A stretch of DNA of 32,000 nt from Haloquadratum walsbyi C23 (GTDB taxonomy: Archaea; Halobacteriota; Halobacteria; Halobacteriales; Haloferacaceae). The stretch lies in assembly GCF_000237865.1 (NCBI RefSeq), contig NC_017459.1, forward strand, positions 720,001 through 752,000, in the 5' to 3' direction. Shown here piece after piece: positions 1 to 32,000 of the stretch. Made by a program: the position numbers and the translations under genes. Numbering within the stretch: the first letter of the stretch is position 1; each line of letters starts with the position of its first letter. The notes beneath the pieces were generated by a model. It saw only the letters and a list, made by a program, of their open reading frames with translations, searched no databases and was not told the DNA's origin.

Positions 1-389
1 CGCCGATTGATCTTGGTCTTTCACAAACTGGTCGCCTTGGGATTATTATGCTGGTGAGTGGTGCTGGAAAAGCTGCTGGAAGCGTCTTTGCCTTTCATCT
101 TGGACAGGAAGTCAAACAATCAGGTCCAGTACTTCAGCTTTTCCAGAATTCATGGTTTGACCTCATTAGTTGGTCTGAGCGTCGAACAGTTGCGCTTGCA
201 CAACAGTGGGGATATGCCGGACTTGCAGCAGCACTCAGCGTTCCTGGATTCCCAGACACAATCTCAATTTATGCGTTTTCGGTACTCGAAGAGGATTATC
301 TGAAATTCGCGCTTGCAACATTCATTGGAAGTATCGGTCGTCTAATAGTGACGGTTATTGGTGTTGGTGCTGTCTCTGCGTTTATTTAA
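1..389 (+). CDS. VTT-domain (DedA/TVP38-type) integral membrane protein, C-terminal part; the 5' end lies upstream of the window
   Basis: Frame 3 is open from nt 3 (PIDLGLSQTGRLGII precedes the first in-window Met at 48) to TAA at 387-389. It has hydrophobic segments, and the block SVPGFPDTISIYAFSVLEEDYLKFALATFIGSIGR resembles the conserved core of DedA/TVP38 proteins. The family call is from motif memory only. Confidence 0.45.
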   Translation, partial: PIDLGLSQTGRLGIIMLVSGAGKAAGSVFAFHLGQEVKQSGPVLQLFQNSWFDLISWSERRTVALAQQWGYAGLAAALSVPGFPDTISIYAFSVLEEDYLKFALATFIGSIGRLIVTVIGVGAVSAFI

Positions 390-527
390 TTCCAGTGAGT
401 AAGCGTTCCACATGCTATCTGATTGATATGATTACTTACGTTTGTGAATCACCCTCAGGTGGGGTTTATTCGTCACTCAAATCAGCGGGATTTTGCCCTT
501 CCCTATATGACTATGAAACAGTATACA

Positions 528-2762
528 ATGAGTAAGATGAATACAGAAACGCAGACACAGACACGTGAGTCATTTCCGACTGACGATCCAGCGGTGGTGA
601 CGTGTGGACTCCCGTATGCGAACGGTGATCTCCATATTGGACATCTTCGGACGTATGTTGGCGGCGATATCTTTAGTCGGGCGCTCAAACGTCTTGGTCA
701 GGAGACGGCGTTCGTATCAGGTTCCGATATGCACGGAACACCAGTCGCGGTGAATGCGGCTGAGGAAGGGGTTACCCCGGAGTCATTTGCACTTCGGCAT
801 CATGAGCAATATGAAACGACCTTCCCTCAATTTGGGATTGAGTTCGATAATTACGGACATACTCATGATGAGACGAATGTTGAAATGACGCGTGAGATTG
901 TCGAAGCATTGATTCAGGCTGGATATGTTTATGAACGAGAGATTCCAGTCGCGTATGACCCAGCAGCCGACCAGTGGCTTCCAGATCGGTTTGTCAATGG
1001 GACCTGTCCATACTGTGGTGCTCACGCACGGGGTGATGAGTGTGATGAGGGTTGTGGGCGACATCTTGAGCCTGGTGAGATCGAAACACCCGTTTCAACG
1101 ATCACTGGGAATGACGCAGAATATCGACGTCGTGAACACCAATTCTTTGCAGTCTCAGAGCTTCAATCATATCTGTCGTCATTTCTTGATCGACTTGAGG
1201 GAACCACAAACGCGCAGAACCAACCCCGAGAATGGGTTGAGGGTGAACTACAGGATTGGTGTATTACGCGCGATATGGACTGGGGAGTGGACTATCCTGA
1301 TGATAACGATCTTGTCCTTTATGTATGGGTTGACGCTCCAATTGAGTACATCTCATCAACAAAGCAATACGCAGAGAGGGTTGGTACTGACTCATTTGAC
1401 TGGAAGAATGCATGGCGTGATATACCGGGTGTGCGCTCTCACTCCTCGTCTTCGGCTAAAGACTCCAGTGAAGGCAACTCTCCATCCAATATCAACAATG
1501 GTGGAGAAATTATCCATATTATCGGCCGAGATATTATCCAACATCATACCGTGTTTTGGCCAGCGATGTTGCATGCAGCTGGATATACAGAACCCCGGGC
1601 TGTGATGGCTTCAGGATTCATTACACTCGAAGGAAAGGGATTTTCGACTTCACGTAATCGTGCTGTATGGGCTGATGAATATCTTGCAGAAGGATTCCAT
1701 CCAGATCTACTCAGATATTATCTTGCGACGAATGGTGGATTCCAACAGGACGTTGATTTCTCTTGGAGTCGCTTTCGCGAACGAGTGAATAATGAACTTG
1801 TTGGAACTGTTGGGAATTTCATCTATCGATCACTGCTCTTCGCTGCGCGTGAATTTGATGGGACACCTGATATCGCGCTTTCTGACTCCGTTGAGGAGCG
1901 CATTGAAACAGCAATTAACGCATTTACTGCAGGCGTCAATGAGTATTCTGTTCGAGCCGTTGGCGATGCAGCAGTCAAACTCGCTCAGTTTGGCAATGAG
2001 TATATTCAACACCATGAGCCATGGAAACTGAGTAATGACGACCCACAGAAACAACAGGTCATGCGCGATTGTATTCAACTTGCAAAGGCAATTGCCGTGT
2101 TGTTTGAGCCGGTAACACCCGCTGCTGCCGAGCGAGTGTGGGCTGATCTCGGAGAATCAGGTGATATTCATACAGTCGGTATCGAATCTGCGCTTGTCGC
2201 ACCACCGCAGACGTTTGATGAGCCAACTGAACTCTTTGAGAAAATCCCTGAAGAACGCGTTGATGAACTCACAGCAAAGCTTGCTGATCGCGTCACCGAC
2301 CCGACCGATGATGATGACAGTGATACAGATACAGAGACAGAGACTGATACAGAGACAGAGACCGGGACTGGGACTGACGTATCCGAAACGACAAATGAAT
2401 CACACTCTGAATCCGATATGACTGAGATTGACCCAATTGCTGATGAGCGAATTGACTTTGAGGAGTTCGAAGAACTCGACCTCCGGGTGGCAGAAATTAT
2501 CGAAACAGAGCCAATCGAAGATGCAGATAAACTCGCTCGTATCGTTGTTGACCTCGGTATTGAACAACGACAACTCGTTGCAGGAATCCGCCAATTACAT
2601 GATCTTGATGATCTCATTGGCGAAACGGTTGTTATTGTTGCAAATCTTGAGAAAGCTGAGATATTCGGTGTTGAGTCAAATGGAATGTTGCTTGCAGCAG
2701 GGGCAGATGCAGACCTTCTTACGACACGTGAGGATGCTGATCCAGGAACATCCATTCAATAG
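528..2762 (+). CDS. metS: methionine--tRNA ligase with a C-terminal Trbp111/EMAP-type tRNA-binding domain
   Basis: HIGH motif (PYANGDLHIGHLRTY), Zn knuckle (CPYCGAHARGDECDEGCG) and a KMSKS variant (GKGFSTSRN). The C-terminal OB domain reads LDLRVAEIIETEPIEDADKLARIVVDLG...VVIVANLEKAEIFGVESNGMLLAA. The ORF opens at 444 (GTG), but ATG 528 (MSKMNTETQ...) just precedes the conserved core, so I prefer it. Confidence 0.93.
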   Translation: MSKMNTETQTQTRESFPTDDPAVVTCGLPYANGDLHIGHLRTYVGGDIFSRALKRLGQETAFVSGSDMHGTPVAVNAAEEGVTPESFALRHHEQYETTFPQFGIEFDNYGHTHDETNVEMTREIVEALIQAGYVYEREIPVAYDPAADQWLPDRFVNGTCPYCGAHARGDECDEGCGRHLEPGEIETPVSTITGNDAEYRRREHQFFAVSELQSYLSSFLDRLEGTTNAQNQPREWVEGELQDWCITRDMDWGVDYPDDNDLVLYVWVDAPIEYISSTKQYAERVGTDSFDWKNAWRDIPGVRSHSSSSAKDSSEGNSPSNINNGGEIIHIIGRDIIQHHTVFWPAMLHAAGYTEPRAVMASGFITLEGKGFSTSRNRAVWADEYLAEGFHPDLLRYYLATNGGFQQDVDFSWSRFRERVNNELVGTVGNFIYRSLLFAAREFDGTPDIALSDSVEERIETAINAFTAGVNEYSVRAVGDAAVKLAQFGNEYIQHHEPWKLSNDDPQKQQVMRDCIQLAKAIAVLFEPVTPAAAERVWADLGESGDIHTVGIESALVAPPQTFDEPTELFEKIPEERVDELTAKLADRVTDPTDDDDSDTDTETETDTETETGTGTDVSETTNESHSESDMTEIDPIADERIDFEEFEELDLRVAEIIETEPIEDADKLARIVVDLGIEQRQLVAGIRQLHDLDDLIGETVVIVANLEKAEIFGVESNGMLLAAGADADLLTTREDADPGTSIQ

Positions 2763-2764
2763 CG

Positions 2765-2807
2765 CCGCTGGATGAGGCGATAAATATCATCAGCGGTCTT
2801 TTTATTC
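2765..2807 (+). terminator. Stem (CCGCTG 2765-2770 / CAGCGG 2791-2796) followed by a T5 run at 2799-2803. It is a likely metS terminator, and its T-rich tract (TTTTTATT 2799-2806) doubles as a TATA-like box about 25 nt before the pykA ATG.
   Basis: The inverted repeat and oligo-T are read directly. Archaeal termination at oligo-T and a leaderless promoter geometry (TATA about 25-30 nt before the start codon) are general knowledge. Only 65 nt separate metS from pykA. Confidence 0.4.
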
Positions 2808-2827
2808 GTTCCCGAGTACACGTTTGC

Positions 2828-4588
2828 ATGCGAAACGCTAAAATCGTCTGTACGCTCGGACCAGCGTCTGACGAACAGTCGACAATTCGGGCTCTCGTCA
2901 ACGCAGGTATGAGTGTTGCCCGGCTTAACGCCAGTCATGGCACACCTGACCATCGACGGTTAGTTATCGATCGAATTAGAAGTGTTGATAAAGTAACTGA
3001 TAAGCCCGTGGCTGCGATGGTTGACTTACAGGGGCCTGAAGTACGGACAGCTCCGTCGTCCGATTCAATATCTATTGATTCAGATAGTGAGATTCGATTC
3101 ACCACCGGTGATGAAATAACCCCTGAGGTAATCGGTCTCTCATATTCAATTGATGCTGTTGACCCTGGTGATACTGTGTTACTTGATGATGGTCGAATCG
3201 AAACAACGGTTCGAAGTGTCGATTCGGATGGTGTCATTGCACATGTCGACTCCGGTGGCGAACTCGGTGGTCGAAAAGGGGTCAATGTCCCGGGCGTCAA
3301 TCTTGATATTGACCTCCTTACTGAGAGCGACCGAGAGGACCTTCGTGTTGCTGCTGAAGCGAATGCTGATTTTGTCGCCGCGTCGTTCGTCCGATCAGCG
3401 GCTGATGTATACATGATCAGCGACGCGCTTGACGCTCTTGGCGGTGATATCCCTGTTGTTGCAAAAATAGAGCGCGCTGGTGCTGTTGAGAATCTTGATG
3501 AGATTATCGATGCAGCCTATGGAATCATGGTCGCACGTGGTGATCTGGGTGTTGAGATGCCACTTGAGGAGGTGCCAGTTATTCAAAAGCGTATTATCAC
3601 CCAATGTCACGACACTGGAACCCCGGTCATCACTGCGACTGAGATGCTTGATTCAATGGTTCAGGCGCGTCGCCCAACGCGTGCAGAGGCTTCAGATGTC
3701 GCCAATGCAGTTCTTGATGGGACCGATGCAGTGATGCTTTCTGGTGAAACAGCAATCGGTGATAACCCTGTCCATGTTGTTGAGACAATGGACAGGATCG
3801 TCCGACAGATCGAATCAAGTGCTGAATATGGTACCACTGAGCAAGAGCATGTTCCGACTGCTGCAGAGAATTCACGCACGGAGGCACTTGCACGGTCAGC
3901 GCGGTATCTTGCTCGTGACGTTGGTGCAAGTGCTATTGTTGCAGCGTCTGAGTCTGGCTATACAGCTCGAAAAACAGCGAAATTTCGTCCGGGAGTACCG
4001 GTTATTGCAATAACACCAAATGACCGTGTTCGTCGACAATTAACGCTTTCATGGGGAGTAGCCTCAACATACTCTGGGTCTCACGGAGATATTGAGGGAA
4101 TGATGGAGGATGCTGTTGATGCAGCGCTTGATGCAAACGTTGCCAGTTCAGGGGATACGATTGTTGTGCTTTCAGGGATGATGACAGAACTTGAAGGGAC
4201 GAATACAACAAATATGCTCAAAGTACACGTTGTTGCTGAAACAATTGCAACTGGACGGAAAGTTGTTGGAGGTCGCACTGCTGGACCACTGGCGACGCCA
4301 ACTGACGGCAGACTTGATGAGATCCCGCATGGAGCAATCCTCGCGCTTCCTGCTGATTTTGATGCTGAATTTGATCATGATGCAGCGATGCTTGGTGGAA
4401 TTATTGATGCACGCCCAGGTATGACCGGCTATCCTGCTGTTATTGCACGCGAACTTGATATTCCGATGATCTCAGGTGCACCATTACCCCCTCAGATCTC
4501 GGATGGCACCGCGATTACAATCCATGCTGAGCGAGGTATTGTATATGAGGGCGATCTCACCCGCTCACATGATCAGGACCGAAACTGA
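2828..4588 (+). CDS. pykA: pyruvate kinase with a C-terminal PEP-utiliser mobile domain
   Basis: Diagnostic blocks are KIVCTLGPAS, LNASHG, VAKIERAGAVENLDEI, MVARGDLGVEMP and ATEMLDSM. The roughly 110-aa C-terminal extension (GGIIDARPGMTGYPAVIARELDIPMISG) matches the swivelling PEP-utiliser domain seen in some bacterial and archaeal pyruvate kinases. Confidence 0.93.
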   Translation: MRNAKIVCTLGPASDEQSTIRALVNAGMSVARLNASHGTPDHRRLVIDRIRSVDKVTDKPVAAMVDLQGPEVRTAPSSDSISIDSDSEIRFTTGDEITPEVIGLSYSIDAVDPGDTVLLDDGRIETTVRSVDSDGVIAHVDSGGELGGRKGVNVPGVNLDIDLLTESDREDLRVAAEANADFVAASFVRSAADVYMISDALDALGGDIPVVAKIERAGAVENLDEIIDAAYGIMVARGDLGVEMPLEEVPVIQKRIITQCHDTGTPVITATEMLDSMVQARRPTRAEASDVANAVLDGTDAVMLSGETAIGDNPVHVVETMDRIVRQIESSAEYGTTEQEHVPTAAENSRTEALARSARYLARDVGASAIVAASESGYTARKTAKFRPGVPVIAITPNDRVRRQLTLSWGVASTYSGSHGDIEGMMEDAVDAALDANVASSGDTIVVLSGMMTELEGTNTTNMLKVHVVAETIATGRKVVGGRTAGPLATPTDGRLDEIPHGAILALPADFDAEFDHDAAMLGGIIDARPGMTGYPAVIARELDIPMISGAPLPPQISDGTAITIHAERGIVYEGDLTRSHDQDRN

Positions 4589-4676
4589 TACCATTCCAAA
4601 GTAATGGTCTAATCAATGAATTGAGCTGTGTATGCTGTCGGAAAGTAATAAATATAGACACAGATATGGCTGTATT

Positions 4677-4696
4677 CCTCCGCGTTCACGCGGAGG
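4677..4696. other. Perfect GC-rich hairpin: 8-bp stem CCTCCGCG/CGCGGAGG with loop TTCA, in the pykA-downstream spacer
   Basis: Read directly from the sequence. It is embedded in otherwise A/T-rich non-coding DNA (4589-4854) and is not followed by a T-run. Confidence 0.6.
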
Positions 4697-4857
4697 AGGA
4701 GGTCAATCTCTAGTGTTCTCACTTGGAGTATACAACGCTTACCAGCAGGAATATATGCAGGTCTTCTCAGTTATCTCTCGGCTTTAGATTTGAAATAAGA
4801 CACTAACACTACACGGCAGACAGACTCTTCGAGATATACCCGGCAGATGTTTTTGTG

Positions 4858-5124
4858 ATGACCATCTATTTAGAGACAATGACAGATGACAATCAGCCTG
4901 ATACCACCTCTCGTTCCGATTCAGAACCAGTAAGTGCGTATACGATAGAGAATGAGGATAATACTAACTCCACTGATGATACTGCATTCGAACCCGAAGC
5001 AGTCGCGGAACCAGAGCCAATTGAGCCTGAACGCCCGATTCCTGAGCACGTCCTCTTTGTTGCTCTTGGTGTGCTTGGAACCCTCGGACTACTTGTCTCA
5101 ACGATTGTACCGAATCTAATCTAA
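4858..5124 (+). CDS. small acidic tail-anchored membrane protein (hypothetical)
   Basis: An 88-aa ORF with an acidic N-terminal two-thirds (DDNQPDTTSRSDSEP...EPEPIEPERP) and a single C-terminal TM (HVLFVALGVLGTLGLLVSTIV). The composition fits the proteome. I recognise no family. Confidence 0.4.
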   Translation: MTIYLETMTDDNQPDTTSRSDSEPVSAYTIENEDNTNSTDDTAFEPEAVAEPEPIEPERPIPEHVLFVALGVLGTLGLLVSTIVPNLI

Positions 5125-5299
5125 TCGATCTTGTGATGGGTCTATACTTTCAGTTGTATCGTCGTTTTTTATAGCTCATCTATCGAGAACATCGTATATC
5201 CTGCATCCCAACTTTTGAGTTCCAGTGTTTGAGCAGAAGCCGATTCAATGCATCACCCTGTGCGCAACCGTTTAACACTCGCACATCTAATTATCTACT

Positions 5300-6007
5300 A
5301 TGGTAACTCAGGCGATCTCCGTCGTCGCACAACTGTCGTTGCCGGCGGAGACGCTGTCATTACTGCTCATTACGGCAGGTCTTGGATTGAGTATTCTTGA
5401 GGCATTTGCCCCTGGTGCGCATTTTGTTGTTCTTGGGGTGTCGTTACTAGCGACTGGACTCGTTGGTTTGCTTCTTGGAACTGCGTCGCCGCTTGTTCTC
5501 AGCGGGCTTGTCGTCTTATTTGGTGCCGCTGCGCTTCTTGGCTATCGAGAATTCGACATATATGGCACAACCGGGTCCGAACAAACAAGCGATTCAAATA
5601 GCCTCACAGGAACATATGGTCGTGTTACTGAACGCGTGACACCAACGCAAGGGCAGGTCAAACTTGATGCTGGCGGATTTGACCCATACTACAGTGCTCG
5701 CTCGGTTGATGATGAGCTTACTGCTGGGACTGAAGTCGTCGTTGTTGACCCTGGTGGAGGCAACGTTCTCACTGTGGAGCCACTTGTTGGTGGTGTTGAT
5801 GAAATCGATCGTGCACTCGCCACAGAGCAAGCAAATCGAGAGACTACGAATAGTGAAAATGAAGACCCGACCCCGACCCCGACCCCAAATTCGAATGTGA
5901 CTCAGACCGATGACACACAGTCTGATGAGCAACGAGACTCTGAGTCTGAATCAGGTCTTGAGTCTGAATCTGAGCGCGAGCGCGAACGCGAGCCTGATCT
6001 GTCCTAA
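5300..6007 (+). CDS. NfeD-family membrane protein (N-terminal TM bundle plus C-terminal OB-fold) with an acidic repeat tail
   Basis: Three to four N-terminal TM segments are followed by the NfeD C-domain pattern GTYGRVTERVTPTQGQVKLDAGG...YSARSVDDELTAGTEVVVVDPGGGNVLTVEP. The tail reads DPTPTPTPNS...SESESGLESESEREREREPDLS. Confidence 0.75.
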   Translation: MVTQAISVVAQLSLPAETLSLLLITAGLGLSILEAFAPGAHFVVLGVSLLATGLVGLLLGTASPLVLSGLVVLFGAAALLGYREFDIYGTTGSEQTSDSNSLTGTYGRVTERVTPTQGQVKLDAGGFDPYYSARSVDDELTAGTEVVVVDPGGGNVLTVEPLVGGVDEIDRALATEQANRETTNSENEDPTPTPTPNSNVTQTDDTQSDEQRDSESESGLESESEREREREPDLS

Positions 6008-6167
6008 CTTCAACACAAGTGAGATAGTTGATGACTCAACCCTCATTATTCTCGACGAGCTGTAATAACTGGATTACTGATATGTTATTTATAGAGTCTT
6101 GTGTCTCAGTCATCGTCACAACAGCAATCGGCAATATCACCACTGGTTTCATACTCCCAGATCGCTC

Positions 6168-6854
6168 TTAATCTCCAACTCGACCGACTATTGGTCGCCA
6201 GTACAATAGAGCAATCGTCAATATGAACACGATAGTCGATACATCGTATGAGAAATCAACTGCAATCGCAGCAACGGCTGACCCACCGCCAAGCACACCG
6301 GAGAGTACTGACGCAATAACCGGCCATGAGCAAGACACACATGAGAGTAATCCAACGATACCTGAAATAGCTGCCCTGGCAGCATCAATAACCGTTGCAT
6401 AAACCAGATACGTCAACGCAAGATACCCAACAATACGTGCGGGCATCAATACTACTGCTCCTATTGGAGTTGTGATAATCGGTGCAGGACCCCAACCTGG
6501 AAGTAACGTCGCAACACGAATACCAAATGATTGGGTGAGCGCATTTGCTGCATTTCCACCGGTTGTGATAATCACACCGCCAACGATGCTAAGAATACTC
6601 AAATATACTATTGCAACAATAGTTGCCCGTCGACGCGTTCGCGCATCGGCTGATGCAGGGTTTGTTTTCCAGATAACAATCGCCCCAACGAATATCCATA
6701 GAAGCCCATAGATCGTGTACCGTGGTTGTGTTATCGTGATATCAGCAATCAGTAGATAGCCAAGCGCAAGACAAATTAATGAATTTCCAAGAAGCGTTGC
6801 ATAGACAAGGTCTTGTGTTCGCTGTGTCGTTCTGAATGCTTTTTCAACAGACAC
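6168..6854 (-). CDS. polytopic membrane protein with an intramembrane Cys-Val-Ser-Cys motif, coupled to the ctaA/ctaB gene
   Basis: A 228-aa ORF with about 7 TM segments. Its GTG start (6852-6854) lies 1 nt after the ctaB stop (TAA 6856-6858). The motif GLLSCVSCSWPVIA is encoded at 6324-6353. I recognise no family. Confidence 0.6.
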   Translation of the reverse strand: MSVEKAFRTTQRTQDLVYATLLGNSLICLALGYLLIADITITQPRYTIYGLLWIFVGAIVIWKTNPASADARTRRRATIVAIVYLSILSIVGGVIITTGGNAANALTQSFGIRVATLLPGWGPAPIITTPIGAVVLMPARIVGYLALTYLVYATVIDAARAAISGIVGLLSCVSCSWPVIASVLSGVLGGGSAVAAIAVDFSYDVSTIVFILTIALLYWRPIVGRVGD

Positions 6855-6855
6855 A

Positions 6856-8337
6856 TTAAATCACCAATGTGTCGAAGACAATTGCAATCAGGACCGCTCC
6901 CAGATATGCGTTTGAGGCATGGAATGAATGGAATGCAGCAGCCTTCGTCTGCTCATAGTGGAGTTTGATAGCGAAATATAGAAACACTGCTCCAAAGACG
7001 ATACTCGCAACTGCGTATACAATACCAAGTGCCTCTATTGTTGCAAGTCCTCCAGCAGCAACAAGCGTTAGTGCAAGCCAACAAATGACGTGTTTTCGTG
7101 TTTCTGTTTCTCCGCGAACAACCGGCATCATCGGGAATCCTCCTCGTTCATAATCCTCCTTATACGCTAGTGCAAGATTGTAGAAGTGTGCTGGGGTCCA
7201 TAGGAAAATGACCGTCGCGAGTGCAAGACCACCAAATCCAATATCTCCAGTCACAGCTACCCATCCAATAAGTGCTGGAAGTGCTCCTGCAGCACCCCCA
7301 ATGACGGTGTTTTGGACGGTGTTCGGTTTGAGTAAAAGCGTATATACAACACTATAAAAGACAATTGCAACTCCGCCAAGTATAGCCGCAAGCATGTTTA
7401 CCCACGAAAACAAGACAATTGAGATGACTGTGAGTAGTATCCCAAATGCAATTGCATTCCAGACTGGAACAAGATCAGTCGCTAATGGTCTATCACTCGT
7501 TCGCTGCATCCGACGGTCGACATCACGTTCAAGAACATGATTAAACGTTCCAGAGGCTCCAATCGAGAGAACACCACCACCAAGCGTCGCAAGCGCAATC
7601 CCTGGTGTCAATTGACCTGTCGTTGTTGCCCCAAGAGTCATTCCAGCCGAGGCAACAAGACAGAGGAGCCACATCAGTCGTGGTTTTGTCAATCGGATGT
7701 ATGCGCGTAGAGTCGCAAGAAGTCGATCTCGGGGATCTGTTGGGAGGTCTGGGTCATATTCAGACGCCGGCGGAAGGTCTTGATCTGGCTCTGGTTTCGA
7801 TGGTGTTGTTTGCGTTTCTGTTGGATCACCGGTTTCAGTCTCAAGTGACCATGCAAGTGCAATCGCCAGTGTCAGAAAGATACCCAGTCCACCAATAAGA
7901 TGAATAATCGAAAGTGTCAGATCTGGACCCTGAACCGCGACAACCGCCCCAACGGCTGCTTGAATTGGATATAAAAAGCTCCCGACTGCAACTGTCATGA
8001 GAACACGTCGTTCGATTTGCTCACGTATACCAACGCCGAGTGTTACAACAGCACAAATCCCAATAATTACTGCAATAACTCGATGTCCGACTGCAAGCCA
8101 TCCAATGGCTGACCTTGGCGTTGCCCAGCCGTTTCCGCATATCGGCCATGCAGCACATGCCGCAGCGGCATCAGTCACAGCCGTTGTTACACCAACCAAT
8201 ACAAGCAGGTACACACCCATTGCCGTCCCCGCAAGTAATCCATGAAATCGTCTTATATCTATTGCAGATGTCGTGGTCGCCGTTTGTTCAGCCACCAATG
8301 TCACCGATGAAGGTTTGATTTTGACGATACTTATCAC
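6856..8337 (-). CDS. ctaB: protoheme IX farnesyltransferase (heme O synthase, UbiA family) fused to an N-terminal short CtaA/COX15-like 4-TM domain
   Basis: The C-terminal half carries UbiA motifs (NHVLERDVDRRMQRTSDRPLA; FLWTPAHFYNLALAYKEDY). The N-terminal roughly 170 aa has a Cys pair plus His residues typical of heme A synthase (CAAWPICGNGW, VGHRV, IIHLIGG). The two halves are joined by an acidic Thr/Pro linker. Confidence 0.85.
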   Translation of the reverse strand: MISIVKIKPSSVTLVAEQTATTTSAIDIRRFHGLLAGTAMGVYLLVLVGVTTAVTDAAAACAAWPICGNGWATPRSAIGWLAVGHRVIAVIIGICAVVTLGVGIREQIERRVLMTVAVGSFLYPIQAAVGAVVAVQGPDLTLSIIHLIGGLGIFLTLAIALAWSLETETGDPTETQTTPSKPEPDQDLPPASEYDPDLPTDPRDRLLATLRAYIRLTKPRLMWLLCLVASAGMTLGATTTGQLTPGIALATLGGGVLSIGASGTFNHVLERDVDRRMQRTSDRPLATDLVPVWNAIAFGILLTVISIVLFSWVNMLAAILGGVAIVFYSVVYTLLLKPNTVQNTVIGGAAGALPALIGWVAVTGDIGFGGLALATVIFLWTPAHFYNLALAYKEDYERGGFPMMPVVRGETETRKHVICWLALTLVAAGGLATIEALGIVYAVASIVFGAVFLYFAIKLHYEQTKAAAFHSFHASNAYLGAVLIAIVFDTLVI

Positions 8338-8373
8338 CCCCGCTTCGATAAGATGCGCTTGAAAGACAGCAAC

Positions 8374-8380
8374 TATTTAT
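8374..8380 (+). promoter_or_regulatory. TATA-like box (TATTTAT) about 28 nt upstream of the coxB ATG, in the 67-nt ctaB/coxB divergent spacer
   Basis: Position is relative to ATG 8405. The spacing fits a leaderless haloarchaeal transcript. Confidence 0.35.
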
Positions 8381-8404
8381 GCATCTCACACAAAGCTCTC
8401 TGCG

Positions 8405-9148
8405 ATGCGACACACGCGTTTGGCACTCGTTTCCGTACTTTCGACACTGGCGCTTGGGGCGGTCGCCATGCCGGTCGCTGCGCAGTCATCAGCCAGTGCC
8501 GAGTTGATCAATGGATTGAACGGAAAGCTACTGTATGTTGGAGTCCCGATTACGATTCTTGTTGAAGCGATTCTGATTTATACCGTCATGAAGTTCCGGA
8601 ATAATGACGATCCAACGCCAACTCAAGAGAATCGTCGACTTGAGATCACATGGACTGTTGCGACGGCACTTATTTTATTATTTGTTGGCGTTGCCTCATA
8701 TGGTGTTCTCGCAAATGAAAATATTACATATCAACCGCAGGCAGAAAACGCTGCAGGCGAAGCTGTCAATGGCGAACAGCAAAAGCCGGTTGTTGTTCGT
8801 GCAGAGGCATATCAATGGGGATGGGAAATGTCATATCCCGAAGCTGGAAACTTCACTAATGGGAACACAATGGTCGTTCCTGAAGACCGTCCGGTCGTCA
8901 TTCGAACGACCTCTCGTGATGTGATCCATGGCTTCCATGTGCCAAAGATGGCATTAAAACAGGATTCGATGCCAGGACAGGTTAATTCCATTAAGACCGT
9001 CCCATATGAGACTGGCAGTTACCAGGGATACTGTACACAGTTCTGTGGTGTTGCACACTCACAGATGTACTTCACTGTTGATGTTGTCTCACAGGATGAA
9101 TATCAACAATGGCTTGACACTCAACAAAAGAACGCTGATAGCTCATAA
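8405..9148 (+). CDS. coxB: cytochrome c oxidase (heme-copper oxidase) subunit II
   Basis: Signal or anchor peptide (ALVSVLSTLALGAVAMPVAAQ) and two TM segments. The CuA centre reads HGFHVP...CTQFCGVAHSQM (H...C-x3-C-x3-H-x2-M). Confidence 0.9.
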   Translation: MRHTRLALVSVLSTLALGAVAMPVAAQSSASAELINGLNGKLLYVGVPITILVEAILIYTVMKFRNNDDPTPTQENRRLEITWTVATALILLFVGVASYGVLANENITYQPQAENAAGEAVNGEQQKPVVVRAEAYQWGWEMSYPEAGNFTNGNTMVVPEDRPVVIRTTSRDVIHGFHVPKMALKQDSMPGQVNSIKTVPYETGSYQGYCTQFCGVAHSQMYFTVDVVSQDEYQQWLDTQQKNADSS

Positions 9149-9169
9149 CTGACGCCAGTTCATTACAAC

Positions 9170-9709
9170 TCAGTCTGTCTGGGTCTGTGGGTTGGGATCC
9201 GGATTTGGGTCCGAGTCCGAGTCTAAGTCTATATCTGTGTCTGTTTGTGTCCTTTCTGGCTTTGATCCACGCTGTGTGAGGATTTGATCAACAATTGTCC
9301 CAGTCGAGAGAATTTCATCATCATACTGTGGATCACGTGCACTTGCTCTGACAACATCACATGCGATATCACGACCGCTAAGAGCATCGCGAACGGCGTC
9401 GATATCATGATGTTGATCATGTCCAAGGACAATAACGTCCGGTTGTAATCGTTCAATTGGAATGAAAATGTCCTCAGGATGACCAAGATGGGCAGCGGTG
9501 ACGATTTCAAGTGCATCGACGACATCGCGCCGTTGACGATCTGGCAACACTGGCTTCGGCTTATGAGTCACATTTCTGCGACGGGCAATAATCACATGTA
9601 ATTCAGTACCAAATGTCGCTGCCTCGGTTAGATAATGAATATGACCGGGATGTAAGATATCAAATGTTCCTTGCGCAATAACACATTCAGCCTCCTCTGT
9701 CATCGCCAT
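9170..9709 (-). CDS. ribL: RibL-type FAD synthase (cytidylyltransferase-fold nucleotidyltransferase) with an acidic repeat tail
   Basis: The N-terminus reads [14 protein letters not shown] (the HxGH nucleotidyltransferase motif), followed by [27 protein letters not shown], as in archaeal RibL. The tail reads [26 protein letters not shown]. Confidence 0.75.
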
Positions 9710-10380
9710 CCCCGGTCATCATCCGTCTGCATATCGGTGTCAGTGTTCTGATTAGATTGCTGGTTCGATTGTGTTGGAGTGTCCATTTCGACATCCCAGC
9801 GACTCTGCTCTTCATCACCAGACTGTTTGGTATGATCAATATCAAGATCTGTTTCATCAAAATCAAAAAATGCCTCTGGGTCAGGAAGATCGACATCTAC
9901 CACCTCAAGTGACCGTCGATCACCGTGCTGATCAAATGCAGCCCAGTCAGTCACCTCATATGGATGACCGATAATAATATGAACGCGTCCCTTCCCGAAT
10001 GCATTCCGGTCGGTGTCGCTCGGCTTGAGTACACCGTTTGGATGTGAATGAATCGAGCCAACTGCATGACGGTCATTCGGAACCATATTTGAATCAATCG
10101 TCGCACTGGTAGGTGTTGATTGTGTTCCGGGAACGATGAGCACCTCCGTGATTACAGTCCCAGATCGGTCAAGTCCAATACGACGTGCGTCCTCACCACG
10201 AAGCAAGCCCATATACTCATTCGGGTGCGCCTCCTCTGAGGCCTCGCGTGCAAACTCTAATGCGTCAGACGCAATTCCCAACACTGCACTCGACCGGAAA
10301 AGTCGCATATTGAATCCAAAGGCAGCCTCTTCTATACACCTTTCGAGGGAGTTCTGCCCGTCACTCAGCATTTCAAACAA
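9700..10380 (-). CDS. JAMM/MPN+ metalloprotease (desampylase-like) with an acidic C-terminal extension
   Basis: The JAMM motif is complete: Glu in [11 protein letters not shown], then [14 protein letters not shown] (HxHx7Sx2D). The ORF opens at 10380, but Met at 10308 ([20 protein letters not shown]) is the more likely start. The stop TGA at 9700-9702 overlaps the ribL start. Confidence 0.85.
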
Positions 10381-10554
10381 ATGACATTGATTATGATACT
10401 ACGGCAGTGAGTATCCACCGATAACGCAGAGATATCTCACAATTATTCTAGTGAGAATGTTGGTTGAGATCGCTGTACAATGCGGTTCTTATCTGAAAGA
10501 ATTCGACGCAGTACAAACTAAAGTCTTAACCACAACGCACTACTCAAATATAGT

Positions 10555-12489
10555 ATGACTACTGATAGCGCCGGAGATTCCGGCGACTCGCGTCCGAATT
10601 CGGGCGCCGATTCACGACCTATCGTTTATGATCTTGCCCCTAATTGTACACGTGAAGATATTGAACATGATGCGAACTATCACGCAGTGGTAAATGGGGT
10701 TGTTGAGTACGGTATTTTCATCGATATTGCGGACGATATTTCAGGACTTGTTCATGATTCAAATCTTGACCGCTCGTATGAAGTCGGTGATCGGTTGACG
10801 GTCACACTTGAGTCTGTCCGCGATAACGGTGATCTCGCATTTGATGTCTTCAATGAATCAAGCTATCAGACCGTTGTTGTTGAGCATGACCCCGAACTCA
10901 CCGCAATCGAAGAGCTTGAACCGGGAATAGATGCATATGTCGCAGGAAAGGTAACAAAAATCAAACAGACCGGTGGTCCAACAATCTTCCGAGTTGCTGA
11001 TGAAACCGGGATTGTCGCCACAGCAGCCTTTCAAGAGGCAGGAGTCCGTGCATTCCCTACGGTTGAACTTGATGACATTGTCCGTGTTGGTGGGGCTGTT
11101 GAGCCACATAACGGCTCACTTCAAATTGAAGTTGAATCACTGACGCAACTCGATGGTGCTGACGCTGAGGAAACACGAGCACGTCTCGATACTGCCTTCA
11201 CACGACGCGCCGCTCCTCCGGATGTTTCACCGCTTATTGAGTGGGATGCACTTGAACCGTTAATCGATGATCTTCGTGATGTTGCACAACTACTTCGCCG
11301 GACAGTACTTGAGGGACGACCAATTCGTATTCGTCATCATGCTGATGGTGATGGAATGTGTGCATCGGTTCCTGTCCAGCTCGCTCTTGAACGATACATT
11401 CGGGATGTGTATGATGATGATGATGCCGCACGACATCTTGTGAAGCGACTTCCGTCAAAAGCACCATTCTATGAGATGGAGGATGTCACTCGTGATCTTA
11501 ATTTCGCACTTGAGGGACGATCACGACATGGACAGCGACTTCCATTTTTATTGATGCTTGATAATGGTTCGACAGAAGAGGATGTACCCGCATACGAGAA
11601 CCTTGCACACTATGATGTGCCTACTGCAGTGATTGACCATCATCATCCTGACCCTTCAGCCGTTGATCCATTATTAGATGCTCATGTAAACCCGTATCTT
11701 CATGATGAAGATTATCGCATTACTACCGGGATGTTGTGCGTTGAACTTGCACGGATGATTGACCCATCAGTGACTGATGAGATTCAACATGTCCCTGCAG
11801 TTGCCGGGCTTGCAGACCGCTCAAAAGCGGATGCAATGGCGTCATATATTGAGTTGGCAACGACCGTTGGGTATGACCGTGATCGATTACTTGAGCTTGG
11901 TGAAGCGCTTGATTATGCTGCTCACTGGCTTCGATACAGTGATGGGCAATCAATTGTCAATGATGTATTGAACGTTGGATGCAGCGATGAATCACGACAT
12001 GCTGAGCTTGTTGATTTCCTCTCAAGTCGTGCTGAACGCGATGTTGAACGACAACTCAATGCAACCGTTCCACATCTTACGCATGACCGACTTGAGTCCG
12101 GTGCGCATCTGTATCAAATTGATCTTGATGAGTGGGCTCACCGATTCACTTATCCCGCGCCTGGAAAAACCACAGGAAAACTCCATGACCGGCAAGTCGA
12201 AGCACATGGCGAACCAGTAATTACCATTGGGTATGGTCCGGACTTTGCGGTATTACGGTCAGACGGTGTTCGGCTAGACATTCCGCGGATGGTGACCGAA
12301 CTTAACGAGGAGGTTATCGGGGGCGGTGTCTCTGGCGGCGGACATCTTGTTGTTGGGTCAATCAAATTTGTCGAAGGGATGCGTGAGGCGGTTCTTGACA
12401 GTCTTGTCACGAAGATGGGTGATGCGGAACTTGATGCAACACTTTCATCACACGCTGTTGCAGACGGTGCATCTCAAATCGACAACTGA
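10555..12489 (+). CDS. RecJ-like DHH/DHHA1 phosphoesterase with N-terminal S1-like and OB-fold domains
   Basis: The S1-like segment is HAVVNGVVEYGIFIDIADDISGLVHDSNLD and the OB segment is YVAGKVTKIKQTGGPTIFRVADETGIVATAAFQ. The DHH motifs are HHADGDGMCAS, LLMLDNGS and VIDHHHP, and the DHHA1 motif is GGGVSGGGHLVVGS. Confidence 0.8.
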   Translation: MTTDSAGDSGDSRPNSGADSRPIVYDLAPNCTREDIEHDANYHAVVNGVVEYGIFIDIADDISGLVHDSNLDRSYEVGDRLTVTLESVRDNGDLAFDVFNESSYQTVVVEHDPELTAIEELEPGIDAYVAGKVTKIKQTGGPTIFRVADETGIVATAAFQEAGVRAFPTVELDDIVRVGGAVEPHNGSLQIEVESLTQLDGADAEETRARLDTAFTRRAAPPDVSPLIEWDALEPLIDDLRDVAQLLRRTVLEGRPIRIRHHADGDGMCASVPVQLALERYIRDVYDDDDAARHLVKRLPSKAPFYEMEDVTRDLNFALEGRSRHGQRLPFLLMLDNGSTEEDVPAYENLAHYDVPTAVIDHHHPDPSAVDPLLDAHVNPYLHDEDYRITTGMLCVELARMIDPSVTDEIQHVPAVAGLADRSKADAMASYIELATTVGYDRDRLLELGEALDYAAHWLRYSDGQSIVNDVLNVGCSDESRHAELVDFLSSRAERDVERQLNATVPHLTHDRLESGAHLYQIDLDEWAHRFTYPAPGKTTGKLHDRQVEAHGEPVITIGYGPDFAVLRSDGVRLDIPRMVTELNEEVIGGGVSGGGHLVVGSIKFVEGMREAVLDSLVTKMGDAELDATLSSHAVADGASQIDN

Positions 12490-12729
12490 AATACTCGTTT
12501 CACACTTTTATCCAACCGTTTATTTAAATTACTGAGTGCGATTGTTCTGCGTCGTAATGCGATATGATAGTTGACCGGATGCCTGAATAATGTATTCTGT
12601 CCTAAATCGGCTGTCTGTCTATCAAATAAGAGCGAGAGACAATATTAGCGACAAATGAGATCTCTGCAGTGTTCCGTTTTTTAACAAACTGTTGCTGTCG
12701 GGTGACCAGATAATCCAAATCTTAACGAC

Positions 12730-13329
12730 TCAGTCGTCGAATCCACCACGATGGAGTATTTCATCAACGGGCTTTCGATCACTTGGGAACTCTCGTTCTT
12801 GTAGTTCATCAGAAAGTGTCTCTGGAGGAGCATGTTCACCGATTGCAATCATACATTCAACGCTGAATCCATCTGGGACATTGAGTTGCTCTGCTGCAGC
12901 CTCATAGTCAAGTCCCTGCATCGCGTGTGTAACGAGTCCTTGACGAGTAGCCTCAAGTGCGAGGTTCTGCCATGCTGCGCCTGTATCAAAGGAGTGAGTA
13001 CGGGCATGCTCTCCATTATGATCGAACGTTTCCTTCGACACAAGAGTGACAAGCACGCCGGCATCCTCCGCCCATTCTCGATTGGCTTCAATGAGCAGGT
13101 CAGCAAACAACTCGAATTCTTCATCTTCCCGAGTGGCGTACAGGAAACGCCAATGTTGGTTATTGTACGAAGACGGCGCCCATCGCGCTGCCTCGAAGAG
13201 CGGCATATATTGTGCTTCATCGAGTGACTCGCCCGTCATCGCTCTGGGCGACCATCGATTAACAAAAAGCGAGTCGATATCTTCTTCTGGAGCTCTATGC
13301 TCTGCGACTTCCTCTCGGAGTCCTTCCAT
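12730..13329 (-). CDS. nitroreductase-family flavoprotein
   Basis: Motifs FVNRWSPRAM, ARWAPSSYNNQHWRFLYA and GAAWQNLALEATRQGLVTHAM. The ORF opens at 13437, but that N-terminus is Cys/Ile-rich and atypical. ATG at 13327-13329 (MEGLREEVAEH...) is preferred. Confidence 0.85.
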   Translation of the reverse strand: MEGLREEVAEHRAPEEDIDSLFVNRWSPRAMTGESLDEAQYMPLFEAARWAPSSYNNQHWRFLYATREDEEFELFADLLIEANREWAEDAGVLVTLVSKETFDHNGEHARTHSFDTGAAWQNLALEATRQGLVTHAMQGLDYEAAAEQLNVPDGFSVECMIAIGEHAPPETLSDELQEREFPSDRKPVDEILHRGGFDD

Positions 13330-13551
13330 ATTATCTCTACACAGCGAACACACATATCTACCCCGAAATCCTCTCGTGAAAAAGACACTATTAATTATAC
13401 ATGTTGAATCTATATTTACAATGCTGATAAGAGACATACGACAAGCAGATTGGGTGAAGACCGATAGGTGGATTTCTTCGAGAATTTCTGTGATACTATG
13501 ATATCAGCACGAGTATCAGTTATTGATATGTTGCAGTGATATTTTCCTCTC

Positions 13552-13661
13552 ATAGTGATTAGTGCAAGTCTTTACCGCCGTGATTGTTCATGTCGGTGAT
13601 AGGAGTCGCTGAACCAGCGTCATTCGACACCGCCGGTGAAACTATTCGAACTAATCACTAT
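13552..13661. other. 110-nt element closed by a perfect 12-bp inverted repeat (ATAGTGATTAGT / ACTAATCACTAT), with internal complementary segments
   Basis: The arms are at 13552-13563 and 13650-13661. Inner pairings are possible: CGGTG 13594-13598 with CACCG 13628-13632, and GTCGCTG-AAC-CAGCGTC. It lies in the ORF-free gap 13438-14511. Confidence 0.35.
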
Positions 13662-14511
13662 CAGGCTCTTTTGTGAATCAACGACAACCCGCCGTTATAT
13701 TGTGTGTATCAACTAATACCCCCAGCATGATATGTTACAATTGTCGTGAGGGATAATCGTAGTGTCAGTATCAGTGTTTGTCCCATAATATATGTTGACG
13801 TCCGTCGTCCCTGACGACCGTCTGTCCAGTCACGTATCGCGTTCGGCTCATCGTTTGAGTCAGGATCAGAATCAAAAGCTCACACCTACAGCCTCCTTCG
13901 ACGCACCCATAGCCGGACACACTACGAAACATAAATGTTGAAATTCCAAGGGATACCACATATCCGTGTTATGGGTCTTTTCTCAAGTGACCAGCTAGGT
14001 TTAGAGATAACTGTCGAACTGATTATATCAGATGCTCGTAGATGCTGATGTATGAGATATCCCGGCTCGCGAGTCATATCTCAACGTTGTCGTCGATGTT
14101 AATCGTCGCCAGGCTTTCAATTCCAATTCTGATCCCAACACAAGATGAGTTATACCCATCACATATATAGAAATCTGACTCTCTTGCCGTTAGTGGCTGT
14201 GAGTTCAACGTGACCAGAACCTGTTCCGTTCGCATTGTGGATTGACCGGTTGGCGAACGAATACCGAAGGAATAAGCCCGAATTGCTATTTCGACACATA
14301 ATGACGCTGATGATATTCGTCTTGTATACAAATATCGAGTAACTGATGATGTGACTATTGAGCAGGCTTGGGGTGTTCCTACTGGAATAGATAATACACA
14401 CCGTGAACTCGAAACAGATGCAGACTAAGACTATCTTAATTCTCGCATCAGATGCACACCTCAAAATAAGTCCCATGCAGTTTGATTATCGAGTGTCTTC
14501 GTTTCAGTCGT

Positions 14512-16203
14512 CTAGGGATGATCTGAAAGAATAGTCGAGTACAATGCGTACCCTGCGATAATGACTGCTGCGAGGGCACCTAATGCGAGTAATACCGGTA
14601 CATACTCTGGCTCCGATTCAGTATTTACACCCCTACGAGATGCTGTGTCAGTTCCTTCATATCCCTGCCAATCGGCTATAAATACGCGGCTATAGTATGT
14701 TGCTGGCTCATCTCCAACGAGCTCGAGCACAACCTCTCGGTTTTTCGTTCCTGCGTGTTCATTCCAATTGAGACTTCCAACGAGAGCAACGCGATCATCG
14801 ATAATTGCACCTTTTGCATGAATTTTCCCGAATTGATCACCAGACGTGACAATCTGTGCACGAATTGGAAGCCCAGTTGCGTTTAGTTCAGACGCGCGAT
14901 TGACAACAGCACGATTCTTATCAGTGTCATACCATGCGTCTGAGAGCAATAATCGGACCTGAATCCCACGTTTTGCTGCATCAACAAGTGCATAAAAGTA
15001 TGGTCCTGATGGATTCATTCGCGGACTGACAACGTCAATGCGTTTTTCAGCGGTATCAATACGGCTCCGAACGGCCTCACCCGCGTTCCCTGGAGCCGTG
15101 AGAACACGAATCTCATCAACACTCATCAGTTCTGCATCAAACTGGGTTGGATACTGCCCGGTCGCTGGAAGCACCTCATTAAAGCCGATATCTGTCCGCG
15201 CTTGTGACCATGGAATGACATCATAGCCGGTACTATCATGTGCAAACACAGACGCTAATTCGCTTGCAGTGGCACGTGAGTGTGCGTGCACTCCCCATCC
15301 ACGGCTATTTTTCCCGCCGGTTCCGGCTGGTTTCCAGTTCTCTGAAAGAACAATAGCGGAATTATCGATAACAGCATATTTCGGATGATGATATGCAAAT
15401 CGTGCAGGCGTCCCAGCGAGTAACTGGACGACTATTCCATTATTACTCAACCGATTGAGCTGTGTTCGTTGCGCGGTTGAGAGTCCACCAACCGGTGACC
15501 CTTCTAATAAGACCTGAATCCGCACTCCACGGTCAGAAGCCGAAAGAAGCGCATCTGTCATTGGTGGTGATACATAAGTATACCCCGCTAGTAGTATTCG
15601 CTTATTCGCTGATTGAATCGCAGTTATCGGTATAGCCGGCGTGTCAGGCAGAACAAATGCTGTTACGTCAGCTGACCCTGTTGACATGACTGACCGAAGT
15701 TCAACACCACGCGGGATCCACTCCATACTTGTTGCATTGAGCCGTTCTCCCTCTGGTGCGTCAGAGTATGTCACTTCATGAACGCGCTCACTTTGATGAT
15801 TGAGGATAAGTTGCTCACCACCATTCGAGAGCCCAACCGCAGCCTGTCGAACGGGTATCTCAACACGCTGGCGTGTTTTATTCGGCGCTGCACTGAGTGC
15901 AACAGTCTCTCCTGGCACAACAGGAACAGTAATTATTGACTCACCATCAGTGAGCGTTAGATTACTTACACCATCGGTATCAACGACAATGAATTCGCCA
16001 ACATCATTCTCAGCAACTGGATTCGGGACAATCGTGACAATTACTGGAGTCTTTTGATCGGGTATTGATGACGTTGCCGCGGTTGCTGCGGTTGCCCCAC
16101 TTGCGACAACAATCATGATGCAGAGTATGAGCACAATAAGTATCAGCAATCGAAAATGAGAATTAAGAAGAGAATGAGCGAAAGATGATCGCCGACCGGT
16201 CAT
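14512..16203 (-). CDS. membrane-anchored phospholipase-D-superfamily enzyme with two HKD motifs and an N-terminal lamin-tail (LTD) domain
   Basis: The HKD motifs are HHPKYAVIDNSAIVLSENW and IHAKGAIIDDRVALVGSLNWN. The LTD-like segment reads VIVTIVPNPVAENDVGEFIVVDTDGVSNLTLTDG...LSNGGEQLILNHQSERVHEVTY. The N-terminal TM is FRLLILIVLILCIMIVVASG and the C-terminal TM is VPVLLALGALAAVIIAGYALY. I prefer ATG at 16201-16203 (MTGRRSSF...) over the ORF opening at 16320. Confidence 0.85.
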   Translation of the reverse strand: MTGRRSSFAHSLLNSHFRLLILIVLILCIMIVVASGATAATAATSSIPDQKTPVIVTIVPNPVAENDVGEFIVVDTDGVSNLTLTDGESIITVPVVPGETVALSAAPNKTRQRVEIPVRQAAVGLSNGGEQLILNHQSERVHEVTYSDAPEGERLNATSMEWIPRGVELRSVMSTGSADVTAFVLPDTPAIPITAIQSANKRILLAGYTYVSPPMTDALLSASDRGVRIQVLLEGSPVGGLSTAQRTQLNRLSNNGIVVQLLAGTPARFAYHHPKYAVIDNSAIVLSENWKPAGTGGKNSRGWGVHAHSRATASELASVFAHDSTGYDVIPWSQARTDIGFNEVLPATGQYPTQFDAELMSVDEIRVLTAPGNAGEAVRSRIDTAEKRIDVVSPRMNPSGPYFYALVDAAKRGIQVRLLLSDAWYDTDKNRAVVNRASELNATGLPIRAQIVTSGDQFGKIHAKGAIIDDRVALVGSLNWNEHAGTKNREVVLELVGDEPATYYSRVFIADWQGYEGTDTASRRGVNTESEPEYVPVLLALGALAAVIIAGYALYSTILSDHP

Positions 16204-16349
16204 GCTTAATCCATCGATAGAAATGTGGCGATGAGCACGAACTGGTGATGAGGTATTAGTGTCCGTCGATAATTCAAAAAGACGCATACACCCGTTGGTC
16301 TCACTTCTACAAATAAACACGAGGTTTCAGCTATTGTCTTTGTGAAATT

Positions 16350-16373
16350 GAGACTGAGACTGAGACTGAGACT
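16350..16373. repeat. (GAGACT)4 hexanucleotide microsatellite in non-coding DNA
   Basis: Four perfect tandem units read directly. The same hexamer (reading Glu-Thr) builds the coding linker of metS at 2322-2378. Confidence 0.9.
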
Positions 16374-16487
16374 TGATTATGCACTCTTATCTGCTGAGTC
16401 CGGAATAGACCTCTCCAGGTGAGCCCATCATGCCATCCAGGGGTGGAGACTGCATACGAATCGTATCTTTGTCGTCTCTGATACGAC

Positions 16488-16512
16488 ACATTACATCACA
16501 TCACATCACATT
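16488..16512. repeat. (ACATY)5 pentanucleotide tandem repeat
   Basis: ACATT ACATC ACATC ACATC ACATT, read directly. It is intergenic. Confidence 0.85.
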
Positions 16513-16562
16513 TCATTATCTTATGGCGATGTTGATTTGATTCAAGCTCTACTCACAGGATC

Positions 16563-16622
16563 GGTGACAGTGACGGTGATGGTGACTGTATCGGTAAGGG
16601 TAACGGTAATGGTAACTGTGAC
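16563..16622. repeat. Ten imperfect NGTRAY hexamer units directly 3' of the HEAT-repeat gene stop codon
   Basis: GGTGAC AGTGAC GGTGAT GGTGAC TGTATC GGTAAG GGTAAC GGTAAT GGTAAC TGTGAC. On the minus strand one frame reads VTVTITVTLTDTVTITVTVT. Confidence 0.85.
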
Positions 16623-16630
16623 GATTAGGG

Positions 16631-17962
16631 CTATGCAGGGGCGCTTTCAAGTGCATCTGCTGCTCGCTTGGCTTCGTGCTGGATGAGATATGATCGTTCA
16701 TCAACATGCTCTGCGGCTGTTTGAAGTGCATCTCGTGTCCCAATTTGTCGAAGCGCCCATGCAGCAGCGGCGCGGACATCATCACTTTCATCTGTGCGAA
16801 GTGTTTCCCCAAGTGGCTGAATCGCCCGTGTGTCTCCAATGAGTCCAAGTGCCCGTGCAGCGTATGGTCGGACATTATCATTTTCCATTATGAGTTTATT
16901 TGCGAGTGGCTGTGTCACACTTGATGAGCCAATCTCGCCAAGCGCTCGGAACGTTACCTTTTGTAGTCCTGGATCAGAGTCCTCGTCAATATATTCACTT
17001 AGAGTCTCAACAGCATCTGTTGCTCCAGATCCCATTCGACCAAGCGCTTTAATCGCTGTTTTATCTCGTCGTTGTGCGAGTTCGTGCATCTCGTCGAATG
17101 CAGCAGGATCAGCCATTCGAACAAGCGCATTCATACAGTGATCCTGCATAAATTCCGACTGAAGACTTTCTTTAGCGAGTAAAACCATATCAACGCGCCC
17201 CCGCTTTTCCCACTCTTTGAGTGCTGACCACTCTGGTGGAAAGTCCTTGTAATGTCCAAGAACGTCATAATAGCCCTCAGCCATTAATTGCTCATTCACC
17301 TCAAGATCGTCCCACTCCTCGGCGCTCTCAAGATCCTCTGTAAGCGTCTCAGCGGTCTTGATTAGTGTTTCAATTGTCGCTGCGTCATCATCAGCGTCAA
17401 GACCCTCATCAGCAATTGCGCTCATACAGCCATCGAGTTGCGTAATAAGTCGTGCCTCCTCATCGCTATTACTCCCATCACCATCAGCAGGCACATCTAT
17501 CTTCTCCAGCGATGTATCGACAGTTATTGAATTTGAGACTGTCTCAGCGATATTGGTATAGGTTTCATCAACAGTGTCAGTAATTGTGCTCAATCCAGTT
17601 GCAGTCCAGCGAGTCTCCTCAATTGTCGTTGTGGCTTCCTCGAGAGACTCAATCACATCGCTTGCGTATGGACCACGTTGGATGTCGAGTTCTGATTCGA
17701 GGTCCTCAATGCGAGCTTCAAGTTCATCTGTTGGATCCTCCTCGTCATCATCATCAGGCTCTGGAAGCGTTGATGCTTCGAAATCATCCGTAATTGTCGC
17801 AAGTGTTGTCTCAACCTCATCAAGTGCCGATTCGGTTTCAGCAGCATCAAGCGCGGATTCGACATCATCAAGACGACTTATAACACTCTCAGGTGTCACA
17901 GCGATCGACGTCTCAGATTCGGGAGCATCATCAGCAGCCGTCTCATCGTCCTCATCACTCAT
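16631..17962 (-). CDS. HEAT (PBS-lyase-type) repeat protein with a long acidic N-terminal region
   Basis: The C-terminal half shows repeated HEAT units (DKTAIKALGRMG..., FRALGEIGSSSVTQPLANKL, VRPYAARALGLIGDTRAIQPLGETL, DVRAAAAWALRQIGTRDAL). The N-terminal roughly 200 aa is Asp/Glu/Thr-rich. Confidence 0.8.
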   Translation of the reverse strand: MSDEDDETAADDAPESETSIAVTPESVISRLDDVESALDAAETESALDEVETTLATITDDFEASTLPEPDDDDEEDPTDELEARIEDLESELDIQRGPYASDVIESLEEATTTIEETRWTATGLSTITDTVDETYTNIAETVSNSITVDTSLEKIDVPADGDGSNSDEEARLITQLDGCMSAIADEGLDADDDAATIETLIKTAETLTEDLESAEEWDDLEVNEQLMAEGYYDVLGHYKDFPPEWSALKEWEKRGRVDMVLLAKESLQSEFMQDHCMNALVRMADPAAFDEMHELAQRRDKTAIKALGRMGSGATDAVETLSEYIDEDSDPGLQKVTFRALGEIGSSSVTQPLANKLIMENDNVRPYAARALGLIGDTRAIQPLGETLRTDESDDVRAAAAWALRQIGTRDALQTAAEHVDERSYLIQHEAKRAADALESAPA

Positions 17963-18017
17963 ATATCGGATTATCTATTTGTACCTAAAAAGAGCGTTTC
18001 CTTTCTATTCGCAGTCA

Positions 18018-18935
18018 TCACACATCATTTAGTGAGCGCGCAATCGAAGAATCAGGCGTATCAAACGCTGTTGGATGACATAATCCAGCGATAATCTCGA
18101 GTGTATCAACAAGTCGGGGACCTGGTCGGTTGACATATCCATTGCCGTCAATGGCACCGACGACACCTGTCTCGACAGCAGGGAGTGTGTCCCATGCATC
18201 ATCAGCAGTTGATTTAATCGATTCAACCGCTTCAATTGCACGCGATAGCTCAAACCCACAGGGCGCAACAAGAAGCACTTCAGGAGCGAATTCCTCGATA
18301 TCTGCCCATCGTTGTGGCGTTGATGAACCACCATCGATGAGCCCCGGTTCACCACCTGCTCGTTCAATGAGCTCAGGGACCCAGTGTCCGCCGGCAATGA
18401 TTGGGTCTGTCCAATCAAGAGCAACTGTCCGTGGTCGAGTCGATTCCGCAGCAACCCGTGCGGCACGCTCAGTGAGAGCCTCAACCCGTGTGGTTAATTG
18501 ATGGCGATAGTCTGTTGCAAGATCGGGAACTCCAACGGCAGTACCGACACGTTCGATATCAGCAAGCACATCTGTGAGTGAGTGTGGATGAAGTGTCATG
18601 ATGTCAGCGTTAATATCATGAGCAGCGACAGCCTCATGTACAGCAGTTGAATCAACAGCACAGACCTCACATGTATCCTGTGTGATGATCAGATCCGGAT
18701 CAAGCGCTGAAAGCGCATTGATATCAAGATCGTATGCACTACCCTCAATTGATTGCATTTGTGAATCGATATCACTGGCAGACTGATCGGGACCATACTC
18801 AACCGGTGTGCTCGTGAGTGTTGGTAATTCATGCACTGATGATGGGTAATCACAACTATGAGAGACACCGACAGGATCGACACCAAGCGCAGTAAGGATC
18901 TCCGTCGATGATGGAAGAAGTGAGACAACACGCAT
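18018..18935 (-). CDS. BtuF/TroA-fold (class III periplasmic-binding-protein-like) protein without a signal peptide
   Basis: It starts directly with the first beta strand of the fold (MRVVSLLPSSTEILTALGVDPVGVSHSCDYP), then LDPDLIITQD... and EVLLVAPCGF. No N-terminal hydrophobic or lipobox segment is present. Confidence 0.8.
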   Translation of the reverse strand: MRVVSLLPSSTEILTALGVDPVGVSHSCDYPSSVHELPTLTSTPVEYGPDQSASDIDSQMQSIEGSAYDLDINALSALDPDLIITQDTCEVCAVDSTAVHEAVAAHDINADIMTLHPHSLTDVLADIERVGTAVGVPDLATDYRHQLTTRVEALTERAARVAAESTRPRTVALDWTDPIIAGGHWVPELIERAGGEPGLIDGGSSTPQRWADIEEFAPEVLLVAPCGFELSRAIEAVESIKSTADDAWDTLPAVETGVVGAIDGNGYVNRPGPRLVDTLEIIAGLCHPTAFDTPDSSIARSLNDV

Positions 18936-18999
18936 ATACGAACAATATATATCTGTCGGAAAATACCCACCGGATAATCTTGAGAATCAGACAATTTTT

Positions 19000-19025
19000 T
19001 CGATAACAGAAAATCATTTTATCGA
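19000..19025. promoter_or_regulatory. 7-bp inverted repeat TCGATAA-N12-TTATCGA in the divergent BtuF-like/dpsA spacer (candidate operator)
   Basis: The arms are at 19000-19006 and 19019-19025, about 45-70 nt upstream of the dpsA ATG (19069). Function is inferred only from position. Confidence 0.3.
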
Positions 19026-19068
19026 TGCCAAAAACATTAAGTTGCTCGCAGTCTAATATGTATATACA

Positions 19069-19617
19069 ATGAGCACACAACAAACAGTTCGACTCCGAGC
19101 TGACGAGGTCGAAGGTAGTGACGCGCTTCGGATTGATTCTGAACGTGCATCACAGTTGGTCGATGCGCTGAACACAGATCTGGCAGCGACGCAAACGCTA
19201 TATCATCAACTCAAGAAACATCACTGGAACGTCGAGGGTGCAGAATTCCGTGACCTGCATCTATTCCTTGGCGAAGCCGCTGATGAGGCTGAGGAGTTCG
19301 CTGACGAACTTGCAGAACGTGCACAGGCACTCGGTGGCGCACCGGTTTCAAGTCCATCAGCCATCTCAGAACGATCACCAGTCGAACCAGAGAATGAGGA
19401 TGTCTATGACATTCGAACATCACTCGGGAACGACATGGAAATGTACGGTGACATCATTGAGACGCTCCGAGATCATATCGAACTTGCGGAGCGACTCAAC
19501 GACCCAACGACAGCGCACATGCTAAGAGAGAATCTTATTGAAGTCGAAGACGCTGCCCATCATATCGAACATTATCTCGAAGACGATACACTTGTTGTCG
19601 AATCAGCAATGCAGTAA
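19069..19617 (+). CDS. dpsA: Dps-family DNA-protecting ferritin-like protein
   Basis: LYHQLKKHHWNVEGAEFRDLHLFLGEAADEAEEFADELAERAQALGG contains the Dps ferroxidase-site residues (H..W...G..F..LH......E......D.LAER). Confidence 0.92.
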   Translation: MSTQQTVRLRADEVEGSDALRIDSERASQLVDALNTDLAATQTLYHQLKKHHWNVEGAEFRDLHLFLGEAADEAEEFADELAERAQALGGAPVSSPSAISERSPVEPENEDVYDIRTSLGNDMEMYGDIIETLRDHIELAERLNDPTTAHMLRENLIEVEDAAHHIEHYLEDDTLVVESAMQ

Positions 19618-19777
19618 GCTGCATTCATTTCGAGATTCCTTCCATCCTCTTCAGCACTCGTTGGACTGACCGTATCCGACTCGTAATTCTCTATTTTATT
19701 ATTCGCATAATAACAAATCTGCACCGCCCGCATCGATAAAAGTGGTCAGATAATCGACTATTTATTCCAACAGTGAA

Positions 19778-19960
19778 TTATCGCTCAAGTGATTCTGTAA
19801 GTGTTGCATCGCACGCAATCCACGCGTCAGCATATCCATCCTCGGCGAACACAAGTCGATCAGGCGAAGTTTGGTGTGCTGACACACGGTCAGTTGCTGA
19901 TTCAGCATCTTTAGTCCCGCTTCGGTCTTTACTCTCGTCCGGTAACTCCGGATAACTCAT
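19778..19960 (-). CDS. small acidic haloarchaeal protein (hypothetical)
   Basis: A 60-aa ORF with composition typical of the proteome. The C-terminal pattern RLVFAEDGYADAWIACDATLTESLER resembles a small-protein family I recall from haloarchaea (..AWI.xD....L..). The overlapping plus-strand ORF is Ser-rich antisense noise. Confidence 0.45.
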   Translation of the reverse strand: MSYPELPDESKDRSGTKDAESATDRVSAHQTSPDRLVFAEDGYADAWIACDATLTESLER

Positions 19961-20200
19961 GTATCAACCCATGATATTCGGGGAGATTAAACGCTTTTGG
20001 TCAGCCTAAAAAATTGCATCATATTCACTCATTATGGGGTCAGTATCCAACCGATCTCGGTTCATCCAGACATTACTAAGATAATATATTATCAAGGACA
20101 ATTGACACTTGTGATTTCTGCTCTTCACACCACAGTGAGACAGTGTAGGCGCAGACCAGACGGCGCAGGCTTTTGCCGCTTGGCACGCTAATATAGGTAT

Positions 20201-21211
20201 ATGTCGGATCGTAAGCCCGAGAATCAAGATGACACAGATGACCTCGCTGTGCTTCTTGATGATCTCAACACAACCCTTTCAGCGCTTGAGGAGGCGGTCG
20301 ATGATGAACAGCAATCATCGTCAACTCGTTCGTCACAGACAAGTCGTGATCGAAATAGCGCTTCTCGTGATTCGTCGGTCCAGAGAAGGGATGGCGCGCA
20401 GACAGACAACCGCAGTGAAGATGATGGAGGGTCATCAATTGGTAACGTGTTCCGATTCACCGAGGAATACACGCTTCCGGCGCTCATTTCAATTCTTGAA
20501 ACAACGATTGAATCACTTGAGTTGCTACGTGGTGTGCTTCGGTTCGTTGATCCTGAACAATCAGCGTTCCGTGACCGAAGTCAGACTCAAAATAGACGGA
20601 GGCGAGGGCAGTCTCCTCGTCGCGACCCGGTCTCGACAGTTGGTCGCGAAGCACTGTCAGGGCTTGATCGCGCACTTTCAGAAATAGAGGAGACGCTTGC
20701 GGCTGATAATGATCAATCACTCCCGAGTGATCGTATTCCGCGTGATCTCCTTGCTGATGCACGCGATCTTTCTGCAGAGGTTGCAGATCGACTTGGTGAT
20801 GTGCAAAATAGACCTGACCGTCGCCGTCAAAGAGACACCCGTGAACTCCCCCGTAATCGACCGGATGATACGACTAGACAGGAGCGCCAACGGAGTCAAG
20901 ATTCGAATAATACAGCCGAACAGCGGCAGAACGAGGGTGCTGTGACAATCGATGTTGATGCTCCGCGTAAGAATGCGAATAATGATGACGGAGAAAACAA
21001 GTCTTCTACGGACACTCATTCGGATGTAACGATGATGGATAATAATGCTGCGTCCAATTCTGAGTCGGTCAATGTTGACGTCGAATCAGAACTCGCATCT
21101 ATCAAGGATACTGTTGACCCGGATGAACGATTCATCGATACCGATGCCGATGCCGATAATAATACTGACTCTTCGGATGATGACAACAGCGGTGACAGAC
21201 AATCCGAGTGA
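20201..21211 (+). CDS. highly charged, low-complexity protein (Arg/Asp/Ser/Gln-rich) with a short conserved-looking helical core
   Basis: A 336-aa ORF whose only structured-looking part is the helical segment NVFRFTEEYTLPALISILETTIESLELLRGVLRFVDP. The remainder is RD/RS/RQ-rich (RRRRGQSPRRD, RPDRRRQRDTRELPRNRPDD) with an acidic tail. Confidence 0.6.
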   Translation: MSDRKPENQDDTDDLAVLLDDLNTTLSALEEAVDDEQQSSSTRSSQTSRDRNSASRDSSVQRRDGAQTDNRSEDDGGSSIGNVFRFTEEYTLPALISILETTIESLELLRGVLRFVDPEQSAFRDRSQTQNRRRRGQSPRRDPVSTVGREALSGLDRALSEIEETLAADNDQSLPSDRIPRDLLADARDLSAEVADRLGDVQNRPDRRRQRDTRELPRNRPDDTTRQERQRSQDSNNTAEQRQNEGAVTIDVDAPRKNANNDDGENKSSTDTHSDVTMMDNNAASNSESVNVDVESELASIKDTVDPDERFIDTDADADNNTDSSDDDNSGDRQSE

Positions 21212-21234
21212 GTGGGAAAAAAAGATAATATACG

Positions 21235-21666
21235 TTATTTGATGGGCTTGAATCGATAGCCATCCCATGCTTGTGAGTCCGGTTCACGAATCCCAGCAGT
21301 CGGGTCACGTAATTCCGAGACGTAAACTGGTTCTACACGGTCGCCAATCGTTATCTCTGTTGTTGTTACTTGTCCGATAGCCCGTACTGACTCATCATCA
21401 ATCTCAAATTCAACAATTGCGAGGGTGTTTGGTTCGCGAACGCCGGGTGGTGTTGCCGTTGCTTTTGTCCACGTGATAATCTCTGCAGTATACTCACGTA
21501 GATCAATCGTATCTACCGGTGGATTACCATCGGATCCAAGCGTATGTGCAGGATATCCAAGAGTTCCATCAGCATATCTGACGGCTGTCAACTCCGATTG
21601 ATTTTCTTCCTCAGCGGTGTTTGTGCCTGTAGTTGTGTTTGAATCAGCGGTATTCTCATCAGTCAT
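21235..21666 (-). CDS. DUF35-type OB-fold protein; beta subunit of a haloarchaeal-type two-subunit thiolase
   Basis: The OB-fold segment is GEIITW-like (AEIITWTKATATPPGVREPNTLAIVEFEIDDESVRAIGQV...IGDRVEPVY). Its ATG overlaps the thiolase stop (ATGA at 21663-21666). It contains no Cys at all, so there is no Zn ribbon. Confidence 0.75.
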   Translation of the reverse strand: MTDENTADSNTTTGTNTAEEENQSELTAVRYADGTLGYPAHTLGSDGNPPVDTIDLREYTAEIITWTKATATPPGVREPNTLAIVEFEIDDESVRAIGQVTTTEITIGDRVEPVYVSELRDPTAGIREPDSQAWDGYRFKPIK

Positions 21667-22817
21667 TGTGCATTCTCTAAGATTGTTGTTGTCACACAGT
21701 TTCCAAATCCTCCAACATTACATGCAAGTCCAGTTTTAGCCTCGACCTGTCGTGGACCGGCATTATTGGTCACTTGCTGATAAATCTCATATACTTGTGC
21801 AATGCCGGAGGCACCGAGTGGATGTCCCTTTGATTTCAATCCCCCCGACGTGTTGATTGGTAATGCACCATCACGTGCGGTTATTCCTTCATCAGCCGCT
21901 TTCCAGCCAGCTCCTTTCTCAAAGAATCCGAGATCCTCTAATTGGAGGAATTCAAGAATCGTGAACATGTCATGTAGCTCAGCCACATCAATGTCATCAG
22001 AAGTAATCTCAGCCATCTCATACGCGTCATCTGATGAGTCAACAACACCGCCCATCGTCGTTGGATCACCGCGTTCATGAACGACATGAGTGTCTGTTGC
22101 ACCGCCAATCCCACTCACAATAGCATATGTATCGGTATATCTCTCCGCAAGTGACTCTGGGCAGAATAACAGGGCTGCAGATCCATCAGTAATCGGGCAG
22201 AAATCATATAATCGAAGTGGATCAGCAACAATCGGCGATTCAAGTACAGTCTCAAGCGAAACCTCCTTGCGAAACTGCGCATGTGGGTTATCAACACCGT
22301 TGCGATGGTTCTTGACCGCCACCTTTCCAAGTGCCTCCCGTGGTGCATCATACGTCTCGAGATATAATCGAGCTGTCAGACCCGCGAATGATGGCAGTGT
22401 TATCCCATGTTTATACTCTACAGGATGTGTTAATGATGCAATAACGTCCGTTGCCTCAGCAGTCGTCCGATGTGTCATTTTCTCACCACCAACAAGTAAT
22501 GTTAGTTCTGATGCACCAGAGGCAATGGATTGCCATGCAGCATACACACCTGCTCCGCCTGATGAGGAGGTTTGATCGATTCGGGCGGTGTATGCGGGGA
22601 CTGCTCCCAAATCATGTGCAAGCGCGTTTGAAACGCCTGTCTGCCCTTCAAGCTCCCCACTTGCCATATTCGAGACATACAAATGCTCTATTGCATCGGG
22701 ACTCACTCCGGCAGTGTCAAGACACGCCTGCCCAGCTTCTGCGAGTAATTCACGAATCCATCCGTCTCGCTGTCCAAATTGTGTCATCGCTGCATCGATT
22801 ACTGCTACGCGTTCCAT
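21663..22817 (-). CDS. thiolase-fold protein; alpha (catalytic) subunit of a haloarchaeal-type beta-ketothiolase / acetyl-CoA C-acetyltransferase
   Basis: Thiolase blocks include VAVIDAAMTQFGQR, LLVGGEKM, NTSGGLKSKGHPLGASGIAQ and ACNVGGFGN. The nucleophile position reads TSSSGG (Ser, not Cys). I prefer ATG at 22815-22817 (MERVAVID...) over the ORF opening at 22889. Confidence 0.88.
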   Translation of the reverse strand: MERVAVIDAAMTQFGQRDGWIRELLAEAGQACLDTAGVSPDAIEHLYVSNMASGELEGQTGVSNALAHDLGAVPAYTARIDQTSSSGGAGVYAAWQSIASGASELTLLVGGEKMTHRTTAEATDVIASLTHPVEYKHGITLPSFAGLTARLYLETYDAPREALGKVAVKNHRNGVDNPHAQFRKEVSLETVLESPIVADPLRLYDFCPITDGSAALLFCPESLAERYTDTYAIVSGIGGATDTHVVHERGDPTTMGGVVDSSDDAYEMAEITSDDIDVAELHDMFTILEFLQLEDLGFFEKGAGWKAADEGITARDGALPINTSGGLKSKGHPLGASGIAQVYEIYQQVTNNAGPRQVEAKTGLACNVGGFGNCVTTTILENAQ

Positions 22818-23074
22818 GCTACTACGGGAACCGGCGGTCGTATATTCGTTTTCCTCTGTGTGATGCTCTTTGCGCAATTCAACCCTCATATTGCTTCAAG
22901 AATAGTATATTTTGATTTATGATAGTATCATCTCAATATCTTATCCTATCTTCGTTTGTCTTCATTCATTTCACCCTATGATGATCTCTCTGGGCTTTCT
23001 TAGACTCAGTTATGCTCTCATGATTGGCTTCTTTATCTCGAAGCGTTTACACGCGTGTCGGTCAGACAGCCGAT

Positions 23075-23491
23075 ATGCGTCTTGAATCCATCGCGCCGAC
23101 AGTCGGCGCATTTACCTGTCTCATTCTTGCCGGAGCAGTCTTCATACCAGCAGTGATTATCACCACTCCAGGGGTTAGTGTTGCAGATTACTATGCCGCC
23201 GGTCCATTCGGTATTTCTGTTGTTGGCTTTCTCGCATTATTGAATATTATTGTGTTTCTCGCCGGTAAGCAGGGTCGCACTGACCCGGTGACTGTTGCTG
23301 GGTTAACGCTGGTATCTGGGATTGCGATGGTTGGCTTTGCCAGTGTCTGGGCGATTTCGATTACATCAACACTGCTGTATGGGTTCCCGAGTCAGTATGC
23401 GTGGATTGTGAATCATCGCTGGATTATTGTCGGGCTTGCAAGCGTGACAGCCCTTGCCGGAAGCGGCTATACAACCGCTGTACTTCGCTAA
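23075..23491 (+). CDS. four-TM membrane protein (hypothetical)
   Basis: Four clear hydrophobic spans (e.g. VGAFTCLILAGAVFIPAVII, ISVVGFLALLNIIVFLAG). The ORF opens at a TTG at 23024. ATG 23075 (MRLESIAP...) is preferred. Confidence 0.55.
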   Translation: MRLESIAPTVGAFTCLILAGAVFIPAVIITTPGVSVADYYAAGPFGISVVGFLALLNIIVFLAGKQGRTDPVTVAGLTLVSGIAMVGFASVWAISITSTLLYGFPSQYAWIVNHRWIIVGLASVTALAGSGYTTAVLR

Positions 23492-23739
23492 TCACTCTCG
23501 AAAAAGATAGTACCGGCTGAGCAGTATCTTATTTCGATCTGTGGCTGCATCTGTGTCTCCGTTCACTATATCTCATTATCCTGGCTTCATTTATGTGAAC
23601 TCGCCAGAGTGATCTCAGTATACGCTGATGAGTGAAGCGTCAATGAATATCCTGTAGACACTCAGGCACTCAGGCACTGAGATTGACTACTCGTGATTGA
23701 CAATGTCGCCGCCGTCCGTCGATATTTCAATATTCGAGT

Positions 23740-23755
23740 CGAAAGTCCCTTATAT
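23740..23755 (+). promoter_or_regulatory. TATA-like box TTATAT (23750-23755), preceded by purine-rich CGAAAG, about 25 nt upstream of the inferred SRP RNA 5' end
   Basis: The spacing to the first paired nucleotide of the RNA (about 23777) fits archaeal TATA-to-TSS distance. Confidence 0.45.
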
Positions 23756-23776
23756 CCGTCTCGCATATTTTTGTGT

Positions 23777-24080
23777 GGACTAGGTTGGGCAGTTAGGCCC
23801 TGCTCTTCAACCCACCATTTCGGTCTTGAGTGGGAACCAAATCCGGGTGCGTTCGGTCAGACCGGTGCAGGCCCCGGAAGCCAACTAAGAAACCTCGTCC
23901 TTCGGGGACGGCGGTCCGTTGACGCTGACCGCAGGGTCAGTCCGAGACGGTTCGTCGCCGGTATCCCGTCAGGCGCGGAAGCGAGCAGCGAACTGGTGAA
24001 CGTTCGTCGCTCGAAGGGCCGCGGGGTGGAGGAGGCAACTGGGACTCCCTGTATCGGAACGCCGAGCAACCCTGTTGTCC
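23777..24080 (+). ncRNA. ffs: signal recognition particle RNA (archaeal 7S RNA), about 304 nt
   Basis: This is a GC-rich island in A/T-rich spacer. The helix-8 signature GUCAGGCGCGGAAGCGAGCAGCG has a GGAA tetraloop (compare the universal GUCAGGUCCGGAAGGAAGCAGC). A preceding hairpin, GUCC-UUCGG-GGAC, is a helix-6 candidate. The termini pair (GGAC/GGUUG at 23777-23787 with CAACC/GUCC at 24067-24080), as in archaeal helix 1. The ends are approximate to within a few nt. Confidence 0.85.
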
Positions 24081-24272
24081 GCTATTCATACCTTTCATTC
24101 CTTTCACTCAATAGTTGACGTTATCATACGTGTGAGAGCACTCGCCTGTGATCCATCACCTAGCTCTACTACTAACGTGAATATCGAGATACGTACCGAT
24201 GCGTCTCTGTGGTGGTAATTATGATGAGTGGAAAATAAAATCAGAAATTAGAAATCAGGGACAAATATCGTA

Positions 24273-24343
24273 TGCGCCGGCCGGGATTTGAACCCGGGTC
24301 ATGAGCTTGGAAGGCTCAGGTCATACCACTAGACCACCAGCGC
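24273..24343 (-). tRNA. tRNA-Gly (anticodon UCC); no intron and no encoded CCA
   Basis: The minus strand reads GCGCTGG-TG-GTCT-AGTGGTA-TGAC-C-TGAGC-CTTCCAA-GCTCA-TGAC-CCGGG-TTCAAAT-CCCGG-CCGGCGC-A. This gives a 7-bp acceptor stem (one G-U pair), a GG in the D-loop, a TTCAAAT T-loop and anticodon TCC. Confidence 0.93.
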
Positions 24344-24655
24344 ATGCTGCTATGTCACGCCATATGTATGACGTCACAATATTATGAATTAGTGCCTGGA
24401 ATAAGGATGTTTCTGTTTGAGTCTCTTCTCTCGCCACTGTGTGTCACATTTGGACGATCACTTGAGCACGCTTTGATTATCATTTAATTTCGATTTCTTG
24501 ATTTCCTGATTTCTCAGATAGACTTTATTCGTCATCGTCACCGTCACTACGGATAATATCTGTCGTAATAACTGAATCACACCGGTGTCATCTTCAGATA
24601 AAAAAGAAGAATACGACGAAAGTACTGCGCTGTGACAGAGAGCCGACGAATATAG

Positions 24656-25759
24656 CTAGTCGTCGCTTGGTGGTTCGATTGCGTCTGCTTCAGCGTCCAC
24701 TTCAGCAGTAGCATCTGGTGCTGGTGCTTCAATCGGCGGTGCTTGTGCCTCCTCGAATGATGCGGCTGCGTTTTGAACGCGATCACTTACACCTGGAACC
24801 TCTGTTTCTGTGACCGGACCCTCAGCACGGATTTCTTCAAGATCGCGAGGGAATTCACGAAGTTGATAATGGATATCAATTCCTGCTTGCGCGCCTTTGC
24901 CCATCGCAACAGGAATCTGGTTGTGCCCATCAGTAATATCACCGACTGCATACACACCATCAACGGTTGTTTCCATGCTTTCATCGACAATGACCGTTCC
25001 ATCATCGTCGAGTTCACACCCAAGCGTTTCGAATAAGGCGGTATTATAATTTGAGCCATACATCGCGAATCCACCGCGATACTGACGGATACTTCCATCC
25101 TCGAATTCGAATGACTCTAACCATCCATTATCGCTTTTATTCATCCCATCAATATCGGATTCAACAATATCAATTGGATGCGCCCGCAGTTGTTCGTCAG
25201 TTTTATCACTCCATTCTGGCTCATCACCGCGGAGCAACACGTCGACATCATCGGTGAAATTCAGCATAATCATCGCAACATGTGCAGTTGCCTCACCCGT
25301 GCCCATCACATAGACCGGTCGATCAACAAACATGTATGCATCACAGTGCAGACAGTAATGCAGCCCTTTGCCTGTACGTGGCACTGGTGGGTCTGGGTGT
25401 TTATCACTGAATCCAACACCAAGGACAATGCGGTCAGCACGGAATGCATTCGAGCTCCCCTCAAGATAGAACCGACCATCATCAGTCCGTTCAATATCAG
25501 TAATGAGATCACGAATCACATCTCCACCATATGATTCGACTTGTTCAGTCCCAGTCGCAAGGAATTCATTACCCGAGGTATCCTCGGTGACACCGATGAC
25601 ATTGTGAGTATCGAGCATCATTGCTGCACGACCACCACCACGGTCAACAAGTGCAGTGTCATGCCCTAATCGCGTCGTGTACAGTGCCGATTGGAGACCT
25701 GCGGGTCCGCCTCCAACCACGACAACCTCATAATCGGCTACGGTATCAGTGTCGCTCAT
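24656..25759 (-). CDS. thioredoxin-reductase-like FAD-dependent pyridine-nucleotide-disulfide oxidoreductase with an acidic/Ala-Pro C-terminal tail
   Basis: The FAD site is YEVVVVGGGPAGLQSALY, the redox CxxC-D is YCLHCDAY, and the C-terminal FAD motif is VYAVGDITDG. The second dinucleotide site is degenerate (VMGTGEATAH ... VLLRGDEPEW). Confidence 0.85.
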   Translation of the reverse strand: MSDTDTVADYEVVVVGGGPAGLQSALYTTRLGHDTALVDRGGGRAAMMLDTHNVIGVTEDTSGNEFLATGTEQVESYGGDVIRDLITDIERTDDGRFYLEGSSNAFRADRIVLGVGFSDKHPDPPVPRTGKGLHYCLHCDAYMFVDRPVYVMGTGEATAHVAMIMLNFTDDVDVLLRGDEPEWSDKTDEQLRAHPIDIVESDIDGMNKSDNGWLESFEFEDGSIRQYRGGFAMYGSNYNTALFETLGCELDDDGTVIVDESMETTVDGVYAVGDITDGHNQIPVAMGKGAQAGIDIHYQLREFPRDLEEIRAEGPVTETEVPGVSDRVQNAAASFEEAQAPPIEAPAPDATAEVDAEADAIEPPSDD

Positions 25760-25852
25760 TCACTTTATTATATGAACCGGACGGACTTAAACGCAGAGCA
25801 TGTGTGTGCCATCTATACAATGACGACCGATGTTATCTGCTGAGACCTTGCT

Positions 25853-27451
25853 CTATTCTGATATATCCTCATCGTTTGCTCTGTTATCCACATCATCAAT
25901 AGATTCTGTTCCTGTCTCTGATTCCTCTTTAGCCTCTGAGATGTCATCTTCGACATCATCTGTAAATCTCGGCTTCTCGCTTGAGGAATCTTGACTCTGC
26001 TGTGATGCTTCAGTGGATGATGATATGCTGTCGTGTGAGTGTCCATCATCATCATTAGTATCATTATTTATACTGCTATTGTCCTGATCATGCTCTTCAG
26101 TACTATTTTTTTCAGTATCATTATCGCCACGCCATTGATTCCAGCGTGATCGAATTGAAGTAAATATTCCACTTTCAGCTTCAGTCTCGGCTTCACCCTT
26201 ATCTATATCTTCATCGCTTGTGTCTGGGGTATCTACCGTGCTGACGCTACTATCATCAGACACGTTAGTCGGGATAGTAGTGTTTTCTTGATTCTCGGGT
26301 TCCGGTCGAGAGGGCTGAGGCGGGTCATCATCGGTAGTTTCCTCATCGATGGTGGCTTTATTATATGCGTGTATCGGTGGCCAGCAGACGTAATTATACT
26401 GTTGACCTGGCGTCGTGTAGCAGTCTTGTGTTGGGTCATACAGCACGCGTCCACCGGTGTCTGCGGCGACGTCGACAAGATCAACCAATGTTTGTAGCTC
26501 AACAATGTCACTTCCATCCGGGTCGATTGAGTCCGGGAGTGTTCCATGTGAGAGCCACTCATCGTATACATCTCTTGAGACTGCATCAAGTTCGTCATCT
26601 GTTGGTGCAATTAATCTTCGATATCGCGCAAATCCAAATGACAGAGCAAAGATAACGCCACTCCCAGTGAGTGCTGGCCCACCGATTCGTCTCAGTGCTG
26701 AGTATTCTCGTTGCACTTGAATTGTCTGTGTCCGAGTTGTACTGTTCGTCAGTTCACCGGGATCACTGACTCGAAATGCGTCGCCCTCAGGAATAAGTCG
26801 AAGATCATCAGTGTATTGTCTATCGATCACACGACCGTTTACTTCACCGGTAATCTGCGTGTTTGCGCGCACAATCACAACTGGCTCACCTGGTACATCA
26901 CCAAATGTTTCCTCAACCTGTTCAATTTGGAGACGCGTTTGATTGATGTTAAACTGATACTCAACGGTTGTTGTTGCACCTGGGGTGACATCGGTAACAG
27001 TCGTTTCGCTGAGTGCGCTTGAGGATCCCCAAAGAACTGTTTGATCGCTTCGACCCTGCACAAGTAATTGCAGCTCAGTCTGTACTTCCGTTGATCCTCC
27101 GGAGCTGGCATCATAACTTACATCATACTCTCCTGAGACGACACGTTGGATCCGTGGAAAGTACGCACGCTGTTCAGATAACCGTCTTCCAACATCATAA
27201 ACTGGATTTTCACCTGTCACTGTCGCTCCATGTGCGAATGTCGCTGTTCGTGACCATGTTGAGACCGTCCGCTGCTCTTCGGCTACACCAGGCTCAACAT
27301 GTGTCGTGTAGGTGAGGTATCCGCCGACAGCAGCGATAATTAAAAACAAGAGAATAACGACCGCTGCATTTTCTGCCAGTGTATGACGAATTCGAATTAT
27401 TGAGACAGACTCTTCCTGTCCGTTACTCTCATCTGGCGACTGCTTACTCAC
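25853..27451 (-). CDS. two-TM membrane protein (DUF5305-like by recollection) with an extracytoplasmic beta-rich domain, a cytoplasmic domain and a roughly 165-aa acidic disordered tail
   Basis: The GTG start (27449-27451) overlaps the stop of the upstream signal peptidase (TGA 27448-27450). TM1 is AAVVILLFLIIAAVGGYLTY and TM2 is IGGPALTGSGVIFALSFGFA followed by RYRR. The tail is encoded at 25853 to about 26350. Confidence 0.7.
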   Translation of the reverse strand: MSKQSPDESNGQEESVSIIRIRHTLAENAAVVILLFLIIAAVGGYLTYTTHVEPGVAEEQRTVSTWSRTATFAHGATVTGENPVYDVGRRLSEQRAYFPRIQRVVSGEYDVSYDASSGGSTEVQTELQLLVQGRSDQTVLWGSSSALSETTVTDVTPGATTTVEYQFNINQTRLQIEQVEETFGDVPGEPVVIVRANTQITGEVNGRVIDRQYTDDLRLIPEGDAFRVSDPGELTNSTTRTQTIQVQREYSALRRIGGPALTGSGVIFALSFGFARYRRLIAPTDDELDAVSRDVYDEWLSHGTLPDSIDPDGSDIVELQTLVDLVDVAADTGGRVLYDPTQDCYTTPGQQYNYVCWPPIHAYNKATIDEETTDDDPPQPSRPEPENQENTTIPTNVSDDSSVSTVDTPDTSDEDIDKGEAETEAESGIFTSIRSRWNQWRGDNDTEKNSTEEHDQDNSSINNDTNDDDGHSHDSISSSTEASQQSQDSSSEKPRFTDDVEDDISEAKEESETGTESIDDVDNRANDEDISE

Positions 27452-28566
27452 CGTCGTCCTCCAAGTTGCTCAAAGATTCCATTCTGTGCGCCTGCTCGAT
27501 CACGGAGCCGTCGCCTGCCGGTAAATAACTGTGCAGCGGCGAGAGTTGGAATGGCAAGCAATGTATCAATCAGTACAACGGGAGCGAGTGGATGAATTGC
27601 GTACATAGATTCAATAACTGTTACTGGAAGCACAAGCGGGAATCGCTTTTCTGAGACATATCGTCGATACGAACCGGTATCTGGAGGCACAGAGAGGCGT
27701 ACAGTTGCATTTGTTACATTCCCAGGAGTGACGACACCAGACCCATTCTTCACCGCAACACCGTCGCTAGCTGGTTCGACATAGTATTTGATCGGAACGA
27801 ATGAACCCCCGGGAACCTGATATGTTGTTGACTCTGACTCACCAGCGGGAATCACACCTGGTCCAGGAAGGTTTGATTGTGCGCTCACAACTCGATACTC
27901 TGTTGGTCCGAGTGGAAAAAGCATACTTGCAGTGGCAGCAAGAATCACAATCCCGCCGGTAAGGAGTACGATTCGCTTTGGAGTTAACAGCGGTGTATCG
28001 CTGTTGTGTCCTGCATCCCGGTCAGTGACGTTAGTACGCCCGCGTGGACCTGCATCCTCGTCAGTAAGCGCTAGAATAACAACGAGAGTGACCGCACCAC
28101 CGATTACAAATCGTCGCGGGACAATCCTCAACAATTGTTGAATTGCATCACGAATCAGTATGACCCCCGTGCCAAGTTCAGGAAGCATTACGACCGTTCC
28201 GCCTAATTGAAGCACAACAGCGACGATTTGTGGCGACTTGACGGGGGGTTCCCCACCTGATTGATCTGTGAAGGGATTTGCATCACCTTGCGTGATATAG
28301 CCGCGAGCTGTCTCGTCAACAATCCGGTGGGTCGTCAGACCACCGCCATTCACCTGTTGTGCACGATACACAACAACATCACCGACATTTGGTTGTCCAG
28401 CGACCGATGGGGGAATCGCGATGAATCCATCACCCGGTGCGAGTGCTGGTTGCATACTGCCCGTCCGAACAAACCCGAGTAATAGCGGTTGATCAATAAT
28501 TTGTCCAGCTAATAGCAGTGCTAAAATACCGATTACGCCGAGTTCAAACCAGCGGTCAACATTCAT
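27448..28566 (-). CDS. S26-family signal peptidase I of the archaeal/ER (Sec11/SipW) type, long form with three extra TM segments and an extra extracytoplasmic domain
   Basis: An N-terminal TM is followed by the catalytic boxes TGSMQPAL (Ser), GDVVVY, LTTHRIV (His) and ITQGDANPFTD. A further roughly 220 aa C-terminal extension follows. The upstream 52 nt are A/T-rich (TTTTATTTCTATACT on the coding strand), so the gene probably has its own promoter. Confidence 0.85.
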   Translation of the reverse strand: MNVDRWFELGVIGILALLLAGQIIDQPLLLGFVRTGSMQPALAPGDGFIAIPPSVAGQPNVGDVVVYRAQQVNGGGLTTHRIVDETARGYITQGDANPFTDQSGGEPPVKSPQIVAVVLQLGGTVVMLPELGTGVILIRDAIQQLLRIVPRRFVIGGAVTLVVILALTDEDAGPRGRTNVTDRDAGHNSDTPLLTPKRIVLLTGGIVILAATASMLFPLGPTEYRVVSAQSNLPGPGVIPAGESESTTYQVPGGSFVPIKYYVEPASDGVAVKNGSGVVTPGNVTNATVRLSVPPDTGSYRRYVSEKRFPLVLPVTVIESMYAIHPLAPVVLIDTLLAIPTLAAAQLFTGRRRLRDRAGAQNGIFEQLGGRR

Positions 28567-28618
28567 CTGCTATTTTGATATTGAGTATAGAAATAAAACA
28601 TAATAATATTCATATCAC

Positions 28619-31600
28619 TCATGATGACCGTCGATGAAAGACGAGAGCGGCTATCAGTACTGCGAGGACCGCCACCATCACGCCAAATCCAGGTATGCCA
28701 CCCGGTGTTGAGGTTGGTGTCTCTGTCTCCGTTGTAGTTGGTGTCTCATCAGGTGCTGGCGTCGGCGTTTGTGTTGGTGTCGGCGTTGGCGTCGGCGTTG
28801 GTGTCACTTGCTGTCCTGGTTTTGGCACCGTCACTGCAAATACCGAGAAGCCAGGTGTGTTTGCCTCAAGAACGACCTCATCTGCGGTCACGTCTGCAAC
28901 ACTCGTTTGAAGCACCGTATACTGTCCATTATCAAATCGCTCAACCTGTAAATCGCCTGGTGCTGCCCGGGTATCTTGGACGAGATCTCGGTCAACAGCA
29001 ATTCTCACCGTTGCTGGTTGGTTTTCAGCAGCATCAGGTACAGTCACATCAACTGCGGTGAGCGGAGTTGCTCGCTGCTGTGGATAATTTGTGTCCGCAG
29101 GTGGATCATCGAGTGCAGTAACACTGACAGTGCCGACCGCTTGCTGGTTGAAGTCGATGCCGACCGACCGCACTTGATCATTTTTCTGCCCAATATCAGT
29201 GATAGACACAGTCTGTGAGACTGCTTGGCGTTGAACACCTCCAAGTTGATTTGGATTTGCCAATCCAGAGACGCCGAATCCACCTCCGCCTCCGCCACCA
29301 CCGCCGGCAGCGTCGTCATCATCATCCTCAGGCGGTTCAGGAGCGGCATTGACATCAACTGTATCACTTCTTGTTGCGCCGCTGTCGGTGGCGACAACAG
29401 TAACAGAAACATCGTCTGAATCCGCAAGTGATGCTTGTGGGCTGTGAGTCAATGTAACTGAACTAGTTCCCTGCCCTGGCACGGACACGCCAGTCTCAGT
29501 GGCAACCGGTCGCCCATTGAAATCTAACCGGACATCTGTCGTCCCATCTGATTGACCACTGTTATTTATTGTTGCATCGACCGAGAGCGTTTGATCGGTT
29601 CGCACACTATTGCCGACATTGATGCTCTCAACACCAATCGACGGTGGTGTCTGAGCATTCACATTGTTTGGACTCACCACGTTGTTTTCTGTTCTCACAG
29701 TAAGACTTAGGGAACTCCCAGCGTCAGCGGGTTCTACTTGATACTCTAGGGTGTCCAATTGAGCGAATGACGCAGTGTCTACTGTTCCATTTTCGCCGAG
29801 TTGGAACTGCGCTGTCTCATCCTCCTTTTGTCCGTCAACGAATAGCTCTATTCGCTGATTATTCGTTGCACCGCTCGTTCCGCCCGTGTTCTCAACAGCA
29901 ACATCGACGGAGATTGTCTCTCCAACAGTGACCGGATCACTGACACTCGTACTCCCTGTTGGACTTGTGATCTCATAATCTGCGGGTATCTTTGGGTTCC
30001 CCCTGAACGGCTGAACTGTCACTGGCGATAGGATCTCACTAGACAGCGGACCGGATGGTCGACCCCACCAATTTTCAGTTGCATCAACCGTTGTCACGGC
30101 GCCGCCAGGGCGGTCAGCATCAATAGCGACATTATTATTCTCAATATTACTCTGCGTGAAAGCGTGCTTTCCGGTGTTGGTAAAGAAGCCATTCTCGCTT
30201 CGAAGGACATTCAGCCGTTCTGCGGTCAGATTTGATGCGTCGCCTGTTGCGTTGATCGCGAATGTGGTATCAGCAATCTGTGTGTCAAGCACACTGACAT
30301 CAGCGGTTGTCACGTTTATGCCTTCTCTGACTGACTGAATCTGACTGAAACTCACAGTGACATCGTCAGCATTGATATCAATACCAGTCGTTGTTTGACC
30401 AGTTGCGTTGTCAATCTGCACATCAGTGATGGTTGACGTCTCCACAGCTTGCACTGCAGTTGAGGAGCCTCTGACAGTCAAACTGTCAATGAGTGTACCG
30501 CCGGCGCCGGCAGATATATCGACGGTTGCATCACTACTACTGCCCTCAGGAGCAGTGACAACTGCTCCATCACTTCGAATGGCGACTTCTTTATCAATGC
30601 TCAATGTTTCCCGATAGGTTTCTGCTGCAACTTGGACGGAGCCACCTGTGTCGGCGGCGTTGATCCCACTCGTGATCGTCCCGAAGTCGGTTTCTGTGCG
30701 TGTCGATGTTGTTTGGTTTGCTGAGGTCGCGGTGAGTTCGGTTGTGAAGTTACCTGCTCGGGATTCACCAGTTACATCGAGTGATAATGTCTCAGTTGTA
30801 CTCCCACCAGGATCAAGGGTTACCTGTTGTGCTGTTGTGTCAATCGTCTCGTCATCAAGAGTGAGATTGAGTTCAATTGTCTGTGTTGCTGTGCCCTGAC
30901 CGGTGTTCTCGACAGCAATATCAACTTCGTCGGATGTTGCACTCCCTGCGATTGGTGTTGGGATGTTCGAAATATCAACAGTGAACCGTGGCGGTGCTGG
31001 TTCGCGGACGACAATTAATCCCGAGACGCTGTCGTCTGCACTGCTGACAGTCACCGCCCGATCACCGACAAGAAGCGCAGTCGCCGGCACAGTAGTCGAC
31101 ACCGTCTGTGTCTCATTCCCATCGAGCGTGACATCTGATGTCGAACGAGTCGTTCCACCGATGGTTATCGACACTGTTTGTGATCCTTCAACATCTCCGA
31201 TATTGGTGACATCTGCGGTGACAGTTACTGACTGACCCTCGCTTCGGAATACATCGTCGGGTACAGACAGATTTGACATGCGGAATAGTGGCTCATCCGG
31301 TGCCTCAATAACTGTGACTGTTCGTTGCGCTGTCTCATCACCGGTCGTAACTGTGATTGTCTGATCACCAACTGTACTCACAGTCGCTTCGAGGGTTATT
31401 TCGGCACGTTCGCCGCCGTCAAGTGTTAGTTGTCTACTCGTCGCTTCATCGTCATTCACTTCGAGTGCAACCTCTCGGTCAGTTGCTGTACCATCACCCG
31501 TATTCTCGACAATGGTATCCACCTGTAGTCTGTTCCCTTCTATGACTGGTGAGTTTGTATCATCAATCTGCACCGCGATATTGGCTGGTTCGCGGATTGT

Positions 31601-32000
31601 CGTAGATGCTTCTTGCGCGTCATTATCTGTGTTTACTCTGAGCTGTTGTGTCCCAGCATCAATAATTTCGCCCGCTCCTGTTGGCGCAGTTAATGTCACC
31701 GTTTCAGTACTACCGCCAATCACTTGCACGGATTGCTGTGTAAGGTCTTGTCCATCAGCAGAGAGTACAATATCTTGCGTTGCTGTCCACCCCCCCAGTG
31801 TTTGTGATAGTGATATCAACACTGAGGTCGTTTCCAGCAATAGGACCAGGATTACTCGGACTCGGTGTCACACTGTCGATGCTAAATGTCGCAGGCTCTC
31901 GCAGATCAATTGACTTCTGCTCAGTATCACTGTATGTTTGCAGCGTTGTACTCTGACCTCCGGCTGCTAGCGTATTGATTGATGTTTCAAACGTAAGCGT
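28619..32000 (-). CDS. very large PGF-CTERM-anchored surface protein (six CARDB-like repeats, a central right-handed beta-helix, a PGF-pre-PGF-like domain and a Thr/Pro linker). It is interrupted by a +1 frameshift at 31790-31796, and the N-terminus lies beyond the window.
   Basis: The C-terminus reads TPTPTPTPTPTQTPTPAPDETPTTTETETPTSTPGGIPGFGVMVAVLAVLIAALVFHRRSS. The beta-helix runs ITSGINAADTGGSVQV...ATENWWGRPSGP (about 30050-30690). The repeats have the pattern REPA..F.V....P..G....V.V.NTG.GTAT. The tracked ORF starts at a TTG (31838-31840) with no signal peptide. The same repeat pattern continues upstream in another frame (32000-31758: ...REPATFSIDSVTPSPSNPGPIAGNDLSVDITITNTGG). Confidence 0.85.
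31790..31796 (-). repeat. C7 (G7 on the coding strand) homopolymer that coincides with the reading-frame break of the surface-protein gene
   Basis: Counted directly: ...gtccaCCCCCCCagtg... The upstream frame ends at TGA 31755-31757, and the downstream frame has a stop at 31868-31870. A G6 or G9 tract would fuse the frames as ...ITNTGG(G)WTATQDIVLSADGQ... Confidence 0.9.

Follow-up and report, generated by a model that had tools for sequence, protein, structure and literature searches.

Our analysis indicates that the window, a stretch of 32,000 nucleotides from the Haloquadratum walsbyi C23 genome, probably carries the 3′ end of a gene cluster of the Tat-fimbriae (taf) type. This system was described in 2023–2025, from Haloarcula hispanica in 2023/2025 (PMC11821415) and, as a bundling pilus (Tafi), from Natrinema sp. 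J7-2 in 2025 (PMC12337348), and the C23 copy is a variant whose anchor gene is, as sequenced, disrupted. Three co-directional ORFs, all on the minus strand like every feature given below, make up the cluster end, as a sequence-only reading of this DNA had seen: a giant TafF-like anchor/adhesin gene, of which the C-terminal 1073 codons form an ORF at 28619–31840 (TTG start; CCC39639); a tafD-like signal peptidase gene at 27448–28566 (372 aa; identical to CCC39638); and a tafG-like gene for a DUF5305 membrane protein at 25853–27451 (532 aa; an exact match to CCC39637).

The intergenic features described in that reading were also confirmed. The GTG start of the tafG-like gene at 27451 shares bases with the TGA stop of the peptidase gene (27451–27448), and this GTGA overlap at 27448–27451 suggests translational coupling. 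The same 4-nt overlap occurs in the H. walsbyi contigs L001–L004 and L007 and in the Halorubrum loci L008, L010, and L086. The anchor and peptidase genes are separated by an AT-rich spacer of 52 nt (28567–28618; minus strand, GTGATATGAATATTATTATGTTTTATTTCTATACTCAATATCAAAATAGCAG). A bacterial-type scan gave nothing above background; a T-rich, TATA-like stretch lies ∼27–34 nt ahead of the ATG, and the spacer may act as a promoter or terminator.

Peptidase and DUF5305 partner

The 372-aa protein carries the ER-type (Sec11/SipW-class) motifs GSMQP (S37; nt 28447–28461), THRIV (H80/R81; nt 28318–28332), and GDANPFTDQ (nt 28261–28287). GSMQP, HR, and GDANPFTDQ are unchanged in 27/27 homologues, and in a profile comparison with the PDB they align with the human SEC11A catalytic motifs (E 6e-5). 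S37, H80, and R81 are invariant, and the 43-residue spacing from S37 to H80 equals that of TafD. An AlphaFold model places helices at residues 2–23, 131–171, 196–216, and 328–349, giving four predicted membrane passes, and adds a second extracytoplasmic β-sandwich domain (aa 222–310, nt 27637–27903; pLDDT ∼90). This predicted topology matches that of TafD, for which four TM segments and two external domains are described; deletion of this signal peptidase blocks TafA processing and fimbria formation (PMC11821415; PMC12337348). On the H. walsbyi contig L007, the peptidase and its counterpart in the window differ at 5 of 372 residues, while the adhesin is only 89% identical, a combination that fits conserved enzymes with variable structural subunits.

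The partner had been called DUF5305-like, and PF17231 bears this out (126.9 bits; cutoff, 29; E 1e-36; aa 141–347, nt 26411–27031). The protein has an N-terminal TM at approximately aa 21–50, a second hydrophobic stretch at approximately aa 255–280, and an acidic Ser/Thr-rich tail of 182 aa (aa 351–532, nt 25856–26401; D+E content 29%), the length of which varies so that environmental H. walsbyi alleles measure 516 to 532 aa. TafG is likewise a DUF5305 protein, and tafD and tafG are known also as adjacent duplicated pairs (PMC11821415; PMC12337348). In Har. hispanica the two genes lie at the cluster flanks, whereas in H. walsbyi they are adjacent and overlap, and the ∼180-aa acidic tail is an extra feature of the H. 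walsbyi protein.

The sequence-only reading had stated that, to its knowledge, no function was assigned to the trio. That statement does not hold for the pair, which matches TafD and TafG in architecture and locus context (PMC11821415; PMC12337348). On these grounds, and with the same good probability as the taf reading as a whole, we take the 372-aa product as a dedicated signal peptidase of the TafD type and the 532-aa product as its TafG-type partner. No TafD or TafG model in NCBIfam matched the window proteins or a peptidase from Haloarcula and the DUF5305 protein paired with it; the likeness rests on architecture, locus context, and the published descriptions of Har. hispanica HAH_0243/HAH_0237 and the Natrinema proteins.

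The giant anchor gene and its frameshift

Within the 1073-aa part of the large protein, three domain assignments made earlier stood above their curated cutoffs: CARDB (45.4 bits; cutoff, 22.7), PGF-pre-PGF (TIGR04213, 32.8; cutoff, 28; aa 889–1004), and PGF-CTERM (TIGR04126, 29.5; cutoff, 24.5; aa 1045–1071). Also as described, there are six CARDB-like units when counted by their NTG/NIG/NSG motifs (one crossing the frameshift, of which the end lies in this part, followed by units from aa 83, 179, and 279 and later from approximately aa 620 and 731), a D5-A2-G9 hinge (aa 839–854), and a Thr/Pro linker from aa 1013. The proposed β-helix, at aa 384–598 between the CARDB-like units from aa 279 and approximately aa 620 and ending in ATENWWGRPSGP (aa 587–598), fared less well: Pfam Beta_helix gave no match on the large protein, NosD matched at E 0.034, and the AlphaFold model reached a pLDDT of 50. 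Nearly all Foldseek matches of this model were right-handed β-helix proteins (best E 0.16), and we regard the segment as a probable β-helix.

Residues 1–415 of the full-length protein are encoded beyond the window. They could be read on L089, an environmental contig that shares ∼98% identity with the window across the large gene and carries a full-length allele of 1824 codons including the N-terminal extension. Full-length alleles comprise a Sec signal peptide, a pilin-like N-domain, a PKD-like stretch, PGF-pre-PGF, and a C-terminal membrane anchor. A pilin-domain HMM matched the L089 protein at aa 42–169 (E 9e-14), and this domain is predicted to be able to take a donor strand. Residues 27–415 align with the entire ectodomain of the TafF-like proteins (519–537 aa) whose genes lie just ahead of the peptidase gene in L009, L010, L008, and L006, the closest relatives (E 1e-51 to 1e-61). 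TafF itself combines a Sec signal with a TafA-like domain at the N-terminus and a TM anchor at the C-terminus (PMC11821415; PMC12337348). Because its first 415 aa correspond to the whole ectodomain of these ∼530-aa proteins, the H. walsbyi protein is best read as a TafF-type anchor that was secondarily enlarged, an assignment that is transitive, as NF052523 (TafF) did not match the giant’s N-terminus directly. The enlargement, to ∼1,800 aa, appears to be ∼3.4-fold and to consist of the CARDB block, the probable β-helix, and a second PGF-pre-PGF domain; a PGF-CTERM signal seems to take the place of the plain TM anchor of the closest relatives, and the TafF of Har. hispanica has three C-terminal TMs.

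The 32-kb window holds no pilin-domain ORF; the C23 genes are linked to pilin genes through L089 and the relatives. The next gene upstream of the giant, likewise beyond the window and seen on L089 only, is 60% identical (E 5e-157) to a 761-aa protein of Halorubrum PV6 that matches both TafE (E 1e-22) and Pfam Beta_helix. This gene is the orthologue, in which a TafE-like pilin domain with a Tat signal is joined to a β-helix; in this clade, the Tat pilin domain carries that fusion where TafC has a laminin-G-like domain.

In C23, the large gene is not the single ORF from 28619 to past 32000 that had been reported. The frame entering at 32000 encodes a CARDB-like repeat and then 12 out-of-frame codons before a stop at 31755–31757, and the 1073-aa ORF lies in the +1 frame. 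The segment 31755–32000, the end of the gene’s upstream part, is collinear with aa ∼670–750 of a 1751-aa environmental protein (P0165). Comparison of alleles traced the break (31787–31796) to a 1-nt insertion, an extra minus-strand G at 31787/31788 beside a G7 tract (31790–31796) that is itself unaltered in length: the window reads ACTGGGGGGGTGGACAGC, and the environmental contigs L088 and L093 read ACTGGGGGGGTGACAGC. L088 and L089 translate through the site, L093 has the same nucleotide string as L088, and the extra base is absent from all three environmental contigs examined. As sequenced, C23 has a split anchor gene, unlike the described tafi clusters, and could not make the anchored form; the tafD-like and tafG-like genes are intact. 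The GenBank (CCC39639, start at 31729, 1036 aa) and RefSeq (WP_049891601, start at 31822, 1067 aa) models both begin past the break and lack a signal peptide. A sequencing or assembly error in a gene that is whole in the living strain is an unlikely explanation, though one with some weight. The extra base directly adjoins a homopolymer and is missing from the three environmental contigs. However, the G7 tract is equally long in the window and in L088/L093, and the extra G comes after the next T, unlike a classic homopolymer miscall. Moreover, annotators at both GenBank and RefSeq modeled a truncated protein, and real disruptions are common in C23, for which 337 pseudogenes were reported (PMC3119063).

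Conserved neighbors of the peptidase

Relatives of the peptidase are encoded in 435 genome loci, of which 51 have at least 6 kb of upstream and at least 3 kb of downstream sequence. Pilin-domain ORFs lay near the peptidase in all 51, with two or more in 50 and an RR motif in a pilin ORF in 47. A DUF5305 gene was present in 47 of these loci, and in 38 it lay directly downstream of the peptidase and co-directional with it; the pair is conserved across Halobacteria. DUF7344 TafB-like genes occurred in 27 loci. Sampled neighbor proteins matched NF052522 (TafE, E 7e-14 to 1e-22) and also NF052520 (TafA), NF052521 (TafC), and NF052523 (TafF, up to 1e-16), all under the equivalog cutoffs. The H. walsbyi cluster shares with the tafA–tafG system a long-form S26 peptidase (four TMs and, outside the membrane, a second Ig-like domain), the DUF5305 partner, a Sec-signal anchor whose N-terminal domain is pilin-like and whose C-terminus carries a TM, and Tat-signal pilin-domain proteins (on L089 for H. 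walsbyi, in 51/51 relatives); many relatives also have the TafB-like regulator.

The sequence-only reading had proposed a candidate maturation or display module for one giant PGF-CTERM adhesin, considered here as a module that builds no fiber. The giant gene does adjoin the peptidase gene, cleavage of the Sec-type signal peptide on its full-length product requires some signal peptidase, and both PGF domains score above cutoff. The census makes this proposal improbable. The peptidase gene does lie beside genes for secreted surface proteins, but the neighbors conserved across Halobacteria are pilin-domain genes; among the loci surveyed, a giant PGF-CTERM protein adjoins the pair in H. walsbyi only. 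Elsewhere, pilin-domain ORFs reach at most 869 aa, and a PGF C-terminus on pilin-domain proteins is confined to H. walsbyi. In addition, the giant begins with a TafF-like module that includes a pilin-like domain, and the tafD-like and tafG-like genes remain intact and highly conserved despite the disruption of the giant gene in C23.

On the preferred taf reading, and by analogy with Har. hispanica, subunits would be exported via Tat or Sec, and TafD, aided by TafG, would cut off their signal peptides; in the relatives, a GT(G/E)A|F site is conserved. The Ser/His catalytic domain and the second, Ig-like domain of the peptidase would both lie outside the membrane. Freed N-terminal strands would then join subunits through donor-strand complementation, and the TafF-type protein would tether the fiber to the cell. 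For H. walsbyi, we infer a corresponding substrate specificity and fiber formation, with tethering probably via archaeosortase-dependent lipid anchoring, and the enlarged anchor would also display adhesin modules. To our knowledge, there is no report of fimbriae on H. walsbyi.

Relation to other systems

The earlier comparison with tapA–sipW–tasA of Bacillus subtilis, a dedicated peptidase beside its cargo, was right in spirit, and the same parallel is drawn in the tafi paper (PMC11821415). Both have an ER-type peptidase gene beside genes for the secreted fiber subunits that are, or in H. walsbyi would be, processed. Fiber assembly runs, or in H. walsbyi would run, through donor-strand complementation and involves an accessory protein that acts as nucleator or anchor. 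However, SipW lacks a DUF5305 partner and the second Ig-like domain, the H. walsbyi peptidase scored 21.1 against a cutoff of 190 for the SipW equivalog model, and export in a taf-type system is partly via Tat. TasA/camelysin (Peptidase_M73) gave no above-threshold match, with a subthreshold hit (E 0.0056) in the part beyond the window.

The large protein resembles substrates of the PGF-CTERM/archaeosortase A (ArtA) pathway in ending with PGF-pre-PGF, a Thr/Pro linker, and PGF-CTERM, which is not a usual feature of TafF-like proteins in the sampled loci; general domain scans of the neighborhood brought up no archaeosortase gene.

With housekeeping archaeal Sec11a/Sec11b, the peptidase shares the S26 ER-type core (GSMxP, HR, GDxN), but it is about twice as long. 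That it is a general signal peptidase with coincidental neighbors is very improbable: despite intact catalytic motifs and weak matches to TIGR02228 (archaeal signal peptidase I), it scores below the cutoffs of that model (43.8 vs. 51.85) and of Pfam S26 (13.9 vs. 22.9), has a C-terminal β-sandwich and extra TMs absent from the ∼180–210-aa Sec11 chains of the PDB search, and shows strict synteny with genes for DUF5305 and pilin-domain proteins. The earlier view of a specialized long-form enzyme distinct from the stand-alone housekeeping type is supported. Hfx. volcanii uses Sec11a/b for secretion. The taf genes are absent from that organism (PMC11821415).

The pairing of peptidase and DUF5305 protein recurs, by published description, in archaeal bundling pili and in the DUF1102/TafD-like/DUF5305 clusters of Thermococcales and Archaeoglobales, where the pair lies beside small donor-strand pilins (PMC11821415); in those clusters, the DUF1102 pilins have Sec signals and there are no membrane-anchored TafF analogues.

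The peptidase and its DUF5305 partner

Three co-directional minus-strand ORFs lie in the window as the sequence-only reading had described them, together with the 52-nt spacer between the giant gene and the peptidase gene and the GTGA start/stop overlap between the peptidase and DUF5305 genes. At 25853-27451 is a 532-aa DUF5305 family protein identical to H. walsbyi C23 CCC39637, at 27448-28566 a 372-aa "Peptidase S26 domain protein" identical to C23 CCC39638, and at 28619-31840 a "probable secreted glycoprotein" likewise identical to its C23 counterpart (CCC39639, 1036 aa; modelled in RefSeq as WP_049891601, 1067 aa). The window has a G+C content of ∼48%, and the genes 3′ of the DUF5305 gene are unrelated housekeeping genes. 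A tRNA-Gly(TCC) sits at 24272-24344 on the minus strand, 1.5 kb downstream of the cluster and past a thioredoxin-reductase-like gene (24656-25759). A scan for bacterial-type promoters and terminators was uninformative.

The trio had been taken to lack an assigned function, a view overturned by the DUF5305 literature, which leads to the Tat-fimbriae papers (PMC11821415, PMC12337348). The Haloarcula hispanica signal peptidase TafD has four TMs and two external domains, and deletion of tafD blocks both TafA processing and fimbria formation (PMC11821415). TafG, a proposed helper of TafD, is a DUF5305 protein, and tafD and tafG stand side by side in other haloarchaea (PMC11821415, PMC12337348). The donor-strand pilins TafA, TafE, and TafC are exported by Tat; TafF uses Sec and combines a TafA-like N-domain with a membrane anchor at its C terminus (PMC11821415, PMC12337348). 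We conclude that the window trio is part of this known Tat-fimbriae (Tafi) kind of system and represents no new kind of system; the earlier observation was confirmed in part, and its interpretation as a maturation or display system for a surface adhesin was partly supported.

The locus of the peptidase fits the TafD type: its stop codon overlaps the DUF5305 gene, and pilin-domain genes accompany its relatives at 51/51 well-flanked loci in our census. Residues S37, H80, and R81 do not vary among 27 homologues, nor do the GSMxP, HR, and GDANPFTDQ motifs, and the 43-residue spacing from Ser to His is the same as in the Ser-40/His-83/Arg-84 arrangement of TafD. A search of the PDB with the peptidase-family profile retrieved human SEC11A at E 6e-5, and the catalytic motifs line up. 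The proposed Sec11/SipW-type assignment stands on its catalytic motifs and the SEC11A alignment and falls short on family models: S26/Sec11 models match only below their cutoffs, and the archaeal signal peptidase I equivalog TIGR02228 scores 43.8 against a trusted cutoff of 51.85. No TafD or TafG model in NCBIfam was matched by the window proteins or by a Haloarcula peptidase/DUF5305 pair. Identity to the Haloarcula-clade homologues is 43-46% over the best matching segment. In the related H. walsbyi metagenome contig L007, the peptidase differs from that of the window at 5/372 residues, and the adhesin is 89% identical.

The AlphaFold model of the peptidase has helices at 2-23, 131-171, 196-216, and 328-349, making four membrane passes, and a β-sandwich at aa 222-310 (nt 27637-27903; pLDDT ∼90); its N-terminal domain was modelled poorly. 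The predicted model thereby shares the TafD architecture of four TMs and two extracytoplasmic domains, with an Ig-like fold in the C-terminal one. In a Foldseek search, the sandwich best matched MSP/VAP and PapD-like/ASH Ig-like domains (E 6e-4 to 1e-2, TM ∼0.4-0.5 on target), and the chaperone-usher chaperone CupB2 appeared as a weak match at rank 33. This resemblance to MSP/PapD-like Ig domains in the predicted fold hints at a chaperone-like role, a speculative lead. Among other forms of the enzyme, Halorubrum GN11 (locus L010, 10499-11683) has a second peptidase paralogue directly after the pair, and locus L033 (2-2134) has an unusually long 710-aa peptidase ORF that may be a fusion or an extended form; peptidase-DUF5305 fusion proteins are mentioned in the tafi paper (PMC11821415).

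The two-TM, DUF5305-like character suggested for the partner was borne out, with PF17231 scoring 126.9 bits (cutoff 29) over aa 141-347 and an N-terminal TM joined by a second hydrophobic segment. The protein ends in a 182-aa acidic Ser/Thr-rich tail (window 25856-26401) not found in the ∼360-400-aa homologues of other genera, and small indels make the total length of the protein vary between 516 and 532 aa in environmental H. walsbyi alleles. Locus L074 holds an unusually long DUF5305 ORF (781 aa), which may likewise be a fusion or an extended form.

The layout had also been likened to the Bacillus tapA-sipW-tasA operon. The likeness holds for functional logic and fails at the level of the models: the SipW equivalog NF046067 scores 21.1 on the window peptidase against a cutoff of 190, and TasA/Peptidase_M73 leaves only a sub-threshold trace (17 vs 22.5) in the region of the giant outside the window.

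Gene neighbourhoods of related loci

A genome scan yielded 435 loci with peptidase relatives, of which we kept the best 80. All ORFs in these loci were listed and clustered, GC3-based gene calling being unusable in low-GC islands, and a pilin HMM was built from 80 small pilin-like neighbours. Counts were taken on the 51 loci among the best 80 of 435 that had at least 6 kb upstream and at least 3 kb downstream of the peptidase. Every one of these contained at least one pilin-domain ORF (51/51), all except one had two or more (50/51), and in 47/51 a pilin-domain ORF carried a twin-arginine motif. A DUF5305 gene was present somewhere in the locus in 47 of the 51 and was co-directional and directly downstream of the peptidase in 38; a DUF7344 TafB-like gene was found in 27/51. 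The small pilins, together with the N terminus of a 761-aa protein of Halorubrum sp. PV6, matched NF052522 TafE (E 7e-14 to 1e-22), NF052520 TafA, and NF052521 TafC, and anchor-like neighbours matched NF052523 TafF (up to E 1e-16), all of these matches lying below the equivalog cutoffs.

The census did not bear out a general linkage of the pair to large PGF-CTERM proteins: among the best 80 of 435 loci, the pilin-domain neighbours at the other loci were at most 869 aa long, and none had a PGF C terminus. The pilin HMM found no pilin-domain ORF in the whole 32-kb window, and the pilin-gene context for H. walsbyi itself appears only outside the window, on the environmental contig L089.

In 11 of the 51 loci, a 270-300-aa protein with 7-8 TMs (cluster c4) lies between the TafF-like gene and the peptidase gene, for example at 8975-9880 in L013, 6712-7566 in L008, 7169-7987 in L010, and 9014-9889 in L027. 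[quoted passage not shown] The closest named homologues of the pair (Halorubrum sp. PV6, CP030064.1; L006 10001-12203) have 52-55% G+C and a GC3 of 0.46-0.49, against 65-70% G+C in the rest of the genome region, and the locus has a further low-GC stretch at 2-5 kb. These values suggest that PV6 acquired the pair recently and horizontally from a low-GC haloarchaeon such as Haloquadratum.

The giant protein as a probable TafF-type anchor

Most of the domain content proposed for the giant was recovered within the window. CARDB (PF07705) scores 45.4 bits against 22.7 over three stretches, and a count by motif agrees with six CARDB-like units. The C-terminal PGF-pre-PGF (TIGR04213, 32.8 vs 28) and PGF-CTERM (TIGR04126, 29.5 vs 24.5) domains are both above trusted cutoffs, and the D5A2G9 run, the ATENWWGRPSGP motif, and the Thr/Pro linker are all present. 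The putative central β-helix is plausible. At aa ∼384-598, Pfam Beta_helix gave no matches and NosD only E 0.034; hhalign of adhesin aa 370-650 against the β-helices of neighbouring proteins was negative, and a PDB sequence search with the putative segment returned nothing useful. AlphaFold modelled the segment with a pLDDT of 50, and nearly all of the top 50 Foldseek matches were β-helix enzymes or tailspikes, at E 0.16 or worse.

In the C23 window the giant gene is split, and its N-terminal module lies beyond 32000. For the H. walsbyi context past this edge we used the 10.2-kb environmental contig L089 in place of C23 sequence; a cluster look-up showed that it encodes a 1751-aa allele, P0165. 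Extended to the preceding stop codon, P0165 reads LRNNRSIYLIVVVLLSVAVLSGLPSGTQA|IDIGEGIQISAADSPNGKYV…, which resembles a Sec signal with a pilin-like domain after it, and the pilin HMM matches this intact allele at aa 42-169 (E 9e-14). Residues 27-415 of extended P0165 match the entire ectodomain of 519-537-aa relatives (E 1e-51 to 1e-61, 37-39% identity) encoded directly upstream of the peptidase in Halorubrum spp. (L006, L008, L010) and Halobellus (L009). In these relatives, a signal peptide and a pilin-like domain are followed by PKD, PGF-pre-PGF, an acidic/Gly linker, and a TM anchor. NF052523 TafF scores them at 28-29 bits in L006 and L009, and scores the Haloarcula rara protein (L013) at 61, against a cutoff of 420; even with E values up to 10 allowed, it did not match the N terminus of the full-length H. 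walsbyi allele.

Because its N-terminal module matches these TafF-like ectodomains, we take the H. walsbyi protein to be an enlarged TafF-type anchor, and the intact environmental allele has the corresponding architecture: a Sec signal, an N-terminal pilin-like domain, a C-terminal membrane anchor, and a place in a taf locus. As predicted from its sequence, the giant is a TafF-type anchor with ∼1,200 added residues (CARDB repeats and a probable β-helix) followed by a second PGF-pre-PGF domain, and it ends in a predicted PGF-CTERM signal that replaces the plain anchor of its relatives. Upstream on L089 lies a partial gene of at least 673 aa, an orthologue of the Halorubrum PV6 761-aa protein (60% identity, E 5e-157), in which a Tat signal is combined with a TafE-like domain and a β-helix.

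By analogy with Tat fimbriae, subunits would be exported via Tat or Sec, and their signal peptides would be removed by TafD with TafG. The relatives have a GT(G/E)A|F motif that is conserved and agrees with the start of mature TafA at Phe-30. Polymerization would proceed via donor-strand complementation, and a TafF-type protein would anchor the fibre, in H. walsbyi probably by archaeosortase-mediated lipid attachment and with display of the adhesin modules. We regard as a long shot the fuller proposal that the H. walsbyi anchor subunit merged with a PGF-CTERM adhesin, joining dedicated-peptidase donor-strand assembly to archaeosortase lipid anchoring, and that, separately, the C-terminal MSP/PapD-like domain of the TafD type is a built-in chaperone holding cleaved subunits until donor-strand exchange. 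If so, the predicted domain could be an archaeal usher-free counterpart of PapD.

H. walsbyi is the dominant archaeon of salt-saturated brines, and we know of no description of Tat-fimbriae-type fibres in it; a locus of this type is now placed there. New, besides this taf-type locus, are a giant fused protein of the TafF type with PGF-CTERM at its end and, in this clade, a TafE-like domain joined to a β-helix. Structural genes of taf-type loci can become very large, variable adhesins, with hardly any change in the processing pair, and PGF-CTERM on the enlarged TafF-type protein suggests a testable tie of fimbria anchoring to the archaeosortase pathway.

Disruption of the giant gene in C23 as sequenced

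The giant gene had been read as a single ORF from 28619 to beyond 32000. Instead, the frame entering from 32000 stops at 31755-31757, and the 1073-codon ORF is in the +1 frame. Where the window has ACTGGGGGGGTGGACAGC, the environmental contigs L088 (97.8% identity with the window) and L093 have ACTGGGGGGGTGACAGC; the extra base is also missing from L089, and L088 and L089 translate through the site (…ITNTGGVTATQDIVL…). Since these contigs are without the extra base, the window carries a 1-nt insertion at 31787/31788, adjoining a G7 tract and not inside it. The GenBank and RefSeq models of the giant both start 3′ of the break and are without a signal peptide. An exact-pattern metagenome scan across the G-run gave no match, and a protein-guided scan found one contig reaching only 240 nt past the window edge.

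The extra base may be an error in the C23 sequence, which would leave the gene as intact as in the environmental contigs; we consider this rather unlikely, and C23 has 337 reported pseudogenes (PMC3119063), which makes a genuine disruption credible. Phase variation by G7 slippage was rejected on the equal tract length in broken and intact alleles, and programmed ribosomal frameshifting found no support. With the gene disrupted, C23 as sequenced would secrete an N-terminal fragment lacking its anchor and would not export the C-terminal fragment; the peptidase and its partner are intact. For annotation, TafD-like would be a possible name for CCC39638 and TafG-like for CCC39637, and CCC39639 needs a flag marking it as a piece of a disrupted gene.

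On L089 (2064-2290), the upstream stop (TAG 2064-2066) is not followed by any ATG, GTG, or TTG before the signal-peptide-like sequence is reached. The giant ORF opens CTG AGA AAT AAT CGC (LRNNR…), which implies either that CTG acts as a non-canonical start or that this allele carries a further inactivating change. Across the H. walsbyi metagenome contigs (L001-L005, L007, and L088-L093), the giant gene looks like a population-level variable hotspot: most peptidase-bearing assemblies break inside it, and 90/103 index blocks of such assemblies have contigs of only 2-5 kb.
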